NCBI GenBank assembly: GCA_019058445.1
Contig: JAHPZA010000006.1
Location: forward strand, 608,001-672,000
DNA length: 64,000 bases
DNA from: Promethearchaeota archaeon
GTDB taxonomy: Archaea; Asgardarchaeota; Lokiarchaeia; Sigyniarchaeales; SOKP01
Direction of reading: 5' to 3'
Part shown: positions 1 to 64,000 of the stretch, piece by piece
Layout of the letters: every line of letters begins with the position of its first letter
Numbering within the stretch: the stretch's first letter is position 1
Program-made: the position numbers and the translations under genes
Notes under the pieces: model-generated
Databases searched by the model: none
The model's input: the letters and a program-made list of their open reading frames with translations, nothing else
Told to the model about the DNA's origin: nothing

Positions 1-43
1 CAGCGCCGGTAATAACTGCCACCTTATTTTTAAACTCTTTCAT
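1..43 (-). CDS. SDR-family oxidoreductase, 5' end only (runs off window); tandem paralog of 109..978
   Basis: Minus strand from ATG at 43 reads MKEFKNKVAVITGA, nearly identical to the N-terminus of 109..978; not in the ORF track. Confidence 0.85.
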   Translation of the reverse strand, partial: MKEFKNKVAVITGA

Positions 44-108
44 ATTTTTTACACTTCCTTTTTGTTATAATGTTAAATATTGTTAATAAAATATATAAAT
101 TAAGGTCT

Positions 109-978
109 TTATTCTAAAGATTTATGAATTTGCTTATTTTGCTTAAATGCTTCCATGATTTCTTCATTGCGAGTTTGTATCATTCTCCTGTAAGCCAGCC
201 TTGTGTCGGTTAAAATATAAAAAACATCTTGTTTTATTGCCTCAAATACCATATCACCCACTCTATCAGGAACTTCTCCCTCCGCACCTAAACCACGCAT
301 CGCGTCCCAAATTTGCTCCAATTCAGGATGATCTATAGGTACAGTAATATCATTACAAAATTCCTCTGGACGATTTCGCTCGCAATCCATAATTCTAGTT
401 TTTACCATGCCAGGACAAAGCGCATGCATCTTAATTTTTGATTTTAAAAGGGAAAATTCCTTAGCTATGGCCTCTGTAAGACCCACAACCCCATATTTCG
501 TGACTATATACATTCCTTGGCCAATCTCATTTGCCATTAGACCAGAAAGAGAAGCAGTATTTACAATATGGCATTCAACATCTTGTTTGAGCATGATGGG
601 AATAAAGGTTCGAACCCCATAAATCACCCCCCATAAATTTACATCCATTATCCACTTCCAATCGGAAAGGGAACATTCCCAACTTATGCCAATTGGAGCA
701 GTGCCCGCATTATTACATAATAGGTGGACTTCCCCGAATGTATCAATTGTTTTTTGGGCTAAATTCTCGACATCTTCGGCTTTCGAAACATCTGTCAATA
801 CCGAAAGCACGGTTGCTCCAAGAGATTTCAATTCATTTTCAGTTTGAGCTAATGCCTCAGCCTCTATATCGGCTAAAACAACTTTCATACCTTCTCTGAC
901 TGCTCTATTGACAATCCCACGACCTATTCCGCTAGCTGCGCCAGTTATGACAGCTACTTTATCTTTAAAATCTTTCAA
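109..978 (-). CDS. Short-chain dehydrogenase/reductase
   Basis: TGAASGIG Rossmann motif, NNAG, catalytic YIVTK; TTG start. Confidence 0.95.
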   Translation of the reverse strand: MKDFKDKVAVITGAASGIGRGIVNRAVREGMKVVLADIEAEALAQTENELKSLGATVLSVLTDVSKAEDVENLAQKTIDTFGEVHLLCNNAGTAPIGISWECSLSDWKWIMDVNLWGVIYGVRTFIPIMLKQDVECHIVNTASLSGLMANEIGQGMYIVTKYGVVGLTEAIAKEFSLLKSKIKMHALCPGMVKTRIMDCERNRPEEFCNDITVPIDHPELEQIWDAMRGLGAEGEVPDRVGDMVFEAIKQDVFYILTDTRLAYRRMIQTRNEEIMEAFKQNKQIHKSLE

Positions 979-1089
979 TTTTATCTAACCTTCTCATTTT
1001 CATTTAATATTGACTTATAATTAAAAATACGTTATAGATTAATTTAATGAATTTCTTTTATTCAATACCTTATATTTATTTAAATAAAG

Positions 1090-2865
1090 CTATTTATCAA
1101 GTTCTTCAAGACCAAGCTTTTCAAAATAATCAACCATATCTAAAACTGGGAATAACATTGTTGCCAGCATGTACGTTTTTTCTAAATGTCCGTTAGAGGA
1201 AGTTTTTTCCTTCAAAATTTCGTCTAATTTTGATTGAAACTCTTGTATTAGAGATTTAATTTCCTGATATTGCTTTTCAGTTAATAAACGAAAGAAAAAT
1301 GGTAATTCTTCAATATTTTCAACCCATTGAATACCTCTTGGTTTGGTTTCATAAAATTGGCCATAAAGATTTAATCTCGATGTCTCTACCATTTTAATCA
1401 ATTGTCTTGATAATAAATTGATTGTTTTGAATGTGAAAGATTTTTTTTTGTAAAATTCATATATCTCTTCAAAGGATTTCATTGATTCTAAAGTAAATTT
1501 TGAAAAATCAATTTTTTTTGTACTATAGTCTAGATCCTCACTCAATTTATAGTAATTTTTTTTGATGGTACCTGCTTGCGGCTCATCCTCCTTAACATAG
1601 GATTCGATAAGACCTAAATCAATTAAATGTCTGGTATAACGAGATAAAGTAGCTTTACTTTTATTTATTCTTTTAGCTAAATCACTCAGGCTTAATTCTT
1701 TATAAATCCTTAAAAATAATAAGATTTTCATATAGAATTCATTATCGAGAACTTCTGAAAAAGAATTAAACATCATACTACGTAATATCCTGCGGCTCAA
1801 TGAAGCAAAAATTTCATCTACGTTATGACCAGTATTAGCAGAACTATATATATGACTAAATAATTGATGTTTTTTAGCTAGATTCATAGCCTCCTTATTT
1901 GAAATAGCTCTTTTTTCTAGGTCTGTTTTATTACCGACCATTAAAATAGGGACTTCTATATTTCCTCTAACATTTCTAAATTCTTGAATCCATTTATTCA
2001 TATTCTTAATGCTTAAATCATTAGTTAAATCATACATAAAAATACCTCCAGAAGCTCCCCTCATATAATAATATCTAATAGATTTAAATCGATCATCAGC
2101 AGAAATATCCCAAATTTGTAAAGTGATCTTTTTTCCATCTACATCTAAATCTTTTTTAAAAAAATCTACACCGCTTTCCGTTTTTTTAATTTCGGATTTA
2201 GGGTCTTTAGATACAAAATTAGTAACTATTGAAGATTTCCCTACACCCTTATCTCCAAATAAGCAAATCTTAAGTAGTAATTTCTTAGTAATTGTTGAAC
2301 ATATGCCAACTAATAATTGAAAAATTTTATCGAGTTCTTTTTTAAATTCTTCTGTATCTTTTATTGAGGTCTCAATATATTGAGTAATCCCCTCCTTTTT
2401 AGCAAATTTAATAAATTTATTTCTATCTATGTCTTTATTTTCTTTAACTAAATCGATTTTGTTACCAATTAATATAAAAGGGCCATCAATCTCAGCATTC
2501 GTTCGAATTAAATTGAGATATTTTTTAATATATTTCAAAGTTTTTGGTTTTGTAAGGTCAAAAATGAAAATTGCGGCATTAGCACCCTTACAATATTTTT
2601 TATGAACAAACTCGAATTTTTCATCATCAAAAAAAACCCAAAAATGAAATATGTATTCTTCTTTGTTAATCATTAATTTATGTCGAAGGAAATCAACTCC
2701 GATTATATCTCTTATGTCTTCTCCACCTTTCATAAATGGATTGGTGAATGTTGTTTTGCCAACCCCTGACGCTCCAACTACTAAAATTTTAAAACTACCT
2801 TCAGCCATTATTTTATCTTTGATTTTTTTCAATTTAATTTTATTTAAGATCACTTTAATTTTCAC
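1090..2865 (-). CDS. Two tandem Rab-like small GTPase domains fused to a C-terminal winged-HTH (ArsR-like) domain
   Basis: Domain 1 GASGVGKT/GVDF/NKID; domain 2 GDKGVGKS/GVDF/WDISA/NKTD/SAN; then ELSLSDLAKRINKSKATLSRYTRHLIDLGLI; start may be the Met of MAEGSF. Confidence 0.85.
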   Translation of the reverse strand: MKIKVILNKIKLKKIKDKIMAEGSFKILVVGASGVGKTTFTNPFMKGGEDIRDIIGVDFLRHKLMINKEEYIFHFWVFFDDEKFEFVHKKYCKGANAAIFIFDLTKPKTLKYIKKYLNLIRTNAEIDGPFILIGNKIDLVKENKDIDRNKFIKFAKKEGITQYIETSIKDTEEFKKELDKIFQLLVGICSTITKKLLLKICLFGDKGVGKSSIVTNFVSKDPKSEIKKTESGVDFFKKDLDVDGKKITLQIWDISADDRFKSIRYYYMRGASGGIFMYDLTNDLSIKNMNKWIQEFRNVRGNIEVPILMVGNKTDLEKRAISNKEAMNLAKKHQLFSHIYSSANTGHNVDEIFASLSRRILRSMMFNSFSEVLDNEFYMKILLFLRIYKELSLSDLAKRINKSKATLSRYTRHLIDLGLIESYVKEDEPQAGTIKKNYYKLSEDLDYSTKKIDFSKFTLESMKSFEEIYEFYKKKSFTFKTINLLSRQLIKMVETSRLNLYGQFYETKPRGIQWVENIEELPFFFRLLTEKQYQEIKSLIQEFQSKLDEILKEKTSSNGHLEKTYMLATMLFPVLDMVDYFEKLGLEELDK

Positions 2866-2930
2866 ATATTAAGAATTTATACAACAGAACTTTTTGAAAA
2901 TTTTAATATTTTTTTTTATTATATTATATT

Positions 2931-3341
2931 CTATACGAGCAATGCGATTTTTTCGCATATTTTTCTACAGTTAAGAAAAATTAGACCAATATTCGCATTT
3001 TTATTGGTAGAAATCATTAAAACTGCATTTTGACCAACTGTTAAAACAAGGAGATTGCGATCGGAACCTTGTATATAAACCTGTTCCAAATCACCCGCAC
3101 GCATTTGTAAAGAAGCTTTCTCAGCCGTACATAAAATTGATGCTGTTAAAGCTGCTAATTGTGTTTCATCAACGTCATGTGGAAGTGCTGAAGCTATTGG
3201 TAATCCTTCTTGGGATAAAATTGTTGCCGCTCTCACTTCAGGTATGATATGTAATAGTTCTTTTAAAATTTTCCGGAGTGATTTCAGATATGATTCTTTT
3301 TCGTCTTCTTTCTCTTCTTTTATTAATTTAAATGTCGAAAT
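2931..3341 (-). CDS. Roadblock/LC7 (MglB-like) protein
   Basis: ILSQEGLPIASALP..ETQLAALTASIL..GDLEQVYIQG roadblock pattern; frame is open 35 codons upstream of the called GTG (3236) to an ATT at 3341 lying 6 nt after GGTGA. Confidence 0.85.
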   Translation of the reverse strand: MSTFKLIKEEKEDEKESYLKSLRKILKELLHIIPEVRAATILSQEGLPIASALPHDVDETQLAALTASILCTAEKASLQMRAGDLEQVYIQGSDRNLLVLTVGQNAVLMISTNKNANIGLIFLNCRKICEKIALLV

Positions 3342-3411
3342 AATAAATCACCATTGATTTTTTTTAAAATTTATTTCAATCAAATTTTCAAAAAAAAATT
3401 TTTTATATTGA

Positions 3412-3606
3412 TTAAATTACTCCGCTTACCAAAATTGGTTTCTTTTTGTCTGAATTGGAATTATCAAAGCATTCAATGTGATAATATAAGGTATTATCTT
3501 TTCCCTCAACATATTTCCCATCTTTTAATTCACCATAGCTTATCTGGTAAACCTTGTCTAAATCTTCTTGCTTAATTTTTAATCCACACACATTACATCT
3601 AACCAT
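3412..3606 (-). CDS. Small zinc-finger protein (CxxC...HxxC)
   Basis: CNVC and YYHIECF; GAGGTGA RBS upstream. Confidence 0.7.
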   Translation of the reverse strand: MVRCNVCGLKIKQEDLDKVYQISYGELKDGKYVEGKDNTLYYHIECFDNSNSDKKKPILVSGVI

Positions 3607-3635
3607 TTTATTTTTTCACCTCTATTAGATTTTTA

Positions 3636-3857
3636 TTACAATCCTCTCCCTTTTAAGAATAAAAGAGTAGAAGAAAATTTGGCACTAGGAGGATTTAGGA
3701 TGAATGATTTTCCTTTCGTATAAGAAAAAAGGACCAATTTTACTAATTCATCAAAGTATCCTTTTTTTCTTTCTTTTTTTACCCCCTTAAGTTTTTCACT
3801 CATTACTCTTTCATTTTTCTCTTCTTGTTGTGTTTGTTTCTTAAATTCAATTGTCAT
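3636..3857 (-). CDS. Small basic hypothetical protein
   Basis: GAGGTGA RBS upstream of ATG; co-oriented in cluster. Confidence 0.55.
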   Translation of the reverse strand: MTIEFKKQTQQEEKNERVMSEKLKGVKKERKKGYFDELVKLVLFSYTKGKSFILNPPSAKFSSTLLFLKGRGL

Positions 3858-3895
3858 ACTTTCAGATCACCTCTTAATGAATTTTTTTTACAGTT

Positions 3896-4190
3896 TATCA
3901 CTTTTTAATAAATATCGTTAAATTGGGAGGTATTGCTTAGATCTAAAACTTCCGAATTCTCTTTCAATCGCTCATAAAATCTCAATAGTTTTTCGAATTT
4001 GGCTATTAGCTCATTGTAATAGTCCTGATCGGCATATTTCCTTTTTTTAAGTTCTTTTGCCTGTGTTATATCTCTTTTATATCTCTGTATTTTTTGATCA
4101 AGCAATTTTAATCACCTCACATTTTTTTTACTTTTTTTTCAAATTATTTCAACTTATGATTATTATGCAATGTTTCATATTTAAATATTT
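3896..4190. repeat. About 290-bp imperfect direct repeat, copy 1 (66-aa gene plus promoter); copy 2 at about 6030..6330
   Basis: Shared blocks such as atcactttttaataaat.tcgttaaattgggaggtattgctt and ttttttttcaaattatttc. Confidence 0.85.
3905..4105 (-). CDS. 66-aa helical hypothetical protein, copy 1
   Basis: GAGGTGA-N6-TTG start; close paralog of 6039..6239. Confidence 0.75.
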   Translation of the reverse strand: MLDQKIQRYKRDITQAKELKKRKYADQDYYNELIAKFEKLLRFYERLKENSEVLDLSNTSQFNDIY

Positions 4191-4223
4191 CGCAACGTTG
4201 CATAAATCATATTTTATGAAACA
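4165..4223. promoter_or_regulatory. Operator-like palindromes around a TATA-like box
   Basis: ATGCAATGTTTCAT (4165-4178), ATTTAAAT, palindromic GCAACGTTGC (4192-4201), ATGAAACA (4216-4223). Confidence 0.5.
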
Positions 4224-4314
4224 ATAAACTTTTATTTTGGATTAATATTGGTTTTACCCTCTTTCTCTCCAAGATTTCCAAATCCTATTTTTAAAACTCA
4301 AATTTGAGTTTGTC

Positions 4315-4875
4315 TTAATCGGGGGATAAATCCGCTATTGTGTATCGAATTAAATCTATCGTTTTAAAATGTTCAGTAAATAACTGTTCTTTGCTTATAG
4401 TAGCATCTAATGATAATGTTAAAAAGAAATCAGAGCCGCAATCAACTACAAGCAATTTTCCCTTATCACCTTGAATAAATACTATATTTAAACTTCCCTT
4501 TTTATATTCTCTACAAGCCCGTTCACTTAAAGATAATACCGCTGCCGTCATGGCTGCAACTTTAGTATCATCAGATCCTTCTGGGAGAATACTACTTATT
4601 GGTATACCTTGACTATTAATTAAAGCAACTGCGAGCACACCCTCAATCTTCATTATCATTTTTAGCAATAATGTGACATTTAAAATCTTATTGGTAATTC
4701 TATAAATTTTATATCTATCAATAAACAATCCAGTTTCCTCAATTAAGCCCTTTTCTTTTAATCTATTAATAGTAGTCCTTATTTTAGGTTCCTCTATACC
4801 TGTTTTTTCGCTTAATTGGGAAGTTGTAAGTGGTTGGTTTTTCAATTCTCGCATAATTTGTTGTCCTATTGTCAT
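4315..4875 (-). CDS. Winged-HTH::roadblock/LC7 fusion
   Basis: N-term PLTTSQLSEKTGIEEPKIRTTINRLKEKGLI; C-term INSQGIPISSILP..KVAAMTAAVLSLSERA..GSLNIVFIQG. Confidence 0.85.
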   Translation of the reverse strand: MTIGQQIMRELKNQPLTTSQLSEKTGIEEPKIRTTINRLKEKGLIEETGLFIDRYKIYRITNKILNVTLLLKMIMKIEGVLAVALINSQGIPISSILPEGSDDTKVAAMTAAVLSLSERACREYKKGSLNIVFIQGDKGKLLVVDCGSDFFLTLSLDATISKEQLFTEHFKTIDLIRYTIADLSPD

Positions 4876-5051
4876 TCGAATAATAGATCACCTTTTTTCA
4901 TAAATAACAAATCTATTATTTATAAACCAAATTAATTATTTAAATGTTATGTTAATGTTATACTAAGCAAAAATGAATATTTAAAGATGTTATATAAAAC
5001 CTAATTATGTTAAAAAAATTATTATGATTGATAGAGCTTTTTTGATTATCA

Positions 5052-5951
5052 TTATTTCTCTGCCTCATCATCTCTTAATTTGAATTTTTCCATAATTTTT
5101 TCCATTTTTTCTGAGATGATTTTCTCAATTTTCGTTTCTAAAGTATCTTGAACTTTCTCAGATTTTCCATAATTTTTGCGATATTCTCTGACAGCATCCC
5201 GAATCATTTGAGACATGGATTTATTCAATACATCCCTAGCAAAAATTTCCCATTCATTTTTTAATTCTTCCGTTAGCGTTAAATTAATTCTTGCTGTTTT
5301 TGTTGGTTTTGTATCTTCGAGATAGAGCTTGGTTCGTTGGACACATTCCATAAAGGCTTCGTAAACATTTTTTTGCTTGTCATACAGGCCAATTGTTTCA
5401 AAAATAATAGGATTCCATGTGTATGATGGATCCTCTGAATCAAAGATTAAGCCTTCATCTTTTAAAATTTGCTCAACTTCAGATTTATTAACCGTTTCTG
5501 ATAAATCCTGTTTATTTAACATAATGGTAAGCGGAATTTTTTTGACCAATTTACCCTTAGAAATTTCTTGAAGTTCTTTTAAACTTTCTATATTTTCAGT
5601 TACTCGAGATTTTTGTGAATCAAAAACAAAAATGACGCCATCAGTTCCGCGAAATACTTTTTTTCTTATAGTAACAAAACTTTTTACACCTGTAACCGTA
5701 TATATCTGGTAAAAAACTTTATCTATTTTTGGAAGTTCCTCTAAAAAATCAGTAAAAACAACTCTGTCGAAATATAAAGTTGTTCCGCTCGCTCTCTTTA
5801 TACTGGTCATATCACCAACTGGAATGATATCTTTATTTTTATCTTTAGTTAGTTTATGAAGTGTATCGAGAATTGTAGTCATACCGGCTTGATGTGGACC
5901 CCAATAAACAATCTTTATATATACTTTATTATCTGATGTCCATCGAACCAT
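5052..5951 (-). CDS. MglA-like GTPase with degenerate P-loop, fused to a C-terminal ribbon-helix-helix (CopG-like) domain
   Basis: KIVYWGP, TLYFDR, GTDGVIFVFDSQ, NKQD (MglA pattern); P-loop GPHQAGMTT; C-term RINLTLTEELKNEW..SMSQMIRDAVREY. Confidence 0.8.
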   Translation of the reverse strand: MVRWTSDNKVYIKIVYWGPHQAGMTTILDTLHKLTKDKNKDIIPVGDMTSIKRASGTTLYFDRVVFTDFLEELPKIDKVFYQIYTVTGVKSFVTIRKKVFRGTDGVIFVFDSQKSRVTENIESLKELQEISKGKLVKKIPLTIMLNKQDLSETVNKSEVEQILKDEGLIFDSEDPSYTWNPIIFETIGLYDKQKNVYEAFMECVQRTKLYLEDTKPTKTARINLTLTEELKNEWEIFARDVLNKSMSQMIRDAVREYRKNYGKSEKVQDTLETKIEKIISEKMEKIMEKFKLRDDEAEK

Positions 5952-6029
5952 TGAATTTACTCTTGGAAATTTGATTAATTAACCTTTATTAAATAAAAAT
6001 TAAAATTAATTCTATTTTTTTTAATATTC

Positions 6030-6330
6030 TATCACTTTTTAATAAATGTCGTTAAATTGGGAGGTATTGCTTTGATCCAAAGCTTCCGAACTCTCTTTTA
6101 ATCGTTCGTAGAATCTCAATAGTTTTTCGAATTTAGCTATTAGCCCATTGTAATAATCTTGATATGCATATTTCTTTTTTTTAAGTTCCTTTGCATATGC
6201 TATATCTCTTTTATATCTCTCTATTTTTTGATCGAGCAATTCTATTCACCTCCCAATTTTTTTTTTTCCTTTTTTTTCAAATTATTTCGATTTAAGATTA
6301 TTATTACATAAGTTATATATAAATTTTACG
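6030..6330. repeat. About 290-bp imperfect direct repeat, copy 2
   Basis: Aligns by eye with 3896..4190. Confidence 0.85.
6039..6239 (-). CDS. 66-aa helical hypothetical protein, copy 2
   Basis: GGAGGTGA-N6-TTG; close paralog of 3905..4105. Confidence 0.75.
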   Translation of the reverse strand: MLDQKIERYKRDIAYAKELKKKKYAYQDYYNGLIAKFEKLLRFYERLKESSEALDQSNTSQFNDIY

Positions 6331-6518
6331 TAAAAATTACATAAAAGTAACATAAAAATTGCATATTTATAGAAAAAAATATCTTAATATCATTCTCACT
6401 TCAAAATTGCATATTTCTTAACCTGAAGTGATTTAAAATATCTCTAAAAGTGAAAAGAATACTATTTTATATTCTAATAATTTTATATCTAGTATTAAAA
6501 AAATGAAGATGGTATATT

Positions 6519-6881
6519 ATGCCAGAAATAGAACAATATAAATACGAAACTCTTATTAAAGTGTTTGTTATATTGGGAGGGTTTATTGGGCTAGTAACTC
6601 AGATAATATACTTAGCTGGACTTTCATACTTCCCCAGGATCATTCCAAACTGGTGGGGAACTTCTATTATAATTATTCTATTAGTTGGAATAGTTATTTC
6701 AGTATTAACAATTATCTGCGGATTAAGAAAACAGTCAAAAACCGGAAATGAAATTGTTCCGTTTCATTGGATTACATTTCTCATTTTAGGAATATTATTA
6801 GTCCTGTTTGGAGGCGGTATAGTTGCTTGTGTTTTGCTTATTATTGCTTTTATCTTAGGTCTTATTGATGAATTTGTGTAA
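6519..6881 (+). CDS. Small multi-pass membrane protein
   Basis: 3-4 hydrophobic segments. Confidence 0.7.
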   Translation: MPEIEQYKYETLIKVFVILGGFIGLVTQIIYLAGLSYFPRIIPNWWGTSIIIILLVGIVISVLTIICGLRKQSKTGNEIVPFHWITFLILGILLVLFGGGIVACVLLIIAFILGLIDEFV

Positions 6882-6925
6882 AATAAGGCAATAATGAATT
6901 TCTTTTTTTTTTACGATTTAACCAT

Positions 6926-7795
6926 CTAATCCATCCCAGTTTCTAGAAAATAAGATATTATTTTTTCAGGTATATTAATTTCCGTAACTTTTTGTAAAGC
7001 AGTGAAACCGGGAATTGAATTTACTTCAATTACATAGTAACCCTCTTCGCTTTCTAATATATCGACCCCAGCAATTTCAGTTTTAGTAACTTGCGCCGAT
7101 TTAACTGCCAATTTTGTTAGCTCCTCAGTAAGTTCTAATGGTTTTACTTCAGCACCAGCGTATACATTTGTCTTCCAGTTATCACTTACTCTATACATAC
7201 CAGCAATCGCTTTATCTCCGATTACAAAGATTCTAATATCTCGGTTATAATGCTCTATAAACTCTTGAAGATAGAAAACCTCGTTTAACTGTCCTAAGGT
7301 AATTATTACATTTTCTGCAAATCCTTTATCATTCAATCGAGAAATTCCAATGCCCTTAGAACCAAATAAAGGTTTAATAATTACATCGCCGCCAAGTTCT
7401 TCATACATATGAATTGCATCATGGGGATCTTCACAAATTATTGTTTTGGGGGTTGGAATATTATGTTTTTCTAAAAATACTGATGTTAAAAATTTATCAC
7501 TCGCAATCTCTAAGGATTCCCTTGAATTAATCAATCTTATTCCATACTCTTCAATAGCCCTTAATATATCGAGCCTAAAAAATATCTTTTGAGTTACATT
7601 TGCCCCAAAACCTCTAACCAGAATTCTTTTCGGTTCAAGATTGAGAAATTGATCTTCAAATTTATGGATATTAACTTTCACTTTAATGGTTGAGGGAATA
7701 AAATATTGCACTTCATATCCTTTACTATTAAATTCACTTGTTAATAATTGAATTTCCGGGTCCTTAGGATTAGGAGTTATAATCATGGTATACAT
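6926..7795 (-). CDS. RimK-family ATP-grasp alpha-L-glutamate ligase
   Basis: DKFLT, IIKPLFGSKGIG, YLQEFI, DIRIFV, NWKTN, EVNSIPGF. Confidence 0.9.
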   Translation of the reverse strand: MYTMIITPNPKDPEIQLLTSEFNSKGYEVQYFIPSTIKVKVNIHKFEDQFLNLEPKRILVRGFGANVTQKIFFRLDILRAIEEYGIRLINSRESLEIASDKFLTSVFLEKHNIPTPKTIICEDPHDAIHMYEELGGDVIIKPLFGSKGIGISRLNDKGFAENVIITLGQLNEVFYLQEFIEHYNRDIRIFVIGDKAIAGMYRVSDNWKTNVYAGAEVKPLELTEELTKLAVKSAQVTKTEIAGVDILESEEGYYVIEVNSIPGFTALQKVTEINIPEKIISYFLETGMD

Positions 7796-7888
7796 TTTTT
7801 ATTCCTTGTAAGAAATTACTTAATTGGGTAGGATCAATATTTATAAATTGAGGCACTATAAATATATTTAATTTATATGAAAATATAG

Positions 7889-8509
7889 ATGAACTCAATG
7901 GACAGTCAAGAAAAAGAAAAAGAAATCGAAAAATTAAGCAAAGTGCTAAGTAGCATTCAAAATCTATATTATAAAAAAAAAGAGCAGCTTGATGAATTAC
8001 AATTAGAAATATCTGAATTAAAAGTTATGCTGAATCATCTTAATTCGATTGTCTCAAACAAATCTTTTCATAGTGCGGATGAATTATATCATAGTGCTTT
8101 GAATACGTTAGAGAAAGAGGAAAATTCGGTAGAGGAGTATTTTCAAGAAGAAGTTCCGGCTGAGAAAGCGAAAGGAACCAAAATAAAACGAAAAATATTT
8201 TCTAAAGATGACCAAGACCTGTTATGTGTTCTAAATTTTATTGATTTTAATCAAATTCAAATTAAGTTTATTGATCCAGACGTAAGAAATATAAAAGAAT
8301 CTTGTGAAGAATTTGTTAATATTTTCTTAAGAGGAGCGTTAATTCCAATAAAAGAGAAATATCCCGAAATGAAACTAGATTATGTTCATTTTAAAAACTC
8401 TAATATTATTGAAAAGATAGAGATCTCGAATATAACCTCTATTAACGATTATGATTTAATTACGTCCAAAATACGGGAATTGCTTTTTATAATCAAATCT
8501 GAGAAATAA
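7889..8509 (+). CDS. Hypothetical protein with N-terminal coiled coil
   Basis: Long ORF, heptad-rich N-terminus. Confidence 0.7.
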   Translation: MNSMDSQEKEKEIEKLSKVLSSIQNLYYKKKEQLDELQLEISELKVMLNHLNSIVSNKSFHSADELYHSALNTLEKEENSVEEYFQEEVPAEKAKGTKIKRKIFSKDDQDLLCVLNFIDFNQIQIKFIDPDVRNIKESCEEFVNIFLRGALIPIKEKYPEMKLDYVHFKNSNIIEKIEISNITSINDYDLITSKIRELLFIIKSEK

Positions 8510-8640
8510 TCTCATAGATTAGCAACTTTTATCATTAGCAAAGAAATATATTGAGATATTATTTTGTTTTATTAAAACACAAAAAATTAATACATACGTC
8601 CATTTTTAATTATATAAATATTGTAGGAGTGTAGGTAATA

Positions 8641-9453
8641 TTGGCGAAAAAGAAAAAATCATGGCTACAAATGCCACAAGTACATTCAAAATTTAAAGAT
8701 GAAGCTTTAGAAGACGTTTTAATTAATAAGGCAGTTCAACTTTTATCCCCTGGAGGAAAGGGTGACCCGCCATCATTTATCTTTCTCTGCGGGAATTTCT
8801 TCGATGTAAAAGGCTATGTTTATAGCGCTTTACGGGCATGGAAAGGAGCAGTAAAGCCCACAGATAAAGGTGGAAGACAACCTCTATTAGAAGCTACATT
8901 CGCATCTTTATCAGTATATTTAAGTTCTTTATTATCACTTCAGGCCGATTTTTATTTCGCGTATGATGAGATCAAAGAACTTTTACTTACGAATAAAAGA
9001 GAAGATTTATGGACAATAGTAGAAGAAAAATTACCATTTATTTCATTGCCTCCTAAAGAAATGTATGGTAGCCAAGTCTCACCGATTTCTCCCTATTTTG
9101 TTATTCAGCAAGATGAGGATCTCACTCTCGGGGAGATCTATCCAAGTGTCTACTTGTCAGAGATAATCACCAATATTAAATCAAGATTTTTTGTATTTTT
9201 CCAACATGAAGGGTATTCTGCGTTTGGATTTTTCAATTCTTTACCACCTCGTAAAAATTTTGGATTTGAGAAAAAAGCAAAGGCATTTACCGGTGAGAGC
9301 AGTTCTGAAAATATCGTAAAATTTGTCAAGGGAGCCAAAAATCTCAAGGAAGTGATGATTGGCTTTATTAATAGCCACAACAATGCATTCCTTGAACAAT
9401 ATCTCATTGAAGATTATGAATTATTACTAAATAAGCTACTGGAGGGGACCTAA
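8641..9453 (+). CDS. Hypothetical protein, 1 bp upstream of a GTPase gene
   Basis: 270-aa ORF, GGAG/AGGT RBS, TTG start. Confidence 0.75.
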   Translation: MAKKKKSWLQMPQVHSKFKDEALEDVLINKAVQLLSPGGKGDPPSFIFLCGNFFDVKGYVYSALRAWKGAVKPTDKGGRQPLLEATFASLSVYLSSLLSLQADFYFAYDEIKELLLTNKREDLWTIVEEKLPFISLPPKEMYGSQVSPISPYFVIQQDEDLTLGEIYPSVYLSEIITNIKSRFFVFFQHEGYSAFGFFNSLPPRKNFGFEKKAKAFTGESSSENIVKFVKGAKNLKEVMIGFINSHNNAFLEQYLIEDYELLLNKLLEGT

Positions 9454-9454
9454 A

Positions 9455-10096
9455 GTGGTGAATATTGGCTTACTTGGAGATATTAGTGTTGGAAAAACGA
9501 GTCTTTTAAGATTGTTTGTACGATACTTAAATAAAGGAGATATTGAAAACGTCGAAGGTGGAAAGAAGTGTACCGTAGTCAAAACAGACTTCAGCGGGGA
9601 AGCTACTCTTCCAGGCGGCGAAAAGGAAGATAAACTCAATCAAAAAGAAACAAAAACAATCCATCCAAACAGAGTCGTTTTTAGAGAGGACGACACCAAT
9701 AAAGCACACACCATCTTCGGACCTGGGGGGGATGTTAACCGGGCAGTTGTGAAGATGGGCGTTATAACAATATCCCGCATAGCTACGCAGATTATTGCCG
9801 TGTTTTCATGTGATAGAGAGATAAAAACTCAATTTGAATTTTTTAACGACATTCGATTCTTTCCAGATCAAATCTATGCCTGTATAAACAAAATAGACTT
9901 AATTGAGGGTAATAAAACCCAAGTAAAAAAGACAGTCGAAGATATGAAAAAGGAAATTGAAGCCTTTTTCAAGTCAAAGAAAATCGCAGTCAAAGATTTT
10001 TTTGTTACCTGTGGCGAGACCGTGGAAGGCTTTGAAGATATTGAATCCTATAACGACCAAGTTGCGCAAATGATATTGCAAATAACTTCTGAATAA
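9455..10096 (+). CDS. Small GTPase-like protein (MglA/Arf-like)
   Basis: GDISVGKT P-loop, GPGG at G3 position, NKID. Confidence 0.8.
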   Translation: MVNIGLLGDISVGKTSLLRLFVRYLNKGDIENVEGGKKCTVVKTDFSGEATLPGGEKEDKLNQKETKTIHPNRVVFREDDTNKAHTIFGPGGDVNRAVVKMGVITISRIATQIIAVFSCDREIKTQFEFFNDIRFFPDQIYACINKIDLIEGNKTQVKKTVEDMKKEIEAFFKSKKIAVKDFFVTCGETVEGFEDIESYNDQVAQMILQITSE

Positions 10097-10344
10097 TAAG
10101 TTTTTTTCTTCTTTCTTAAACTAAATAAAAATTATCTTTTTCATAAAGGAATAAACTTCAGTTAAGTTATAGATTTATTATAGCTTTCTCTAGCTCTGTT
10201 ATATAATTCTATTGCATTGTTTTCATGCATGCAATAAGGTAATTGCTAAATTTTACCTCTTTCAGAGTTCCAAATTTTTCTTTAAATACAACGAAAGGAA
10301 TTTAGTTTCATAAACAAACAAATAAATATTTAGCAAGATAAAGA

Positions 10345-10710
10345 ATGACAGAATCAGAAGGGATTAATCTGGAAATTAAAGAAATTGAAGAGGGATTCCC
10401 TGTATATTATACTAATGATAAAGGGAACAGTATATTTGGGGATGATCATAGAATAATGATGGTAGATGATATTTACAAGATGAAAGGCATTAATTCAGAC
10501 CTAATTTTCGGACGTTGGCAGGCAAAATTTTATCATTTTTTCGAAAAAAATAATGGAATAGCTTTTACAGTGAATGCGTTTATTGACAACTTTTTTGAAG
10601 AGGAATTACAAGCTGATGAAAAATTCGTCGAAGATGAGTTAAATAAAATGGTAAAGGACAAAAAAATTAAGGGTGTATATTTAAACGGACATTATTATTA
10701 TCATTTCTAA
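10345..10710 (+). CDS. Hypothetical protein
   Basis: 121-aa acidic ORF. Confidence 0.6.
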   Translation: MTESEGINLEIKEIEEGFPVYYTNDKGNSIFGDDHRIMMVDDIYKMKGINSDLIFGRWQAKFYHFFEKNNGIAFTVNAFIDNFFEEELQADEKFVEDELNKMVKDKKIKGVYLNGHYYYHF

Positions 10711-10784
10711 CATGTAAATTAGAACTATTAGCTAAAAATTCAAAGTATTAATTATTTGGACCTTAAAAATTAATACTGTAATTC

Positions 10785-12509
10785 TCACATTTCAAGATTG
10801 TAAAATGCTGACTGGAGTAATCTAGTAATTTCGTGAGTTTCATACTTCACGACTACGTCTATAACTGCAGGTTTGTTCGAGTTTCTAGCTCGCTCCAAAG
10901 CTGGTTTAATATCATTCGGATCGGTAACTTGCTCTCCATAACACCCAAACCCTTCTGCACATGCTCCGTAATTAAATCCGGAGAATTCAACGTCAATATA
11001 GCGTTGTTTCTTAGCAAATTTCTGGAAGGTTTTCATGGATCCCCACGCATTGTTATTCGCAACTACGTATATTAAATTTTTTAAACCTAACCTTACTGCA
11101 GTTTCTAAATCCTGAACGTTAAACATAAAAGCCCCATCGCCCGCGATGGCAAGTACCTGTTTATCTGGTTTAGCTAATTTAGCCCCTAATCCGTATGGTA
11201 TAGTAACTCCTAGATGCCCCATACAAGCTGAGATAAGAGTTGACAAAGGGGGTCTCGGCTTGTGAAGGTTAATTTGTTCTAATGTAAATGCTTCAATCTC
11301 TCCACCATCGGCGATAAGGATGGCGTCTTCGTCCATAAATTCAAAAACTTGACTTACTAGAAACCTTGAACTAATCGGTTCACTCGCTTTCGATGCCTTA
11401 TTTTTGATATTTGCAATACTGTTCTTTTTAGCTTTAATGAGTTTATCGAGCCACGACCTTTTTTCAACTCTTTCAAAATTTTTGGCGTTCTTAACTATTT
11501 TTTCCAAGAATTTTTTGCAATCGCCTACAATTCCCAAAGTTATAGGTTTATTACGGCCGATCATGGAAGGATCAATATCTACTTGAATTAGTTTCTGGGA
11601 GTTTTTCCAAAAAGGCTCCATACCATGGCCCATAACGAAAGTAAACCGACAACCAAGAGCTAACACCACATCTGCTCTTCTTGCTGCTTGTAAGACGACA
11701 TCATTACCCATTGAAGATCCAATTAAGCATTCAGATGCATTTGAAATCGTTCCTATGCCCATAAAAGTTGTTATCACAGGGATTTGTAAATATTCAGCTA
11801 ACTCTCTTAATTCATCCCATGCCTCTGCTCGTGCAACTCCACCACCCGAAATTATTAATGGTTTTTTCGAGTTTAACAATAAATCTAATGATTTTGATAT
11901 TATAGTATCATCGATACTAGGATTAGAAACTGCTCGGTACTCCTTAGGTGGAACAATTGGGAGATCTTTTTCTTCAACTTTAGATAAAAACGCATCTTCA
12001 TAGATCTCTAATAAAGCCGGTCCAGGTCGATTTCCTGTGGCTTCTCTAAAAGTTTTTTGAACGGCGTATGGAATTTCTTCAAGTTTTAGCACACTCTTTT
12101 GGTATTTAGTAATTGGCTTAAACATGGTTATTTGGTCGAGGTTTCCCTGCAAAGTAAACGAATCCGCATATGTACTATTTACTTGTGGAACAATAACTAT
12201 GAGTGGAATGTTATCACTCCATGCAGTCCCAACTCCTGGAGCTAAATGCAACGCTCCTGGTCCAACTGTACCCATACAAATTCCTGGTTTGTTGGTTACT
12301 CTAGCATACGCATCTGCTGCGTGAGCAGCAGCTTGTTCATGCCGAAATAATACAGTTTTAATGCCTTGTTCCTGACCCCATCGACAAACAGCATCGTATA
12401 CATTTAATAATTGTCCACCAGGAATACCAAACATATATTCTATTCCTTCTTGAAGGAGACACTTTATTAATACATCTCCACCATTCATCATCTCTTTATT
12501 TTGCTCCAA
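10785..12509 (-). CDS. TPP-dependent enzyme, acetolactate synthase / 2-hydroxyacyl-CoA lyase family
   Basis: FGIPGG, RHEQAAAHAADAYAR, GDGAFMF...NN TPP motif. Confidence 0.9.
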   Translation of the reverse strand: MEQNKEMMNGGDVLIKCLLQEGIEYMFGIPGGQLLNVYDAVCRWGQEQGIKTVLFRHEQAAAHAADAYARVTNKPGICMGTVGPGALHLAPGVGTAWSDNIPLIVIVPQVNSTYADSFTLQGNLDQITMFKPITKYQKSVLKLEEIPYAVQKTFREATGNRPGPALLEIYEDAFLSKVEEKDLPIVPPKEYRAVSNPSIDDTIISKSLDLLLNSKKPLIISGGGVARAEAWDELRELAEYLQIPVITTFMGIGTISNASECLIGSSMGNDVVLQAARRADVVLALGCRFTFVMGHGMEPFWKNSQKLIQVDIDPSMIGRNKPITLGIVGDCKKFLEKIVKNAKNFERVEKRSWLDKLIKAKKNSIANIKNKASKASEPISSRFLVSQVFEFMDEDAILIADGGEIEAFTLEQINLHKPRPPLSTLISACMGHLGVTIPYGLGAKLAKPDKQVLAIAGDGAFMFNVQDLETAVRLGLKNLIYVVANNNAWGSMKTFQKFAKKQRYIDVEFSGFNYGACAEGFGCYGEQVTDPNDIKPALERARNSNKPAVIDVVVKYETHEITRLLQSAFYNLEM

Positions 12510-12581
12510 AACTTACACCTTTATTATAAAAACTTGGATGTTAAGGTTAGTTTTAGGGGTATTTAATACTTTTGGAAATAT

Positions 12582-13100
12582 TTATTGCTTTATCTTTAAA
12601 GCTAATTTTACAAAGAGTCTTTCTAGATCAAGTTGATACCCAATTAAAGGAGTAAGATTAATGTGATTTAAATTCCTATCAAACTTCAAATAGCCTTTCT
12701 GCTCTAGTTCTCTTAAATCCTCTATAACACCTTTCTTTTTTCGAATAGTTTGAATTTCAGTAATTTTTGAGATTCCATCAGGATTTTTCAGACAGCAAAC
12801 TATAGTGCAAAATAAAGTGGCTGCTAATCTTGGTTTGTTTTCGAATGGGTTTGCTGAAATAAGATCAGAAACTTCCGAATCATAAGAGATAAACCAATGA
12901 GAGTTAATAGGATTGTATCTGATTTGAAGTCCTAACGGTTCAATATATTTGGATAAATTAATTATTAAATAGTGGAAATGTCCGCTTTTATTTTTGGTTT
13001 TAACATTAAGAGTATGAAAAATTTCGCTCTTAGTAGCACCTATTACATACAAATTATTTTTATTGCTCAACATATGCATTAATATTGATATTTCATTCAT
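12582..13100 (-). CDS. KITE subunit (Nse1/Nse3/ScpB-like tandem winged helix)
   Basis: Last gene of SMC-kleisin operon; LIINLSKYIEPLGLQIR and LRELEQKGYL..LTP resemble Nse1 WH segments. Confidence 0.6.
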   Translation of the reverse strand: MNEISILMHMLSNKNNLYVIGATKSEIFHTLNVKTKNKSGHFHYLIINLSKYIEPLGLQIRYNPINSHWFISYDSEVSDLISANPFENKPRLAATLFCTIVCCLKNPDGISKITEIQTIRKKKGVIEDLRELEQKGYLKFDRNLNHINLTPLIGYQLDLERLFVKLALKIKQ

Positions 13101-13118
13101 TTTTTTATTTCCTCCCTA

Positions 13119-13766
13119 TTATAAATAGATTACATTAGTTTCTTTTAGATATTTTAGTGTACCTAATTGGAGTAAATGCAAAAGATACACAAAATTTTCA
13201 TAAATAACTTCTTGTTCTGTATAATCTTCAAAAATATCTTCAAGTGAGCAAGGCAATTTTGTTCGAATGGAGTTAAAAAATTTCATCATTTTTTCGGTAA
13301 ATTTATGTTTCGGTATTTCTAATAGAAAATTATTTTTAATTTTACCTTTGCGTAGATGCTCAATTGCTATTGGATCCCCTCTGTCAATACTTAATCTATT
13401 TTGACTTAATTCTAAGAAGTCCAGTGAGAGTGCGTCAATTGTGAATAATTCTATCCAACATTCATTTAAAAGGGCATATATTTCTAAATCAGAAGGATTT
13501 GAATTTAGATAATTTAGAAACTGTTTTTCAGATTCTAAAGAGCTGAGCATCGATCTTAATTCATCAAATTTTTGATTGAGTAGAATGCAGGCATTTTTAT
13601 AAGTTTCTGAACTTTTTTCAAGATTTTGGACGGTTAAAGAGTCTTTTAATTCATCAAATAATGGAACTAATTCAAAATCAAGTAATTTAATATCTCCCGA
13701 AAGAATTTTTTTTTGGATATCATCTATTCTTTCATTTAGCTCATGAGTAATATCCTTAACTGTCAT
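13119..13766 (-). CDS. Kleisin (ScpA/Nse4-like)
   Basis: C-terminal kleisin winged helix ENFVYLLHLLQLGTL; 3 bp downstream of SMC. Confidence 0.7.
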   Translation of the reverse strand: MTVKDITHELNERIDDIQKKILSGDIKLLDFELVPLFDELKDSLTVQNLEKSSETYKNACILLNQKFDELRSMLSSLESEKQFLNYLNSNPSDLEIYALLNECWIELFTIDALSLDFLELSQNRLSIDRGDPIAIEHLRKGKIKNNFLLEIPKHKFTEKMMKFFNSIRTKLPCSLEDIFEDYTEQEVIYENFVYLLHLLQLGTLKYLKETNVIYL

Positions 13767-13769
13767 ATT

Positions 13770-16700
13770 TCACTCTTTTCGAATTACTTTCGGTTTAAAT
13801 ATAGTAGAAACTTCATCTTTACCTGTCCTTGCAACACCTATTAATTTTTCTGCAAGGAGATATAAGGCATTTGATGATTTCGGTAAGAAGATTATCATCT
13901 GGATATTTGGATTTTCGTTAAGAGTGGACTCTATCATTTGATATGCAACTTCTGAATTTTTATCATCGAGAAACATCGCTGCCTCATCTAACATGCAAAG
14001 TGGGGAGGGTTTTAATTCTTGGAGAGAAAGTATCAAACAAATTGAGATCATAGAAACTTGACCCCCACTTAATGCTGTACAGGATCGTAATTGATTTTTT
14101 GAAAGTGCCGCTTTTATTTCTACTCCTAAATTCTCAAAATCACCTATTAATTCTAGAGAACAATAGGCTTTAATTTCAGAGGATTTGAATTTATGATTTA
14201 TTTTCGTTTTTAAATCGTTCAGAACGTTTTCAAATTTAGTATAATAGGTATCTTCCATTTTATTTTCGGTCTTTATCGCAGCATCAATGTCTTTTTCGAT
14301 ATCTTTTTGATTGCTTGCAATATCCTTTAACCCAGTTACGATTTGGTCACGTTCAACAAGGAGCGAATCATCAATATCTAAAAATTTGATTAAATCTTTG
14401 TCGATTTTTAATATATCCATCTGTACTTCTTCTATAGACCTTAATTTAATCTTTTTTTCTGTAATTAAAGGGCCAATTTGTGAATTGATTCGATCTAAAT
14501 CTTCCTTTTTCGCATCTAACTTTTGTCCTATATAATTTAAACGAATGTTTTCCTGCTCAAGCTGGACATTGATTTGAATGTTGTTAATATCAAACGTTTT
14601 TTTCTTCTCTTGAATATCCAGCTTTTTTTCATTTAAATCTACTATTTTTTTCTCTACTTCAGATATTTTATCTTCTAACTTCCCTAATTTATTGTAGATA
14701 GCGTATGCTTCTTTATGCCGTTTTTTTAGATCCTCATCTTTAGTCTTAAATTCATGATTTAACAGGGAAATAGTATGATTTTGTGCATTTATCTTATTTT
14801 CAACTTCGCTTAAAATTTGTTGATTTTCTGTATGTTTTATATTCCATTTCTTTTTTTCACTATTGTATACTTTAAGCTCCGTAGGGATTTCTTTAATGCG
14901 ATCATTCCACTTAAAAAATTGAGGGCTAGTTTTGGATTGAATATCTTCTATTTTAAGCTCCAATTCTTTTATGTCATTCTGGAATTCAGCATTTTTATTT
15001 TCTAAAACAGTGCGATCTTTAAAAAGTCTATTCTTCTTGGCTGTGAGGCGTTGCTTTTGGCTAAAGATATATGCTAGATCGTGATATGCCTCTTTTTTTC
15101 TTAGAGTTTCTCGTTCCTCTTTATCAAATTTAGATAAATTTACATCACATTCTAAAATCTGTTCCTTTAAAGATTCAATTTCTAATTCTAATTTGTTGGC
15201 TTGTTCTCTCTGTGTACCTGCACTCAATAATCCTTTTAAGGGTCTTATATAGGGAGTTTCATATACATACTTATATGAGGTTATTTGTTTTCCTTTTAAT
15301 GTTACGCATTTACCTTTAAAATTATAATTCTTGTATAGTTCCACTCCACTACGATAATCTTGAACTACCATACAATTCCTAACTTTAGAATAAAGTACTT
15401 TTTTAATGTCCTGATCATTATCAATAACATCAATTAAATCTATTAAATATCCAATTGCGCCCTTGGTTGTAATTGGAGGATATTTGCTAATATTAATCTT
15501 TTTAGGAGTATAAATATTACAAATAGCCCTATTGTTGTCTCTTAATCTCTGCATTAGGGTCATTGTTTCCCAGTCTTCAGCAATAAAACTAAATAATAAT
15601 CGTTCCCCTAACACAGACTCAATAGCATAGCTTAAAGAATCTTCATACTTTAAATATTCGACTATCGGCCCTTTAACTCTTAAATCACGTCGTCTTATTT
15701 CTTCTTTAAGCAGTTCTATATTTGATTTAAAAGGATAAATAATTTTTCTTTTCCTAAGAGATTCTTGGAGATGATTAAATTTTTTTAATTTTTTATATCT
15801 CTCTTGTTCTAATTGTTCCTTTTTAAGCTGAATTGAAAATTGTCTAGAATTGATTTCTCTATGTCGGTTGTCAAGCTTTTTTAAAAGATTTTCTGTTTGG
15901 TCTTCTAAAAACCATTTATTTTGATCAAGTTTATGGTCAATATCATCGAGACCTTGGAATATTTGCTGAGTTTCATTATTAATTTTTTTAATTTCATCCT
16001 TATTTGCTAAAATTTCTTTTAGTTTACTTTCTTTTTCTGAGACTATTTGATTAAATTGTTCCACAAATTCTATATTACGGTTAATTTTTTTCTGTAAATC
16101 ATCTTGTTCCTTAATCAAATCGTCAAGATGTAGTTCAATACTATTGATTTTTTCTTTAATTAATTTAATCTCTTGAGTTAAGCTCTTTTTTTGATTCTTA
16201 TAGTTTTTAAGTTGTTTCTTCTCTTTGCTAATTTTCCCAGTTAAGTTTTTTAAATCTTGGGTAATCATAATTTCGTCTGATTGCCATTTTTTAACTTCCG
16301 CGATTAAATCTTTTCTTTTTTGCTGATGTTGCCCCAACTTGCTGTTAAGATAATTTATAATTTGATCTGTATTAAAAACCTTAGCCTCTAATTTTTGAAC
16401 TTCCCTATCCACCTTTTCCTTTTTGACTTTTATCTCATCAATTTCTACTTTAGCTTTAGAGAAGTCTCTTTGAAGATATTTAATTTCTTCTTTTAATTTA
16501 TGTCTATTAGCCCACAATAGTTCATCTTCATATTTTCTTTTAACCTCTAAGAGTTTATGTTTTTGTTCTAATCGCTCAAGTTTGGGTTGTAAGAGATCTA
16601 AGCTAATATTCAACACATTTTTTTTACTCTTTAAGGCATTTAATTCGTTATTTAAATTCATAACGCTATGCTTCTGTTGTAAGATCTCATCTCTGAGGCT

Positions 16701-17210
16701 TTTTAGTCCAATTCCCTCCTCAAGAAAATTGCATAATTCTGTAGGTTTGAGGTTTTTGATGGCATCAATTTTACCCTGGCTAACAAACGCAAAATGGTTA
16801 TCGGGATTATACTTAAAATCACTAATAAGTTTTTGAACTTCTAATACTTGGGCTTTTCTAAAATCTTTATCATTTTTACTTTTAATTAAGAAATGTGGCG
16901 ACTGACCTCTAATGACAGTTCTTCTAATTTTTATCAATTCATGGTCCTTTTGGATATGAAGCTCAACCATGGCATGGTTTTGTCCAAGCCTTATAAAATC
17001 CGACCACTTTTTATAGCGCTCATCTCTTTCATTACTTCCCAAAGCAAATTTAATTGCCTGAAAAATAGAAGTTTTACCAGACCAATTAGGTCCAATCACA
17101 AGTATGAATTTTTTATCGTCAAAAGTTACCTCATCCCTTTTAAAACTTAGAAAATTCTCTAAGATCACTTTTCTAATAAAAACTTCATTTTTTTGGGATT
17201 GGGCAGCCAT
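13770..17210 (-). CDS. smc: SMC ATPase, SMC5/6-related
   Basis: Walker A GPNWSGKT, Q-loop FVSQG, coiled coil-hinge (VKGPIVEYL..YAIESVLG)-coiled coil, LSGGQ signature, Walker B MLDE. Confidence 0.9.
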   Translation of the reverse strand: MAAQSQKNEVFIRKVILENFLSFKRDEVTFDDKKFILVIGPNWSGKTSIFQAIKFALGSNERDERYKKWSDFIRLGQNHAMVELHIQKDHELIKIRRTVIRGQSPHFLIKSKNDKDFRKAQVLEVQKLISDFKYNPDNHFAFVSQGKIDAIKNLKPTELCNFLEEGIGLKSLRDEILQQKHSVMNLNNELNALKSKKNVLNISLDLLQPKLERLEQKHKLLEVKRKYEDELLWANRHKLKEEIKYLQRDFSKAKVEIDEIKVKKEKVDREVQKLEAKVFNTDQIINYLNSKLGQHQQKRKDLIAEVKKWQSDEIMITQDLKNLTGKISKEKKQLKNYKNQKKSLTQEIKLIKEKINSIELHLDDLIKEQDDLQKKINRNIEFVEQFNQIVSEKESKLKEILANKDEIKKINNETQQIFQGLDDIDHKLDQNKWFLEDQTENLLKKLDNRHREINSRQFSIQLKKEQLEQERYKKLKKFNHLQESLRKRKIIYPFKSNIELLKEEIRRRDLRVKGPIVEYLKYEDSLSYAIESVLGERLLFSFIAEDWETMTLMQRLRDNNRAICNIYTPKKINISKYPPITTKGAIGYLIDLIDVIDNDQDIKKVLYSKVRNCMVVQDYRSGVELYKNYNFKGKCVTLKGKQITSYKYVYETPYIRPLKGLLSAGTQREQANKLELEIESLKEQILECDVNLSKFDKEERETLRKKEAYHDLAYIFSQKQRLTAKKNRLFKDRTVLENKNAEFQNDIKELELKIEDIQSKTSPQFFKWNDRIKEIPTELKVYNSEKKKWNIKHTENQQILSEVENKINAQNHTISLLNHEFKTKDEDLKKRHKEAYAIYNKLGKLEDKISEVEKKIVDLNEKKLDIQEKKKTFDINNIQINVQLEQENIRLNYIGQKLDAKKEDLDRINSQIGPLITEKKIKLRSIEEVQMDILKIDKDLIKFLDIDDSLLVERDQIVTGLKDIASNQKDIEKDIDAAIKTENKMEDTYYTKFENVLNDLKTKINHKFKSSEIKAYCSLELIGDFENLGVEIKAALSKNQLRSCTALSGGQVSMISICLILSLQELKPSPLCMLDEAAMFLDDKNSEVAYQMIESTLNENPNIQMIIFLPKSSNALYLLAEKLIGVARTGKDEVSTIFKPKVIRKE

Positions 17211-17230
17211 ATTTATAACCTCACACTATT

Positions 17231-18496
17231 TTATTTGCCAAAAGCTCTCTTTATTAGATCAACACGTTTTTTTGCTTTCTCTAAATTAATCTGTGCCATG
17301 CTAGGGGAATCATTTAATATAAAAGGATATTTTGCTACTAATTTTCTCTCATTATCTTCAAGAACTTCCTTTTTATTCAATTTATCAATAATTATCAATA
17401 ATTCATTATAATTCTTTGATGCCGCATTTTCATAGAGTTGATTTATCATGAATTCTGAAACGGACTCTTCTCTAATTTCGGTTAAATATTCATTTTTTTT
17501 TTCCACTAAATCTTTTCGATTATCTAAAATTTTGATATCTTCTTTCATACTAACCTTTGTATTATGCGTCATCCCTATTGAATTATTACTTTCTGGAGTC
17601 GCAAACGCTGTTGATAATATATATTCACCTGATTCAATTATATTAAGCAAAGTATCAGTAATTTCATTACTGATATCATTAAGATCCGCATTTAAAAAAT
17701 GTTTGAAAATACCCATTTTTAATAGTTGTTTAATATCATTAACTTCCCAATTTTCAGTGTATTTTACAAGTGTGTGAATATCAAACACAATTTTTGAATT
17801 CTTTTCTGCAAAATCTTTTAGGTAGGTTTCTCGCTCCACACTATTTAGAAATGGAATTTTAATAAAGAGATCAAATACATTAAATATTCTTTCTGAAATG
17901 TGCACTAGTTCTTCATAATCGTAATTTAGCCAAACAAGTATAGAATTATTATTGATAAAATTAAATTTTCTATTTTTATTATAAAATAAATCTAAAAAAT
18001 TATCTAAAATACTTATATTTTGCAAACTGTCATTCAATTTAGGTTTCTGATTGATTAAAATTAACTTTTTATTGATAGTTTCATCATTTTTAGAATCCTT
18101 GTGTTTTGCATTTTTAGGTTGCTGTGTAGATCTATCCTCTATCGGTTTATTAAAATAATCTACGATTTCAGCAAAGCAATTTAAAAACTCTTTAGGACTA
18201 TTTAATACCTCAGCATTATCTAATTCAAAATACTCTAAATAATAATTACTTGAAATTAATTTAAAAAAGTCAATAATATCCGTACCGGGATTTAAATTTA
18301 TTAGAAGCCCTCCTTTTGGATCTAGATAATTAAAAAGTTCTAATTCCTGGGAATTGGAAACTACAAGCTTTATAAAATTAATTATTTCATTATACTTATC
18401 CCGATAAAAGAGACTATTCTTATCAATATGAATCTCTGAAGGTGAATACCTTTGAAAAAATCTTAAGAATTCCGTATTGCTTTTTAATTCTGTCAT
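17231..18496 (-). CDS. Degenerate (probably inactive) AAA+ ATPase-like protein
   Basis: PKGGLLINLNPGTD at Walker A position (no GKT), FDLFIKIPFLNSVERETYL, FDIHTLVKYTENWEVNDIKQL lid pattern. Confidence 0.6.
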   Translation of the reverse strand: MTELKSNTEFLRFFQRYSPSEIHIDKNSLFYRDKYNEIINFIKLVVSNSQELELFNYLDPKGGLLINLNPGTDIIDFFKLISSNYYLEYFELDNAEVLNSPKEFLNCFAEIVDYFNKPIEDRSTQQPKNAKHKDSKNDETINKKLILINQKPKLNDSLQNISILDNFLDLFYNKNRKFNFINNNSILVWLNYDYEELVHISERIFNVFDLFIKIPFLNSVERETYLKDFAEKNSKIVFDIHTLVKYTENWEVNDIKQLLKMGIFKHFLNADLNDISNEITDTLLNIIESGEYILSTAFATPESNNSIGMTHNTKVSMKEDIKILDNRKDLVEKKNEYLTEIREESVSEFMINQLYENAASKNYNELLIIIDKLNKKEVLEDNERKLVAKYPFILNDSPSMAQINLEKAKKRVDLIKRAFGK

Positions 18497-18734
18497 TTAT
18501 ATATTAACTTCACTTTTTTCTTTCTTTTTTGGATATTAATTTAATGCAAAACCGCATATATAAAATGATTGCTTGCTCAATTATCACTTATATATTTTAC
18601 GGTAAACATTCTTCCGACAATAAATAGCATACTTATATCCTCTATAACAATAGTTTACTTAATGTTATAGTATATCTATAATGTGTAGAGGGTAATGATT
18701 TTATAATACTGAATAAATGAATCATTTCTAGTCC

Positions 18735-18946
18735 TTAAATAGAATTAAATATTTTATTCAATATTTTTAAAAATACTGTAATTGTTCCTTTGTTAATCCG
18801 TAATAAGAATAACTCCCTTTTTTCCAACTCTTTATTAAATTTACTTTCTCTAATTTTCTAAGATGATGAGATATCGTAGATTTTGATTTATAAAGGTATT
18901 CTGAACAAAAACATTTTGTAGGAAAATTTAAATTTTCATGACTCAC
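18735..18946 (-). pseudogene. Truncated, frameshifted ArsR-family fragment, paralog of 19780..20184
   Basis: Reads KSKSTISHHLRKLEKVNLIKSWKKGSYSYYGL, then a 1-nt deletion; DNA closely matches 19785-19945. Confidence 0.8.
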
Positions 18947-19005
18947 TCCCTTATATCCAATTGGTTTCCCTCAACAATTACATGTTTTAATTTCTTTATT
19001 ATAAT

Positions 19006-19539
19006 TTAAATTAGATGTGCTTTTTCAGCTAATATATAGGCCATTTTAGAGAAAATGTTTTGAACATTTTCACCCGTTTTAGCAGAACTTTCGATATAAT
19101 CGCAAATTTTATGCTCAATTGCTAAGTCAATTGCCTCGTTCATAAGGATGGATCGTTTTTGGTTTAAATCTACTTTACTTCCAATCATAATAATAGGAAC
19201 ATCATCCTTTGCATCATTTAATCCTTTTTTAAATAGTGTGAGCCATTCATTTATATTTTTAAAACTTGTGCGTCTCGTAAGATCAAACATGATAATCCCT
19301 CCAGATGCTCCTTTTACATAATCAGGAAGAAGATGTCTAAATCTTTTCTCCCCTGCAAAATCCCAGATTTGTAAAGTAATCTTGTGATCTAGAATTTCTA
19401 TAATATCAATGAAAAATTCAACTCCAAGTGTCATATTTAAATTATCCTTAAAATTCCCAGTAATGTACCGAGTCAATAAGGAAGTTTTTCCAACTCCTCC
19501 GTCTCCAAATATGCATACTTTGAAATAATTATTAATCAT
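19006..19539 (-). CDS. Rab-like small GTPase
   Basis: GDGGVGKT, TLGVEF, WDFAGE, SKVD, SAK; no prenylation Cys. Confidence 0.92.
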   Translation of the reverse strand: MINNYFKVCIFGDGGVGKTSLLTRYITGNFKDNLNMTLGVEFFIDIIEILDHKITLQIWDFAGEKRFRHLLPDYVKGASGGIIMFDLTRRTSFKNINEWLTLFKKGLNDAKDDVPIIMIGSKVDLNQKRSILMNEAIDLAIEHKICDYIESSAKTGENVQNIFSKMAYILAEKAHLI

Positions 19540-19779
19540 TATGAATTCGCTAGAAAATTTCTAAAAAAATTAACCTTTAACCCAAATTTTACAAAAATGT
19601 TATCAATTTTTTATAAGAATAGCACTCTTTTAAACCTTCTTATCATTAATTTTGGGTGATTATAAAATTCATTGATGGTGAGAGTTTTAATAGATGATTG
19701 AAATCACTAAAAATATGAATCAAATAGAGAGAATTGAAATAATAAATTTTATTTTATTGAATGAATTAATCGTTTTTAA

Positions 19780-20184
19780 TCATTCAGCAGAATTAAATAC
19801 TTTATTCAATATCTTTAAAAATAACTGTAATTTTTCCCTTTTTAATCCATAATAAGTATAACTCCCTTTTTTCCAACTCTTTATTAAATCCGCTCTCTCT
19901 AACTTCCTAAGATGATGAGAGATTGTAGATTGTGATTTATTAAGGATTGCTTCGAGTTCACAAACACATCTATCTTTCTCTTTCAGCGAGTTGAGAATAA
20001 TTAGGCGTTCCACAGATGCAATAGAGGTGCCAAAATCAGCAATATTTATAAAATCTTCATCATATTTTAAATATTGACCTAAATTCTGTAAATCCTCGAA
20101 ATACTTACTTGAACTACATACACTATCACATGCACATAACATATCCATCAGTTCAGCCTTGCGTTTTGTATTCATGATTAACAC
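19780..20184 (-). CDS. arsR: ArsR/SmtB-family metalloregulator
   Basis: DRCVCELEAIL..SQSTISHHLRKL; divergent from acr3/arsM operon; extra N-terminal CAC..C. Confidence 0.9.
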   Translation of the reverse strand: MLIMNTKRKAELMDMLCACDSVCSSSKYFEDLQNLGQYLKYDEDFINIADFGTSIASVERLIILNSLKEKDRCVCELEAILNKSQSTISHHLRKLERADLIKSWKKGSYTYYGLKREKLQLFLKILNKVFNSAE

Positions 20185-20229
20185 TTTAATGATAAAATTA
20201 GAAGATTCTTTAATTCTCTATATTATATA

Positions 20230-20292
20230 TATAAATCGATAAATATAAATCTAATTGATTTAAATAATCTAAATCGATAACTATAAATTTGA
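20230..20292. promoter_or_regulatory. Repeated AAATCGATAA(A/C)TATAAAT elements, candidate ArsR operators
   Basis: Two near-identical copies between divergent arsR and the operon. Confidence 0.45.
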
Positions 20293-20351
20293 CAAATTCT
20301 ATTAATATTTCAAGCCTTAAAAATATATTTTAAAATATAAAAAAATTAAAA

Positions 20352-21098
20352 ATGAAAACTAATTCACTTAAAAAATTGAAAGTTGGAATAGTATCTGATG
20401 GAAAATATGGTGAAAGAGCTTTTGAGAATATAAAGAGGAACTTTAAAGTATACTGGATTCTCGTTCCAGACATACCTTCTAACATCATGTTAGATGATGA
20501 TTTAGAACTTGATATCCCTGATTGCGATTTATACGTTTCTTACGTTAGACATCCAGATATTATCTTGGAATTAGTAGACCTTCAAAAGCCATTGATACTT
20601 GGCGTATTACCGGGTGTTGGTCTATTAAATCAAGCAAGAACCATAAATCCATATGTAATTCATGCTCCCACCATGTGTTCTCTTGAGAATGATACAGGAA
20701 TTCCAGAAATTGACATATTTACAACCTATTACGGAAGGCCAATTTATGAGCCTAAAATTGATGAAAGTGGAAAATTTAAAGAAATAAAAGTAAAACGCTC
20801 ATCATTATGCGGATCTTCTGAAGCAGGAGCAGATTTTCTTTTAAATAAGGAATTCAACACTGAAAACCTTCAAAATTTTGCATTAAGTGTTTGTCATGAA
20901 TGTCGCGCGCCCCGGTTCGGCCATACATGTGATAAGGAAGTTGCTGGAGTCAATCATTTAGTTTCACTTTTAAATGCGATATCTCCTGAAGATTTGTCTC
21001 AGATTGATCAAAATTTAAGGCTTTTCATCGAAAGTATGAGAGATGAATACTCTAAAAGAATAAATAATTCTAGAATATTATTAAATAAAGTTAGTTAA
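20352..21098 (+). CDS. DUF166-like Cys-rich protein
   Basis: GKYGER, HPDI, TMCSL, YGRP, RSSLCGS, CHECRA..HTC pattern. Confidence 0.65.
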   Translation: MKTNSLKKLKVGIVSDGKYGERAFENIKRNFKVYWILVPDIPSNIMLDDDLELDIPDCDLYVSYVRHPDIILELVDLQKPLILGVLPGVGLLNQARTINPYVIHAPTMCSLENDTGIPEIDIFTTYYGRPIYEPKIDESGKFKEIKVKRSSLCGSSEAGADFLLNKEFNTENLQNFALSVCHECRAPRFGHTCDKEVAGVNHLVSLLNAISPEDLSQIDQNLRLFIESMRDEYSKRINNSRILLNKVS

Positions 21099-21100
21099 AA

Positions 21101-22183
21101 ATGAGTGAAATAAATTTTAAAAACGACAGAATAAATAAAGCAGGAACACCTCATGAGCTAGGACTTTTCGGAAAGTTTTTACCCTTATGGGTAGCTTTAT
21201 GTATTTTTGCCGGAATCGTCCTTTCTCAGGTTGTTCCCGGAATCAGTGAGACGATAAATTCTTGGACAATAGGGCAAATATCCATTCCAATTGGAATCTG
21301 TTTATTCTTAATGATGTATCCAGGAATGCTGAATCTCCAAGCATCTGAATTGAAGAAGCTTGGTAAAAATCCTAAACCTATCATTTTAACTTTAATATCC
21401 AATTGGATTATAGCTCCTTTTGTTGGTTTAATGATGGCAAGAATCTTTTTACAGGGTCATGAGCAGCTAGTCGTAGCAATTATTTTACTTTCTGCCTCCC
21501 CTTGTACCGCTATGGTCCTTGTATGGGGTTGGATGGCCAGAGGGAACCAAGAGCAAAACGTTACCAATACAAGTTTGAATACCATAACAATTATATTTCT
21601 TTATGTTCCTATTGTTATTCTATTAACTGGCATCCAAAATATTCCAATTGATACAACTCTATTAATAATCTCGTTGATATTTTTTATAGGACTTCCATTA
21701 GCATTAGGAATAACATCAAAAAGACTATTAACGCAAACTAAAGGGGAAGAATGGTTTGAAAGCACTTATCGTCCTATGGTAGGAAAAATGTCGATTGTGG
21801 CATTACTGATAACGTTGATTATCCTTTTTTCTTTAAACGGAGATGTTTTACTTAAAAATCCTGAACTTTTACTCCTAGTTAGCATACCTCTCCTGGTTGG
21901 ATTTGCAATCGTCGTTAGCTATAATGTGATTATTACCAAGCTTTTTAAGCTAAAATATAGAGAAGCAGTCGTTACGGTAATCATTGGCTCATCAAGTCAT
22001 TTCGAAATTGCAATTGCTACTGCGATTGCCATATATGGGATTGGATCTATTGCCGCCTTAGGAACCACAATGGGATTGTTCTGGGAAGTTCCTGTGATGC
22101 TTTCAATAGTTTATTTAGGACGATTTCTTCAAAAACGAGGCTTCTGGGAAGTGAAATTTCCAGAAGATTCAAATAATAATTAA
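21101..22183 (+). CDS. acr3: ACR3-family arsenite efflux transporter
   Basis: LMMYP, NWIIAPF, SPCTAMVLVW, SHFEIAIA, EVPVML; about 10 TM. Confidence 0.95.
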   Translation: MSEINFKNDRINKAGTPHELGLFGKFLPLWVALCIFAGIVLSQVVPGISETINSWTIGQISIPIGICLFLMMYPGMLNLQASELKKLGKNPKPIILTLISNWIIAPFVGLMMARIFLQGHEQLVVAIILLSASPCTAMVLVWGWMARGNQEQNVTNTSLNTITIIFLYVPIVILLTGIQNIPIDTTLLIISLIFFIGLPLALGITSKRLLTQTKGEEWFESTYRPMVGKMSIVALLITLIILFSLNGDVLLKNPELLLLVSIPLLVGFAIVVSYNVIITKLFKLKYREAVVTVIIGSSSHFEIAIATAIAIYGIGSIAALGTTMGLFWEVPVMLSIVYLGRFLQKRGFWEVKFPEDSNNN

Positions 22184-22203
22184 ATTTGAGGTGAATAGTA
22201 AAT

Positions 22204-23085
22204 ATGAAAGATGAAAAAGTAAAAATAAGTATTGTCAAGGATGAAAATGTAAAAAAGGTTGTTAGAGAAAAATATGGAATGATAGCAAAATCAAGCAGCT
22301 CCTGTTGTGCGCCTGTAAACTCATGTTGCACACCTATAAGTTCTTGCTGTGGAAGTTCCGAAACAGATATTATGAGTATGATTAGTAAAAACATAGGATA
22401 TAGTGATGAAGAACTTAAATCTGTACCAGATGGGGCTAATCTTGGGCTAGGATGTGGAAACCCTGTAGCCTTGGCTTCATTAAAAGAGGGGGAGACTGTT
22501 CTTGATCTAGGTTCTGGAGCGGGAATTGATTGTTTTTTAGCTGCTAATAAAGTGGGAAAATCTGGGAAGGTTATAGGTATTGATATGACACCTGATATGA
22601 TATTGTCAGCTAGAATGTATGCTGAAAAAAGTAATTACGATAACATTGAATTTAGACTCGGAGAGATCGAACATTTACCAGTAGAAACAACTACTGTAGA
22701 TATTATCATTTCCAATTGTGTAATCAATTTAGTGCCAAATAAAGATAGAGCATTTCAAGAAGCTTATAGAGTGTTAAAACCCGGAGGACGCTTGATGATT
22801 TCAGATATTGTTTTATTAAAAGAACTTCCTGATTTCGTTTTAGAATCAATAGATGCTTATATAGGATGTGTTGCTGGTGCGATATTAAAAGAAGACTATA
22901 TTAAATCAATGGAAAATGCAGGATTTACGAAGATTGAAGTGTTGGATGAAACTATGTTTCCAATCGATGTTTTAACTATTAATCCAAAAGTTATGGAAAT
23001 AGTCAAAGAGATGAATATTGAGCCTCAAATGTTAAAAGACATAGCGAATTCAGTAGTAAGCATAAAAGTAAAAGCATATAAATAA
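22204..23085 (+). CDS. arsM: Arsenite S-adenosylmethionine methyltransferase
   Basis: LGLGCGNP, LDLGSGAGID, SNCVINL, GCVAGA; N-terminal triple CC tract. Confidence 0.95.
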   Translation: MKDEKVKISIVKDENVKKVVREKYGMIAKSSSSCCAPVNSCCTPISSCCGSSETDIMSMISKNIGYSDEELKSVPDGANLGLGCGNPVALASLKEGETVLDLGSGAGIDCFLAANKVGKSGKVIGIDMTPDMILSARMYAEKSNYDNIEFRLGEIEHLPVETTTVDIIISNCVINLVPNKDRAFQEAYRVLKPGGRLMISDIVLLKELPDFVLESIDAYIGCVAGAILKEDYIKSMENAGFTKIEVLDETMFPIDVLTINPKVMEIVKEMNIEPQMLKDIANSVVSIKVKAYK

Positions 23086-23125
23086 TAAAGAAATGAGCGA
23101 ATGTAAGAAAGAATAAGGTGGAAAA

Positions 23126-24775
23126 ATGGCCGTAACCTATATGCGTAGATTGGAGGAAGAACCAGAAACTTACGATTTAAAATTTACAGCTCTCACTAAG
23201 GGACTAAATATCAAAGTTCAAGAGTGGGTATTGCGTCGAATTCCTGATTCCCAATCAATTTTAGAAGTAGGTTGCGGTACTGGCGCTCTAGCATCGAAAA
23301 TGGCACTTAAAGGTAATAATGTTGTTGCAATTGATAAAAACTTTCAAATGATTAATTATGCAATGCAAAATTATCCTTCTGAAGAGAATGTCAATCTTTT
23401 ATATCAAATTGGAACATTTACAGAATTCCCAGTTGAGAAGAATTCAAAGGATATAATTGTGAGTACTTTTATGTTATCTGAGCTTAGACCATTTGAACAT
23501 CAAATATTTTTGCGAAAAGCATGGAGTGCTCTAAAACCAAATGGTCGAATCATATTAGCTGCTGAATTTATTCCTTCAGGAATTTGGAGGATTCCTTTTA
23601 AAATAAAGCGTTGGTGGTTTAAAAAGAAATTACGTAGACTCAGATTAAGAACTACTTTCTTAGTAAAATGGTTTTATAATTATATTGAGCCAATCGGCTT
23701 TAAAATTCAAACCCTAAAAACTTGGAAACACGGTTCCATACAAGCTATGGAATTAGTAAAGCTAGGCAAAGAACCAGGATTTTATCGCCCCAAACCAAAA
23801 AAGTTTAAAGGAATCCGCGCTCAACTAAGGATATATCGATGTTTATTTACTGGTCAGATTGATCATGTTCCCATAGAACCCGGTATTTATCAATCCGGGC
23901 ACCCTAATGAAAATTCCCCCATTATAGTTACAGCGAATTACGAGTATACATACATTAAAGTTATGCGTAACCTAAAAGGACTTGATGCGTGGGTTTTATG
24001 TGTAGATTCCAATGGAATAAATGTATGGTGCGCTGCTCGTGGTAATGATTTTGGAAATGCCCAATTACTTGAAGCAGTGGAGGCAACAGAAATTCGCAAT
24101 CTTACACAGAAAAAAAAACTTTTACTTCCCCAACTCTCTGCTGGTGGAGTTGCTATACCACAATTACCTAGAAATTCAGAAAATTTTCCATTTAAAATTG
24201 TCTATGGCCCAATTTGGTCAAAAGATATTCGGAAGTATAATGATGAACAACCCGTAAGAAAACCAGACTCAATGAAAATTGCTAAATTTACGGTTTCCCA
24301 TCGAATACGAGCAGGGATTACACATACGACTTTTCTTTTAAGAAAAATCTTTCTTTTACCTCTTATAATCATAGCAGGTTTGTTGTTAGCATTAAATTGG
24401 GAAAATAAGTTATGGTGGATTGGAGAATTATTCATGTGGATTATAATAACAAACGCAATTATCGCTTTTTTATTCCCTCTTTCAAATTTTACCAGAAAAT
24501 TCATTAATAAGGGAATTTTCTTTGGAACTATTAATATATTAGTTTTAGGAGGGATTTCTTGGATATTGCATGGATCATTACTCTTTATTCTCTGGAACTT
24601 GAGTTTTTATTTTTGGATTGCATTTTTTTCCACTATGTCTTTTAGCGGATATACAATGTCAACAAGTCCAAGGGAAATTCAAACCGAATATAGGTTGTTT
24701 TTGATGGTAAATAAAATTTTACTTATTATAAGCTTATTTTTTTTAGCTTTTGGAATAATATTTTATATAATTTAA
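23126..24775 (+). CDS. Class I SAM methyltransferase fused to an HgcA-like corrinoid/membrane protein
   Basis: N-term LEVGCGTG and STFMLSEL; C-term EPGIY..SPIIVTANY..GINVWCAARG..LPQLSAGGV..YGPI, TM helices and MSFSGYTMSTSP tail as in HgcA. Confidence 0.85.
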   Translation: MAVTYMRRLEEEPETYDLKFTALTKGLNIKVQEWVLRRIPDSQSILEVGCGTGALASKMALKGNNVVAIDKNFQMINYAMQNYPSEENVNLLYQIGTFTEFPVEKNSKDIIVSTFMLSELRPFEHQIFLRKAWSALKPNGRIILAAEFIPSGIWRIPFKIKRWWFKKKLRRLRLRTTFLVKWFYNYIEPIGFKIQTLKTWKHGSIQAMELVKLGKEPGFYRPKPKKFKGIRAQLRIYRCLFTGQIDHVPIEPGIYQSGHPNENSPIIVTANYEYTYIKVMRNLKGLDAWVLCVDSNGINVWCAARGNDFGNAQLLEAVEATEIRNLTQKKKLLLPQLSAGGVAIPQLPRNSENFPFKIVYGPIWSKDIRKYNDEQPVRKPDSMKIAKFTVSHRIRAGITHTTFLLRKIFLLPLIIIAGLLLALNWENKLWWIGELFMWIIITNAIIAFLFPLSNFTRKFINKGIFFGTINILVLGGISWILHGSLLFILWNLSFYFWIAFFSTMSFSGYTMSTSPREIQTEYRLFLMVNKILLIISLFFLAFGIIFYII

Positions 24776-24812
24776 AATGAAGAATTAAAAAAAAATCATA
24801 AAAAAAATAAAA

Positions 24813-25124
24813 ATGACAGAATTAAAATCAAATCAAAGTTCATGCTGCACTCCGCAAGCGATTGTGCTTCCTCGTATTTTTATAAATACTTCTACATGTA
24901 CGGGGTGTGGCTTATGCGGAGAAGTATGCCCTTTCGGTCTCCCTAAACAGAATAATTCAGGAAAGTACGAAATACCCCATCCCGAACTATGCACTGAATG
25001 TAGTGCTTGTTTTAGAAACTGCCCTACACAAGCCATTATGATGCAAGAACAAAAAGGATGTGGTTGTTTATGGGATACACGTCAAAGAGCAAAAAATTCA
25101 CAGCAAAATTTATGCTGTGGTTAA
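24813..25124 (+). CDS. HgcB-like 2x[4Fe-4S] ferredoxin
   Basis: CTGCGLCGEVCP and CTECSACFRNCP, then KGCGC and terminal CCG; directly after hgcA-like gene. Confidence 0.85.
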   Translation: MTELKSNQSSCCTPQAIVLPRIFINTSTCTGCGLCGEVCPFGLPKQNNSGKYEIPHPELCTECSACFRNCPTQAIMMQEQKGCGCLWDTRQRAKNSQQNLCCG

Positions 25125-25147
25125 ACTAAAATTTAAAGTGTATTAAT

Positions 25148-25537
25148 ATGGAAAAAGAAGAATTAAAAAAAATTGAAAATTCTTGTTGTACACAAAGCAC
25201 ATCGTGCTGTGGAAGTGCTGAGTCAGATCTTATCGATACATCAACTAATAAGGGGATTAAAAATGAATTAGATCCAAGTAAGCTAAATGTTGATATATAT
25301 GTTCCTCTAGACGCCTGTGCATGCGAGTGGTCTCAATTTATGAATCTTATTTTTAGTGCCCTTACACCACATATTAAATATATTAAATATGAAACAAAAA
25401 ACTTAAATTCTAAAGAAGCTCGAAGCCTTAATATTCGGAGCAAATGCGTTATAGTTGACGGAGAAAAAAAATATACAACCTCATATGCCTTAAAGAAAGA
25501 TCTACCTAATTTATTGAAAGAAAAGGGAATCCTATAA
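25148..25537 (+). CDS. Cys-rich small protein, probable thioredoxin-like fold (ArsD-like chaperone?)
   Basis: N-term SCCTQSTSCCG; DIYVPLDACAC; CVIVDGE. Confidence 0.6.
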   Translation: MEKEELKKIENSCCTQSTSCCGSAESDLIDTSTNKGIKNELDPSKLNVDIYVPLDACACEWSQFMNLIFSALTPHIKYIKYETKNLNSKEARSLNIRSKCVIVDGEKKYTTSYALKKDLPNLLKEKGIL

Positions 25538-25574
25538 ATTTAAATTCAAATTAAAAGCACAAGGGGTAATTATA

Positions 25575-26045
25575 ATGAAAAAGATTTTTTTTGATATCAA
25601 TTTACCAATAAAGAATTTTCAAAAGGGTAAGAAGTACACAGTTGAAGTAAAAGACAACGCTACATTTTTAGAATGTCTCGCGATGGTTGATAAGCAAGAA
25701 CTCGAAGATCCAAAATCCATTTTTCCTATAAACGAGGGATTTATCCACAATTATTTACAGTTATTGGTTAACATCGAAGAAAATTATATTTACGATGATG
25801 TAGGGGTATATGCTTATGGTCCGGATGAAAATGGACTTATGAGAAAATTCATTCCAATTAGAGATAATGTAGAATTTAACGTATATCCTGACAGTGAAAT
25901 TCAATTACAACCTGATGTTGGATGTTGATGAGAAGCGGTGCAAGATCGGCTGGATATTGGAAAATTTAAAACAGTCCTACGTAAACGATATGGGAAAGAT
26001 AACGATTATTTTGCACATTACTTTAAAAAAGAAAAAGAAAAATAA
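25575..26045 (+). CDS. MoaD/ThiS/Urm1-like ubiquitin-fold protein, candidate selenoprotein with C-U-U motif (156 aa with readthrough; 117 aa if TGA is stop)
   Basis: Beta-grasp pattern ending EIQLQPDVGC; TGA TGA at 25926-25931; 37 further open codons to TAA 26043-26045; SECIS-like hairpin follows. Confidence 0.72.
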
Positions 26046-26047
26046 TA

Positions 26048-26093
26048 TGTTGAATGAAATCTTTCAAAAAATTGTAGTGAAAGATTGACAATA
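26048..26093 (+). ncRNA. SECIS-like element (eukaryote/Lokiarchaeia type) in 3' UTR
   Basis: TGTTG/CAATA lower stem, AAU bulge with tandem GA/GA kink-turn core (AUGA..GA), AATCTTTCA/TGAAAGATT upper stem, A-rich loop AAAAATTGTAG. Confidence 0.75.
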
Positions 26094-26161
26094 GGACCGC
26101 CTCCTATATTTCTTAATGAATAATTTAAAAAATCTCGTTATATTTTCTATCGTGAATATAT

Positions 26162-27121
26162 ATGGATATTTTCTCACATTTTTTATTTGCAATGCTGCTA
26201 TGTGTTTACTTTATGAGGTCATCCAGCGAGGAACTTGTAATTTTTGCAGGTTTAATGGCAGTATTGGCTGATTTTGATGTTTTTTTGCATTCTTTTAAAG
26301 TTGTGAGAAAATCTAAATTGTTGACCCATAAAGGAATTTCTCACTCTTATTTTGCTGCTCTAATTGTGTCTGCGCCTGCTGCGGGTATTTTTTCTTTAAT
26401 AACAGGAGAATCATTTCTACTATCTTGGATGATTGGCTTTATTTTTTATAGTCTTCATGTTACCCTCGATGCTTCAGCCGCATCTAAAATCCCTCTTTTT
26501 TATCCCATCTCAAAGAAACGGTTTCGATTTTTTATCGATCGGGCAATAAACCCTATATTAGCAATGATTTCAGGTATAGTTCTTCTTTTTTATTTGATTA
26601 TTTATTTTGTTAGTCCCGAGATTTTTTATTCTGATTTAATATATTACGTCTCATTGTTTTATTTCGGATATTTAGCTTACAAAATACTTACTAAAATTTG
26701 GGTTCAATTAAGACTGCCCAAAAATCAAAAATATATCCCCGGAATTCTTCCATTTGTTTACTATATTTACGAAAACCACAATTCAGATGCTAGGCTAATA
26801 TTTACACTCTCCAAAAAATATCAATTTCTTCCGAAAACTATGAAATTAATAGAAACTGAAATTATAACTGGATCTAAAGAAATGGAATATTTTAATAAAG
26901 CGAAAACGCTTAGCAAAAACTATATGTTCTTTTCTAAATGGGAGGCAGTAATTCCGATAATCTTAGACAATAATCGGTTTGTTGTTGTATTGCTTTTTTT
27001 AGCCGAAAGTTATGCTAATGGAAGAGCCTATACACTTGAAGTTGTTTTTGATAAAAATTCAAAAGAGCTGGTCCATATCTCTGATGGATTTGGTCGTGGT
27101 TTAACTGATTACCACAGCTAA
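26162..27121 (+). CDS. Membrane-bound metal-dependent hydrolase (YdjM-like)
   Basis: MDIFSH, ADFD, HKGISHS, HVTLD; TM helices. Confidence 0.85.
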   Translation: MDIFSHFLFAMLLCVYFMRSSSEELVIFAGLMAVLADFDVFLHSFKVVRKSKLLTHKGISHSYFAALIVSAPAAGIFSLITGESFLLSWMIGFIFYSLHVTLDASAASKIPLFYPISKKRFRFFIDRAINPILAMISGIVLLFYLIIYFVSPEIFYSDLIYYVSLFYFGYLAYKILTKIWVQLRLPKNQKYIPGILPFVYYIYENHNSDARLIFTLSKKYQFLPKTMKLIETEIITGSKEMEYFNKAKTLSKNYMFFSKWEAVIPIILDNNRFVVVLLFLAESYANGRAYTLEVVFDKNSKELVHISDGFGRGLTDYHS

Positions 27122-27169
27122 AAAATAAAAAAATAAAAAAATACCTCTAATTTTTTAAATCTGAATATT

Positions 27170-27304
27170 CTAGTTAGCAAAAGGCAGTGCCAAAGTAAGG
27201 AAATACGAGAAATCTTCAGTACACGAGTATATTTTGGAACATCTCCTTCGTTTTTCATACCTTTCTTCTAACGTTCTAGTTTTATCATTATTTAATTCAT
27301 ACAT
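27170..27304 (-). CDS. 44-aa small protein (not in ORF track)
   Basis: GAGGT-N8-ATG; MYELNNDKTRTLEERYEKRRRCSKIYSCTEDFSYFLTLALPFAN. Confidence 0.45.
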   Translation of the reverse strand: MYELNNDKTRTLEERYEKRRRCSKIYSCTEDFSYFLTLALPFAN

Positions 27305-27454
27305 AGTTTATTACCTCTTCTTGTGAATCATAAAGGATATCAGAAATATTGTGTGAAATTACTTTTATTAACCTTCATATGACGATTTATTGAAAAATAG
27401 ATGATTTTGATTATGCAGATTAATTCTATAGTTAATTTCTTTTTTAAAATATAA

Positions 27455-27682
27455 TCAATTCTCTCTCGTTTGAGTTTCCAAACTTTTTCTTCTAATATAG
27501 AGCAAAATTTTAAGAATGATATAAACACCTATAGCAATTACACCTATTGCTCCAACTATCATGAAAAAATACGCTGCGCCAAGATTTCCTTCAAAATTTA
27601 CTGTGTCTAAAATCATCTTTTTTATTAAGGAGTAAATTTTCAAGTTTAATAATTGTTTTATAATTAATATAAATAGAAACAA
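27455..27682 (-). CDS. Small single-pass membrane protein (true start probably the later Met of MILDTV)
   Basis: One TM helix followed by RRK. Confidence 0.45.
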   Translation of the reverse strand: MFLFILIIKQLLNLKIYSLIKKMILDTVNFEGNLGAAYFFMIVGAIGVIAIGVYIILKILLYIRRKSLETQTREN

Positions 27683-27702
27683 GATAAAAGAATTTAACTT
27701 TC

Positions 27703-28299
27703 ATGTTAGAAAATGAGATTATTTTAAAAATAAGGAATTTTGCTATTGAGAACTCTGAGAAAAATGATATCCATGGATTTTCTCATGTTGAGCGGGTGTA
27801 TGATACATGTATTAAGATTGGCCGCAAATTAAACGCTAATATGAAAGTACTAAAAATTGCTGCTCTTCTTCATGACATTGGTAGAATTGAAGAAAAAGAA
27901 TCTCTTCTAAAACGAAATCACGCAGAAATTTCAGCATTAAAAGCCAAACAATTTCTAACTACAAATAATTTCAATCTTTCCGAAAAGGATATTGAGAATA
28001 TAGTTCATACTATAAGGGCTCATTCTTTTTCAAATAAGATTGCTCCTTATACGCTTGAAGCAAAAATCCTTTCAGATGCGGATAAATTAGACGCAATTGG
28101 TGCTATAGGAATTTTTCGGACCATTGGATTTACTTTACAGAAATACGGTGGAATTGAACAAGTGATTGAGCATCTTGAAAACAAGATTTTAACCTTAAAA
28201 GATAAAATGTATTTAGATTATACACAAAAAATTGCCGAAGAGCGCCATAATATTGTATTGGAATTCTATAGAAAATTAAAAAAAGAAAAAATTAGTTAA
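27703..28299 (+). CDS. HD-domain phosphohydrolase
   Basis: HGFSHVERV, LLHDIG, HAEIS, AHSF, DADKLDAIGA. Confidence 0.92.
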   Translation: MLENEIILKIRNFAIENSEKNDIHGFSHVERVYDTCIKIGRKLNANMKVLKIAALLHDIGRIEEKESLLKRNHAEISALKAKQFLTTNNFNLSEKDIENIVHTIRAHSFSNKIAPYTLEAKILSDADKLDAIGAIGIFRTIGFTLQKYGGIEQVIEHLENKILTLKDKMYLDYTQKIAEERHNIVLEFYRKLKKEKIS

Positions 28300-28346
28300 T
28301 AGGAAAAAAATAGAGTTTGAAAAAAAAATAAGATTCTGAGTTTTTA

Positions 28347-30362
28347 TTATTTTAGGGGCACCGTTAAGGTTTCCATATGATACAAATCTTCAACCACAAA
28401 ATCCAAATCAAGCCTATTAAGGGTTTCTATTAACGGATAGCTATTCTCAGGATTCCATCCATATTCTTTGCATACTTTTTTGTAAAAATCTTGATAATAT
28501 ATTATAATTCCTTTTGTAGGACCACGAGTAAAGGGAGGATTCCCAAAAATTCGCCCGTTTAGCCTATTCTCTGCAATATTAACTCCTTCTCTTAGGGTGA
28601 ATGTTTGCCTTAAAGTTTGAATTCTTAATCCAGTTTCTTCAATTTCCTCTAGAGTGATCTTCCACCCTGTAAGAGCGTTAATAAGTTCTCTAATAGGATA
28701 TTGCCCAAAATAGTTCGACATCATGCATAATCCTGCGCAATTAACATATTGACATATTCCATTTACGATTTTTTGTGCTTGGACTTTTTTTTTATCATCT
28801 TTTTGCCAATTCTTAGGGAATTTCAAGCCTTTTAAGAACACATCAGGGCTTCTCATACCTGCTGCCATGTCAACACTTGCTGCTGTATGTCTTCCCGGTG
28901 TTGGATCAAAAGCATATGAATACCCTAATGAAGCAAAGTGAAGCGGACTATGCATTCCTATTTCCTGCCCTAAAGAATGAATCGAATATTTTTCACTCCC
29001 TTTACCAATTTTCTCGGCGGCTATTTTACTTCCATCAGCAAGAATATCGCCAATCCCCTCTCGCTTAATAATTTTCTTAACTAATTTCACTATTGCTTTA
29101 GAATTTCCCCAAGTCAACTCTAAACCATCTGTATCATTTAAAGTTAAAATACCATTTTCATAACATTCGATTGCGAAGGCAACTGTTCCACCCACGGAAA
29201 TTGTATCAATTGCTGCGCGATTACATAACTCATTAATTTGGAATATGGAAAGTAAATCATCATTTAAAAGCATCCCTCCGAAAGACGCGCACGTTTCATA
29301 TTCAGGGATGTGAGTTTCTTCTAAATCTACCTCTGGCACCTTCAATTTAGCTCCGCACTGAACAGGACATGTAAAACATCCGTAGTCTTTAATCTTATAT
29401 TTTTCAATTTCACTTGCGGAAATATTTTTACTTACACTATAAGGAAAATCATACATGCCAATTCCAGCCCAATTTTTAATTGGTGAATCACCAACTTCTG
29501 CCAATATCGTATTACCTGTAGAAGTACCATATCTCCTCCAGATTTCTCTCATTATTTCAGGAGACATTGAGGTATTCATCCGAAATCGCCTTATCATTTT
29601 TGCCATTTTAGGAGAGTTATTGATAAGCCATCTTCCAAAGAATCCCGGTTTTTTTCCTTCAGTTTCGCTATGATACGCCCTTACATTTTCCATAAAGTTA
29701 TCTCGATCATGATATTCTACTTTTCGATGTCCTTTTAAAACTAACATTTTGAGTTTTTTCGAACCCATCACTGCACCTAATCCAGACCTGGCAGCAATGC
29801 GCCCTTTATCATTTGCTATCCCTGAAATTAATGAAATCTGCTCACCTGCTTGCCCTATTCCAGCAGTTTTTATATATTTTCCGTGCTTTTTTTTCAGTCT
29901 GTTTTCCGCTTCAATAATATCTAAACCCCATATCTCTGATGCGTCTAAAATCTCCAAAGTTTCATCGATAATCAGAATATATTTCGGTGTATTAGCCTTT
30001 CCTTTAATGAAAATAGCATCATATCCGCATTTTTTTATCTCTGGTCCAAAAGTCCCTCCTGAGTTTGAATCTCCCCAAGTTCCCGTTAAGGGGGATTTAC
30101 CCGCAACCATATATCTTCCTGAAAAAGGTGCAGGTGTGCCCGTTAATAAACCGGGAAAGAATCCAAATATTGATTCAGGCCCAAGTGGATCATATTCTGA
30201 TTTAGTATTATCATAAATAATTTTACATGCTAAACCGTATCCACCTAAAAATTGTCGATAGATTTGATCTGGAATTTTCTCTTCTTTAAAAGATTCATTA
30301 AATAAATCAACCCATAAAATTTTACCATAAAAACCTTTATTCATCTTTATAATCACATCCAA
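28347..30362 (-). CDS. aor: Tungsten aldehyde:ferredoxin oxidoreductase family
   Basis: KSPLTG, GLGAVMGSKKLK, GCFTCPVQC, PEYET, GLCMM. Confidence 0.92.
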   Translation of the reverse strand: MDVIIKMNKGFYGKILWVDLFNESFKEEKIPDQIYRQFLGGYGLACKIIYDNTKSEYDPLGPESIFGFFPGLLTGTPAPFSGRYMVAGKSPLTGTWGDSNSGGTFGPEIKKCGYDAIFIKGKANTPKYILIIDETLEILDASEIWGLDIIEAENRLKKKHGKYIKTAGIGQAGEQISLISGIANDKGRIAARSGLGAVMGSKKLKMLVLKGHRKVEYHDRDNFMENVRAYHSETEGKKPGFFGRWLINNSPKMAKMIRRFRMNTSMSPEIMREIWRRYGTSTGNTILAEVGDSPIKNWAGIGMYDFPYSVSKNISASEIEKYKIKDYGCFTCPVQCGAKLKVPEVDLEETHIPEYETCASFGGMLLNDDLLSIFQINELCNRAAIDTISVGGTVAFAIECYENGILTLNDTDGLELTWGNSKAIVKLVKKIIKREGIGDILADGSKIAAEKIGKGSEKYSIHSLGQEIGMHSPLHFASLGYSYAFDPTPGRHTAASVDMAAGMRSPDVFLKGLKFPKNWQKDDKKKVQAQKIVNGICQYVNCAGLCMMSNYFGQYPIRELINALTGWKITLEEIEETGLRIQTLRQTFTLREGVNIAENRLNGRIFGNPPFTRGPTKGIIIYYQDFYKKVCKEYGWNPENSYPLIETLNRLDLDFVVEDLYHMETLTVPLK

Positions 30363-30426
30363 TGTTAATTAATTTTTAAAATATTTTTACCCAACTCAAT
30401 TCTTAAGATGGGGAAAAAAAATTTGT

Positions 30427-30447
30427 TAGGTACGAAAATGTAACCTA
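30427..30447. promoter_or_regulatory. Imperfect inverted repeat TAGGTAC-GAAAAT-GTAACCTA, candidate HxlR operator
   Basis: Lies between divergent aor and HxlR-family genes, next to TTTAAATA. Confidence 0.5.
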
Positions 30448-30585
30448 TCTTTAAATAAGAAAATTAATTTATACTATTTAAAACAAGAAGAGAAATAATA
30501 CTCATTAATAGAGTCATACTACATTAACAGAGTTTGACTACACTTACTTTTAAATTAAAAAAAATAGGCATAAAGCTGATATCTT

Positions 30586-31125
30586 ATGATAAAGATGGAT
30601 AATGGAAAAAATGGGAAATATGGAGCTCATGACAATTATCGGGAATTAATAGAATTAATTCCCACCATCCAAAATGCTGTCTTGAAAGGATTAACTCGTG
30701 ATTTAAAAACCCACGTATATGATGCAAAAAGGATTAGAATAAAGGCAACAATGTACAAACAGGTATTTCGATTAATTCAAAATAAATGGTCTCTTGAAAT
30801 TTATTACACGATTGTAATGTATAAAAATTGTGGATATAACGATCTCAAAAGAGCATTACCTGGTCTGAATTCAAGAACCTTGACGGATAAACTGCAATAT
30901 TTAGAAAAAGAACATATTATTTCGCGAACTATTAAGAATGAACGTCCTATTAGAGTAAATTATGCTGTAACTCAACGTGGTAAAAGAATGTTCCTTCTCT
31001 TGGTTCCATTTATGGTTTATAGCATACTACCTCCAAGTATTATAAAACAATTACCAGATATTAATTCAATAGAACAGGATGTTGATTCATTAATATCTCA
31101 AGAAATTGAGGAAATTCAATATTAA
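30586..31125 (+). CDS. HxlR-family winged-HTH regulator
   Basis: NKWSLEI, GYNDLKRALPGLNSRTLTDKL, RPIRVNYAVTQRG. Confidence 0.88.
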   Translation: MIKMDNGKNGKYGAHDNYRELIELIPTIQNAVLKGLTRDLKTHVYDAKRIRIKATMYKQVFRLIQNKWSLEIYYTIVMYKNCGYNDLKRALPGLNSRTLTDKLQYLEKEHIISRTIKNERPIRVNYAVTQRGKRMFLLLVPFMVYSILPPSIIKQLPDINSIEQDVDSLISQEIEEIQY

Positions 31126-31150
31126 AAAATAAAAAAGGGCATTTAAATCC

Positions 31151-31729
31151 TCACAGTCGATTCCGTGGTTTTGGAGGACAATAAAATACAGATGGATTTG
31201 TTCCAGCTTCGGGTATAAGCTGGAATCCCTCCCGAGATGCGATTTTTTGTGAAACTACACTATCAGGGTCATTCAGATCCCCAAAATAGATTGCTTGACC
31301 CTCGCAGCAGATCACACAGAAAGGTTGAATCCCTTTATCTATTCTGTGAACACAAAGATTACACTTTTCTATTGTATTCTTGTCTTGATTATATAGGATA
31401 ACATTATAAGGACAAGCTGCTATACATGCTTGACATCCATCACAGTTCTCTTCTATATAAATAACGGGGCCATCTTCTCGTTTAACCAATGCTTCATTGG
31501 GACAAGCTGCTACACAAGGGGGGTTAGAACAATGATTACAAAGACGTGGCAACCATTCAAATCTTACATCGGGATATTGTCCTGATGGCGTGTCTTTTTG
31601 GGAAACATTTCGAGTCTCAACTTGAATCCAGTGTCCTATTGAGTTATTCTCAATTTTACAAGCGACAGTACAAGCGTCACATCCTATACATCGTTCCTGG
31701 TCAATAACTAAACCTAATCTTTTGCTCAT
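31151..31729 (-). CDS. Four-cluster Fe-S subunit (DmsB/NrfC-like)
   Basis: CIGCDACTVAC, CNHCSNPPCVAACP, CDGCQACIAACP, CNLC..PFCVICC. Confidence 0.93.
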   Translation of the reverse strand: MSKRLGLVIDQERCIGCDACTVACKIENNSIGHWIQVETRNVSQKDTPSGQYPDVRFEWLPRLCNHCSNPPCVAACPNEALVKREDGPVIYIEENCDGCQACIAACPYNVILYNQDKNTIEKCNLCVHRIDKGIQPFCVICCEGQAIYFGDLNDPDSVVSQKIASREGFQLIPEAGTNPSVFYCPPKPRNRL

Positions 31730-33993
31730 TACTCTCCCTCCTTATATTTAATAACTTCCACTGCTACATCATTCATATGCATGTTTGGCTCATATATTTT
31801 ATTTTGAACTGGATTGATTATATCATGTGTAAGATGGTTAACACTGCCCTCTTTAAATTGATCAATCCACCAACCTTCGGTAATATTAACAACTCCTGGT
31901 CCTACGGATTCACTTATTCTTGCTTTGAGCGTGGTTCGGGCTCTATCATTAAAAACAGTCACTATATCATCATCGGAAATATCTCTTGCCTCCGCATCTA
32001 TCGAATTGATTTCAACGATAGGTTCAGGATTTAATTTAAGTAAAGACTTTATATTAGAAAACATCGAATGAGTGCGGAAACGGCTGTGACCTTGGATGAA
32101 TGTTAAAGGATATTTTTTGTCTCCGGGAGTAATAGGGGCTTCTATAGGTGGTAAATAGACCGGAAGTGCTTGCCCGTCCTCTACAAGTTGCTCGGCATAA
32201 AGCTCAATTTTTCTCGAAGGTGTTCTAAAATTTAAAGGAAAATTTCCTCCCTCAGGAAGTGCTCTTAAGAGCATAGCACCTTTACCTAAAGTTTCTCGAT
32301 TATATCCTTCTAATGAAGAATGATTAGTTATCATGTCAATCATTGCTTCTTCTCCACCTTTAAAGTAATCTCCATATCCCAGTTTTTCAGCCAGCCCGGC
32401 GACAATATTTACATCAGATTTAGATTCATATAGCGGCTCAATTACTTTTTGTTGGAGTTGTACATAGGGATAAGGATGGGAGACAAAATCAGAAAATTCT
32501 AAGAAGCTACATACTGGCAATACAAGATCCGCATAACGAGCGGAGGGTGTCATAAACAATTCTGTTTGTACAATAAACTCTAATTTTGGATAAAACTCGT
32601 TTATAATCTTGTTATGGTCAACGCATTGGTTTAAAAAATTGATAAAAGAAAACCATAGAGCCTTTATAGGATATGGCTTACCGGAAATTACGGCTTCATA
32701 TAAGTTTAATATACCGAGCCTATGAAAACTTGGTTTGTCTGGAACTGCTTTAAGAAATGGATCCCAGTTCAGTACTGCTGGCAGATAACCCGAGCTAAAA
32801 GAAGTTGCCACATGACCGGTTACGCTTGCAACAGAGCATAACCCTCTTAAGGAGATGTCTCCGTGATACGTTCGAGTAAAACCCATATATGTAAAAAATG
32901 TAACATTATGAGTAGTTCCTAACTTTTTTGCTAATTTAATTATAAGATTAGCATCAACACCGGTTATTTCTGCTGCTTTTTCCGGAGGATATTCATGAGT
33001 TAATTCTTTTAAAAGTTGAAAGGCAGGTTTACATTCAATTCCATTTACATCATAAGTTCCTGTGATACTTGCAGATTGTACATTTTTTTTCCGAAGTGGT
33101 TTAGGAGAATTTGAAGTTTCCTCCCAAATAATATATGAATTGGCTTTTTTATCTCCAATATCTTTACCTCGGAGAAGTTTACCTGTATCACTTCTTACCA
33201 AAAAAGGACCATTGGTATGTTCCCGAATAAACTCTATGTTGTAGAACTTATTTTGAAAAATTACATTCATTAATCCCAACGCTAAAGCGCTATCTGTACC
33301 AGGTTTTAATCCCAGAAACTCATCAGCTTTAGAAGCTGTCACAGTAAAGCGTGTGTCAACAACTACTACTTGCGTACCGGCTTCTTTTGCGTCCATTATT
33401 TTTCTCATAGTCTGAAGAGGCATAGATTCTCCTGGGTTTGCGCCCCACACAACTAGCAATTCAGGCCAATTCCTCTGCCAAAACTTCCCAAAAAGATACA
33501 TATACGGAAATTGACTACCAAAAATAACTCGACTCCCGCATGGCAACCCCGCATCCCCATAACCCCAAGCACTTACTCGAGTACTCTGAGTTAGACTTGC
33601 TATTCTAAGGTATGCTCCAAATTTAGTTGTACCTGCGCCTGGACCACCTAATACCCACCCGATAGATCTCCATCCAAATTTATCTGCAATACTTCTAAAG
33701 TTTTCAACAATAATATCGTAAGCTTCGTCCCAGGAAATTCGTTCAAATTTTGCTTGACCTCTCTCTCCCACACGCTTCATAGGATATTTTAAACGATCAG
33801 AATGATATGTGATATCCAAACTAGAAAGCCCTCTAAGACATATTCTCCGATCTATTTTATTCGGAAACTCCGCAGGTTCTAATTTTATGATACGATCTCC
33901 TTGGAGATGAGCTAAAATACCACAAGCATCAATACCACAATGTGCTGGACAGGCAGTTCTTATTTTCCTTATCTCATTATTATTTACTGACAT
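31729..33993 (-). CDS. Molybdopterin (bis-MGD) oxidoreductase catalytic subunit, DMSO reductase family
   Basis: CPAHCGIDAC..ICLRG, RLKYPMKR, WGANP, PGTDSAL, ADLVLP, RTHSMF; no Tat leader. Confidence 0.92.
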   Translation of the reverse strand: MSVNNNEIRKIRTACPAHCGIDACGILAHLQGDRIIKLEPAEFPNKIDRRICLRGLSSLDITYHSDRLKYPMKRVGERGQAKFERISWDEAYDIIVENFRSIADKFGWRSIGWVLGGPGAGTTKFGAYLRIASLTQSTRVSAWGYGDAGLPCGSRVIFGSQFPYMYLFGKFWQRNWPELLVVWGANPGESMPLQTMRKIMDAKEAGTQVVVVDTRFTVTASKADEFLGLKPGTDSALALGLMNVIFQNKFYNIEFIREHTNGPFLVRSDTGKLLRGKDIGDKKANSYIIWEETSNSPKPLRKKNVQSASITGTYDVNGIECKPAFQLLKELTHEYPPEKAAEITGVDANLIIKLAKKLGTTHNVTFFTYMGFTRTYHGDISLRGLCSVASVTGHVATSFSSGYLPAVLNWDPFLKAVPDKPSFHRLGILNLYEAVISGKPYPIKALWFSFINFLNQCVDHNKIINEFYPKLEFIVQTELFMTPSARYADLVLPVCSFLEFSDFVSHPYPYVQLQQKVIEPLYESKSDVNIVAGLAEKLGYGDYFKGGEEAMIDMITNHSSLEGYNRETLGKGAMLLRALPEGGNFPLNFRTPSRKIELYAEQLVEDGQALPVYLPPIEAPITPGDKKYPLTFIQGHSRFRTHSMFSNIKSLLKLNPEPIVEINSIDAEARDISDDDIVTVFNDRARTTLKARISESVGPGVVNITEGWWIDQFKEGSVNHLTHDIINPVQNKIYEPNMHMNDVAVEVIKYKEGE

Positions 33994-34149
33994 GATAAAA
34001 GACTATGCTCCTTATTCTAATTCTAATAATCATAATATAATATTCAAATATTTTTTATATATCAAATTTTAATTTAATATTTTTATAATATATTTTTTCT
34101 TTTGAGAAAATTTATAACTAAGTTAAATAATTCTTGATATGATTATATT

Positions 34150-34320
34150 ATGGCTGAAGATGAAGAATTTAATAATGAAGAAGAAACTGATAGTGAAGAT
34201 GTGAAAAAAGAGAAAGAACAACTGGAGAGTTTAGGTGTTTCTAGTACATGGAATGTCTTGACTGACTCTAAAAAAGAGAAGAAAGAAGAAAAAAAGCCCG
34301 AATTTCGAGGATTCAATTAG
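34150..34320 (+). CDS. 56-aa charged small protein (not in ORF track)
   Basis: MAEDEEFNNEEETDSEDVKKEKEQLESLGVSSTWNVLTDSKKEKKEEKKPEFRGFN; purine-rich coding-like composition. Confidence 0.55.
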   Translation: MAEDEEFNNEEETDSEDVKKEKEQLESLGVSSTWNVLTDSKKEKKEEKKPEFRGFN

Positions 34321-34324
34321 TGAA

Positions 34325-35164
34325 TTACGTCTTTAAGATTACATTTAAAAGTATTGGAAAATTTTTTTCGGCTCCATGGATTAGAAATAATCTATTTTTA
34401 ATAGGAATTACTGCTTCATTCCCAGCCAAAATCCATTCTCTTTGGATTTCTTCCTTTATATAGACTTTAGCACCTACATATCCATCAAATGTCGCATCTT
34501 CTATCTTTAAATCTATAAAACCTGGAATATCATGATTCCTAATTTCATATTCAGTTTTGCTTTTGTATGTTGCTAAGGCAGCTTTTATCAAGTTTTCATC
34601 AGTTTCAATATTTCGGTCATACTCAAAAATTATAAGTCCACAATCATTAGTAGGAAATCCTTTAGCAGCTACTAATTCATAATCAAAAATAGTTCTACTA
34701 AGCGATTCAGAACGTTCAATGACTTCCGATTTAATCCCCCATTTACGCTCAATAAGTGGTTTTAAATATTTTATAAAACCAGGATGAACATTTTCTAAAA
34801 TTATTTCTTTTTTCTCTTGAAATATTTTTTCAAGATTATCCCCTATGAAAATATAAGAGTCTTTAAGTTGCTTCAATTCGGTTTCATTCTTGTGGATGAT
34901 TTTATCTAACATTTTAATCGGTGAATTTGCGACATAGTGCGTTCTTTTAGGTTTTTTCTTGACTTCAATACCCTCTACCCAACCTTTTCCAATTAACCTA
35001 TCCAGAATTCCATATATGGTTGTGCGACCTATTTCTAGATTATCCTTTAACCTTCCGACCATATCACCATTCGAACCCTTCTCTAATAACGCTAGATATA
35101 CTCTTGCTTCTTCTGGAGTTAAACCAAACTGTATGAGTTTTTGAATGTATTCTTCATTAACCAA
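34325..35164 (-). CDS. TrmB-family winged-HTH regulator
   Basis: FGLTPEEARVYLALL..GRTTIYGILDRLIGKGWV. Confidence 0.85.
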   Translation of the reverse strand: MVNEEYIQKLIQFGLTPEEARVYLALLEKGSNGDMVGRLKDNLEIGRTTIYGILDRLIGKGWVEGIEVKKKPKRTHYVANSPIKMLDKIIHKNETELKQLKDSYIFIGDNLEKIFQEKKEIILENVHPGFIKYLKPLIERKWGIKSEVIERSESLSRTIFDYELVAAKGFPTNDCGLIIFEYDRNIETDENLIKAALATYKSKTEYEIRNHDIPGFIDLKIEDATFDGYVGAKVYIKEEIQREWILAGNEAVIPIKNRLFLIHGAEKNFPILLNVILKT

Positions 35165-35228
35165 TTAAATCACGTTGATTTAGGAGTAAAGTCTGTTAAA
35201 CACTTATAATTTTGAAAAATATATAAAT

Positions 35229-35250
35229 GTTGTCACTAGGTGACGACAAC
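35229..35250. promoter_or_regulatory. Inverted repeat GTTGTCACTAGGTGACGACAAC, candidate TrmB operator
   Basis: GTCAC-TAG-GTGAC core with outer GTTGTC/GACAAC, between divergent TrmB and methyltransferase genes next to TATAAA. Confidence 0.55.
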
Positions 35251-35318
35251 TTCAATATATTTAAATATAAACAAAATTTTTCTCTAAATAGTAAAAACTA
35301 ACTTAAAGAAGTGAAAAT

Positions 35319-35999
35319 ATGTCTAAAAGCAAAAAAAGAATTCCTGAAGGAGAGGCAATTTTAGATATGCCTGAATTAACCATGGAAGAGCTAAATGAGA
35401 GCTTTAGAAAACGAATGTGGGAATACAAACAGTTTGTGAAGTTCCTTATAAAGGGAGTAGGAATTAAGGATTATTCTAAAATATTAGAAATCGGTCCGGG
35501 ACCAGGATGGATTACAATTCTTTTAGCAAAGGCAAATCCCACATTAAAAATAACCGGTTTGGAAATATCTGAAGATATGATCAGGGTAGCAAATGAAAAC
35601 AAAGAAAATGAGGGAATATCTGATCAAATTGAATTCATTCTTGGAGATGCAAAGAATATGAGTGAAATAAAAGATAAAACTTTTGATGCAGTGATCTCTC
35701 ATGATAGTTTACATCACTGGGAAGATCCCATTAGAGTTTTTAATGAAATTCAAAGGGTGTTAAAAGAAAATGGTGTGTTTTGTATTAAAGATGGGCGAAG
35801 AGATATTGGTTTACCCGCTAAATTTATATTTAATATAGCAAAGCTTTTCATTTCTAAAACCATGAGCTATTATTGGAAAACGTCAATAATGGCCGGATAT
35901 ACTCCTGAAGAATTAAACCAAATATTAAATCAGACCAAATTGAAAAATAGATATGAATTAAAAACCGATTTATTTGATTTAATAATTCATAATAAATAA
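35319..35999 (+). CDS. Class I SAM-dependent methyltransferase
   Basis: LEIGPGPG, GDA, SLHHW, RVLKENG. Confidence 0.9.
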   Translation: MSKSKKRIPEGEAILDMPELTMEELNESFRKRMWEYKQFVKFLIKGVGIKDYSKILEIGPGPGWITILLAKANPTLKITGLEISEDMIRVANENKENEGISDQIEFILGDAKNMSEIKDKTFDAVISHDSLHHWEDPIRVFNEIQRVLKENGVFCIKDGRRDIGLPAKFIFNIAKLFISKTMSYYWKTSIMAGYTPEELNQILNQTKLKNRYELKTDLFDLIIHNK

Positions 36000-36052
36000 G
36001 AAAAAATAAAAAATTAAAAAACTCTTTTTTATGCTAATTTATTACTAGTTTA

Positions 36053-36763
36053 TTATTCTTCCTTTAGGAATCTCCTTTTAATCATTTCCGGCATCATAAA
36101 ACCGATATAAAACATAATCGCGCTTATGACTAATATCACGCGAAAAGGTGGAAAAGACAAAACTGTTTCTAAAGCCGCTCCTATCAGATATATCAGAAAT
36201 GCTAAGAGTAAGAATTTTCCCTTTAATTTAATCTCGGGTTTCTCTGATTGTAATGATCTATAAGCAAAATAAAAACCAGATATGATAAATATCACCAAAT
36301 CCAATAGAAGATAAATAATTAAAAATACTCCTAAATCGATATTAACTGGGTCTACAAGCACTCCTAAGACAGAAATATCTGAAAATAGGAAATATAGGAT
36401 TAATACCTCGAAAATTAGAGCATAGATAATATATGCACTAATTAGGGGTTTGAAATTCTTGATTCTAGTGAGGTCGTTTAATGCCACAAACCATACAGTT
36501 AGCGTTAATGAAATAAATGAAAATGTAATTAAAATATACCAAAAGATTGATAATCCGACACCATTAAATAAATAGACTAAGAAACTAATCGACGATCCCC
36601 ACCAGGGTTTACTCATCACTATCCACGTTATTCCTACTAGAATAAGAGTTTTTTGTTTGAATTCTCTATATTTTAACGCAATTTTTAAGCCTATTATTAC
36701 CGAAAAAATTACAAAAAGAAGGCTAAAAAGACCATTTATCACAATAGTAGTATCAATTACCAT
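36053..36763 (-). CDS. Polytopic (about 7 TM) membrane protein
   Basis: Hydrophobic segments; similar layout to 60064..60840. Confidence 0.75.
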   Translation of the reverse strand: MVIDTTIVINGLFSLLFVIFSVIIGLKIALKYREFKQKTLILVGITWIVMSKPWWGSSISFLVYLFNGVGLSIFWYILITFSFISLTLTVWFVALNDLTRIKNFKPLISAYIIYALIFEVLILYFLFSDISVLGVLVDPVNIDLGVFLIIYLLLDLVIFIISGFYFAYRSLQSEKPEIKLKGKFLLLAFLIYLIGAALETVLSFPPFRVILVISAIMFYIGFMMPEMIKRRFLKEE

Positions 36764-36893
36764 GTTAGCTTATGCCTAAGAGTTTAATGTTTTTTACAAA
36801 TACCATGTTTTATTTGTATTTAAACCTATCTTGAACGAAAACGGCTTAAAAAATAAATTTAAAAGTATTAAATAAAGATAATTTAAAAAAAAC

Positions 36894-37451
36894 TCAATAT
36901 TCAAGAGAAAATGTATTTTTAATCCAATCTTCAATATCCTTATTTGAATTGCTTCGGGGTTGTGCACCTTTATAAATATTAATTTGTCGCTCTTCTTCCA
37001 TTTTCTTGGAAAGATCCCGAATTTCTGTTATATTCCCATTTTCAACTTGAATCTCAACCACCGTTCCAAAAGCCATTGGCCGCTGAAATCCCATATGGAC
37101 ATACATTTGCTGGATGAAATCTTTTGCTAACAATACTGTTCCTGTGAATTCTGCTTTCAGATTTAAATTTTGATAGCAATAGTCAAATATAGAATTACCC
37201 GTCTCTTTAGCCGTTATAGGTTCGACTCCATTAATCTCAGGAGGTTTTTTCGCATTTACTAACATTCCATCTAAGATTAAACGGTCGTTTGTAAATTTAT
37301 ATTTCATCACATACCCCCGCCAGCATGCTGTACATCTAAAATAAGATTGTATATCAAAATCTTCAGGAATGGGCAACTTACCACCCTTAAGACCCACAAG
37401 GGAAAATTTATCTCCATTATATAAAAATTCATCTGGGATTTGTGCTGTCGT
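36894..37451 (-). CDS. Hypothetical protein with probable ACG start
   Basis: Frame open upstream of the called GTG: GGAGG-TTTTTATC-ACG ACA GCA CAA ATC CCA GAT; TACWRGY motif. Confidence 0.7.
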   Translation of the reverse strand, partial: TTAQIPDEFLYNGDKFSLVGLKGGKLPIPEDFDIQSYFRCTACWRGYVMKYKFTNDRLILDGMLVNAKKPPEINGVEPITAKETGNSIFDYCYQNLNLKAEFTGTVLLAKDFIQQMYVHMGFQRPMAFGTVVEIQVENGNITEIRDLSKKMEEERQINIYKGAQPRSNSNKDIEDWIKNTFSLEY

Positions 37452-37466
37452 GATAAAAACCTCCCT

Positions 37467-38789
37467 CTAATATAGTTTTAAAATAATATCCATTATGTTT
37501 TGAAATTTCTCTTCTGAACCCCATATTACATATATTACGTTATCGATTGGTATTGCAACTTCTTTTATGGCAACAACCCAATCATGACCAATGTTATTTG
37601 CTATTTTACTACCCTCTTCAAACTTGAGAAGTATTGATGCTCCTAGATATTCTTGGACTTTAGTATATTCGATTTTCATCTCTTCAAAACCAGGGATGAC
37701 ACCCTCATTTTTTAATTTTTCAATCTGTTCTTCAATTTTATTATATACTAGATCTAGTTTATCACGAACTCGCAACTCATCAATTATATCTTTATCATAT
37801 TCGAAGAATATAATTCCGAAATCTTTTTCAAGCCCCATTATACCTAAAACATCAATGTCAAAGACTTCCCTACCCAAAGATCGAGAATCTTTATAACGTT
37901 CAGAGATATCTTCCCAGCCATTGCTAATGTATTCGTCTATTAACAGTCTGAAACTTTTAAGAATTTTTATCTCTTCTTCCTTTTCCTGAATTATTTTATT
38001 TACCAAGTCACCTATAGGCCTTGCTACATAAATTTGTGTACCTCTTGGAGTTTCTAAAACCTTCTCAACCCAATTTTTTTTCAAAAGCCGTTCTATTATT
38101 CTATATATTGTAGTTCTTTTTATAACTAATTCTTTATTCAAATTACCTACTGTTTCTCCTTTTTCTCCTTTATTAAGTAAGGTTAAGTAAACTCTTGCCT
38201 CATCCGGACTTAATCCAAATTTCTGCAATCCTAATGTCTGCAATATTTTGGAAGTATCAAATAAAAATTTAGTAGAAACCTCTTTGGTAAACGGATCTTC
38301 TTTACCTAATAAAACATCTGGGGCCATATAAGGTTCTTTTGTACTCATTAATCTTAATGTTCTTGAAGATAGAGTTATAACATCAATTAGCTGAACTAAT
38401 GTATCCCCTTCATCCAGAGAAATTTTACAAATTATCCCTCTTTCCTCATCTTTAAAACCAACTATAAAATCTTTTCGATTTGAAGAAAATGCAACTAGCT
38501 TGTCAAAGGTATTTTGTATAACTCTATAAATTATACCCATTATCTGAATTGTTTTTCCTTTCTCAGATTCCCATACAGAATTGATATTTTCTATATCTCC
38601 ACCAATATCCCAATTTAATGTAGAGTATATTAAATTGTATATTATTCTCTTCTTTTCTTCCTCTTCTCCCTTTTCTTCTTCAATTAATTCTATAATTGCT
38701 ACAGAATTTATATTTAAATCAGATTCCAGAAATGACTCTGCAATTTTTTCGTAGTTGGTCATATAGAGAGAAATTCTTTTACTTTTCAT
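37467..38789 (-). CDS. Asgard profilin-like domain fused to a TrmB-family HTH regulator
   Basis: N-term SVAIIE..IYSTLNWDI..IQIMGIIYRVIQNTFDKLVA..IVGFKDEERGII; then FGLSPDEARVYLTLL..RTTIYRIIERL; C-term paralogous to 34325..35164. Confidence 0.75.
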   Translation of the reverse strand: MKSKRISLYMTNYEKIAESFLESDLNINSVAIIELIEEEKGEEEEKKRIIYNLIYSTLNWDIGGDIENINSVWESEKGKTIQIMGIIYRVIQNTFDKLVAFSSNRKDFIVGFKDEERGIICKISLDEGDTLVQLIDVITLSSRTLRLMSTKEPYMAPDVLLGKEDPFTKEVSTKFLFDTSKILQTLGLQKFGLSPDEARVYLTLLNKGEKGETVGNLNKELVIKRTTIYRIIERLLKKNWVEKVLETPRGTQIYVARPIGDLVNKIIQEKEEEIKILKSFRLLIDEYISNGWEDISERYKDSRSLGREVFDIDVLGIMGLEKDFGIIFFEYDKDIIDELRVRDKLDLVYNKIEEQIEKLKNEGVIPGFEEMKIEYTKVQEYLGASILLKFEEGSKIANNIGHDWVVAIKEVAIPIDNVIYVIWGSEEKFQNIMDIILKLY

Positions 38790-38869
38790 ATGATCATTTC
38801 GTTATATAATTATAGTATAAATAAAAAAATAAAATAATTTACCCGCGAATTTTTTGATTTTATAGTAGG

Positions 38870-39082
38870 CTATTTGTATTTGTTTTTGAATTTTTCTTTT
38901 AAGTCTTTCAGCAAATCTTTCATACACTCGTTTTCTTTAGATCTTTGAATACGTGTAAAATCATTTAGCATTGAAAATCGCTCTGTTGGGGTTTTTTTTG
39001 CATTCTTTTGTTCATCTGCTTCATCTGATAAAAGTATGCAGGGAATACCATCTATCACTCTTATTTTCACCAAATTCCTCAC
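38870..39082 (-). CDS. 70-aa small protein immediately downstream of actin
   Basis: 30-bp gap from actin stop, GTG start, amphipathic helices. Confidence 0.5.
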   Translation of the reverse strand: MRNLVKIRVIDGIPCILLSDEADEQKNAKKTPTERFSMLNDFTRIQRSKENECMKDLLKDLKEKFKNKYK

Positions 39083-39112
39083 CCTAATTTGATATTTAAG
39101 ATAATTTGGATC

Positions 39113-40252
39113 TTAGAAGCATCGATGGATTACCTGAGGTCCCATTTCTTTATATTCGCGCCGAGTGATCCACATCCTATTAAAAGTCTTCAGAGATGCC
39201 AAGATCGACCCCCCGATCCACACAGAATACATTCTTTCGGGAGGGGATATGATCCTAACATCTACAGAATCCGGAATCTGTTCCTTAATTTCTTTAGCTA
39301 AACGCTCCTTGAATCCCGGATACATAGTAGAACCTCCCGAAAGAACGATATTCGAAAAAAGATCTCGCCTTAAATCTACATCACACTCGTAGATCGCCCC
39401 TACTATTAGATCATCTAATGGTTCCAGTTCTTTTCCTACAGCCGACGGATTGAAGAAACATTCGGGTGCGAGAAACCTCTCCACACCTACATTTATAGTT
39501 TCTCCATCAGGTAACATGAAACTTTTCTCCATTCCTGCCACTTTTTTGGAAAGCATTACCTCCTTTTCCGGATCTAAAGCGACATAACAGAGTTTTTCTT
39601 TTATGTCCCTGACGATCTCCATTTCGGCTGAACTCATAAGGGTCACTCCTTTTTGCCTCAATAGCCTCTGCAAATATCTTGTAACATCACGCCCTGCTAG
39701 ATCGACTCTCTCGATTGCATGACTTAACGCAAAGCCTTCAAAGATCGGTACAATATGGGAAACTCCATCACCGATATCTATGACCGTTCCCGTTACACGT
39801 CCTGAGGCATAAAGAGATAATACTGCCTGAGTTGCTACATATAATGCAGGAACGTTAAAGGTTTCAAACATGATTTCGCCCATTCTCTCCCTATTTGATC
39901 TCGGATTTAATGGAGCTTCGGTTAAAAGTACCGGATGCTCTGAAGGATCTATTCTTAAGTCTGTGTAAAATGTATAATGCCAGATTCTCTCCATAGAATT
40001 CCAGTCATCGACAATTCCATGCTCTATGGGAAAATTTAGTTTCATAACTCCCGAGAGTTCCGCAGCCTCCTCTCCGATATAATATTCTCTGGTAAAGTGT
40101 TTATACTCGGAAAGGATATTGTGATATTTTGGTGTGCCGATCATAGTAGGAAATACTGAACGAGGTTGATCCTCACCCGCATAACCGTTTTTTGAAATAC
40201 CTGTGCCGTTGTCTAAGACGATTGGTTTTGAAAGTTGCTCATGATCTGCCAT
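39113..40252 (-). CDS. Actin (Lokiactin-like)
   Basis: DNGTG..KNGYAGED.PRSVFP, PIEHG, LLTEAPLNP, YASGR, DIGDGV, VLSGGSTMYPG, ERMYSVWIGGSILASL, IHRCF; ATG at 40252 follows GGAGG. Confidence 0.97.
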   Translation of the reverse strand: MADHEQLSKPIVLDNGTGISKNGYAGEDQPRSVFPTMIGTPKYHNILSEYKHFTREYYIGEEAAELSGVMKLNFPIEHGIVDDWNSMERIWHYTFYTDLRIDPSEHPVLLTEAPLNPRSNRERMGEIMFETFNVPALYVATQAVLSLYASGRVTGTVIDIGDGVSHIVPIFEGFALSHAIERVDLAGRDVTRYLQRLLRQKGVTLMSSAEMEIVRDIKEKLCYVALDPEKEVMLSKKVAGMEKSFMLPDGETINVGVERFLAPECFFNPSAVGKELEPLDDLIVGAIYECDVDLRRDLFSNIVLSGGSTMYPGFKERLAKEIKEQIPDSVDVRIISPPERMYSVWIGGSILASLKTFNRMWITRREYKEMGPQVIHRCF

Positions 40253-40808
40253 AATTTTTTCCTCCACTTTAATATCTTATTTTTTTTAGATTTTTATTGA
40301 GGAATCAAGCATGAATTTGATGATAAAAGTATTGTTTAGATTGACTTTGCCTAAAATCATCTACCGCAATATATTATCCAAATTCAGTATTGATTCCTTT
40401 GTTATTTTTTCCAAATTTTTATTACTTGATAATATAATAAAAATTCTACCTATATAAATCTTTGTCACCCTTCCGTGACAATCATGACACATGATCATAA
40501 CATGTGATTTAACAATCGAGGAAAAGACATTTATTGATTCAAAAATTGCAGAATCAATAGGATAAATATATTTTAAACAGTATAGACAAAATTCTTTGAG
40601 GGAAAAATTAAAATTACATATAATTTTTAAAAAAAATTGAACTAGGTAAGAAGATAGCAAAAATTACTTAATCTTTAACGTCAAATTATTTAAATAGTAG
40701 TGAAAACATTAATTTTTAGGATTAGTTCTATATTTAATGATCTACCTATCAGCATCATTATCATTACTTGATATTTCTTATTAAAATAATGAGGTTAATT
40801 TAATAACT

Positions 40809-41207
40809 ATGGCTAAACAAAAATATCTAATTCTAATTAGTGGCTCGATGAGATTTAAAGAAGAAATGACTTTATTATCAACCAAATTAAGAGAATTTGG
40901 AAACAATAAAATTATTGAACCAAGCGATGATATATATTATCAAGGCATCGGTCTTATCGAAAAAGCAAAGAATCATAAAATTTTTGAAAAACTCATTGAA
41001 AATGCTGATTTACTCTTAGTGTATAATAAAGAAGGGTATATTGGTCTTTCTTCAGCAATGGAAATACAAAAAGCTTTAGATTGTAAAGTTCCTGTGAGGC
41101 TTTTGTTTGAACCTGAAGCAATAGAGTTCAAGGCATTTTGTTTGCATCCAGAGTATGATTTTAAAGTAGATGAGAGAAATTTCTTCTTTTCAGAAAAACT
41201 ATACTAA
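40809..41207 (+). CDS. Nucleoside 2-deoxyribosyltransferase-like small protein
   Basis: ISGSMRF..IENADLLLVYNKEGYIGLSSAMEI. Confidence 0.6.
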   Translation: MAKQKYLILISGSMRFKEEMTLLSTKLREFGNNKIIEPSDDIYYQGIGLIEKAKNHKIFEKLIENADLLLVYNKEGYIGLSSAMEIQKALDCKVPVRLLFEPEAIEFKAFCLHPEYDFKVDERNFFFSEKLY

Positions 41208-41293
41208 TGTAATTTTATAAATCTTACGCTCTTTAAACATTACGTTGGAGCATTTAGAGCACTTAATCTCATAGATGCTTATATTGAGGACAT

Positions 41294-41328
41294 ATTTTAT
41301 ATATTTATAAAAGATCTAAGTCGAGGGA
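41294..41328. repeat. 35-bp exact direct repeat; second copy 44610..44644 (3' end of amidohydrolase gene)
   Basis: attttatatatttataaaagatctaagtcgaggga at both sites. Confidence 0.9.
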
Positions 41329-41543
41329 TGTCTCCTTTTAAATGACTGTTATATCTAGTTTTGGGAATTGTTTCTTGAGCTCTTGAATTTTATCAAATAA
41401 AGGAGAGTTTTTTGGAATAAAAGAGATGAAGTACTATTTCACAAAGAATCTTAAAAATCCTTTTTTTTTAATTTTTCTTTTTAATTTAGAAGATGTTTTT
41501 ATACTATTAAGGAGCTTTATAAGGTAAATAATCTATTTGATTT

Positions 41544-42086
41544 GTGATGCACGGATTCGTATCACTTTTAGATGAAAAATATTCGGGAAGAATTGAGAAA
41601 TTATGGGATTTAATTGAAACTAAAACGGGTCTTTCGGGGATCAAAATAGTTCCCTATCCACATTTCGCTTGGCATGTTGCTGGGAATTATGATTTCAACA
41701 AATTAGAAAAGATAATGAAAGATTTAAGTGAGAGTATACCATCTTTCGAGATTAGAACGGCGGGCTTAGGGATTTTTGCTGGTAGATCACCAGTATTATA
41801 TTTAAAAATAGTCAATACCATTGAGTTACTCAAGATTCATTCAAAAATTTATCAAAATGCACAGACTATTGCGGAGTATTCAAATACTTTATATGCACCT
41901 AATAACTGGGTTCCTCACATCTCACTCGCATTGGGTGATCTCACAAAGGAAAATATTGGAGCGGTGATTAAATTAGTAGCTTTTAAGAGTTTTTACTGGA
42001 AAATTCGAATAAATAATTTATCATTTATTTATGGGCCAGCTGGAGAAATTGGAAAACTTAAATTCAAATTTTTATTGAAAGAATAA
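41544..42086 (+). CDS. 2H phosphoesterase (2'-5' RNA ligase-like)
   Basis: PHFAW and PHISL motifs. Confidence 0.85.
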   Translation: MMHGFVSLLDEKYSGRIEKLWDLIETKTGLSGIKIVPYPHFAWHVAGNYDFNKLEKIMKDLSESIPSFEIRTAGLGIFAGRSPVLYLKIVNTIELLKIHSKIYQNAQTIAEYSNTLYAPNNWVPHISLALGDLTKENIGAVIKLVAFKSFYWKIRINNLSFIYGPAGEIGKLKFKFLLKE

Positions 42087-42123
42087 TTGCATTGGAATCC
42101 TATTACTAAGAAGGTGGAAGAAT

Positions 42124-42828
42124 ATGGAATTGTTAAGAGATATTTTAGATAATAATGAGAAAATATTCTGGATAAAAGAATTGAGTCGAAGAACTATATT
42201 ACCTTTTTATTATGATAAGAAAGGAAAAAAAAGAAAGGCAAACAAAAGAATTCAGAAGTATTATGAAGCAATGAAAGTACCTCGCTCTGATAAAATTTTA
42301 GAAGACTACCCTATTATTCTTACTCTTACCAATAAACACATCATTAGACATGAAGTTAATAGATATGATTATCCTTTATGGTATGGGAAATACGATATTT
42401 CCCATATTTACGAATACCGTAAAGAATTTTGCTTCTATAATTTGAGTGAATTAACAAATATATGTAAAAATATTAATCCTAAAAAAAAGAGATATGAGCT
42501 TGGGCTTTATTTTGATTTAAATGAAAGAATTTATGGTGATGATGCCCCAAATGTTTGGTTAGATAACTTATCGAAAAAAGATTACATAGAAATTCTAAAG
42601 TTTTTATTAAGAATTGTTCCCCATGTAAAAATCGATTATCTTTTCAAAAAACAAAAGAAATATGAAAACGATCTCTATAACGAAACAACTAAAGATGTCT
42701 TACCATCATATTTAGTAAAAGAAGAAATAAAAAGGACTCAAACATGTAAATTCTGTAATAAGAAAGTGGATGCGGATACAATCTTCTGTCCCAACTGTGG
42801 AAATAAAATTGAATTTAATCATAAATAA
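42124..42828 (+). CDS. Hypothetical protein with C-terminal zinc ribbon
   Basis: CKFC..FCPNCG. Confidence 0.75.
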   Translation: MELLRDILDNNEKIFWIKELSRRTILPFYYDKKGKKRKANKRIQKYYEAMKVPRSDKILEDYPIILTLTNKHIIRHEVNRYDYPLWYGKYDISHIYEYRKEFCFYNLSELTNICKNINPKKKRYELGLYFDLNERIYGDDAPNVWLDNLSKKDYIEILKFLLRIVPHVKIDYLFKKQKKYENDLYNETTKDVLPSYLVKEEIKRTQTCKFCNKKVDADTIFCPNCGNKIEFNHK

Positions 42829-42877
42829 AAAGTAAATAGATACAAACAAATTAATACAAAAAAAGCAAATAATACAT

Positions 42878-42976
42878 ATGGAAGAAGTAGCTCAAGAAAT
42901 GGGAACATGTGAAAAGTGCGGGGCAGACATCAATCTTGCTGAAGCGTGGAGAGTTGATGAGTAATTTTACTGCTAA
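42878..42976 (+). pseudogene. Stop-interrupted copy of the 41-aa zinc-finger gene at 47097
   Basis: MEEVAQEMGTCEKCGADINLAEAWRVDE*FYC*. Confidence 0.75.
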
Positions 42977-43274
42977 AAAGCATAATAGATTTTTTTATAA
43001 CAAGTCAAAAAAGTATGTTTGGAGAAGAAAGCCTTTTAAAATCAAGAATGGAAAAAAAAAAGAAAAAATTATTTCAAAAACTTCCAATGACCTATTGGTT
43101 AGCGATTCTCATTTGTGTACTACTTTTTTTAATCTTCGGGGGTTTTCTATGTATATTAGAGATATGTCCGTAAGAGAAAGATTGAGGAAAAAGCAAAAGA
43201 TGGTCTGAGTTATTGTTTTACCACCTGTATTTACTTTATTTATTATGGGAATGGATAGTCATAGTGAAATATGA

Positions 43275-43508
43275 ATGACTGAAAAGAAAGAATCGTTTAC
43301 TACAAAGGAAAAAATCTCAGTCGGTATATATGGTTTAGTAGTAATGATAGCTGTAATAGGACTTCTTTTAAGGGGAAATACAAATTATGATGAACCTTCC
43401 ATTAAGATCTTACTCGCATTAATATTTATTCTTACTCCTATATGTATTTATATTATTCTTGATGGTCTTATAAGTCTTAGGAAAGAAAAACAACGAGATT
43501 CAGAATAG
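43275..43508 (+). CDS. Small 2-TM membrane protein
   Basis: Two hydrophobic segments. Confidence 0.6.
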   Translation: MTEKKESFTTKEKISVGIYGLVVMIAVIGLLLRGNTNYDEPSIKILLALIFILTPICIYIILDGLISLRKEKQRDSE

Positions 43509-43523
43509 AGAAAAATTAGAAAA

Positions 43524-43613
43524 GAACTGTACCTTAACGAGAATAAAATAGAAACTATACCAGATTCAATTAAGAAGCTTGTCTCTTTAAAAAAATTACA
43601 TCTAATTATTTGA
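43524..43613 (+). pseudogene. Orphan leucine-rich-repeat fragment
   Basis: ELYLNENKIETIPDSIKKLVSLKKLHL fits the LxLxxNxI..IP.SI..L..L..L.L consensus; no start. Confidence 0.65.
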
Positions 43614-43707
43614 ATTGTTAAGTTCTTCTGGAATATAAAAAAGGAAAAATATAGAAAATCCATACATTTTAAAATCCAAATGAGTATGATCATATTAGAA
43701 ATTCTAA

Positions 43708-44433
43708 ATGTTTTCAGAAAAAGAACATAAAAGGTATATTATAGCTAATAATTTTCGGAATGAAAAAAAGAAAGAAATTCTAATAAATTGCCCTCAAAAA
43801 TGCGTTATCTGTTGTACAACAAATATCGAAGGAGATTTGAAAGTAGTTTCAGATATGGGGTACAAATCAAGATATATAAAAGTACCTCTCTGTAGCACAC
43901 ACTATAAAATACACAGAAAAACTACAGATTCGAAGATGCTATCTTATCCGTGCCTAATAATGTTTGGAATTATGTGTTTGGCTATATTTATTTACTTATT
44001 AATTCCCAATTATGTTTTATTTGCTATAATATCATTTTCAAGTCTTTTTTACTTTGCTTATACAGTATTTAGCAAAAATAAACTTAAATCAAGCATTATA
44101 GGATATATTTACTTTCGGTATTCCAAAAATGGATCTGTTATTGCCATAAGGGATTTGAATTGGGCAAAAGATTTCGAAAGAATGAATGAAATCCGTGAAT
44201 TATCTTTTGATTCTAAATCCTATGAACAATATAGAAAAAAGAGCCTCTATAGTTTTATTATTATGATACTTTCTGGTATTTTTCCCCTTCCTATCTTGGT
44301 CGTAGCATTTATCTATGGAATAGATGAGCTATATTCTACAACTCAACTGATTGGAATTGTTTTTATACTCGTGTTTGGCATTCGGGGGATTTATTTCTAT
44401 ATTAAGGCAGATTTATTGAAGGGAACTAAATAA
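43708..44433 (+). CDS. Membrane protein with N-terminal zinc-binding motif
   Basis: CVIC..LCSTH; four TM segments. Confidence 0.7.
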   Translation: MFSEKEHKRYIIANNFRNEKKKEILINCPQKCVICCTTNIEGDLKVVSDMGYKSRYIKVPLCSTHYKIHRKTTDSKMLSYPCLIMFGIMCLAIFIYLLIPNYVLFAIISFSSLFYFAYTVFSKNKLKSSIIGYIYFRYSKNGSVIAIRDLNWAKDFERMNEIRELSFDSKSYEQYRKKSLYSFIIMILSGIFPLPILVVAFIYGIDELYSTTQLIGIVFILVFGIRGIYFYIKADLLKGTK

Positions 44434-44573
44434 AGCTATAATTAGATTAAAAAAGAAATAAAGGGAGATAAATGGATATCTGAAAACATTATAAAATGAT
44501 CCTATGGCTTACTGGTCTATTCACCCTCTCGAGCACTTAATGATCTTTTCGTCGAGAAATCTGAGATCTTCGC

Positions 44574-44601
44574 TCGCAAATTGAACAGATAGAATTTGCG
44601 A
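44574..44601. terminator. Hairpin between convergent genes
   Basis: TCGCAAATT-N10-AATTTGCGA. Confidence 0.35.
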
Positions 44602-44612
44602 ACAGAAAAATT

Positions 44613-45551
44613 TTATATATTTATAAAAGATCTAAGTCGAGGGAACAGTGTCAATGCATTTTTTTGTTCAATCATAAAACGTGTATTTAAGTCAAAATCT
44701 TGGTTTTTTACAATCTCTTGGATCATTTCTTTTACTACGATTTCATGAACAAAAGGAAAATCGCTTCCAAAAAGGATATGAGAAATATCAACTAATTCCA
44801 TAAGGGAGCGAAACACATTTTTAGTTGCCGATAATGCGGTACTATAATAGAGATTTTTAAAGTATTTATTCAATCTCTTATTACCAAAGGTAATCCTCCA
44901 AGCGATATAGGGAGCAGTTCCTCCGGCATGAGCAAAGATGAATTTTATATTTTTGTATTTTTGAAAAACATTATTGTATAGCAGATTTGCGAGTGCTCGT
45001 GTCGTATCAAACACAAATTCTAAAACAGCCGATGGAAAACTGAGGCTGGGGAGCTTTTCCTGGGGCGGAGAATTAGGATGAATGAATACCACAGTATTTC
45101 GTCGATCCAATGCTGAGAAGAGATCTTCAAATTCAGGATCCCCAATATATTTACCATTAATGTTAGTAAGCATTCCCACACCATCTAATTTTAATGTACC
45201 TAATGCATACTCTAATTCATGCAGAGAAGCTTCAATATCAGGAAGGGGTAAGATAGCTAAACTTCCAAAACGATTTGGATATTTCTTTATTAAGTTAGCG
45301 GAATACCTATTGCAAAGACGTGCTAAATTTTTAGTAAATTCAATATCTCCAAAGAAAATCCCAGGAGAAGAGATAGAGGTTATTGCGATTGCAATATTTT
45401 GGCGATCCATGAGTGCTAAACTTTGTTCTGGATTCCAGGGAGGGAAATTGGTATTATCAACGGTAACAATATCAATTTTCGCTAACGATGAGAGATACTC
45501 CGGAGGAAGAATATGATGATGAATATCAATTCGATACGGTGCTATATCCAT
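44613..45551 (-). CDS. Amidohydrolase-2 family (ACMSD / aromatic acid decarboxylase-like)
   Basis: IDIHHH, FIHP, FDTTRA, AHAGG, LFGSDFPF. Confidence 0.9.
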   Translation of the reverse strand: MDIAPYRIDIHHHILPPEYLSSLAKIDIVTVDNTNFPPWNPEQSLALMDRQNIAIAITSISSPGIFFGDIEFTKNLARLCNRYSANLIKKYPNRFGSLAILPLPDIEASLHELEYALGTLKLDGVGMLTNINGKYIGDPEFEDLFSALDRRNTVVFIHPNSPPQEKLPSLSFPSAVLEFVFDTTRALANLLYNNVFQKYKNIKFIFAHAGGTAPYIAWRITFGNKRLNKYFKNLYYSTALSATKNVFRSLMELVDISHILFGSDFPFVHEIVVKEMIQEIVKNQDFDLNTRFMIEQKNALTLFPRLRSFINI

Positions 45552-45709
45552 TATAAAGACATTTTGAACTTTTCAATTGTTAAGCTTTTTAATACTATTA
45601 TATGATAATTGTTTTTAATCTTATAAAAAGTGATATTTAAGGTTTCATTGAAAGAATGAGACTTCTCCACTCTAATACTCGAAAAATGTTTGAAATAGCC
45701 TTAGACGTA

Positions 45710-45803
45710 TAAATTCTGTGATAACAAAGTGGATGCGGATGCAATCTTCTGTCCCAACTGTGGAAATAAAATTGAATTTAATCTTAAAAAAAAATAAATA
45801 GAT
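45710..45803 (+). pseudogene. Duplicated zinc-ribbon tail of 42124..42828
   Basis: aaagtggatgcggat.caatcttctgtcccaactgtggaaataaaattgaatttaatc shared with about 42750-42840. Confidence 0.8.
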
Positions 45804-45866
45804 GAAAATAAATTTTATAACAAATTTACAGAATTACTATCAATTAAGTATAAAAGGTCATTAGAT

Positions 45867-46967
45867 ATGCGTAAAGTTGCTGTTATAGGTGTTGGTTTGC
45901 ATCGCTATGGTAAATGGGATAATAAAACCTCGTATAGATTGGCTAAAGAAGCTATAAATGGAGCTTTGAAAACATCTGGCCTTGAATGGGATCAAATACA
46001 GAGTGGGTGGTGTGGGCACATTGGTCAAGGAATGACTGCTGGAGCAAGAATCTTTTCTCGATATGGCAAAACGGGATTATCTATAACTAATGTAGAGAAT
46101 GCCTCAGCTTCAGGTTCATATGCATTTCGAGGAGCATATTTAGAGGTTGCATCAGGAGAATTTGATATTGCGCTTGCACTTGGTATTGATAAAAGATTTA
46201 AGGGATTAAACGTGTCTAAAGAGAAAAAACCAAGCCAACCAACACTAGTTATTAAAAAATTCGCTTCGGATGCGCGAGCCCATATGAAAAAATACGGTAC
46301 CACAGAGGAACAATTAGCTATAGTATCTGTGAAAAACCATTATAATGCCTCTATGAACCCGTATGCACAATATCAAGAGGAAATAACTCTCGATGATGTG
46401 CTTAATGCACCCATATTGGATTATCCCCTAACAGCACTTCACTGCTGTCCAATTGGTGATGGTGCAGCAGCTTGTATTTTGGCAAGCGAAGATATAGTTA
46501 AGCAAATGGGAATTACCAAACCTGTATGGGTTATCACTTCTGTATCTAAGAGCGAGTTTCATCCCAAAATAGATTCTCGTGACCTTACTATGATTACTTC
46601 ACAGGAAGCTTATAAACGTGCGGGTATAGGTCCGGACGATTTGGGATTAGTAGAACTGCATGATGCGTTCGCAATTGAGGAAATCTCTATATCCGAACAA
46701 CTTGATCTTTGTCCGATAGGAAAAGGTGGCAAATTGGTGGAAGAAGGGTCCACCCAAATCAATGGGCGCATTCCAATTAATACAAGCGGCGGGTTACTAG
46801 CAATGGGTCATCCAATAGGACCTACGGGAATAGGACAGGTTGCTGAAGTTTTTTGGCAGATGCGTGGAGAAGCAGGAAAGCGACAAATACCTGATCCACC
46901 TAATCATGCCTTAACACAAATGATAGGTCTTGGGGGCACATGTATAATTCACATCTTCTCCCGTTAA
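45867..46967 (+). CDS. SCP2-type thiolase-family protein lacking the N-terminal catalytic Cys
   Basis: VENASASG (usually NACASG), DGAAA, ELHDAF, INTSGGLLAMGHPIGPTG. Confidence 0.88.
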   Translation: MRKVAVIGVGLHRYGKWDNKTSYRLAKEAINGALKTSGLEWDQIQSGWCGHIGQGMTAGARIFSRYGKTGLSITNVENASASGSYAFRGAYLEVASGEFDIALALGIDKRFKGLNVSKEKKPSQPTLVIKKFASDARAHMKKYGTTEEQLAIVSVKNHYNASMNPYAQYQEEITLDDVLNAPILDYPLTALHCCPIGDGAAACILASEDIVKQMGITKPVWVITSVSKSEFHPKIDSRDLTMITSQEAYKRAGIGPDDLGLVELHDAFAIEEISISEQLDLCPIGKGGKLVEEGSTQINGRIPINTSGGLLAMGHPIGPTGIGQVAEVFWQMRGEAGKRQIPDPPNHALTQMIGLGGTCIIHIFSR

Positions 46968-47096
46968 ATCCAACCTAATTTACATATAAAAGATTTGAAT
47001 ATACTTTTTGGTTTGAGAAAATTGAGTTATAAACTAATCTTTAGACAATATTAAAAGAATGCAAATAAATTAATATAAAAAAAGTAAATAAAACAT

Positions 47097-47222
47097 ATGA
47101 ACGAAGTAATTCAAGAAAGGGGAACATGTGAAGAATGCGGAGCCGAAATCGATCTTGCTGAAGCATGGAGAGTAGATGAGAAATTTTACTGCGAAAAATG
47201 TTTTAGCAAATTAGAGGTCTAA
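47097..47222 (+). CDS. 41-aa zinc-finger protein (LIM half-domain-like; not in ORF track)
   Basis: MNEVIQERGTCEECGAEIDLAEAWRVDEKFYCEKCFSKLEV; paralogous pseudogene at 42878. Confidence 0.7.
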   Translation: MNEVIQERGTCEECGAEIDLAEAWRVDEKFYCEKCFSKLEV

Positions 47223-47613
47223 TCTTCTTTTTTTTATTTTTTTTAGATAATAGATTAATAAGAACATATTCCTAATATAAATTTTTTAGCTAGATTTCCT
47301 CATCGAGAAACCTTTAAAATATTTTTAGTGAAGATGAATCTTCAACATTTTAATGAAGAAAATAAGGAGTAAAACTAATCCAATTAATATCAAGAACATC
47401 AATAGATCCCTAAAAAGTAATAAAAGCATAAATGCTATCAAGCTTATGACTCCTAAATAAAACGTGACTACTATTCTGATAGGGAAATAATCCCCCTCAC
47501 AATATTACTCAAACCATTTAAGTATGATTAAAAAAGGTGGTATGGAAATACCGTATATCAACAAACACACTACGAATAAATAAGAGAGCAATTCAGTTGT
47601 CTTATAAAAGTGA

Positions 47614-48051
47614 CTATAATTTTTTTCTTAAATTTTTAGTTATTTTACTTTCATAATAAAGATAGGTTCCAATTGCATGTCCAATTAGATTTTCTTCTTC
47701 ATCCCAGCACCGCATTTCTGCTACAGCCTGCCTTTTTCCCATTCGAATGATTTTTGCGCGTGCCCAAATTATGGTTTTTTCAGCAGGACGGAGAAGATGG
47801 AAACTCATTTCTGTAGTGACTACAAAACCATTATGGGCTAGAGCGCATGTAAACCAGCCTGCATTATCTAGTACAGTGGCAATTACACCTCCATGAATCC
47901 CATCTCCGGCATGATCTAAATGAGGATTATACGGTAGGGTGATAATACCTTGATTTTTTTCGTTATATGTTAATCTCATTCCAAAATTTTTGGCAATCCT
48001 CGCCTTTTCGTTGAATAACTTCAAAAAAAATCGTTTATAATTAGTAGGCAT
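47614..48051 (-). CDS. PaaI-family thioesterase
   Basis: IHGGVIATVLDNA, TTEMSFHLLRP. Confidence 0.9.
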   Translation of the reverse strand: MPTNYKRFFLKLFNEKARIAKNFGMRLTYNEKNQGIITLPYNPHLDHAGDGIHGGVIATVLDNAGWFTCALAHNGFVVTTEMSFHLLRPAEKTIIWARAKIIRMGKRQAVAEMRCWDEEENLIGHAIGTYLYYESKITKNLRKKL

Positions 48052-48300
48052 AATTGAACTTCATTACTCTTTTTTACTGAATTAAATGAGATCCTATATT
48101 ACTAATTAGTTTTCTATTGAATCAACAATTGATTCTTTTTAAGGATAACTGAACAAGAGAAATCTTATTTTAATTATAAGTAGAAATTAAAGAAATCTCA
48201 CATTTTACTTAAAATTACTCTCGATAAGGATAGAACGTTCGAATCCTATTTTCGGAGATTAAAAATAACATGAGCTTTGAGATAATGCAAAGATTTCTCA

Positions 48301-48520
48301 TTTTAAATGGAAATTTCATTATAAAATAATTTTGAACCATGTTAAGGATAAAATTAGGGAGAAGTATAGTTTAAATAGTCTGCTTAGAATAACCTAGTAA
48401 TTGAAATAAAAATTTCTGCATTATTCTGGATTTTTGTCTTTTGGTTAGTGTGAAACACTTCATACTTTTTCTTTTCAAAATTAAATTGAAATAATGTAGA
48501 GATTTTTATTTCTTCTCTTT
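48301..48520. repeat. About 220-bp imperfect repeat, copy 1 (copy 2 at about 48902..49120)
   Basis: Shared tagtttaaatagtctgct, cctagtaattgaaat, ggatttttgtcttttgg. Confidence 0.8.
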
Positions 48521-48721
48521 CTTATTTAAATCGGAAAAAAGAGGTATAAGGAACTTTTATTGGTGCTTATTTTTTTAAATTTTTTGAAAAAAAGATTTCT
48601 TTTCTTTAATAAAGGGATCTAAAAAATATGATTAAGTTATTCAGGTATAAGGTTTTAGAACAGATTTATTTAAAAAAGTTTTTACATAAATGTAATTATA
48701 AAAAATCTAAATGAATATACC

Positions 48722-48877
48722 ATGTTAGGAATGTCATTCATAATTTTAGGTAACTTTTTATTATTTTGTATGGTGGTCGCATTGTTTATCCACCCGGCTC
48801 TTGCTCTTGTTTTTTTGATACTTGGAGTTATTTGTCTTATTCTTGGAACCTGTCTCATTTCAAAAGGTTATATTTAA
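48722..48877 (+). CDS. 51-aa 2-TM membrane protein (not in ORF track)
   Basis: MLGMSFIILGNFLLFCMVVALFIHPALALVFLILGVICLILGTCLISKGYI. Confidence 0.5.
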   Translation: MLGMSFIILGNFLLFCMVVALFIHPALALVFLILGVICLILGTCLISKGYI

Positions 48878-48901
48878 TAGGGGCGTGTTTTAATTTTTTC
48901 T

Positions 48902-49120
48902 TTTTAAATTGAAATACATTATAAGTTAATATTAAAATAAGTTATAGGACATAATTAGAGAAGAGTTTAGTTTAAATAGTCTGCTCACTATTCCCTAGTA
49001 ATTGAAATGAAGATTTCTACATTGTTTGGGATTTTTGTCTTTTGGCAAGGATAGAAATGCTATTCTTTTTCAACTAATTTAAAATGGGATGATGTGAAAA
49101 TCTTTATTTCCTCTTTTTTT
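48902..49120. repeat. About 220-bp imperfect repeat, copy 2
   Basis: Aligns by eye with 48301..48520. Confidence 0.8.
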
Positions 49121-49463
49121 AGAAAGAATTATCAGTTATAATTTCAAAAATCAGTCTTATAAATTATCGATTATAACCTTGCAGAGGAAATTCCTTAATT
49201 CCCTCAAAAAGTAAAAATATTTAAATAGAAATTCAAATATTTTGTATTTATTGAGATTAAAATCCTCACCAAAACATATTGTTTTTCGAACAAAATCCCC
49301 TACTTGGTCCCCTAACCCTTGGAAATAATTGTGTGCGAGGATTTTTTTCTCATCTTTTTTCATCCAATTAAATTATTGATCATAACTATTTTGTTCAGGA
49401 GATAAAGCTTTCTATATTTTGTCGGCAATTTATTATTATCCAAATTACCAAAATTCAATACTT

Positions 49464-49735
49464 ATGAGTTAGAAAATCTGTAGTTTCTGTGGTAAGGAAA
49501 TTCAAGAAGATTTAAAGATATGTCCCTATTGTGGAAAAACTTAGAAGAACAAGAGATTCTAGTTCCTATGAAAGGACCTCCCAGAAGTGGATATAAAACA
49601 CTAAATAGAAAAGAAAAAATTTAGATGTTTCCTCTGATCGCTGGAATAATGACAATTATGGTACTTTTTTGTCCTGCAGTATATGCTACTGAAGAAACAC
49701 CCAGCATCAATTTTTTAGCTATAGCCATCATTTGA
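49464..49735 (+). pseudogene. Decayed zinc-ribbon membrane protein gene
   Basis: MS*KICSFCGKEIQEDLKICPYCGK, frameshift, further TAG, then a hydrophobic segment. Confidence 0.6.
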
Positions 49736-49819
49736 TATCTTTCAAAAAAAAGCAGGAAAAAATATAATATCATTGACGGACTATTTTTACAAGAGTTTAT
49801 TAAAAAAAGGTTTTTTAAA

Positions 49820-50926
49820 ATGTCGGAAAAATTATGGCAAAAAGTGGCGAAAATACTAGTTAAAGCTGGTGGAAATCCTCTTTTTCAAGCCAATGACACT
49901 ATGATTACGCTTTTCAAGACTTTATTAAATGAAGAACAAGCAGAGTTCCTCTTGAATTTCAGAAATCCTAAAATGACATTTGCTAGATTAAAAGAAAAAA
50001 CCGGGATGGAAGATAGAGGATTAAGCACAATGCTCAATTCTTTAATGGATGAGGGAATCATCTTTGATATGCCTAAAAAAGATCCTAATAATTCAGAATA
50101 TCATCTATTGGCGCCCATTCCTGATATTTTCGAATATTCTTTGGTTAAAAAAAATACGACAGAAAAAAGGAAGAAACTTGCGAAAATATACGATAAAATC
50201 CTTGAGGAGGCAGGTGAATTAACCCACAAAAACTATGAGACTTTGTTATCCATATTTAAAGATAAAATGCCCGCTTTTACAAGGATTCTACCAATTGATA
50301 AGGAGCTTATTATTCCAAAAGAAGAAACCTTACCATTCTTCGAAGCCTCGAAAGTTATTGATAGGTATGATACTATCTCATTATCCCAATGTCCTTGTAA
50401 GCTAGATAAGGAGCTTTTAGGTGATCCTTGCAAAGCGACAACAGATCATTTTAGATGCTTACATTTTGGGCACATCGGGCGTTATTTTATTGAACATGGA
50501 TTTGGTAAACCAATCTCTAGAGAAGAAGCGAAAAAGGTGTTATTGGAAGCAGAAAAAGATGGTCTTGTTCATAAAGCTTTTCATTACGATTTTGATCTTG
50601 ATAAAGAAGAAAATGCGATATGTAATTGCTGCAAATGTTGTTGTATTATTTTTCAAAGTTATTATCGAGGTATATGGCCGTACCATACTAAAAGTTCATA
50701 CATCGCAGAACTAGATGAAAATAAGTGCAAAGGTTGTGGAGCGTGCGTCGAAAAATGCCCTATAGAAGCAATAACCTTGATAGATGGAAAATCTCGTACT
50801 GATAATAACAAATGTTTAGGTTGTGGAGTGTGCGTGAATCAATGTCCGGAAAACGCTAGAGTATTAAGAAAGACAGACCTTAGAAGCGTATTTATCCCGA
50901 TACCCAAAGTTGATAGTTCTAATTAA
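49820..50926 (+). CDS. Fe-S protein with C-terminal 2x[4Fe-4S] ferredoxin domain
   Basis: CPC..C..C, GLVH, ICNCCKCCC, CKGCGACVEKCP, CLGCGVCVNQCP. Confidence 0.88.
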   Translation: MSEKLWQKVAKILVKAGGNPLFQANDTMITLFKTLLNEEQAEFLLNFRNPKMTFARLKEKTGMEDRGLSTMLNSLMDEGIIFDMPKKDPNNSEYHLLAPIPDIFEYSLVKKNTTEKRKKLAKIYDKILEEAGELTHKNYETLLSIFKDKMPAFTRILPIDKELIIPKEETLPFFEASKVIDRYDTISLSQCPCKLDKELLGDPCKATTDHFRCLHFGHIGRYFIEHGFGKPISREEAKKVLLEAEKDGLVHKAFHYDFDLDKEENAICNCCKCCCIIFQSYYRGIWPYHTKSSYIAELDENKCKGCGACVEKCPIEAITLIDGKSRTDNNKCLGCGVCVNQCPENARVLRKTDLRSVFIPIPKVDSSN

Positions 50927-51045
50927 TATTATGAGTTTACCCAATACAAGCTTGAAAAGATTTGAGAAAAAAAAAGAAAAAAATAAAGTACGAGATTCAA
51001 ACTATATCACGCTTCATAATTATCAAATTTTAGACCACGAAAAAA

Positions 51046-51558
51046 TTACTTGAATGAGATTTCAAATATGCAGGTTTTGTCTGCATTGGGTCTGTTTTTA
51101 ATGTTTTGTACTTTGATATTAGGATTTATTTTTTTAAAATAATTCTCATGAATTTTAGTGCAGCCATGGATACATGATACTTCTGCGGGATTCCCCTCTA
51201 TGCATATATATTCCTCTAAATTCATTTGTAACATAGAATTCCAATTCGGGCAAGTTTTATACTCCCATTTCAATGAATCAGGAGTTTCTTCTAAATTTCT
51301 AATAACATAGCCATTTACTTTGCAAACTTGCGTAAGTACATGTTTTGCTTGTTCAATATCATTTCCTTCAGGTTCAATGAGCTGATATAAAAGATCAACA
51401 GCAGGAGGGAGTAAATCATCCCACATTTCCAATTCTAAATTAATGATTTCTTTAGGTCCCAACCTTTTGTAAGCATACCAAGACCACCCATTAGAAATAT
51501 TATAAAGCATTTGAAGTCTTACCATATCAGCCATTTTTTTTGTTAGTTCTCTTACCAT
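51046..51558 (-). CDS. Hypothetical protein, V4R / ATC-hydrolase-like ligand-binding fold
   Basis: TCP..C..GC..INPNI..CIFEI Cys pattern. Confidence 0.55.
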   Translation of the reverse strand: MVRELTKKMADMVRLQMLYNISNGWSWYAYKRLGPKEIINLELEMWDDLLPPAVDLLYQLIEPEGNDIEQAKHVLTQVCKVNGYVIRNLEETPDSLKWEYKTCPNWNSMLQMNLEEYICIEGNPAEVSCIHGCTKIHENYFKKINPNIKVQNIKNRPNADKTCIFEISFK

Positions 51559-51753
51559 ACATTTTCACTCTCTATATTTTTTTGATACTATTTTCGCCAA
51601 ATAACTTAATTTCTATATAGATGATTAAGTTTATTTTTCATTTCTATTTAATTTCATTTAATTCATCTTAATATACAAATTTAAATTAGTAGTGACAACA
51701 TAAAAGTAATCATTTATATGCTAAAAATGAATTAAATCAAAATTTTAAAAATT

Positions 51754-53145
51754 ATGACAGAAAATACAGAAGAAACGAGTGAAATTAATCATTCCACTTT
51801 AGCAATGTTATCGTTCAATTGTTCTTTTTTTGGAACGCAGTTAATTAGTCTCATATATAATTCCCGTTTAATTTTTTTCTATGAAATTGAGGTTGGATTA
51901 TCTATTTGGCTAATAATGCTTGGTTATGCAATTTATACAGCGTGGGATGCATTCAATGATCCCTTCATGGGGCACCTTTCGGATCGACCAAACAGGTTAT
52001 GGAAAAAATACGGAAAACGCTTCCCATGGATTTTTGGTTCTTCAATTCTCCTATGTATGGCATTTTTCTTGATATTCATTCCACCAGATCCTAAAGTGAA
52101 TGAATGGGCAACATTTACATGGTTTTTATGCGTGCTTTTCTTGTTTGATGGTTTACTCTCCATATTGATGATAAATCGAAGTGCTCTATTACCAGATAAA
52201 TTCCGAACTGATAAAGAACGTAAAAAATTAGCCGGATTTTTTGTCCCCTTCTTTACTATTGGACTCATAATAGGAATGATGCTTCCTCCCTTGTTCATAA
52301 CTTACGGAGATAGAACTTCATACGTTTTTATGGCAATCATCGCGAGCATTATAACTGTCATTTTCCTTATATTATCTTTTCCAGGCATGAAGGAGGATGA
52401 CATAATGATAAAGCGTGCTTTTACTGCTGCTCAAGAGGAAAAAACCCCCTTTTTTGGAACGCTAAAAAAGGCATGGACGCAAAAAAATTTCAGGATATTT
52501 GTCTTAAATAGAATACCCATAATGGCTGCTAGCATTCTTTTTGTTGTGAGCACTCCCTATTATGTACGTTATGTTTTGAAAGGAAAAGCCATCATGGAAA
52601 TTTATCTTTACGCCGCTTACTTAATTCCTGGCGTGCTTTTGGTACCTTTATGGATGAAAGTAGGAAAAAAGATGGGATATGTGAAACTTTACCCAATATT
52701 ATGCTTTTTAATTGGAATTGCATTCTTATTTTCAATATTTATATTTGAGATTGTATCCGCAGTGATTTGTGTCTTATTTTTGGGTGCGTTTTATGGAGGA
52801 TTAAATACCATATCGTCCCCAATTGATGCAGAAATGTTTGATGAGGCTGCGGTATTACATGGAGAACGCAAAGAGGGCACGTATTATGGACTACAATCAG
52901 TAATTGGAAAGGTAGGACAAGTACTCTACATAGTTATCTTAGCAATAATCCATACTTTAACAGATTTTGATCCAGAACGAGGCACGAACCAAACAGATTT
53001 AGCAATTTGGGGGATTCGGCTTCAATTTGGATTACCTACGGCAATCTTCATGTTTATTGCCGGATTTGTTTTTTGGAAGTGGTGGGATTTAAAACCTGAA
53101 AAAGTAGCTCAAATCCATGAAAAGTTAAAGCAGATGAATCTTTAA
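51754..53145 (+). CDS. MFS transporter, GPH (MelB-like) family
   Basis: WDAFNDPFMGHLSDR..GKRFPW, GERKEGTYYG; about 12 TM. Confidence 0.9.
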   Translation: MTENTEETSEINHSTLAMLSFNCSFFGTQLISLIYNSRLIFFYEIEVGLSIWLIMLGYAIYTAWDAFNDPFMGHLSDRPNRLWKKYGKRFPWIFGSSILLCMAFFLIFIPPDPKVNEWATFTWFLCVLFLFDGLLSILMINRSALLPDKFRTDKERKKLAGFFVPFFTIGLIIGMMLPPLFITYGDRTSYVFMAIIASIITVIFLILSFPGMKEDDIMIKRAFTAAQEEKTPFFGTLKKAWTQKNFRIFVLNRIPIMAASILFVVSTPYYVRYVLKGKAIMEIYLYAAYLIPGVLLVPLWMKVGKKMGYVKLYPILCFLIGIAFLFSIFIFEIVSAVICVLFLGAFYGGLNTISSPIDAEMFDEAAVLHGERKEGTYYGLQSVIGKVGQVLYIVILAIIHTLTDFDPERGTNQTDLAIWGIRLQFGLPTAIFMFIAGFVFWKWWDLKPEKVAQIHEKLKQMNL

Positions 53146-53177
53146 AGTTTTTATTTTTTTTTATTTTATATTTTTTA

Positions 53178-54479
53178 GTGAATATAAAAATGGTTGATTT
53201 AGAAGCTATTTATAAGGAAGTGGACGAACTATCCCGTGAAAAAGTAATGGAGATAATGAGCTCTCTAATCAATATTGACACAACCCATCCCCCTGGAAAG
53301 ACTTATAGGGAATACGTGTCGGCTATTTCTCCTTACTTTAAAGAATTAGGGTATGAATTAGAAGAAGTAGTCATACCAGAAGAGCGTTACAAAAAATTAG
53401 CTCCCCATTTGAAAGGACCTCGAATTAATCTTGTCGGAATTAAAAATTACGGACAAGATAAAGACGTGAGCTTTTATGGACATATGGATGTAGTGCCCGC
53501 AACAAATGAAGGCCAATTAAAATGGCGTTTTCCTCCCTTTCAAGCAACTATGATAAAAAGTGGAAAAATATATGGAAGGGGTACCGCGGACATGAAAGGT
53601 TCAATGGTAGGTTTAATTTTAGCGTTGCAAATTATTGAGAAATTGAGCCTTATACCCAAATATAACATTAGAGTTTTAAATTGTACTGATGAAGAGGGAG
53701 GTCCTTATGCGGGAGTTGCGTATCTAGCCGAAAAAGGCTATGTGAAAGGTACTGTATTTTGCATGGATGGGGCCAGTACTCCTACAATCATGGTTGGTTC
53801 ATATGGATCGATGAATATAATTGTTGAAACATTTGGAAGAAGCTGTCATTCTGCTGTTAATTTTATGGGGGTAAATGCTTTAGAACAAACAGTACCCATT
53901 TTAACAGAACTGATGAAACTTAAAGAAATAGTCGAAAAACGTGAAAGTAATTCTATTCCAGGACTCCCTAGACCTGGATCGAATAGAAAGTGGAACTTCT
54001 CTCCAATGTTTAATCTTAACATCCTGAATGTTGGTACAAAGGCTAATATCGTACCCGATCACTTAACATTGCTGATAAACCGGCGAATTATACCCGAAGA
54101 AAAACACGATGACGTGAAGAAAGAAATTGAAGAAGCAATTGAAAGAGGAAAATCCAAAAGTAAATTAGTAAATGTGAAAACCACTTTCCACATTGGTTAC
54201 CCTCCAATGAAAGTCGATATTAATAGCCCAGGTAACATTAGATTGAAAAAAGTAATGTCTTTGGTTAAAAATATCCCAGAAGAAAAAATAACTCACTTAG
54301 GTATGCCGGGCAGCACGGATATGGGGCTTGTCAATAAAATACTAAATACGGAGGACATTGTCGTATATGGCGCAGGATATGGCGGATCTAATGGACATGG
54401 AGTGAACGAGAACATTCGATTAAAAGATTTGAAAACTTTTATCAAGGAAATAATTCTATTTTTATGTCACGATATTTAG
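53178..54479 (+). CDS. M20 family metallopeptidase/deacylase (ArgE/DapE)
   Basis: GHMDVVP, YGRGTADMKG, DEEGG, HGVNE. Confidence 0.92.
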   Translation: MNIKMVDLEAIYKEVDELSREKVMEIMSSLINIDTTHPPGKTYREYVSAISPYFKELGYELEEVVIPEERYKKLAPHLKGPRINLVGIKNYGQDKDVSFYGHMDVVPATNEGQLKWRFPPFQATMIKSGKIYGRGTADMKGSMVGLILALQIIEKLSLIPKYNIRVLNCTDEEGGPYAGVAYLAEKGYVKGTVFCMDGASTPTIMVGSYGSMNIIVETFGRSCHSAVNFMGVNALEQTVPILTELMKLKEIVEKRESNSIPGLPRPGSNRKWNFSPMFNLNILNVGTKANIVPDHLTLLINRRIIPEEKHDDVKKEIEEAIERGKSKSKLVNVKTTFHIGYPPMKVDINSPGNIRLKKVMSLVKNIPEEKITHLGMPGSTDMGLVNKILNTEDIVVYGAGYGGSNGHGVNENIRLKDLKTFIKEIILFLCHDI

Positions 54480-54753
54480 AGCTTTAAATTTTTTTTATTA
54501 TTTTAAATATATGCTCTACTTGAAATTATCATTCAAATTTTGTGAAATGTGGAAATAAAAATAAATATCAAATAAGCCAAATATTGTAATAAAATTATTA
54601 ATACAAACCTTTTAGACTATCAAAATTCCAAATAAAACTATGCAAGTGATTAAAAGATAATATAGAAATAAACCGTTGAAATAGTGTTGATATTTCTTAA
54701 AAAAAAGAGATATTAATTAGAATTTCTATTAAACTGTAGGTAAAACTAGATTT

Positions 54754-55368
54754 CTAATAATCCCCAACGTATTCAATAACAAGTTGATGACATTCCTCTC
54801 CAGGATCCATATCAATAGAATCATCCCATCCGTTAAAGCAATTTAATTCAAAATAATCATCACTATCGCTAGAAATATAAAATTCAGCATTAATTGTATG
54901 AATCGAATATGTTGGATGAATAAATTCTAATTCTTCATCGATCACTCCATTTTTATAAAGATTAAGATAGTAAGAATGAGCTGGATTACAACCCGTCAAA
55001 ACTAACCTTAAGGTTATTCGATATAATCCATTTTTAACTAGGTAGTATCGAGTATTATTATGATTCAAGATAATATATCCGCTATTGTTAAATAGATTAT
55101 TTGCTGCTGAAATTAGCCAATTCCAATTATCTGAAAAAGGAGAATAACTTTTGTTCCTTTGAAGATGCTCCCATAGTCCAACGACGAGCCCTACTGTTCC
55201 CGGAGGTCCTGTTGTTCCATCATCTCCATCATCTCCCTCTTCTCCCTTTAGAGCTCCCGTCTGAACTAGCATAGCAGAGTAGGCTCCAAAAGCTAATCCA
55301 CTTGCTCCGATTATTACTCCTAGAAGAGCTAACACTATTAGATTATTTTCTCTCATTTTTGATTTCAT
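54754..55368 (-). CDS. Membrane-anchored protein with short collagen-like repeat and C1q/TNF-like head
   Basis: N-terminal TM; GEE GDD GDD GTT GPP GTV; beta-rich GLYRITL..LYKNG..DYFEL. Confidence 0.6.
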   Translation of the reverse strand: MKSKMRENNLIVLALLGVIIGASGLAFGAYSAMLVQTGALKGEEGDDGDDGTTGPPGTVGLVVGLWEHLQRNKSYSPFSDNWNWLISAANNLFNNSGYIILNHNNTRYYLVKNGLYRITLRLVLTGCNPAHSYYLNLYKNGVIDEELEFIHPTYSIHTINAEFYISSDSDDYFELNCFNGWDDSIDMDPGEECHQLVIEYVGDY

Positions 55369-55620
55369 ACCTCTAATTTAAAATTTTAATTTGTTGTTAA
55401 ATTGGATTTGTAAGTGAAGGGTAATTAAAATTTAGATATGTTTCTATTTATATCTATTTTTGACCTAAATGTCCAGAAAATATCATTAATTCTTAGAAAT
55501 CAAATAACATATGGATTAAAATCAGGTTTTTCTTAATTTCTTCCAAAAATTTGGGATCTTCTATATATAAAAGATTTAATTGTAAATATTTTAAAATTTG
55601 TTGAATCCTATTTCTGCTTT

Positions 55621-56943
55621 TTATGTTTTCAAATGGCGTTCAAATTCGTATTCAGCGGGATCTATTGTCATAAATACCCAAAAACTAAGAAGTTGTACTC
55701 CTACGCAAAAAATAGCAACAACGAAATATATTGAAGTAAAATCAGCACCATATAAAGCAAGTAAAATAAATATCAGCCCTCCAATAAAAGCCCCAATCAT
55801 CATCCCGAAATTAGTCGCAGAAATAGTAATTGCGTAATATGTAGCCCTCATTTCAGGATATCTATTTGACATATCTCCTCTAATTGTTTGATTTGCTACA
55901 GTTATAATGTAATTACTAAAAGCAAAAGTAATATAGCCTATAATGCCCCCAACCAAACCTATGAGGAATATACTGAAAAACAGCCAAGGAATGTAAACTA
56001 AATGTCCAATATATACCGCAAGTCTTCTATTTTTATCTGCAAGCTTCCCACCGATCAAAGTAGCGGACAGGATCCCTATAACTGCTAATACACTGAAAAA
56101 AAAGCTAATTAAATATAATTCAAGCCCCTCATCGGATAATAAATACGTTACAGTCGTTCCCTCAAGCTTGATTAATCCAAGAGTCATCCATACGAGGAGC
56201 CCATAAAAGGTACCAATAATAATACCATCAATCCTATCAATAATAGAGAATGTAAACACTTTCCAATTTTCTTTTTTACTAAAGATATTTTTTACCTTTT
56301 TCCATACGTATATTTTTTTACTTGATATCAGCTCTTCTTCAATAAAATATGGAGTAAAACAAACAATTATCATTAAAATACCTTCCATCATGAACAACCA
56401 AGGAATTGGTAATGATAATATAATAAAACTTATTCCAAACAGATAACCTCCTGCCATTTGACCTAACATATACATACCTATTGTCCAACCTTGCATGCGA
56501 CCAAGCTTTTCTTTAGGGGTAACATCGAGAATTAGTCCATCAATCGCAGTATCTGCTACTGCTAAACCTATATTTATTAGAACTCCGTAAAGCATGAGAA
56601 AGATATACAATAACGAAACATCTAAAGGTAAGTAAAATCCCATGATAATCCACCAAATACCACAAAAAGTTCCAAAAATACAAATAAAAGGAAATCTTCG
56701 TCCAAACTTTTCTGAAATCTGGTATTTATCATTGATCATTCCTATGAAAAACTTTAAACTCCATGGTAAAACAGTCAAAGCAGTTATCATGAATAAAAGA
56801 GCCTCATCTAATCGGCGAATATTGACAATGAGATAAAATGCAAGAGTAATCCCCCAAATTCCATGATGAAGTCCCTGAACTAAATAAAATGAAGAAAAGA
56901 TGAGGCTATTTTTAGTGTATGGTTTGATCTTATCATCATTCAT
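55621..56943 (-). CDS. MFS transporter (AmpG-like)
   Basis: YLVQG, LPWSLKF, GRRFP, DTAIDG; about 12 TM. Confidence 0.85.
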   Translation of the reverse strand: MNDDKIKPYTKNSLIFSSFYLVQGLHHGIWGITLAFYLIVNIRRLDEALLFMITALTVLPWSLKFFIGMINDKYQISEKFGRRFPFICIFGTFCGIWWIIMGFYLPLDVSLLYIFLMLYGVLINIGLAVADTAIDGLILDVTPKEKLGRMQGWTIGMYMLGQMAGGYLFGISFIILSLPIPWLFMMEGILMIIVCFTPYFIEEELISSKKIYVWKKVKNIFSKKENWKVFTFSIIDRIDGIIIGTFYGLLVWMTLGLIKLEGTTVTYLLSDEGLELYLISFFFSVLAVIGILSATLIGGKLADKNRRLAVYIGHLVYIPWLFFSIFLIGLVGGIIGYITFAFSNYIITVANQTIRGDMSNRYPEMRATYYAITISATNFGMMIGAFIGGLIFILLALYGADFTSIYFVVAIFCVGVQLLSFWVFMTIDPAEYEFERHLKT

Positions 56944-57286
56944 TTTAATGCACTCTCCATAGTTAATATTTGGTCTCTTATAGTATTTATAGAATTGTTT
57001 CTATCTGGTAAAGAAGAATATCAACCATGCTATAATATAAATAAGACAAAAAATTATGATTGCAATGAGGCAAATTCTGGTAAATGGATTAGATCGCTTA
57101 AACTTAAAATCTTTATCTTTTTCATTCAAACTTTAGCACTTCACTTTCTTTTAATTTATTTACTAGACGTTATCTACAAAGTATTTATTATAAATCCAAT
57201 TAGTAAATATTTAATGATTTTATTTTGTTATTATTCTAAATAAATCTGATAATAACTAAAATATATTATTTACCAGGAAAATTAAG

Positions 57287-57907
57287 TTGAAAGTGGTATG
57301 TACATCTGATACACATGGAATGCACAATTATTTGAAAATTCCCGATGGAGATCTTTTTATTTTTGGAGGAGATATATCTGAAACAGGTCGTATCGAAGAG
57401 CTAATCGAATTTAATCAATTTTTAGGTGAATTACCTCATAAATATAAAATCATTACTGACGGAAATCATGACTTATCTCCTGAGAAAGTTTCAAAATTGA
57501 TTACAAATGCGTATTATTTGCAACATGAATTACTCGAAATTGAAAATCTTAGAATTTGGGGAACTTCATGGCAATTTTGGTTGTCTGATCAAATACAACG
57601 AAAAAAAACTCAAGCTAATCCCCTAGAATTTTGGAAAGAAGTTCCAGCTGGAATTGATATTTTAATAACTCATTTTCCTCCTTATGGGATTGGTGATTTA
57701 ACAAGAAGTGGAAGCCACTTGGGATCGAAGGATTTGCTTTCTGCTCTCCGAAGAATAAAACCTAAATATCATATTTTTGGCCATGTTCATGAAGGTTATG
57801 GAATTTTTAAAGAAAGCTTTAATAACTTTGAAATCACACTAATAAATGCTTCCGCCATCATCGGATTCGGCTCCAAAATGAATCCTCCGATTGTATTTAC
57901 GCTCTAA
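57287..57907 (+). CDS. Metallophosphoesterase (MPPED-like)
   Basis: SDTH, GGD, GNHD, THFPP, FGHVHE. Confidence 0.9.
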   Translation: MKVVCTSDTHGMHNYLKIPDGDLFIFGGDISETGRIEELIEFNQFLGELPHKYKIITDGNHDLSPEKVSKLITNAYYLQHELLEIENLRIWGTSWQFWLSDQIQRKKTQANPLEFWKEVPAGIDILITHFPPYGIGDLTRSGSHLGSKDLLSALRRIKPKYHIFGHVHEGYGIFKESFNNFEITLINASAIIGFGSKMNPPIVFTL

Positions 57908-57992
57908 TCTTTCTATAATATGTTTTCTATTAACATATTTTCTTAGGTAATCATAATAAAATTTAATTTCTTTAGTTCCTTATTTTTGAACT

Positions 57993-59228
57993 ATGTCTAA
58001 TTCCGAATTTTATAACTTTGTAATCTTAGGTGCGGGTCCGGCAGGGTTGACAGCTGGTATCGTGGCAGCAAGAAATGGATTTAGTGTTGCAATTCTGGAA
58101 AAGGGAGAGAGAGCAGGTCCTAAGCCCCGTGGTGAGGGAATGGCTCATGGAAAAATTGTAGATAATATTTTGGGAAAGGATTATCTGCCCTCAATTGGTT
58201 TAAGGTCAAATGGAGGACGAGTTTGGCATTCCCCAGGAGATATCCACACTACTACCACCTTCCGAGAGTATCCACACTATTTTTTTGAATGGCGGGAATT
58301 TATTGATCGATTTGTCGATGTTGCTCAAGAGTTAGGGGTAAAAATTCTTTTAAAAAGCGAAGCTACAGAACCAATTGAAAAAGATGGTATTTGTATAGGA
58401 GTTAAATATAAGGATGCGAGTGGAAGCATAAAAGAACTCCATGGCAATGCGATTTTAGATTGTAGCGGGTATTCAGCAGTGCTTGGGAGGCATTATGGTA
58501 TTCCTTATGAGGAGGAAATCATATGTCCTATTGTAAAGTGTTTAATCAGTGAGGCGAATTTTAATATAAAAGAAACCCCTGATCTTCAGTTCTATTTCAT
58601 AGGAAATGGAGATTTGAAATATTCACCGCGATTCCCTCAATGCGTTGCTTACTTTTTTCCTCTAGCAAATAAAAGAGCTGAAGTAGGATTAATGCTACGT
58701 ATGGCACAAGCTCGCAGTATGAAAACAGTTACAATTCCCAGCGATGATGAAATCATGAGAGTGTGGGACGAAATTAAAAAATCATATCCCGGATATAGTG
58801 TATTTTTCAAGGGAGCAAAAATTGACTATGAAGAATTAACTTGGCTTCCAAATGCTAAAATGGTTGAAAATTATGTTCCAATTCCAGGTGTAGTTCTTTT
58901 AGGTGATAGTGCCGCATTTGTCAATCCCTTTGGGTCTTCAGGACTTCTTTATTCAATGGAAATGGCAAATTTCTGGGTAAAAATGCTTTCGGAAGACTTG
59001 AAAAACATTTTAGTACACGAAGAAGAGCTTTCAGAACTTAATAAAATGTTATTTGAAAAAACGGACGAATATAAGCAAAATTTCGAAAACTTTGAAGTGT
59101 ATGAGCAGGTAAAAGGGTATTATAATTTAATAGGTGCATTTGAATATAAAATCTTTAATCGATTACGCACAGCCGAGAGAATTAATAAGAAATGGGACTA
59201 TATCGCATCGCTTCTGAAGAAAGCGTGA
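57993..59228 (+). CDS. FAD-dependent oxidoreductase, geranylgeranyl-reductase-like
   Basis: GAGPAG, LLGDSAAFVNPFGSSG. Confidence 0.85.
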   Translation: MSNSEFYNFVILGAGPAGLTAGIVAARNGFSVAILEKGERAGPKPRGEGMAHGKIVDNILGKDYLPSIGLRSNGGRVWHSPGDIHTTTTFREYPHYFFEWREFIDRFVDVAQELGVKILLKSEATEPIEKDGICIGVKYKDASGSIKELHGNAILDCSGYSAVLGRHYGIPYEEEIICPIVKCLISEANFNIKETPDLQFYFIGNGDLKYSPRFPQCVAYFFPLANKRAEVGLMLRMAQARSMKTVTIPSDDEIMRVWDEIKKSYPGYSVFFKGAKIDYEELTWLPNAKMVENYVPIPGVVLLGDSAAFVNPFGSSGLLYSMEMANFWVKMLSEDLKNILVHEEELSELNKMLFEKTDEYKQNFENFEVYEQVKGYYNLIGAFEYKIFNRLRTAERINKKWDYIASLLKKA

Positions 59229-59264
59229 ACATTTAAATATAATAAGAGAAGGGAGAACATAGTT

Positions 59265-60059
59265 ATGAGCAAACTCATTGATGAATTAATGATAGACAAC
59301 ATTCGTACCGAGGGCTGTTCCATAGGAAAGGGTCTTGATAGAATAAAGATCTTAGATAAATATAATTTGCCATATGATAAAAAGGCAGACAATATTATAA
59401 TAACCGGATGTGTGGTTATATCAGTACTCCCTAAAGTTATAAAATCTTTAGCAAATATTTTCGATAAAAAAGGTTTATCTTACTCTTTTTTGTCAAAAGA
59501 ATATTGCTGCGGGAATTATCTTTATCGTCCAGCAATTAAAGCTCGTGACCAAGAAGCAATAACTGAATGCCAAATCCTTTCAAAAGAATTTATATGGAAA
59601 AATATAGAGCAAGCTAAAGAGCTTGGAGCAAAAAGATTGATAATCTTTTGTTCTCCTTGCTATCCAATTTATAAGCACGCATTTCCAGATGAAAATATTA
59701 TTTTTTACCCTGAAGCAATACATGAGGTCATGGAAAAATATAAATTCGATAATTCTATAGATTATTATGCTGGGTGTTATCGCTTACATAAAAGATTTTC
59801 TCCTGTTCCTATGGATTTAAAATCCACTAATAAGATATTTTCAAAATTAGAGGGGCTTAAAATTAACCGTATTAGCGCACCAGTATGTTGTTATAAACCC
59901 GAGGGACTCGAACACATGATTGAACATGTAAAAACAAAACAGATGATACACATCTGTACCGGTTGTTATAGTCAAGCATTAAAAATGAAACGTAAAATAA
60001 AGGAGGTAAAAATTTTAATGCTTCCCGAACTCATTGAGAGAATTATAAGCAAAAATTAA
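59265..60059 (+). CDS. CCG-domain (HdrB/GlcF-like) Fe-S protein
   Basis: TGC, EYCCG, CSPC, AGC, CC, CTGC. Confidence 0.8.
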   Translation: MSKLIDELMIDNIRTEGCSIGKGLDRIKILDKYNLPYDKKADNIIITGCVVISVLPKVIKSLANIFDKKGLSYSFLSKEYCCGNYLYRPAIKARDQEAITECQILSKEFIWKNIEQAKELGAKRLIIFCSPCYPIYKHAFPDENIIFYPEAIHEVMEKYKFDNSIDYYAGCYRLHKRFSPVPMDLKSTNKIFSKLEGLKINRISAPVCCYKPEGLEHMIEHVKTKQMIHICTGCYSQALKMKRKIKEVKILMLPELIERIISKN

Positions 60060-60063
60060 TAAG

Positions 60064-60840
60064 TTATTCTATTTGCCCAGCTTGTGGTTTAATGTATCCG
60101 AGATATGCACAAACAATCCCTAGAATGGCAAAAGCCCAAGCTAAAAAATAAAATATTGTAAATCCAGGAATCTCAAATACTAATATGAAAATTCTATCTA
60201 TTAAAAAATTTAAAAATATTAACATGTAGCTTAAAGCCATTAAAGTGAGAGAGAGAAATGCCTGTCTATAAATGGATTCTTCAACTCCTTTATATGCTTC
60301 AATTGAGCGGTACATGAATGCGATATAAATCATTGACATGAAAATTAATGTTAAGAGAAAGGCAATTGCATCAAGTAATACAGCCATAAAACCATGGACT
60401 GGTTCATATATAACCAAGTCATAAAAAGCAGTGAAACAACCAAAAATTATTACGATATATTTTTGATTTTTTTTGTAATCTTCTTGAAATATCTTCACTT
60501 TAAAGTTATATGATAACAAAATGGCAATACAGACTAAAAATTCACTCACTCTAAAGCTTAATATTCTAAAAAAAATCCAGCCTAATGGAGAATAGGGCTC
60601 CACTACCAAGTCTAATCTTAAAACTACAAACACTTTCGAAAGCAATGAAAAGAATATAGCAAGAGTATAAATAAGAAAAATTACCAATAACCTCAAGGTG
60701 AGATCATGCCGTTTTTCAAGATACTTAAACATAATAAGAATTAAAAGAATAAGTGATATTACTAATACAATTGATTCATAGATCATCCCAATAAAAAATA
60801 AATTACGTTCTTCTTCTCCACTAATTTGAAAGAATAGCAT
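60064..60840 (-). CDS. Polytopic (about 7 TM) membrane protein
   Basis: Seven hydrophobic segments ending YLGYIKP. Confidence 0.75.
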   Translation of the reverse strand: MLFFQISGEEERNLFFIGMIYESIVLVISLILLILIMFKYLEKRHDLTLRLLVIFLIYTLAIFFSLLSKVFVVLRLDLVVEPYSPLGWIFFRILSFRVSEFLVCIAILLSYNFKVKIFQEDYKKNQKYIVIIFGCFTAFYDLVIYEPVHGFMAVLLDAIAFLLTLIFMSMIYIAFMYRSIEAYKGVEESIYRQAFLSLTLMALSYMLIFLNFLIDRIFILVFEIPGFTIFYFLAWAFAILGIVCAYLGYIKPQAGQIE

Positions 60841-60901
60841 TAATTAATTTTAACGAAGTATGATTTAAAAAATGAAATAGTTTTCAAACACTCCAACGAA
60901 T

Positions 60902-61561
60902 TTATTTAATTTTTTGCATAATATAATATCCGCAATCGAATTCTTTGGGATCCTTCTTAACCATGGCTATTTCTCTCTCATGGCTTTTTAAAATTTCAAG
61001 TTCTTTAGATCCTTTATATTTTTGATGCAATTCTTTAATTCTTTCTTCTAATGGGGCATAATATTCCGTCCACCAGTATTTCTCAGGTAATAAAAAATGA
61101 TCAATAAGCTCAAAACCATAGTTCGGGAACATCTCTAATGATTTATCCATCCACTTTATCGTCTCAAACGAGACTAAAAAACCTTTAGGTTTCAAAATCC
61201 TAGAGCATTCCTTTAGGCTTTTGTTTATGTCAAGAATGTGAAGAACTCCTTCTTCCCAGAGAATGTCAAAGTTCTCATCTTGAAAATTTGTATTATATAA
61301 AGATATGTTCATTATTTTAATACGCCCTGAAAGCCCCATTCTCTCGATTTTTTTTTGTAATTTATCCAAAGCATCTTGATTAATATCGATCCCAACAATG
61401 GTTCCATTACTGAGCTTCACTAATTCTAATGTAGGTAGTCCGCTACCGCAGCCAATATCTAGTATATAGGGCTTATTTATTTTGGGTAGCATTTCATATG
61501 CTTTCTTTGTATATTTAAGAAAAATACCTCTAAACTCATCAATATTAAGTAAATCGGTCAT
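60902..61561 (-). CDS. Class I SAM-dependent methyltransferase
   Basis: LDIGCGSG, FDILWEEG, ILKPKG, WWTEYY. Confidence 0.9.
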   Translation of the reverse strand: MTDLLNIDEFRGIFLKYTKKAYEMLPKINKPYILDIGCGSGLPTLELVKLSNGTIVGIDINQDALDKLQKKIERMGLSGRIKIMNISLYNTNFQDENFDILWEEGVLHILDINKSLKECSRILKPKGFLVSFETIKWMDKSLEMFPNYGFELIDHFLLPEKYWWTEYYAPLEERIKELHQKYKGSKELEILKSHEREIAMVKKDPKEFDCGYYIMQKIK

Positions 61562-61615
61562 TATAATCTTAAATTTTTAGAAATATATATTATAAGAAAA
61601 AAAAAGTAAATTACC

Positions 61616-62653
61616 TTATTGAATGTATTTTGATGATTTTTTAAGTTGTTCCTCAGCAACTTTTACAATTGATTCTATTATATCGGGGACTTTATCGATG
61701 CTATGTATTACTCCGCAACTTTGACCTAGCGGAATCGCACCAGTAACCAAGTCACCTCTTAAATAGACCGATTCATAATGCTTTCCATCTTCAATCAACT
61801 CTTCCATCGTAAATCCATTTTCCTCAGCCATTTTTTCTTCCTTGCTATCTATGAGACCATGATGTAAAGCATATTCATTTCTCCATAATCGAATTGGTCC
61901 CAGGAAGCCCGTAACTAATATTGTATCTTCCGGATTCGCAGGAGGGACGATATCCTTGTACTTCACATGAAATTCACTTTCTTGTGAAGATATAAATCTC
62001 GAGCCCATAGCAATTGCTCCTGCTCCCAATCCCAAAGCAGCGGCAAGCCCATATCCGTTTCCAAACGCACCACAAGCGATAATGGGAATATCAGGATGTT
62101 TCTCCTTTACTTGTTGGAGAAGAACTAATGTGCCGGTCTTTTCATATGATTGATGTCCACCACCTTCACTTCCCGTCACGACCATGCCATCAACTCCTGA
62201 GGCAACACATTTGTCTGCAAGCCAAGCTGCAGGGGCAACATGGAAGTGTTTTAAATTAGTACTTTCTCTTAATTTTTGAAAATTTTTATTTTCAGGTAAT
62301 AGTCGTGCAGAACCGGCACTACTAAGAGCATAAACACATTGTTCTCTTAATTTCTGATTATCCCTAATGATTTTTGGCACTTGCCTACATAATCTTTTAG
62401 CATCATATTGCATTCTCCCAGTGCGAATGTTAAATCCAAAAGGCTTGTCAGTATGCTCAACCACATATTCCATATCTTTTTTCATTTCTTTTAAACTATC
62501 ATTCGCTAATAGGTTAGTATGACTTATCACACCCATTCCTCCAGCCTCCGACACAGCAACAGTTAATTCTTTTGTATAAAAAGGACCCATAGGTGCTGCG
62601 AAAATCGGGTGCTTAATTCCAAACATCTCGGTTATTTCAGTCTTTAAAACCAT
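61616..62653 (-). CDS. Nitronate monooxygenase / FabK-family flavin oxidoreductase
   Basis: APMG, AVSEAGGMG, GSEGGGH, MGSRF, GQSCG. Confidence 0.9.
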   Translation of the reverse strand: MVLKTEITEMFGIKHPIFAAPMGPFYTKELTVAVSEAGGMGVISHTNLLANDSLKEMKKDMEYVVEHTDKPFGFNIRTGRMQYDAKRLCRQVPKIIRDNQKLREQCVYALSSAGSARLLPENKNFQKLRESTNLKHFHVAPAAWLADKCVASGVDGMVVTGSEGGGHQSYEKTGTLVLLQQVKEKHPDIPIIACGAFGNGYGLAAALGLGAGAIAMGSRFISSQESEFHVKYKDIVPPANPEDTILVTGFLGPIRLWRNEYALHHGLIDSKEEKMAEENGFTMEELIEDGKHYESVYLRGDLVTGAIPLGQSCGVIHSIDKVPDIIESIVKVAEEQLKKSSKYIQ

Positions 62654-62861
62654 TTTTTAACACCTTTTTTCACTTAAAATATTATTATAATTATGATAAA
62701 GTGAAAGGTATAAGGCTTAAAAATTTTGATCAAATCCTTAGGTATAGTTAATTAGCAGCAATAATAAATATTTATGAGAATTTAACCAATTATATCTTCC
62801 AAAAATCGCTCAAAAGAGAATTATGAAAATTTTTAAGAAATAAAGAAAGAAAATTATGTCT

Positions 62862-64000
62862 TTATCCAGTATGATTTATGATTTTAGGTTTACTTAAGAC
62901 AAATCCGCACTTCGGACAAATTCTATGTAACCGATATTCTTGCATGCTGCTGAAAAAACTTGAACCTAAGATCCCCGCAGGTAACGTAAATAATGCAACT
63001 CCTAGAAAAGCAAAACAGATGGTTAGGAATCTGCCGGCCGTTGTCACTGGATATACATCACCAAACCCAGTTGTAGTAAAGGTAACAATGCCGAACCATA
63101 AAGTTGCTGGAATACTTGCAAATTTTTCAGGCTGGGCATTATGTTCAAAATAATAGATTGCTGTAGAACTGAATATGAGAAATAGGATACATATGAAAAT
63201 TGTGCTTAAAAATTCTCTTTTAGTATCTTTGAATATTAAGCCAGATATACTAAATACGTCTATAAAATGTCCAACTTTAAATACTACAACCATCAATAGA
63301 ATTAAGAAAAACTGCCGCGTTGTAGGTACTAACTGACCCGGAATTAACATAAGATACAAAGCAATAATCACGATAACATCCACTATAGCGAGTGGACTTT
63401 TGACGAAATTCCATTTCCCTTGAACAGGATCTTGATATTCTTCCCGTTCTGAACCTTCACAGCTCCAAAATCGTAGAGCATATTCTGAGGTAAACACTAT
63501 TATAGAAATTATATACACAGTATTTAATACAGATCTTAGTTCTTCGGATAGTATAGGATTAGTTTCAACCATAATTGCCAACACATTAAGCGTTATAAAA
63601 GTCATAAAGAAAATAAAGACCAATAACTGTCCCAAACTTCTAGGAAAAGCGAATTGCACTAAATCATAATATCTACGCTTGGTTTGTTGCTGGGGTGTTA
63701 ATTTTGGTAATTCCTTAGCTTTTTCTGCTTCTAAGGCTTGTTTAATTATCTTAGGAAGCCTCCCCCTCCTTTTCTTATACAAGTCCCTAAACAATGCTTC
63801 TTTTTGAATTGTGGTATTACAATTTGGACAAACCTCATACTGTGGATTTCTTTCTCTAAGTTCATCAATATATCCTGAACCAATGACAGATGCAGGTAAT
63901 AAAAACAATGTGATACCTAAGACTGATATAACTGCTGATATTATTTTACCCATAACGGTCTTCGGAACCATCTCTCCGTATCCGATTGTGAAAAGATTTA
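62862..64000 (-). CDS. K+ channel with two pore modules (5' truncated)
   Basis: Frame continues to window edge as NLFTIGYGEMVP (first filter); second pore TTTGFGDVYP; CPNC and CPKC after each module. Confidence 0.85.
   Translation of the reverse strand, partial: NLFTIGYGEMVPKTVMGKIISAVISVLGITLFLLPASVIGSGYIDELRERNPQYEVCPNCNTTIQKEALFRDLYKKRRGRLPKIIKQALEAEKAKELPKLTPQQQTKRRYYDLVQFAFPRSLGQLLVFIFFMTFITLNVLAIMVETNPILSEELRSVLNTVYIISIIVFTSEYALRFWSCEGSEREEYQDPVQGKWNFVKSPLAIVDVIVIIALYLMLIPGQLVPTTRQFFLILLMVVVFKVGHFIDVFSISGLIFKDTKREFLSTIFICILFLIFSSTAIYYFEHNAQPEKFASIPATLWFGIVTFTTTGFGDVYPVTTAGRFLTICFAFLGVALFTLPAGILGSSFFSSMQEYRLHRICPKCGFVLSKPKIINHTG

What the first reader, a model, noticed from the sequence alone, without database searches (positions are those of the whole stretch)
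19780..26093. One ArsR-linked operon joining arsenic efflux and methylation, corrinoid methylation and a candidate selenoprotein
Seen: seven co-oriented genes with 2-40 bp gaps (DUF166, acr3, arsM, MTase::hgcA-like, hgcB-like, Cys-rich protein, C-U-U Ubl) divergent from arsR. Known: hgcAB often neighbour arsR/arsM/acr3 in bacteria. Inference: an undescribed Se-assisted organometal(loid) pathway with two methylation chemistries, carriers and an exporter; DUF166 gains a functional hint. It fits the idea that HgcA-like proteins serve arsenic handling.
Basis: partly seen in the sequence, partly recalled or inferred. Interest (0 to 1): 0.85.

Follow-up and report, generated by a model that had tools for sequence, protein, structure and literature searches.

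The report
Asgard arsenic operon with hidden selenoprotein
An Asgard archaeon has one arsenic-response gene cluster that joins an arsenite pump, two methylating enzymes and a previously unreported small protein with two adjacent selenocysteines, a protein that about 130 related genomes also encode.

Summary
arsR (19780-20184, minus strand) faces seven co-oriented genes with gaps of 2-40 bp: DUF166, acr3, arsM, a SAM-methyltransferase::HgcA-like fusion, an HgcB-like ferredoxin, a Cys-rich protein and a small protein ending G-C-TGA-TGA.

The last gene is a real selenoprotein:
- The frame runs through both TGAs for 37 more codons. This extension is conserved in 131 of 154 genomes of the order.
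- Codon-position divergence is the same before and after the TGAs.
- A covarying Asgard-type SECIS hairpin (AUGA...A-rich loop...GA) lies at 26049-26092.
- The genome has a Sec-containing selD and a selB.
- No Cys form, Pfam model or NCBIfam model was found, and the family is absent from the published Asgard selenoproteome.

The model is a MoaD/SAMP-like beta-grasp with C-U-U in a loop. The Cys-rich protein is a thioredoxin fold with an invariant CxC motif, and it is fused to ArsM in relatives.

Synteny is modular. The arsR-acr3-(CxC protein)-CUU core is common. The HgcA-like pair, arsM and DUF166 are frequent but separable additions.

The function (metalloid binding and hand-over) is inferred, and no expression data exist. 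First-reader notes of this scan describe like loci in other genomes.

The parts
19780..20184 (-). arsR, an ArsR/SmtB metalloregulator with a C-V-C motif (RCVCEL) and an N-terminal LCACDSVC
   Evidence: Pfam HTH_5 61.5 bits. NCBIfam NF033788 69.7 bits, above the cut-off of 55. Motifs are read from the translation.
20233..20280 (.). Operator-like repeats in the divergent promoter: AAATCGAT at 20233 and 20272, and the inverted copy ATTGATTT at 20254
   Evidence: The same TAAATCGATAAATATAAAT / CAAATCGA motif occurs in L035, L036, L037, L041 and L042. More distant arsR-operon spacers carry a TTCAAATC..ATTTGAA palindrome. ArsR binding is inferred.
20352..21098 (+). DUF166 protein with conserved Cys residues (TMCS, SLCGSS, CHECRAPRFGHTC)
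   Evidence: Pfam DUF166 93.2 bits. An orthologue is present in 46 of 154 genomes, and in at least 28 of them it lies within 6 kb of the HgcA-like or CUU genes.
21101..22183 (+). Acr3-type arsenite efflux permease
   Evidence: TIGR00832 281.9 bits against a cut-off of 282.8. Pfam SBF 133 bits.
22204..23085 (+). ArsM, arsenite S-adenosylmethionine methyltransferase, with a CC-rich N-terminal tail
   Evidence: NF008823 347 bits, above the cut-off of 263. The motifs GLGCGNP, SNCVINL and GCVAGA are read.
23126..24775 (+). Fusion of a CpaM-like class I SAM methyltransferase (residues 1-215) with an HgcA-like corrinoid domain plus membrane domain (residues 230-549). The cap helix reads NVWCAARG.
   Evidence: NF043040 135 bits, NF040863 166 bits, NF043039 166 bits, all under their cut-offs. 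Pfam CdhD 49.5 bits. The cap-helix motif is constant in 119 of 121 database homologues. The fusion is present in 117 of 154 genomes.
24813..25124 (+). HgcB-like 2x[4Fe-4S] ferredoxin with an N-terminal CC, a CGC and a C-terminal LCCG
   Evidence: NF040864 50.8 bits, under the cut-off of 99. It follows the fusion in 20 of 20 independent loci.
25148..25537 (+). Cys-rich protein: a disordered CC..CC tail (residues 1-44) plus a thioredoxin-fold core with an invariant IYVPL-x-C-A-C-x-W
   Evidence: No Pfam or NCBIfam hit. AF2 core pLDDT about 90. Best thioredoxin match Z 10.2. Fused to the C-terminus of ArsM in L042. 131 database clusters, those with a source label being Asgard 'hypothetical' proteins.
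25575..26045 (+). C-U-U selenoprotein, 156 aa. Residues 1-117 form a beta-grasp, the loop is G-C-Sec-Sec (TGA at 25926-25928 and 25929-25931), and a C-terminal helical extension follows.
26049..26092 (+). SECIS element of the Asgard/eukaryote-like type I: lower stem TTG/CAA, AUGA..GA core, 9-bp upper stem, A-rich apical loop
   Evidence: 93% of cells paired against about 50% in slid controls. Ten pairs have compensatory changes, and 0 of 500 shuffles reach the observed values. The MFE fold agrees. It matches the consensus described in PMC11227280.
26093..26107 (+). Second short hairpin (T-AGGA-CCGCC-TCCT-A), conserved directly after the SECIS. Its role is unknown (terminator or part of the element).
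   Evidence: Helix 3 (89% paired, 2 pairs with double changes). Present even in distant members.
26162..27121 (+). YdjM-family membrane protein, a conserved downstream neighbour. Its membership of the unit is uncertain.
   Evidence: Pfam YdjM 64 bits. It lies next to the CUU gene in 12 of 20 loci.

Best explanation
This is an ArsR-controlled metalloid-handling operon of a Lokiarchaeia-class Asgard archaeon, built from separable modules.

Shown:
1. A divergent arsR and a conserved operator-like repeat.
2. An Acr3 pump and a bona fide ArsM.
3. An Asgard-specific HgcA-like corrinoid membrane protein whose N-terminus is a CpaM-like SAM methyltransferase. It is always followed by an HgcB-like ferredoxin.
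4. A thioredoxin-fold CxC protein.
5. A new selenoprotein family: a MoaD/SAMP-like beta-grasp in which the usual Gly-Gly tail is replaced by an internal Gly-Cys-Sec-Sec loop. It is decoded with an Asgard-type 3'-UTR SECIS.

Inferred:
- As(III) releases ArsR and the operon is transcribed.
- The C-U-U triad offers three soft ligands, which is the coordination As(III) prefers. Together with the CxC protein and the CC tails on ArsM, HgcB and the CxC protein, it captures As(III) or methyl-As(III). It then passes the metalloid between the methylating enzymes and Acr3.
- The methylating enzymes are ArsM, acting directly from SAM, and the fusion, acting from SAM via methyl-cobalamin with HgcB as reductant.
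- The CUU protein would thus act in trans like the Cys-Sec motif that bacterial HgcA carries in its own N-terminal extension.

My odds: real operon and real selenoprotein about 0.9; metalloid-binding carrier role about 0.5; As rather than Hg as the native substrate of the HgcA-like enzyme about 0.5.
For: Gene identities.

Selenoprotein:
- Read-through is conserved with 2 TGA in 131 of 154 genomes and in 138 of 400 genomes of the phylum, confined to seven families of one class.
- GCUU is invariant while the neighbouring Gly and Cys codons vary synonymously. Codon-position divergence is [0.237, 0.126, 0.446] upstream and [0.247, 0.14, 0.44] downstream.
- The SECIS shows covariation.
- selD has an in-frame TGA and a selB is present.
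- TGA is still an ordinary stop elsewhere.
- Only W-W (code-4) calls cross the site among 1.84 billion representatives, and no Cys form was seen.

Fold: pLDDT 90. Best matches are SAMP1 at Z 7.2, CysO at Z 7.0 and MoaD at about Z 6.

Context:
- Of 20 loci anchored on CUU, 18 have arsR, 17 have acr3 and 16 have the CxC protein.
- CUU lies next to arsM in genera g1, g9 and g5 (one search compared), and next to the HgcA-like pair in about 42 genomes (one search compared).
- ArsM::CxC-protein fusions exist.
- Paralogues keep two to three chalcogen residues: GCUU, UGUU, or UU plus an extra Cys.

Literature:
- ArsR-hgcAB linkage and As(III) response in bacteria (10.1101/2022.10.17.512643).
- A CU motif in the HgcA N-terminus (10.1101/2022.07.06.499078).
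- SAM as the methyl donor of HgcAB (PMC11588087).
Against: - No expression, binding or activity data exist, so co-transcription is inferred from spacing only.
- tRNA-Sec was not found, although tRNAs in general are nearly absent from this assembly.
- Distant CUU homologues in family f3 are not in ars contexts, so the family may have a more general role.
- The HgcA-like pair often lives away from ars genes, under a MarR-type regulator.
- The HgcA-like, HgcB-like and CpaM-like parts all score below the NCBIfam cut-offs.
- The fold matches are middling (Z about 7).
Confidence: 0.6

Rival explanations
1. The CUU protein and the CxC thioredoxin-fold protein form a redox couple (selenenylsulfide/diselenide exchange), not a carrier. 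They would supply reducing power, for example as the missing arsenate or methylarsenate reductase, or to keep the Cys tails of ArsM and HgcB reduced.
For: - The CxC protein has a thioredoxin fold with its Cys pair at the CxxC position.
- Sec is typical of redox catalysts.
- No ArsC above cut-off was found in a genome that is 92.6% complete.
- The two genes are adjacent in most loci.
Against: - CxC is not the canonical CxxC motif.
- Three clustered chalcogen residues, and paralogues that conserve their number rather than their spacing, fit ligand binding better.
- The CUU gene also occurs without the CxC protein (L035, L051).
Confidence: 0.2
2. The HgcA-like/HgcB-like pair is a true mercury methylase, and the cluster is a mixed As/Hg island. 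The CUU protein would serve Hg(II) or methylmercury handling.
For: - The HgcA architecture is covered nearly end to end (positions 29-319 of the 325-position model), the cap-helix Cys is present, and HgcB has a C-terminal CC.
- Bacterial HgcA uses a CU motif (10.1101/2022.07.06.499078).
Against: - Scores are well below the HgcA and HgcB cut-offs.
- The cap helix reads AARG instead of A(A/G)GK.
- Asgard sequences fall in the fused-HgcAB clade, whose tested member does not methylate Hg (10.1101/2022.11.21.517362).
- No mer genes were identified among the ORFs annotated at 17.2-30.4 kb.
- The regulators and the pump are of the arsenic type.
Confidence: 0.12
3. The genes are neighbours by modular accretion only. 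They form several transcription units with unrelated roles, and the ars link of the CUU protein is hitch-hiking.
For: The modules occur separately in relatives. No RNA data exist.
Against: - The gaps are 2-40 bp, all genes share one strand, and no convincing terminators lie between them.
- The same neighbours recur across six genera, and the ars link recurs in two further families.
- A gene fusion joins ArsM to the CxC protein.
Confidence: 0.06
4. TGA TGA is a plain double stop, and the downstream conservation belongs to something else.
For: Tandem stops exist. Gene callers end the protein at residue 117.
Against: In-frame coding-type conservation runs through the site in more than 130 genomes, the TGA pair is invariant, and a SECIS and the Sec machinery are present.
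Confidence: 0.02

Closest known systems
ArsR2-hgcAB locus of Pseudodesulfovibrio mercurii ND132, and hgcAB embedded in ars gene sets of bacterial MAGs (Gionfriddo et al., bioRxiv 10.1101/2022.10.17.512643)
   Same: An ArsR-type regulator governs a corrinoid methyltransferase plus ferredoxin pair. The pair is co-localised with acr3, arsM or arsC. The idea that HgcAB is tied to arsenic is shared.
   Different: Here the host is an Asgard archaeon. The HgcA-like protein is a distinct clade with a fused SAM methyltransferase and an AARG cap helix. It sits inside the acr3 operon together with two extra small proteins, one of them a selenoprotein.
Selenoprotein HgcA with an N-terminal PCUGP (Cys-Sec) extension, and occasional Sec73 in HgcB (Haft and Gwadz, bioRxiv 10.1101/2022.07.06.499078)
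   Same: Vicinal Cys/Sec residues are associated with an HgcAB-type system. They are presumed to bind a soft metal(loid).
   Different: In bacteria the CU motif is part of HgcA itself. Here HgcA-like has no Sec, its N-terminus is a methyltransferase, and the Sec residues (C-U-U) lie on a separate beta-grasp protein that also occurs in operons without HgcA-like.
CpaM (NF043040) with HgcAB-like fusion proteins (NF043039), NCBIfam families without published function
   Same: The same three modules are present: a class I SAM methyltransferase, an HgcA-like corrinoid/membrane domain and an HgcB-like ferredoxin.
   Different: The fusion point differs. Here it is MTase-HgcA plus a free HgcB, rather than a free CpaM plus an HgcA-HgcB fusion. 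All scores are below the family cut-offs.
MoaD/ThiS/CysO/SAMP/Urm1 beta-grasp sulfur carriers
   Same: The fold is the same (SAMP1 Z 7.2, CysO Z 7.0, MoaD about Z 6). The last strand has the same pattern, ending where the carriers have Gly-Gly.
   Different: There is no free Gly-Gly C-terminus. Gly-Cys-Sec-Sec is followed by 37 residues of helices, so E1-type adenylation and thiocarboxylate chemistry are excluded.
ArsD arsenic metallochaperone, and small thioredoxin-like proteins of ars operons (ArsE, PF13192). ArsD's Cys12/13/18 site is from my own knowledge; ArsE is named in 10.1101/2022.10.17.512643.
   Same: A small thioredoxin-fold protein with clustered Cys at the start of helix 1, encoded in an ars operon. 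Vicinal-Cys tails are present.
   Different: There is no sequence match to any Pfam or NCBIfam model at E<=10. The motif is CxC, and the family is confined to Asgard archaea.
Bacterial metal-linked double selenoproteins (MbdU, ArsM/AhpD and ArsM/DUF2284 selenoproteins; Haft and Tolstoy 2025, as listed in PMC13188914)
   Same: Several Sec residues in proteins of arsenic or metal gene neighbourhoods.
   Different: Different folds and motifs, bacterial SECIS inside the ORF, and no homology to this family.
Asgard eukaryote-like SECIS, type I (Mariotti 2016, PMC4989117; Huang 2024, PMC11227280)
   Same: 3'-UTR position, AUGA_GA core, A-run at the start of the apical loop.
   Different: It serves a gene family that is not among the seven Asgard selenoprotein families listed there. 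It is followed by a conserved second hairpin. One element can serve two tandem genes (L050).

Membership tests
Selenoprotein (Sec-decoded UGA) | In-frame UGA with coding conservation on both sides | tested here: met
   Two TGAs are invariant in more than 130 genomes, with the same codon-position pattern before and after them.
Selenoprotein (Sec-decoded UGA) | SECIS element of the type used by the lineage | tested here: met
   covariation; fold. The consensus is taken from PMC11227280. Rfam has no matching model.
Selenoprotein (Sec-decoded UGA) | Sec machinery in the same genome | tested here: inconclusive
   selD with Sec and selB at 242.3 bits against a cut-off of 242.25 were found. tRNA-Sec was not found, but only 5 tRNAs were detected in the whole assembly.
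Selenoprotein (Sec-decoded UGA) | Cys-containing homologues aligning with Sec | tested here: not met
   None among 20 representatives out of 1.84 billion, and none in 400 genomes. The family appears to be Sec-only. This is unusual but not disqualifying.
Selenoprotein (Sec-decoded UGA) | Selenium in the protein | not testable with these tools
   Needs 75Se labelling or mass spectrometry.
HgcA (NF040863) | Score over the curated cut-off | tested here: not met
   165.9 bits against 275. No other HgcA is present in the genome.
HgcA (NF040863) | Cap-helix motif N(V/I)WCA(A/G)GK with the Cys ligand (motif as I recall it from Parks 2013) | tested here: inconclusive
   NVWCA-A is present with the Cys, but RG replaces GK. 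This is constant in 119 of 121 homologues.
HgcA (NF040863) | Corrinoid domain plus C-terminal membrane domain, with hgcB adjacent | tested here: met
   The model is covered at positions 29-319 of 325. HgcB-like follows in 20 of 20 loci.
HgcA (NF040863) | Methylates Hg(II) | not testable with these tools
   The related fused-HgcAB clade is reported as non-methylating in P. furiosus (10.1101/2022.11.21.517362).
HgcB (NF040864) | Two CX2CX2CX3CP motifs, a C-terminal Cys-Cys, and a score over the cut-off | tested here: inconclusive
   Both motifs and LCCG at the C-terminus are seen. The score is 50.8 against 99.
CpaM (NF043040) | Score over the cut-off and a full-length match | tested here: not met
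   135.1 bits against 180, although aligned over positions 3-213 of 216.
ArsM (NF008823) | Score over the cut-off and the conserved As-binding Cys residues | tested here: met
   347.3 bits against 263. GLGCGNP, SNCVINL and GCVAGA are present.
ACR3 (TIGR00832) | Score over the cut-off | tested here: inconclusive
   281.9 bits against 282.8, aligned over positions 1-325 of 327.
ArsR/SmtB (NF033788) | Score over the cut-off and a CVC metalloid site | tested here: met
   69.7 bits against 55. RCVCEL is read.
MoaD/ThiS/SAMP sulfur-carrier Ubl | Beta-grasp fold | tested here: met
   (Z 5.6-7.2; every top row is a beta-grasp).
MoaD/ThiS/SAMP sulfur-carrier Ubl | Free C-terminal Gly-Gly | tested here: not met
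   G-C-U-U is followed by 37 structured residues.
Thioredoxin superfamily (CxC protein) | Thioredoxin fold | tested here: met
   Z 10.2, rmsd 2.0 over 78 residues. Foldseek probability 1.0.
Thioredoxin superfamily (CxC protein) | CxxC active site | tested here: not met
   An invariant C-A-C is present instead.
ArsD (PF06953) | Match to the family model | tested here: inconclusive
   No Pfam family matched at E<=10. HMMER filters may hide weak matches.

The most novel reading that the evidence does not exclude
The C-U-U beta-grasp protein is a dedicated selenium-based substrate carrier. It presents As(III), or another soft metalloid, to methyl-cobalamin on the HgcA-like enzyme and to ArsM, and then hands the product to Acr3. 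It would be the trans-acting counterpart of the Cys-Sec motif of bacterial HgcA. If so, the native job of HgcAB-type enzymes, at least in Asgard archaea, would be SAM-driven metalloid methylation for detoxification. Mercury methylation would be a side reaction.
Probability: 0.25. Interest if true: 0.9.

Novelty: new variant of a known kind. Interest (0 to 1): 0.72.

Why it matters
- It adds a widespread selenoprotein family that annotation has missed, with two adjacent Sec residues and no Cys form. The Asgard selenoproteome was thought to hold only seven families, all found by homology. This shows that homology-only surveys miss lineage-specific selenoproteins.
- It would be the first archaeal selenoprotein tied to metalloid resistance.
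- It gives the open question 'what is HgcAB really for?' a concrete, testable system. The system comprises a SAM-methyltransferase-fused HgcA-like enzyme, its ferredoxin, a Se carrier and an arsenite pump, all under one arsenic sensor.
- It also gives DUF166 and an Asgard-only thioredoxin-fold family a first functional context.

Tried and rejected
- Rfam (E<=10) finds no SECIS or other RNA in 19.5-27.5 kb.
- A covariance model of the SECIS (R1) finds only its own site in the genome. The other four hits (E 0.17-4.4) have no plausible upstream selenoprotein gene, so the model is too sequence-specific to serve as a genome-wide SECIS detector.
- The '1 TGA' inside some DUF166 homologues is simply their stop codon near the C-terminus, not Sec.
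The 'atlas' library of fold search did not complete.
- No RNA holder was listed for the locus, only sediment and soil DNA runs.
- Sequence searches of the CxC protein against PDB found nothing. P0001 and P0003 gave no significant Pfam or NCBIfam hit even at E<=10.
- The bacterial-type promoter and terminator scan is uninformative for an archaeon.
- I considered a global TGA reassignment and rejected it. arsR and 3 of 37 long ORFs in the window end in TGA.

Full report
**What is there.** The window is AT-rich (about 30% GC). Its close database relatives are labelled Promethearchaeota or Lokiarchaeota MAGs.
- arsR lies on the minus strand. It scores 69.7 bits on NF033788 (cut-off 55) and has an RCVCEL motif.
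- DUF166 scores 93 bits.
- acr3 scores 281.9 bits on TIGR00832 against a cut-off of 282.8.
- arsM scores 347 bits on NF008823 against 263, and its As-binding Cys motifs are present.
- A 549-aa fusion has an N-terminus that matches 'corrinoid protein-associated methyltransferase CpaM' (135 bits, cut-off 180). Its remainder matches HgcA and HgcAB-like models (166 bits, cut-offs 275 and 285) almost end to end.
- An HgcB-like ferredoxin scores 50.8 bits against 99. It has two CX2CX2CX3CP motifs and a C-terminal LCCG.
- A 129-aa Cys-rich protein and a 117-aa ORF have no family hit at all.

The gaps are 2, 20, 40, 37, 23 and 37 bp. ArsM, HgcB and the Cys-rich protein share SCC..CC tails.

**The last gene is a selenoprotein.** The ORF ends GGA TGT TGA TGA, but the frame continues for 37 codons to TAA at 26043.
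- A six-frame search with the read-through product matches to about residue 153, across both TGAs, in 131 of 154 genomes of the order. Nearly every match contains '2 TGA' and some contain 3.
- A profile search finds the family in 138 of 400 genomes of the phylum. All are in seven families of one class, and none of the other 239 genomes has it.
- Members at 22-33% identity still keep (G/Q/M)-C-U-U.
- Over 33 genes the mean pairwise difference per codon position is 0.237/0.126/0.446 before the TGAs and 0.247/0.140/0.440 in the 32 codons after them.
- The TGA pair never varies, while the adjacent Gly and Cys codons change synonymously.
- The exhaustive HMMER search of 1.84 billion representatives returns only 20 proteins. 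Most are cut at residue 117. The two that cross the site carry W-W, meaning TGA was called under code 4. No Cys form is seen.
- The genome encodes SelD with an in-frame TGA at HGUSC and a SelB at threshold. TGA is still a normal stop for arsR and other genes.
- tRNA-Sec was not detected, but only five tRNAs were found in the whole assembly. That blank is therefore uninformative.

**SECIS.** Three bases after the stop lies TTG-A-AUGA-AAUCUUUCA-(A-rich loop)-UGAAAGAUU-GA-CAA at 26049-26092. This is the AUGA_GA core with an A-run in the apical loop, as described for Asgard type I eukaryote-like SECIS elements (PMC11227280).
- On 19 homologous 3'-UTRs, 93% of cells pair, against 46-56% when the partner is slid.
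- Ten of 17 pairs show compensatory changes, and no shuffle of 500 reaches any observed measure.
- The MFE fold gives the same two hairpins (z = -1.97).
- A second hairpin (AGGA-loop-UCCU, 26093-26107) follows in nearly all members, including distant ones. Its role is unknown.
- Where two paralogues are in tandem, only the second has the element (L050).
- Rfam has no model that detects it.

**Structures.** With a 27-row alignment, AlphaFold2 gives pLDDT 90 and pTM 0.87 for the CUU protein. Residues 1-117 form a beta-grasp. The best matches are the sulfur-carrier Ubls SAMP1 (Z 7.2), CysO (7.0), MoaD-like proteins (about 6), HVO_2177 and Urm1, plus the beta domain of transcobalamin. These Z values are middling, but the whole list is a single fold. 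The C-U-U triad lies exactly where those carriers end in Gly-Gly. Here it is an internal loop followed by well-predicted helices. Thiocarboxylate or conjugation chemistry is therefore excluded.

The paralogue classes keep two or three chalcogen residues in different arrangements: GCUU, UGUU, or UU with an extra conserved Cys elsewhere. I read this as ligand-number conservation.

The Cys-rich protein has a disordered, lineage-specific CC tail. Its core of about 85 residues is a thioredoxin fold (Z 10.2, rmsd 2.0) with an invariant IYVPL-x-C-A-C-x-W. Its 131 database clusters carry no Pfam domain, and those with a source label are Asgard 'hypothetical proteins'.

**Synteny.**
- In 20 loci of about 17 kb anchored on CUU genes, arsR is present in 18, acr3 in 17, the CxC protein in 16, YdjM in 12, and the fusion plus HgcB in 7.
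- In family f4 the layout is acr3 <-> arsR-CUU. In family f3 the CUU homologues lie in other contexts.
- The fusion occurs in 117 of 154 genomes. Comparing coordinates, it is within 2 kb of a CUU gene in about 42 genomes (genera g1, g5, g7, g12, g13 and some g11). It is elsewhere in about 40 genomes.
- In 20 of those 'elsewhere' loci HgcB always follows the fusion. Nine have an arsR nearby, and three also have acr3, two of them in family f3.
- The g11 loci instead have an upstream MarR-family regulator with N- and C-terminal Cys-Cys pairs.
- arsM orthologues occur in 50 of 154 genomes. They lie next to the CUU gene in genera g1, g9 and g5. In at least four genomes the ArsM frame is 372-375 aa, which corresponds to an ArsM::CxC-protein fusion, seen directly in L042.
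- arsM and the HgcA-like fusion share one cluster only here and in G016 among the loci I compared.
- DUF166 orthologues occur in 46 of 154 genomes. At least 28 of them lie within 6 kb of the fusion or CUU genes.
- The divergent promoter carries AAATCGAT twice plus an inverted copy. Close relatives have the same motif, and more distant ones have a TTCAAATC..ATTTGAA palindrome.

**The HgcA-like enzyme.** All Asgard homologues read NVWCAARG in the cap helix. The Cys ligand is kept, but the GK of canonical HgcA is not. The genome has no HgcA above cut-off. Lin et al. place Asgard sequences in the fused-HgcAB clade, whose one tested member does not methylate Hg (10.1101/2022.11.21.517362). Zheng et al. 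showed that SAM, not methyl-THF, methylates the cobalamin of HgcAB (PMC11588087). This makes a fused SAM-methyltransferase domain easy to rationalise. Haft and Gwadz found that most bacterial HgcA proteins carry a Cys-Sec motif in an N-terminal extension (10.1101/2022.07.06.499078). In the Asgard system that extension is replaced by the methyltransferase, and a C-U-U protein is encoded two genes downstream.

**Mechanism proposed (inferred).** As(III) derepresses ArsR. Acr3 exports As(III). ArsM, and the fusion with HgcB as reductant of Co(II), methylate a soft metalloid using SAM. The CUU protein and the CxC protein bind As(III) or MAs(III) through three Se/S ligands and shuttle it between enzymes and pump.

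The main rival is a redox role for the pair. This stays open because no ArsC was found.

**Novelty.** The hgcAB-arsenic link, Sec in HgcAB systems and CpaM/HgcAB-like modules are all known. New here are:
- the CUU beta-grasp selenoprotein family, which is absent from Pfam, from NCBIfam release 20 and from the Asgard selenoproteome survey;
- the Asgard CxC thioredoxin-fold family;
- their systematic placement in ars operons.

First-reader notes of this scan describe the same kind of locus in other genomes. I treated them as leads only.

Noticed in passing
window 18767-18946 (-): A 59-aa ORF matches only the C-terminal half of ArsR (HTH_5, 34 bits). It is very like the end of the arsR at 19780-20184. 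It is probably a truncated duplicate.
   Followed up: partly
L060:7205-7669 (also L065, L067, L069, L073): Where the HgcA-like/HgcB pair is not in an ars operon, a conserved 154-aa MarR-family regulator with Cys-Cys pairs near both ends sits just upstream. It may be a second kind of thiol-based sensor for the same enzyme pair.
   Followed up: partly
L042:5507-6625 (-); also G039, G038, G036 by frame length: ArsM is fused at its C-terminus to the CxC thioredoxin-fold domain (372-375 aa).
   Followed up: partly
L050:11998-12453 and 12515-12940; L043, L046, L047, L048: Two CUU paralogues in one locus (GCUU type and HADUU type). In L050 and L047 they are directly in tandem. In L043, L046 and L048 a YdjM gene lies between them. 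In L050 only the downstream gene has a SECIS, so one element may serve both genes.
   Followed up: partly
P0009, P0012; genomes G022, G028, G033, G034, G026, G037, G023: A third paralogue class has three in-frame TGAs (..SSA-U-G-U-U..).
   Followed up: no
L022 (G112:C78): One orthologue has an extra TGA at a conserved Gly (RLDI-U-NFKT). It may be a sequencing error, a mutation or a third Sec.
   Followed up: no
window 26093-26107 and homologous sites: A short GC-containing hairpin (AGGA-5 nt-UCCU) is conserved immediately 3' of the SECIS, even in members at 25% protein identity.
   Followed up: partly
G000 whole genome: ARAGORN finds only 5 tRNA genes in 4.6 Mb, and Rfam finds no tRNA-Sec. The tRNAs may be intron-containing, unassembled or withheld.
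   Followed up: no
L043:9127-10170 (-): In some genomes of genus g11 a different 347-aa class I methyltransferase sits between acr3 and the CxC protein. It may be a divergent metalloid methylase.
   Followed up: no
L080:5145-6758 (+): In a distant family, the CUU homologue follows a 537-aa membrane protein that reads like a cation-diffusion-facilitator transporter. This was judged by eye only.
   Followed up: no
G000:C10:463853-464689 (L001): selD is itself a selenoprotein (HGUSC). Its 3'-UTR has its own AUGA..stem..GA hairpin.
   Followed up: partly

Follow-up and report, generated by a model that had tools for sequence, protein, structure and literature searches.

A candidate beta-grasp selenoprotein family of Lokiarchaeia with adjacent selenocysteine codons, here encoded next to arsenic/mercury-type methylation genes

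A gene located at positions 25575 to 26045 of the 64,000-nucleotide stretch of a Lokiarchaeial genome analyzed here (hereinafter the window) very probably encodes a selenoprotein of 156 amino acids, in which two directly adjacent UGA codons would both be decoded as selenocysteine (Sec). The best explanation as a whole, to which we assign a probability of roughly 0.85, combines this recoding, a predicted beta-grasp domain and a function as a metalloid-binding claw; the parts of this explanation differ in strength, as indicated below. The coding sequence, which like all features described here is on the forward strand, consists of 156 codons and a TAA, with both TGA codons read as Sec. It starts with ATG at 25575 and runs to the Cys117 codon, which reads TGT (25923-25925), followed by the tandem TGA codons (25926-25928 and 25929-25931) and 37 sense codons that end with TAA at 26043-26045. 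The arrangement from which the earlier note proposed a hidden selenoprotein, namely an open reading frame ending in TGT TGA TGA and a frame that stays open up to this TAA, is indeed present.

Evidence of recoding comes from comparison across the class. A translated search with the readthrough protein detects a homologue in 138 of the 161 genomes of the class, and nearly all matches listed cross two, sometimes three, in-frame TGA codons, covering residues 1-153 of the query. Both TGA codons of the Cys117-Sec118-Sec119 site (25923-25931) are invariant in 29/29 orthologues, and the adjacent Cys117 codon varies synonymously (TGT in 25, TGC in 4). The conserved basic tail, residues 120-156 (25932-26042), shows the same codon-position periodicity as the N-terminal part and a similar pN/pS ratio (0.250 versus 0.269, with pS about 0.7, for the 29 orthologues), and contains helices predicted at 120-125, 128-139 and 147-150. 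Homologues that end in Gly-Cys followed by TAA or TAG, which the earlier note had raised as an argument against recoding, are not what is observed; the TGA pair and the frame downstream of it are conserved. The C-U-U motif is also kept in homologues with only 22-36% identity, and a paralogue keeps three chalcogen residues, all of them Sec, in the motif A-U-G-U-U. C-U-U homologues are also encoded in three single-contig genomes of the class (L051-L053). An alignment of UGA with Cys, which most selenoproteins show although it is no requirement, and which the earlier note named as a check, was not seen: there is no Cys-for-Sec homologue among the nine read of 30 representatives from a search of 1.84 billion proteins, and two of the three read representatives that span the site have W-W under a TGA=Trp call. 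The sole Sec-free relative found (P0068) has C-V-S in place of C-U-U and is encoded next to a NifU_N gene.

The same comparisons bear on the alternative that the tandem UGAs are a true stop, so that the protein has 117 amino acids and ends in Gly-Cys, and that the tail is a separate peptide of about 35 amino acids produced by restart at a GTG three codons further on. Although the genome is AT-rich, 26 of the 30 orthologues encode Val122 by GTG, and some gene callers assign the tail its own ORF of 37-39 amino acids (P0071 and P0077). However, this codon is GTA in the remaining four orthologues, one locus (L039) lacks a start codon among the first 10 tail codons, and distant homologues carry I, F, V or M at the Val122 position. 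E120 and K121 follow the UGAs but precede any codon at which a restart is possible, and their codons differ among orthologues by synonymous changes (GAA/GAG and AAA/AAG), as in coding sequence. Furthermore, P0068 is one continuous protein of 157 amino acids, the structural model of the full-length product is one compact unit (pTM 0.81), and a lokiSECIS conserved at a fixed distance, which is described next, is needless for restart. Translation by restart is therefore highly improbable.

The apparent recoding signal is a lokiSECIS element at 26048-26093. As defined by Mariotti et al. (PMC4989117), lokiSECIS elements reside in the 3' UTR and consist of an AUGA, a 9-bp stem, an 11-nt apical loop that starts with adenines and ends with G, and a GA; every one of these features is found at 26054-26088. 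In particular, the core is formed by AUGA (26054-57) and GA (26087-88), helix II is a perfect 9-bp stem (26058-66/26078-86), and the 11-nt apical loop (26067-77, AAAAAUUGUAG) begins with AAAAA and ends with AG, with helix I (UGUUG at 26048-52 paired with CAAUA at 26089-93) below the core and the A at 26053 unpaired. The first UGA is located 128 nt ahead of the AUGA. The hairpin is thermodynamically unremarkable (-8.6 kcal/mol, z -1.7), and the evidence lies in its pattern and conservation. The strict lokiSECIS pattern has 6 matches in the 4.6 Mb genome, compared with 0, 0, 2, 1, 0 and 0 matches in six shuffled genomes; one of the 6 follows a PrxL gene with a UxxU motif (AhpC-TSA, 78 bits) and another stands after a VhuU-like ORF whose product contains a D-C-U-x-x-C motif.

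A covariance model that we built exclusively from the orthologous elements of other genomes recovers 26048-26093 at 67.8 bits (E 3e-14), as its only significant match in the 64 kb window. The element is found in 28 of 30 loci, 112-128 nt past the first UGA, and contains compensatory pairs at alignment columns 18-45 and 24-39; thus, the hairpin that the earlier note described as SECIS-like has a conserved core and shows covariation. The Rfam SECIS families give no match, whether the whole window is scanned at gathering thresholds or the interval 25800-26300 at E <= 10; this is uninformative because the SECIS-finding tools tried by Mariotti et al. also missed every lokiSECIS (PMC4989117). Likewise, a covariance model trained on the elements of the present family (R1) does not match the VhuU and PrxL elements of the same genome at E <= 10; this model is dominated by the conserved stem sequence of the family, so the miss is no argument against a shared class. 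Just 3' of the lokiSECIS, a second conserved small hairpin (UAGGA-N5-UCCUA, 26092-26106) has 87.9% of its cells paired, and its pair 52-66 occurs as UA, AU and CG.

The Sec machinery whose presence the earlier note put forward as a check is there in all its parts. The genome encodes SepSecS (477 bits), EFsec (242 bits), a PSTK-like protein (149 bits, under the NCBIfam cut-off of 290.5 bits) and a Sec-containing SelD (SPS) whose gene carries an in-frame TGA. The tRNA-Sec gene adjoins EFsec and is interrupted by two introns; its spliced form folds into a cloverleaf with a 9-bp acceptor stem and was recognized only once the introns were removed by hand. The RF01852 (tRNA-Sec) model has no match in the whole genome, and ARAGORN with no introns allowed reports no tRNA-Sec. 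With introns allowed, ARAGORN reports a 'tRNA-SeC' on contig 1 that, judged by Rfam score, is an ordinary tRNA.

These observations also weigh on decoding of the UGAs by a non-Sec route, either as Trp or Cys by near-cognate reading or through a lineage-wide change of the code, and on the possibility of a pseudogene or an assembly error, a set of explanations to which we attach next to no weight. Some public gene calls do render homologues as G-C-W-W under code 4. Nevertheless, UGA serves as a normal stop elsewhere, terminating 250 of the 1984 long ORFs of the genome, and in seven family members it is the codon that really ends the gene, directly before or within the SECIS; the presence of the SECIS and of the complete Sec machinery further argues against such decoding. 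Purifying selection maintains the gene in 138 genomes. The TGATGA is identical in contigs from four public sequencing runs of four separate studies and thus is not an assembly error. On the RNA side, only two 151-nt contigs, both from one metatranscriptome, cover the gene, too few for a claim of transcription; one of them bridges both UGAs, being a short contig for which DNA carry-over is possible. Taken with the comparative data, Sec insertion at both UGAs is the reading that we infer for this gene.

Residues 1-113 (25575-25913) are predicted to adopt a beta-grasp (ubiquitin-like) fold. The AlphaFold model of the selenoprotein has pLDDT of 81.7, and VIA-align comparison matches it to SAMP1 (4hro, Z 7.1), CysO (4n6e_B, Z 6.8) and MoaD (1vjk, Z 6.2), where Z of 6-7 is middling and values in this range are common. 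Foldseek matches are weak and mostly involve ubiquitin-like or other beta-grasp domains. At the sequence level, the 156-aa protein shows no similarity to any Pfam family at E <= 0.1, including ThiS/MoaD and ArsD, or to NCBIfam models, including the curated Sec-containing ArsM, HgcA, HgcB and Sao models, and a sequence search of solved structures (PDB) finds no relevant match for either this protein or its thioredoxin-fold neighbor. Hence the ubiquitin/MoaD-like fold suggested in the earlier note is supported by the predicted structure and finds no counterpart at the level of sequence. In the model, the Gly-Cys-Sec motif resides on a linker of lower confidence (pLDDT about 68), and Cys-Sec-Sec appears to be placed where proteins of the SAMP, MoaD and CysO families end in Gly-Gly. 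The highest Z from VIA-align, by a narrow margin, is 7.2 to the beta domain of intrinsic factor, and a reading of the protein as a cobalamin-binding domain of the intrinsic factor/transcobalamin type is tempting beside a corrinoid protein. We did not build on this similarity because the Z value ties with those for SAMP1, CysO and MoaD, and because some loci combine the selenoprotein-partner gene pair with ArsM only.

The selenoprotein gene closes an operon of the arsenic/mercury methylation type, in agreement with the position assigned to it in the earlier note; its own neighbors are the gene for a thioredoxin-fold protein and a gene for a YdjM membrane protein. Upstream in the window are genes for a putative Acr3-type arsenite efflux permease (21101-22183), named from sequence alone; an ArsM-like methyltransferase with a CC-rich N-terminus (22204-23085; Pfam Methyltransf_31, 1e-39); a fusion of a CpaM-like SAM-methyltransferase with an HgcA-like corrinoid/membrane protein (23126-24775; Pfam Methyltransf_25 and CdhD; 165.9 bits to NCBIfam HgcA_corrinoid and 135.1 bits to CpaM, both under the cut-offs); and an HgcB-like 2x[4Fe-4S] ferredoxin (24813-25124; Pfam Fer4 families; 50.8 bits to NCBIfam HgcB_ferredoxin, under the curated cut-off). 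These are followed by the partner gene (25148-25537), which encodes a protein of 129 amino acids with a Cys-rich N-terminal tail (CC...CC) and a thioredoxin-fold domain with an invariant C57-A-C59, and is located directly upstream of the selenoprotein gene in 27 of 29 loci. The model of the partner domain (pLDDT 94.1) matches thioredoxins with Z up to 10.2, and its CxC occupies the position of the CxxC of thioredoxins. In three loci (L033, L035 and L036), orthologues of ArsM adjoin the selenoprotein/partner pair and the thioredoxin-fold domain of the partner is fused to the C-terminus of ArsM; L033 and L035 also have an adjacent Acr3 orthologue. Within this taxonomic family, the gene retains its synteny with ArsM, the HgcAB-like pair and the CxC partner, whereas in other Lokiarchaeial families the distant homologues have C-U-U but lie in contexts unrelated to ars.

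In the proposed mechanism, the lokiSECIS in the 3' UTR would recruit Sec-tRNA(Sec) and EFsec for the decoding of each of the two adjacent UGAs, and the product would comprise three parts, namely the beta-grasp domain, an exposed Gly-Cys-Sec-Sec linker and the conserved basic helical tail. The Cys/Sec/Sec triad might then act as a soft-ligand claw for a trivalent metalloid, for example As(III), or for Hg(II), or for methylated derivatives of these, and pass the ligand on within the ArsM/CpaM::HgcA-like module, working with the adjacent CxC protein. We put this binding and handing-on of a metalloid forward tentatively, at somewhat less than even odds. The case for a putative As(III)/Hg(II) site is circumstantial and consists of the three conserved chalcogens, the ars/hgc-like synteny and the fusion of the partner with ArsM. 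Sec in bacterial ArsM, HgcA, HgcB and MerB-like proteins (PMC13188914) provides precedents. Given the C-U-U homologues in unrelated contexts, a role restricted to arsenic cannot be true of all members of the family.

These homologues outside ars operons are easier to reconcile with a general redox function than with one specific to arsenic. With the recoding unchanged, G-C-U-U might be a redox center of the selenenylsulfide or diselenide type, passing electrons to the CxC neighbor, which would re-reduce ArsM or the HgcA-like protein after methyl transfer. ArsM turnover requires a thioredoxin-type reductant. The redox assignment is in line with the position of G-C-U on a lower-confidence linker and with the nature of the partner, a thioredoxin fold that has CxC in the place of CxxC and that three genomes have joined to ArsM. 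It is also in line with the view that uncharacterized selenoproteins are mostly redox proteins (PMC13188914). On the other hand, the conserved pair encodes no flavin or NAD(P)H domain and no other obvious source of electrons. Moreover, both types of paralogues keep three chalcogens (C-U-U and U-G-U-U) although a redox couple needs two; three conserved chalcogens fit trigonal coordination of the As(III) type, which argues against a two-residue couple. We consider the redox role unlikely on balance, and somewhat less likely than the metalloid claw.

A more specific and doubtful version of the claw is a Sec-armed carrier (Cys-Sec-Sec, or Sec-Gly-Sec-Sec in the paralogue) that would capture As(III) or a methylated metal(loid) and shuttle it among the CxC partner, ArsM, the CpaM::HgcA-like methylase and Acr3. 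If true, this carrier would be the first metalloid chaperone to rely on selenium and the first ubiquitin-like fold to serve as a metal carrier, in the archaeal lineage closest to eukaryotes. One eukaryote-like SECIS would then have to ensure that two or three UGAs, lying side by side or one codon apart, are efficiently decoded.

The beta-grasp selenoprotein family is not listed in searchable papers or among Pfam and NCBIfam models, and is absent from the seven Asgard and eleven archaeal selenoprotein families of the reviews; it would become the twelfth archaeal family, a 2026 review counting eleven. This agrees with the view in the earlier note that the known selenoproteins of Lokiarchaeia include no ubiquitin-like protein. 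The family occurs in the majority of the genomes of the class, so that counts of Asgard selenoproteins derived by homology to known families are too low. Public annotations cut the protein at Gly-Cys, and members are routinely called 'hypothetical protein' of about 118 amino acids ending in GC. Adjacent Sec codons, and a paralogue with three Sec, under one eukaryote-like SECIS provide a natural substrate for the study of processive Sec insertion in the archaeal Sec system nearest to that of eukaryotes. The conserved association with ArsM, the HgcAB-like pair and the CxC protein points to selenium-assisted arsenic/mercury chemistry in sediment Asgard archaea, and a predicted ubiquitin-like fold in which a Cys/Sec motif replaces the Gly-Gly end is of interest for the evolution of this fold.

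Among known systems, the lokiSECIS selenoprotein genes SelD, HdrA-VhuD, VhuU and PrxL (Mariotti et al., 2016, PMC4989117; Huang et al., 2024, PMC11227280) share with the present gene the type of genome, the Sec machinery and a recoding signal just 3' of the stop, and several of them also have multiple Sec per gene. The present family differs in having directly adjacent Sec codons, a paralogue with three Sec and no Cys form found, and in its predicted beta-grasp fold as opposed to a thioredoxin-like or hydrogenase fold. The Sec forms of ArsM, HgcA, HgcB, MerB-like SaoL, SaoC and MbdU in bacteria (PMC13188914; bioRxiv 10.1101/2022.07.06.499078) likewise carry Sec beside Cys (CU motifs), occur in the context of arsenic and mercury methylation and resistance genes, and are typically truncated at UGA in databases. 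They belong, however, to other protein families and possess a bacterial-type SECIS inside the coding sequence.

The resemblance to MoaD, ThiS, CysO, SAMP and Urm1 consists of the predicted beta-grasp (Z 6.2-7.1, middling as noted above) and of reactive residues on a flexible segment after the last strand. In contrast to these proteins, V-G-C-U-U is followed by 37 conserved residues, so that there is no free C-terminal Gly-Gly, and no E1-like gene is adjacent to the selenoprotein gene; together with the lack of Pfam and PDB matches, this implies that acyl-adenylate/thiocarboxylate chemistry is not to be expected. ArsD, an As(III) metallochaperone with a thioredoxin fold, binds through Cys12, Cys13 and Cys18 and contains no selenium. 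Here, the thioredoxin fold belongs to the product of the neighboring gene, the triad is on a predicted beta-grasp domain and Pfam ArsD is not matched, but a small protein with three closely spaced chalcogens encoded in an ars operon is common to both, the carrier role being putative in the present case. Finally, animal thioredoxin reductase has a C-terminal redox center, Gly-Cys-Sec-Gly. The archaeal protein has no flavoprotein domain, contains a second Sec and carries its motif internally, yet it shares with this tail a Gly followed by vicinal Cys-Sec on a mobile segment, and has a thioredoxin-fold partner encoded next door.

The open reading frame of the C-U-U protein begins with an ATG at 25575, preceded by a GGGG-type ribosome-binding stretch, and ends with Q-P-D-V-G-C followed by two in-frame TGA codons (25926-25931), beyond which the frame stays open for 37 sense codons up to a TAA stop (26043-26045), just as the earlier note described. 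When the 156-aa read-through product was searched in six frames against 161 genomes of its class, 138 of them gave a match; among the matches listed, nearly all span query residues 1 to ~153 and contain exactly two in-frame TGA codons (three in some). Thirty loci were extracted for alignment, one of which is cut off by the contig end. G-C-U-U is present in all 29 intact loci and is followed in these by a conserved tail, roughly E-K-V-K-N-R-L-D-I-G-x-F-K-T...Y-F-A-H-Y-F-K-K; the Cys codon shows synonymous variation (TGT in 25 loci, TGC in 4), and both TGA codons are invariant. The pN/pS values are 0.250 for the tail and 0.269 for the upstream part, with pS of about 0.70 in each, and variability by codon position is equal in the two parts. 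In its evolution, the tail resembles the rest of the protein. The breadth of the matches and the low pN/pS of the tail bear out the predicted protein-level conservation beyond the UGA codons. C-U-U is also retained in homologues of 22-36% identity from genomes (three of them single-contig) that belong to other families of the class, and TGATGA is identical in contigs from four public runs of four separate studies. Seven members of the family have a genuine UGA stop, a few bases 5' of the SECIS or within its AUGA, and 250 of the 1984 long ORFs of the host genome terminate in UGA; therefore, UGA is a normal stop codon in this genome and recoding is confined to particular UGAs. One orthologue (L018, within 1501-1968, + strand) carries a third in-frame TGA in place of the Gly of other orthologues (D-I-U-N-F); this may be an additional Sec, a polymorphism or an error.

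The tail might instead be translated by restart at the conserved GTG codon of Val122 (25938-25940, three codons 3' of the UGAs), which is GTG in 26 of the 30 orthologues despite the AT-rich genome. However, four orthologues have GTA at this codon and one lacks a start codon within the first ten codons of the tail, the two codons before Val122 behave as coding, distant homologues vary at position 122, and the Sec-free relative is one continuous protein. Restart is thus unlikely, and the GTG preference may reflect an influence of codon context on recoding and not initiation. Decoding of both UGAs by the lokiSECIS/EFsec route is well supported.

The hairpin (26048-26093) starts two bases 3' of the TAA and comprises helix I (UGUUG/CAAUA), an unpaired A, AUGA (26054-26057), a perfect 9-bp stem with an 11-nt apical loop (AAAAAUUGUAG), and GA (26087-26088). 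In lokiSECIS elements as defined by Mariotti et al. (PMC4989117), AUGA lies immediately 5' of a 9-bp stem and GA lies 3' of it, the 11-nt apical loop prefers A at bases 1-5 and ends with an ultraconserved G usually preceded by A, and the element is located near where the coding sequence ends; all of these features are present at 26054-26088. Its folding energy is ordinary (-8.6 kcal/mol, z -1.7), so that its weight comes from the comparison with other genomes. The element is found in 28 of the 30 family loci, 112-128 nt 3' of the first UGA; of the two loci that lack it at the usual place, one is cut by the contig end and the other is L036 (see below). Helix II is paired in 93% of the cells of the family alignment, two pairs show double-sided changes (AU/GU/CG/UA and CG/UA/UG), and the covariation score is higher than in any of the 500 shuffles or any slid control. 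When trained solely on elements of other genomes, a covariance model gave a single match in the window, at 26048-26093 (67.8 bits, E 3e-14). The kink-turn SECIS-like hairpin proposed in the earlier note is accordingly a conserved lokiSECIS with compensatory changes. A second small hairpin (26092-26106; UAGGA-N5-UCCUA, loop mostly UUGCC), directly 3' of the SECIS and overlapping the outer two pairs of helix I, is also conserved and likewise shows double-sided changes; it may form the 3' end of the mRNA or stabilise it.

A script search for the strict lokiSECIS pattern on both strands of the 4.6 Mb genome identified six sites, compared with 0, 0, 2, 1, 0 and 0 in six shuffled genomes. One of the other five sites is behind a peroxiredoxin-like gene with U-x-x-U (AhpC-TSA, 78 bits) and another is behind a 50-aa ORF with D-C-U-x-x-C-x-x-H, for which Pfam gave no family at E <= 0.01, so that its VhuU-like assignment rests on the motif; two more lie behind further small ORFs with an in-frame UGA. 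A 127-aa ORF with an in-frame TGA (L056:506-886, - strand; G-G-S-U-T-M-A-F-C-G), with a strict lokiSECIS 7 nt downstream (AUGA at L056:499, C10:79298 of the host genome), has no significant Pfam match (the sole match is TIR, E 0.075) and may be a further unlisted selenoprotein. A strict lokiSECIS (L059 ~1169, - strand; C3:332068) follows a short zinc-ribbon-like ORF (C-x-x-C...C-P-N-C) that terminates in R-F-K-U-stop; the next gene downstream is PrxL (U-x-x-U), with a separate SECIS at C3:331342. In L036, the C-U-U gene lacks its own SECIS and is followed by a 74-codon Cys-rich ORF (1971-2195, + strand) with four in-frame TGA codons and a SECIS at 2202-2247; by analogy with the arrangement reported for HdrA-VhuD, this suggests that a single SECIS serves both genes.

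The host assembly (10 contigs, 92.6% complete), in which the window is C6:608001-672000, encodes SepSecS (its 477.6 bits exceed the curated cut-off), EFsec (242.3 bits), SelD with an in-frame TGA at the active-site position, and a PSTK-like protein (149 bits, under the cut-off). Neither RF01852 nor ARAGORN detected tRNA-Sec over the whole genome; the gene was located through a weak RF01852 match on the strand opposite to EFsec and 4 kb away from it (C6:1059763-1059917, equivalent to L054:7764-7918, - strand in L054; 155 nt). Two introns interrupt it, one in the D arm (34 nt) and one in the T loop (31 nt); the first includes a 9-nt stretch complementary to the start of the second, which the Rfam alignment took for the acceptor stem. 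The spliced tRNA (-48.4 kcal/mol) folds with acceptor and D stems of 9 and 7 bp, respectively, the latter closed by a 4-nt loop; its anticodon is UCA, its variable arm is long and its discriminator base is G. The published Loki tRNA-Sec shares the T-loop intron and the location near EFsec but has a 4-bp T stem, in contrast to 5 bp in our unconstrained fold. Thus, the components of Sec decoding that the earlier note named for checking, namely tRNA-Sec, PSTK-like protein, SepSecS, EFsec and Sec-containing SelD, are all present.

The C-U-U protein has no match among Pfam, NCBIfam or PDB sequences. In an AlphaFold model built from 24 orthologues (pLDDT 81.7, pTM 0.81), residues 1-113 are predicted to form a beta-hairpin, a helix and further strands, and C117-U118-U119 is placed on a lower-confidence linker followed by three short helices. 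Foldseek produced weak matches, the majority to ubiquitin-like or other beta-grasp domains, and exhaustive VIA-align gave Z of 7.1 for SAMP1, 6.8 for CysO, 6.2 for MoaD and 7.2 for the cobalamin-binding beta domain of intrinsic factor/transcobalamin, the four kinds of match falling within 1 Z unit. A beta-grasp fold is a reasonable prediction from this model and these middling scores; the previously proposed ubiquitin fold is backed by the two structure searches and not by sequence matches. In the model, the triad occupies the position of the terminal Gly-Gly of MoaD/Urm1 and other sulfur carriers, as proposed, whereas the adenylation chemistry of those proteins is inapplicable because 37 residues follow the triad. 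A tandem paralogue (L039:931-1389, + strand; also proteins P0050 and P0055) has S-S-A-U-G-U-U; it contains three Sec but no Cys and has a lokiSECIS to itself. The two forms occur side by side in several genomes. In both, the number of conserved chalcogen residues is thus three. Only 30 cluster representatives were found among 1.84 billion database proteins; the named public homologues are all "hypothetical protein", most of them truncated after Gly-Cys; for a few, translation with code 4 gave G-C-W-W.

The conserved gene order in the taxonomic family of the host is [Acr3 - ArsM] and/or [SAM-methyltransferase::HgcA-like - HgcB-like], a small partner gene, the C-U-U protein and a YdjM membrane protein, with the partner gene immediately upstream of the C-U-U gene in 27 of 29 loci. 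The conserved 88-aa domain of the partner is confidently predicted to adopt a thioredoxin fold (pLDDT 94.1, Z up to 10.2), with an invariant C-A-C at the CxxC position. This domain, part of a separate 129-aa protein in the window, is fused to the C-terminus of ArsM in three genomes (L033:2007-3125, -; L035:2002-3111, -; L036:226-1344, +), which ties the gene pair to arsenite methylation. The stretch 23126-25124 encodes a fusion of a CpaM-like class I SAM-methyltransferase with an HgcA-like corrinoid/membrane protein (N-V-W-C-A-A-R-G) and, after it, an HgcB-like ferredoxin; the CpaM-, HgcA- and HgcB-like matches in the window are all under NCBIfam cut-offs. The fusion is of interest given the recent report of SAM as the methyl donor for HgcAB (PMC11588087). 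Distant homologues of the C-U-U protein have unrelated neighbourhoods, and the sole Sec-free relative (C-V-S) adjoins a NifU_N gene, which argues against an arsenic-only role of the family. The As(III)/Hg(II) function proposed for the end of an ars/hgc operon thus agrees with the conserved order but not with the distant homologues outside ars contexts. Tentatively, with a probability of about 0.4, we consider the protein a putative soft-ligand claw that would bind As(III)-type species and would act together with its CxC thioredoxin-fold neighbour and either ArsM or the HgcA-like methylase. The main rival on function, only somewhat less probable, is a redox relay via C-U-U like that of thioredoxin reductase.

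The feature is real and was correctly read in the earlier note. Huang et al. (2024; PMC11227280) screened >400 Asgard genomes for homologues of known families and listed seven families; a 2026 review lists eleven archaeal and 119 prokaryotic selenoprotein families, with no C-U-U motif and no ubiquitin-like or beta-grasp entry among them. The C-U-U protein is a new selenoprotein family with an already known decoding mechanism, and selenium in organometal(loid) systems has precedents in bacteria, where ArsM, HgcA, HgcB and MerB-like proteins occur in Sec forms (PMC13188914).

Follow-up and report, generated by a model that had tools for sequence, protein, structure and literature searches.

The window (the whole stretch of DNA that was analysed, 64,000 nucleotides) carries what, judged by sequence comparison across related loci, is a conserved chromosomal cassette: a candidate operator and a TATA box, a second lokiactin gene, an optional small ORF, a gene encoding a profilin domain fused to a TrmB-type regulator, and an optional 167-aa ORF. 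At its N-terminus the fusion protein has a domain that is truly homologous to profilins and has the profilin fold. From this arrangement we propose, with a confidence somewhat short of even, that the protein controls the linked actin promoter as a one-component regulator whose profilin domain would act as an actin sensor. The features are as follows:

34325..35164, minus strand: TrmB-type regulator paralog without a profilin domain, 279 aa, from sequence comparison
35230..35249, minus strand: related palindrome, 2 nt before a TATA box and facing the paralog's own gene
36894..37397, minus strand: downstream ORF of 167 aa, directly 3' of the fusion gene in about 15 related loci
37467..38789, minus strand: profilin-TrmB fusion gene, an ORF of 440 aa
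37467..38018, minus strand: long helix and C-terminal alpha/beta domain, including the stop codon, from the AF2 model
38019..38234, minus strand: TrmB-type winged helix-turn-helix (wHTH; aa 186-257), Pfam PF01978
38235..38345, minus strand: conserved linker (aa 149-185) with the motif SKEPY...LGK...P..L
38346..38762, minus strand: profilin domain (aa 10-148), from sequence profile, AF2 model and Foldseek
38870..39070, minus strand: conserved small ORF separating the actin gene from the fusion gene, about 66 aa counted from GTG 39070
39113..40252, minus strand: linked actin, a lokiactin-type paralog of 379 aa, Pfam Actin 2.2e-128
40451..40458, minus strand: TATA box TTTATATA in the promoter of the linked actin, some 200 nt before its ATG
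40462..40481, minus strand: candidate operator O1, TTGTCAC-GGAAGG-GTGACAA, a perfect inverted repeat, read from the sequence
40485..40502, minus strand: weaker operator-like element O2 (8/12 specified bases), starting 22 bp upstream of O1

A profilin domain joined to a TrmB-type regulator

The first-pass annotation of this DNA had read an Asgard profilin pattern in the ORF at 37467-38789, and the motif string is present there (AII...IYSTLNWDI...IMGIIYRVIQNTFDKLVA...IVGFKD). The protein starts at Met10 (position 38762) in the database call and in most homologs, and the profilin domain forms the N-terminal third of a multidomain protein, not a small single-domain profilin. In a single-sequence search of the PDB, Odin profilin, Loki profilin-2 and Loki profilin-1 lead at E 0.025-0.09. 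A profile built from 49 family N-domains matches Loki profilin-1 (5yed/5yee; E 3.2e-16), Loki profilin-2 (5zzb; E 4.4e-15), Odin profilin (5zza; E 1.4e-11) and Thor profilin (7pbh; E 5.9e-10), the next PDB match following only at E 0.057. The AF2 model of the protein has a helix, sheet, helix topology (pLDDT 80-92 at residues 13-148), and the fold check on this model, run with Foldseek against the PDB, ranked the same Asgard profilin chains at the top: the best 18 matches are all profilins (E 2.6e-7 to 1.3e-3; TM by target 0.55-0.78), with Asgard chains leading and eukaryotic profilins next. The assignment of residues of about 10-148 as profilin is thus borne out by both profile search and structure comparison.

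The domain shares with the stand-alone Asgard profilins (5yed, 5yee, 5zzb, 5zza, 7pbh) a fold of N-terminal helix, antiparallel sheet and C-terminal helix, together with the NW(D/N)(I/V)S and I.G.KY.I..NT.ER motifs. Those proteins are single domains of 120-145 aa, whereas here the domain is the N-terminal module of a 440-aa predicted DNA-binding protein, with a conserved linker behind it. [quoted passage not shown] The linker is modelled as disordered (pLDDT <50 at residues 158-183); P153, P173, L176 and L183 are kept in 90% or more of sequences, and part of its motif is common to stand-alone “long profilin” paralogs, where it likewise follows the profilin domain (L001, L003, L074, L075).

The N-domain is also the least conserved part of the fusion protein, with a mean column identity of 31% versus 56% for the C-domain. 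The Pfam Profilin model PF00235 found no match in the protein at E up to 1, and a Pfam and NCBIfam scan of its whole length returned the wHTH as the sole match and no profilin; in three of the four paralogs in this genome PF00235 gives sub-threshold matches. The divergence of the domain and its escape from the Pfam model speak for a regulator of the linked actin promoter whose profilin domain does not bind actin and serves instead in oligomerisation or as the sensor of another ligand, which we rate at about one chance in four. The ligand might then be, for example, a phosphoinositide-like lipid or another protein, or the true effector may bind the C-domain, as in classical TrmB. In keeping with this, Asgard profilins also bind PIP2, and polyproline and phosphoinositide binding is variable among them (PMC8410842). 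Within the domain W60 is invariant, and W73, Y88 and G111 are nearly so. Against a loss of actin binding stands the pattern of similarity: the strongest likeness to actin-binding Asgard profilins lies in the NW(D/N)(I/V)S...D motif and the I.G.KY.I..NT.ER block. The latter presumably forms strands on the actin-contact face known from profilin-actin structures, and to our knowledge every Asgard profilin tested so far binds actin, which also argues against a domain that has lost this function. The Loki, Odin and Thor stand-alone profilins have been found to bind actin in vitro (PMC8410842, PMC12993045).

The TrmB winged helix-turn-helix that had been read after the profilin domain was recovered as a Pfam PF01978 match covering residues 188-256 (E 8.6e-15; score 54.8 bits, cutoff 25.6), placed internally and not at the N-terminus. 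Its recognition helix, KRT(T/H)IYRI, is almost invariant across 45 loci. In the AF2 model the wHTH is followed by a 31-residue helix (aa 259-289), along which model confidence falls and which is probably a dimerisation helix, and by the alpha/beta C-domain (aa 324-439). The order of PF01978 wHTH, long helix and C-terminal domain is that of TrmBL1 from Pyrococcus furiosus, Tgr from Thermococcus kodakarensis and TrmBL2, to which the fusion protein adds the N-terminal profilin domain; in a Foldseek comparison of the full model with TrmBL2, about 300 columns were aligned with a target TM-score of just 0.33-0.34.

The C-domain is common to the profilin-less paralog at 34325-35164, which is 36% identical to the fusion protein over wHTH plus C-domain. 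Being well conserved and shared with a protein that has no profilin domain, it presumably has a role of its own, a further point for a regulator whose profilin domain does not bind actin; the C-domain could bind an unrelated small ligand as the real signal. Searches gave it no Pfam match and no PDB sequence match to the sugar-binding TrmB domain, its profile drew only SH3 matches at chance level from the PDB, and its model alone had no Foldseek match at E up to 0.001. VIA-align gave a best Z of 5.9 to a PsbP/Mog1/DcrB-like sandwich, which is within the range of common arrangements.

Linkage to a second lokiactin

The placement of the fusion gene two genes from actin is correct: the actin gene precedes it in the same orientation, and a single small ORF separates them. 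Checked across the family, actin is directly upstream on the same strand in 43/43 related loci, these being the ones with upstream DNA, and the gap between the two genes ranges from 53 to 606 bp. Such strict linkage is hard to explain if the profilin domain is unconnected with actin. The small ORF, with an N-terminal IDGIPCI motif and a C-terminal amphipathic helix, matches no family in a Pfam scan, and about 24 related loci carry a homolog of it in the equivalent place. The 167-aa ORF downstream possibly belongs to the cassette; it has no Pfam family, and an ESM Atlas look-up gave unnamed clusters only. About 37/46 loci have a downstream neighbour in common, and 29/46 an upstream one. Since neighbours are shared among most loci, a mobile-element origin is unsupported, and we rejected it.

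The linked actin starts at the ATG at 40252 (the ORF finder took a GTG at 40267). The same genome has another actin copy, 84% identical and unlinked (G000:C2:106651-107766), and in a tree the window's copy falls outside a tight clade of unlinked actins. By these comparisons the linked actin is the faster-evolving second paralog of a near-invariant housekeeping copy elsewhere in the genome. The two differ mainly at residues 42-81, a stretch of D-loop and subdomain 2 that is involved in filament contacts. In four genomes that lack the fusion there is a single lokiactin, and the 1.5 kb upstream of it contain no palindrome.

A complex prediction for the linked actin and the N-domain, the check that had been proposed for the pair, gave an ipSAE of 0.54 (runs 0.44, 0.54 and 0.62; best of three controls 0.00), a value which, judged by the calibration set, falls where predictions are wrong more often than they are right, save for pairs with good prior likelihood. 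In that set the ipSAE mark was reached by 58/80 solved complexes and 2/110 mismatched pairs, and passes at 0.60 or under comprised 7/80 solved complexes and both of the passing mismatches. The runs share at least 74% of contacts, with a partner pLDDT of at least 76. Given that profilin-actin complexes are already solved, the predicted complex may reflect likeness only. Actin binding is therefore weakly predicted, which leaves room for a profilin domain that recognises something else.

A palindrome at the linked actin promoter

The proximal half-site of O1 ends 3 nt before the TATA box and so overlaps the BRE position. Aligned promoters give the consensus GTGACAA-N2-TTTAAATA; in 39/42 loci TGTCAC-N6-GTGACA precedes the linked actin's TATA box at a distance of 2-4 nt, and the proximal half-site is almost invariant across 45 loci. 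The element is nearly unique in its genome, 4.6 Mb with only three sites of the form GTCAC-N3-7-GTGAC. A similar palindrome (G000:C3:29835) has sugar-acid and oxidoreductase-like genes on its two sides, and we regarded it as unrelated; the palindrome was not found at the promoter of the unlinked actin. Of 135 family genomes, 31 have a single copy each of the exact 18-mer pattern, and none has a match to the reversed-pattern control. The exact pattern is present in 28/45 genomes with the fusion versus 3/90 without, and in all 28 it is on the same contig as the fusion gene, at a distance of 1.3-2 kb. Among the three fusion-less genomes, G152 (74% complete) has an actin-type promoter module at a contig end; in G212 and G235 neither a TATA box nor an actin gene adjoins the site, which is apparently due to chance. 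A TrmB-type palindrome that abuts a TATA box and tracks the fusion across 135 genomes points to transcription of the linked actin as the likely output. In form it is close to the TGM, TATCAC-N5-GTGATA, which is bound by the TrmB-family proteins TrmBL1 and Tgr (PMC4158304): both are inverted hexamer repeats at the BRE/TATA. The apparent regulon here is a single actin cassette, not sugar metabolism as in the TrmB family.

Because palindrome and fusion gene belong to one cassette, their co-occurrence is in itself no proof that the fusion protein binds the palindrome. This would suit an improbable alternative, to which we give roughly one chance in eight, namely that another factor, for example the profilin-less TrmB paralog, binds the site and that the fusion protein is mainly an actin regulator, either a long profilin whose tail tethers it to DNA or chromatin, or an actin-sequestering protein. 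In the same genome the paralog has a near-identical site on its own promoter and nearly the same recognition helix (RTTIYGIL, against RTTIYRII in the fusion protein). However, in other genomes the promoter of the paralog has a different form of the site, TGTCAA-N6-TTGACA or TGTCAT..TTGACA (seen at L040, L044 and L051, three loci), and TGTCAC/GTGACA is retained at the actin promoter, which suggests that each paralog has its own site. Recognition of the actin site by the fusion protein is also favoured by the near invariance of its recognition helix and of the proximal half-site across 45 loci, and the simplest view of a cassette with a wHTH gene and a palindrome almost unique in the genome is that the one encodes the regulator and the other is its operator. 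We sought covariation of the recognition helix with the half-site across the 45 loci and found no signal, since both are almost invariant.

Upstream of O1, half-site-like elements recur at a spacing of 11 and 22 bp. A scan of 35 promoters gave a peak of motif matches at offset -22, the position of O2 (mean 6.1/12 against a background of about 3; eight or more matches in 10 of the 35), and no corresponding peak at +22. Repeats of this kind recall the ParMRC system, and the cassette might be a DNA-positioning or segregation module with centromere-like palindromes, an actin paralog forming the filament, and the profilin-TrmB protein as adaptor and operon repressor. With its two profilin domains, a profilin-TrmB dimer on the palindrome would then capture barbed ends of the dedicated actin paralog or feed in its monomers, tying a chromosomal site to a growing filament while autoregulating the operon. 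We think this very improbable, at about one chance in twelve. The layout is alike, with promoter DNA repeats, an actin-fold gene and a DNA-binding protein that possibly binds actin, in the order parC-parM-parR known from the R1 system; the barbed face, to which profilin binds on actin, is the region of ParM that ParR contacts, and the divergence of the linked actin is concentrated in its filament contacts. However, parC has many iterons, whereas the cassette has a single strong site, one or two weaker ones and no iteron array, and in most loci its chromosomal surroundings are conserved, with no mobile-element or plasmid context. Moreover, profilin normally leaves the barbed end once a monomer has been added. 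The parts differ as well: ParR, an autorepressor and filament adaptor, is a ribbon-helix-helix protein and not a profilin-wHTH fusion, and ParM is a distant actin-like ATPase, not a eukaryote-type actin.

A possible actin-responsive circuit

In the regulator with an actin-sensing profilin domain that we prefer, a TrmB-family protein would have gained an N-terminal profilin domain, and its dimer would most likely bind TGTCAC-N6-GTGACA as well as the weaker site 22 bp upstream. At the linked actin promoter the occupied palindrome abuts the TATA box and overlaps the BRE position, and where intergenic gaps are short the actin paralog and the regulator's own gene would come under the same control. 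The profilin domains would most likely bind monomeric actin at its barbed face, like the stand-alone Asgard profilins, so that promoter occupancy or activity would follow the actin monomer pool. Negative feedback could result with either sign, through G-actin-assisted repression or through G-actin-inhibited activation. We infer here that the fusion protein and not the paralog binds the operator, that its domain still binds actin, and that actin binding alters the output.

The first-pass annotation had proposed cytoskeleton-to-transcription signalling of this kind, by analogy with MRTF-SRF of animals. The profilin fold, the linkage and the palindrome at the linked actin are in line with that proposal, but its target appears to be the accessory paralog and not the main lokiactin. 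The parallel holds as an analogy of logic, a G-actin-binding transcription factor directed at cytoskeletal genes including actin. The components are not related, with RPEL motifs plus a MADS-box partner there against profilin and wHTH here; no RPEL motif or related family was found in the fusion protein in a Pfam scan at E up to 1, nor any other common part, and the control of MRTF through nuclear import has no counterpart.

We found no description of a profilin-TrmB fusion or of a lokiactin promoter element in the searchable literature, and we know of nothing on the control of actin gene expression in Asgard archaea. If the fusion protein couples the actin monomer pool to transcription of an actin gene, cytoskeleton-to-gene signalling would be seen for the first time in a prokaryote, in the form of a simple one-protein equivalent of MRTF-SRF built from a true profilin. 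Two lokiactins, putatively under different control, are present in some Lokiarchaeia-type genomes. The system, of one small protein, one 20-bp site and one actin, is small enough for direct testing.

The profilin domain also occurs elsewhere in Asgard proteins. Two other architectures, in which wHTH arrays carry a C-terminal profilin (P0209, P0229), had no actin neighbour that we could find, a point against the actin-sensing regulator that we prefer. Further fusions are with Ras-type GTPases, leucine carboxyl methyltransferase, coiled coils and other wHTH arrays, a variety that fits the use of the domain as a targeting or sensing module and, given such reuse, suggests a wider set of candidate actin-linked functions.

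A profilin domain joined to a TrmB-type regulator

The cassette and the gene downstream of it lie on the minus strand and are laid out as follows.

39113-40252, minus strand: actin, with its ATG at 40252 (Pfam actin, E 2.2e-128)
38870-39070, minus strand: small ORF between actin and the regulator
37467-38789, minus strand: 440-aa ORF with a TrmB winged helix (Pfam), the fusion gene
36894-37397, minus strand: 167-aa ORF, after the fusion gene in minus-strand order
36053-36763, minus strand: 236-aa polytopic membrane protein, downstream of the cassette

The first-pass annotation had read the 440-aa protein as a profilin-like domain followed by a TrmB winged helix, with actin upstream on the same strand, and all three points were confirmed. 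Pfam placed the winged helix at residues 188-256, with E 8.6e-15 and a score of 54.8 bits where the cutoff is 25.6, and recognized no other domain in the protein. Met10 (position 38762) is the start in the database call and in most homologs. A single-sequence search gave Odin profilin, Loki profilin-2 and Loki profilin-1 as the best three PDB matches, at weak E-values (0.025-0.09). The fusion protein has more than 100 full-length relatives (400-474 aa), every one from Asgard metagenome-assembled genomes, and an N-domain profile built from 49 relatives matched Loki profilin-1 (3.2e-16), Loki profilin-2 (4.4e-15), Odin profilin (1.4e-11) and Thor profilin (5.9e-10), the next PDB match reaching only 0.057. 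AlphaFold2 modelled the protein with a mean pLDDT of 73 (80-92 in the blocks of the N-domain) and gave residues 13-148 an antiparallel sheet preceded by one helix and followed by a long C-terminal one; the first 18 PDB matches returned by Foldseek for this model were all profilins, with those of Asgard leading (E 2.6e-7, and a TM-score by target of 0.78 at most). Judged by sequence and fold, the N-terminal domain is a profilin. The profile found only 148 proteins among 1.84 billion representatives, and the domain thus belongs to the small Asgard profilin family; relative to Loki profilin-1 and -2 the N-domains lack about six residues at the extra loop of those proteins, a position at which they align gap-free to Odin profilin.

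Beyond the profilin domain the model shows a linker (about 149-185) that is disordered and conserved in sequence, then the winged helix, then a helix of 31 residues, and last an alpha/beta domain at the C-terminus. The linker may be part of the binding module; its motif SKEPY...LGK... also stands behind the profilin domain of three stand-alone “long profilins” of the source genome, and in methyltransferase fusions. Sequence and fold searches gave no clear relative for the C-terminal domain, which could bind an unrelated effector.

Asgard profilins have been described as stand-alone actin regulators (PMC8410842, PMC12993045) and TrmB regulators as sugar-responsive (PMC4158304), whereas here a profilin domain is fused to a TrmB winged helix and the probable target is actin. 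We read the fusion protein as a one-component regulator of TrmB type whose proposed sensor domain and target are both without precedent. The full-text literature, in a coverage that excludes most subscription journals, held no description of a profilin-winged helix fusion, a second regulated lokiactin or a lokiactin promoter element.

Conservation of the cassette and divergence of its actin

With one genome scanned per species, 45 loci carried a full-length relative; at two of these the upstream DNA was absent, and at the remaining 43 of 43 an actin gene (77-95% identical to that of the window) lies directly upstream on the same strand, so that the linkage to actin is conserved. The gap between actin and regulator measures 53-606 bp and in about 24 loci contains a homolog of the small ORF (about 66 aa), in which I(K/R)(I/L)IDGIPCI is the N-terminal motif and ...VL.ELKKKF closes a C-terminal helix; no family matched this ORF, whose small product could bind actin or the regulator. 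Full-length relatives are confined to the GTDB family of the window, where 45 of the 135 genomes carry one and four genera are represented, and none was found in the sister family, which includes two closed genomes (4.4 and 6.0 Mb). The chromosomal neighbourhood of the cassette is partly conserved, and for this reason the patchy distribution looks like repeated loss rather than mobility.

The source genome has two lokiactin-type genes, that of the window and an unlinked one on contig C2 (84% identical); two are also present in five other fusion-carrying genomes, and a single one in four genomes without the fusion gene. A quick maximum-likelihood tree puts the unlinked actins in a single tight clade (SH-aLRT 98) spanning genera and the sister family, with a mean pairwise identity of 96% and 43 variable columns of 383; outside this clade stand the linked actins, whose branches are longer (mean identity 84%, 195 variable columns). 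Of the 21 columns separating the two groups, 13 lie within residues 42-81, the D-loop and subdomain 2 region, and this clustering suggests altered filament contacts in an accessory actin. T53 is replaced by P in 37 of 40 linked actins and Y62 by W in 32 of 40; the window's linked actin (39113-40252, compared with G000:C2:106651-107766 of the source genome) retains Y62 and has S at 53.

A probable palindromic operator at the actin promoter

About 200 nt 5' of the actin ATG lies the palindrome TTGTCAC-GGAAGG-GTGACAA (40462-40481), followed 3 nt further by TTTATATA. Allowing up to two mismatches within 600 bp 5' of the linked actin, TGTCAC-N6-GTGACA was recovered in 39 of 42 loci, always 2-4 nt ahead of a TTTAAATA-type TATA box, which makes the proximal half-site coincide in part with the BRE position; exactly 22 bp 5' of the palindrome a weaker element resembling the operator recurs. 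Of the 135 family genomes, 31 have the exact 18-mer pattern, each in a single copy, and the reversed-pattern control matched in none. The fusion gene is present in 28 of these 31, in every case on the same contig and 1.3-2 kb from the pattern; of the other three genomes, one (74% complete) has the same promoter module at a contig end, and two have no TATA box or actin nearby. No palindrome was found within 1.5 kb upstream of the single actin in the four fusion-less genomes, nor at the unlinked actin of the source genome. In form the element comes near the TGM (TATCAC-N5-GTGATA), to which TrmBL1 and Tgr bind (PMC4158304).

The likeliest reading of the fusion gene and the palindrome, being also the simplest, is that of a regulator and the operator it binds. 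Gene and palindrome belong to one cassette, however, and their co-occurrence alone does not identify the binder, which might be another factor such as the profilin-less TrmB-type paralog at 34325-35164 (minus strand). The paralog is 36% identical to the fusion protein, with nearly the same recognition helix, and its own promoter in the source genome carries a near-identical palindrome; the GTCAC-N3-7-GTGAC core has three sites in this 4.6-Mb genome, two of them at the linked actin and paralog promoters. In three other genomes, by contrast, the paralog promoter carries TGTCAA-N6-TTGACA or TGTCAT..TTGACA, variants which suggest that each regulator has its own site, with cross-talk possible in the source genome, and we regard a different binder as unlikely.

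Paralog and class I SAM methyltransferase (35319-35999, plus strand; Methyltransf_11/25/31) form a divergent gene pair, which is kept in at least seven other loci (L022, L025, L032, L040, L044, L051, L052) and sometimes only a few kb from the actin cassette. Elsewhere in the source genome (C3:29835-29852), an altronate-dehydratase-like ORF pair and a 596-aa oxidoreductase-like ORF diverge from a region that holds the palindrome TTGTCAT-AACT-ATGACAA and, after it, a TATA-like box; this palindrome is probably the operator of a different regulator.

With the fusion protein as binder, a dimer would occupy the palindrome at the linked actin gene's BRE/TATA, its profilin domains reporting on actin; in loci with short gaps it would probably also control its own gene on the same transcript. 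We hold this full mechanism to be possible, somewhat short of probable. The first-pass annotation had proposed a regulator sensing actin monomer or phospholipid, and this is partly supported: profilin homology, actin linkage and the operator are solid, and we infer actin sensing and its effect on transcription. Complex prediction for the linked actin with the N-domain gave an ipSAE of 0.54 (runs 0.44, 0.54 and 0.62; best of three controls 0.00), with at least 74% of contacts shared between runs and partner pLDDT of at least 76. Of 80 solved complexes 58 attained the ipSAE mark, as did 2 of 110 mismatched pairs, but values passing it at or below 0.60 came from only 7 of the 80 solved complexes and from both passing mismatches, and the result is weak support. 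Profilin-actin complexes are already solved, and the pass therefore speaks for likeness rather than binding. As a rule of thumb, TrmB-family sites upstream of BRE/TATA activate and those downstream repress (PMC4158304); with a site that touches the TATA box and covers part of the BRE position, the sign of control is not readable from sequence. The gene order (promoter repeats, actin, DNA-binding protein with an actin-binding module) resembles the parC-parM-parR layout, and by that analogy the cassette might serve in DNA positioning, which we consider very improbable.

Other profilin-domain proteins

Two proteins of about 420-435 aa, L074:577-1884 (plus strand; G184:C16) and L075:647-1912 (minus strand; G128:C8), one of them from a different family of the same class, carry a leucine carboxyl methyltransferase domain (PF04072; E 1.5e-33 and 9e-32) behind the same kind of profilin-like N-domain with its KEPY...LGK linker. 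The actin C-terminus sits within the profilin-binding region, and it is therefore tempting to see in them an actin-directed carboxyl methyltransferase. Further profilin-domain fusions (P0140, P0146, P0192, P0209, P0229, P0236) were found; a C-terminal profilin follows a Ras-family GTPase in three representatives, winged-helix arrays in two proteins (501 and 734 aa) with no actin among the adjoining genes, and a coiled coil in a 770-aa protein.

The source genome has four further profilin-domain genes.

C3:76016-76792 (locus L001)
C7:30716-31321 (locus L003)
C9:123510-124211 (locus L004)
C4:266505-266909 (locus L005)

One product is canonical (134 aa, near Loki profilin-1/-2), and the other three are long profilins (201-258 aa) with C-terminal tails, two of which share the motif IDP(Q/Y)LK.EIE.FL.WI...GLS.YI.YYL. 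A paralog of the membrane protein at 36053-36763 (L004:2518-3156, plus strand) lies directly 3' of the 233-aa long profilin on C9, so that this membrane-protein family accompanies a profilin-domain gene at two places of one genome; in L009, L045 and L050, too, a homolog follows the fusion gene. Most genomes of the window's GTDB family have a long profilin of about 205 aa.
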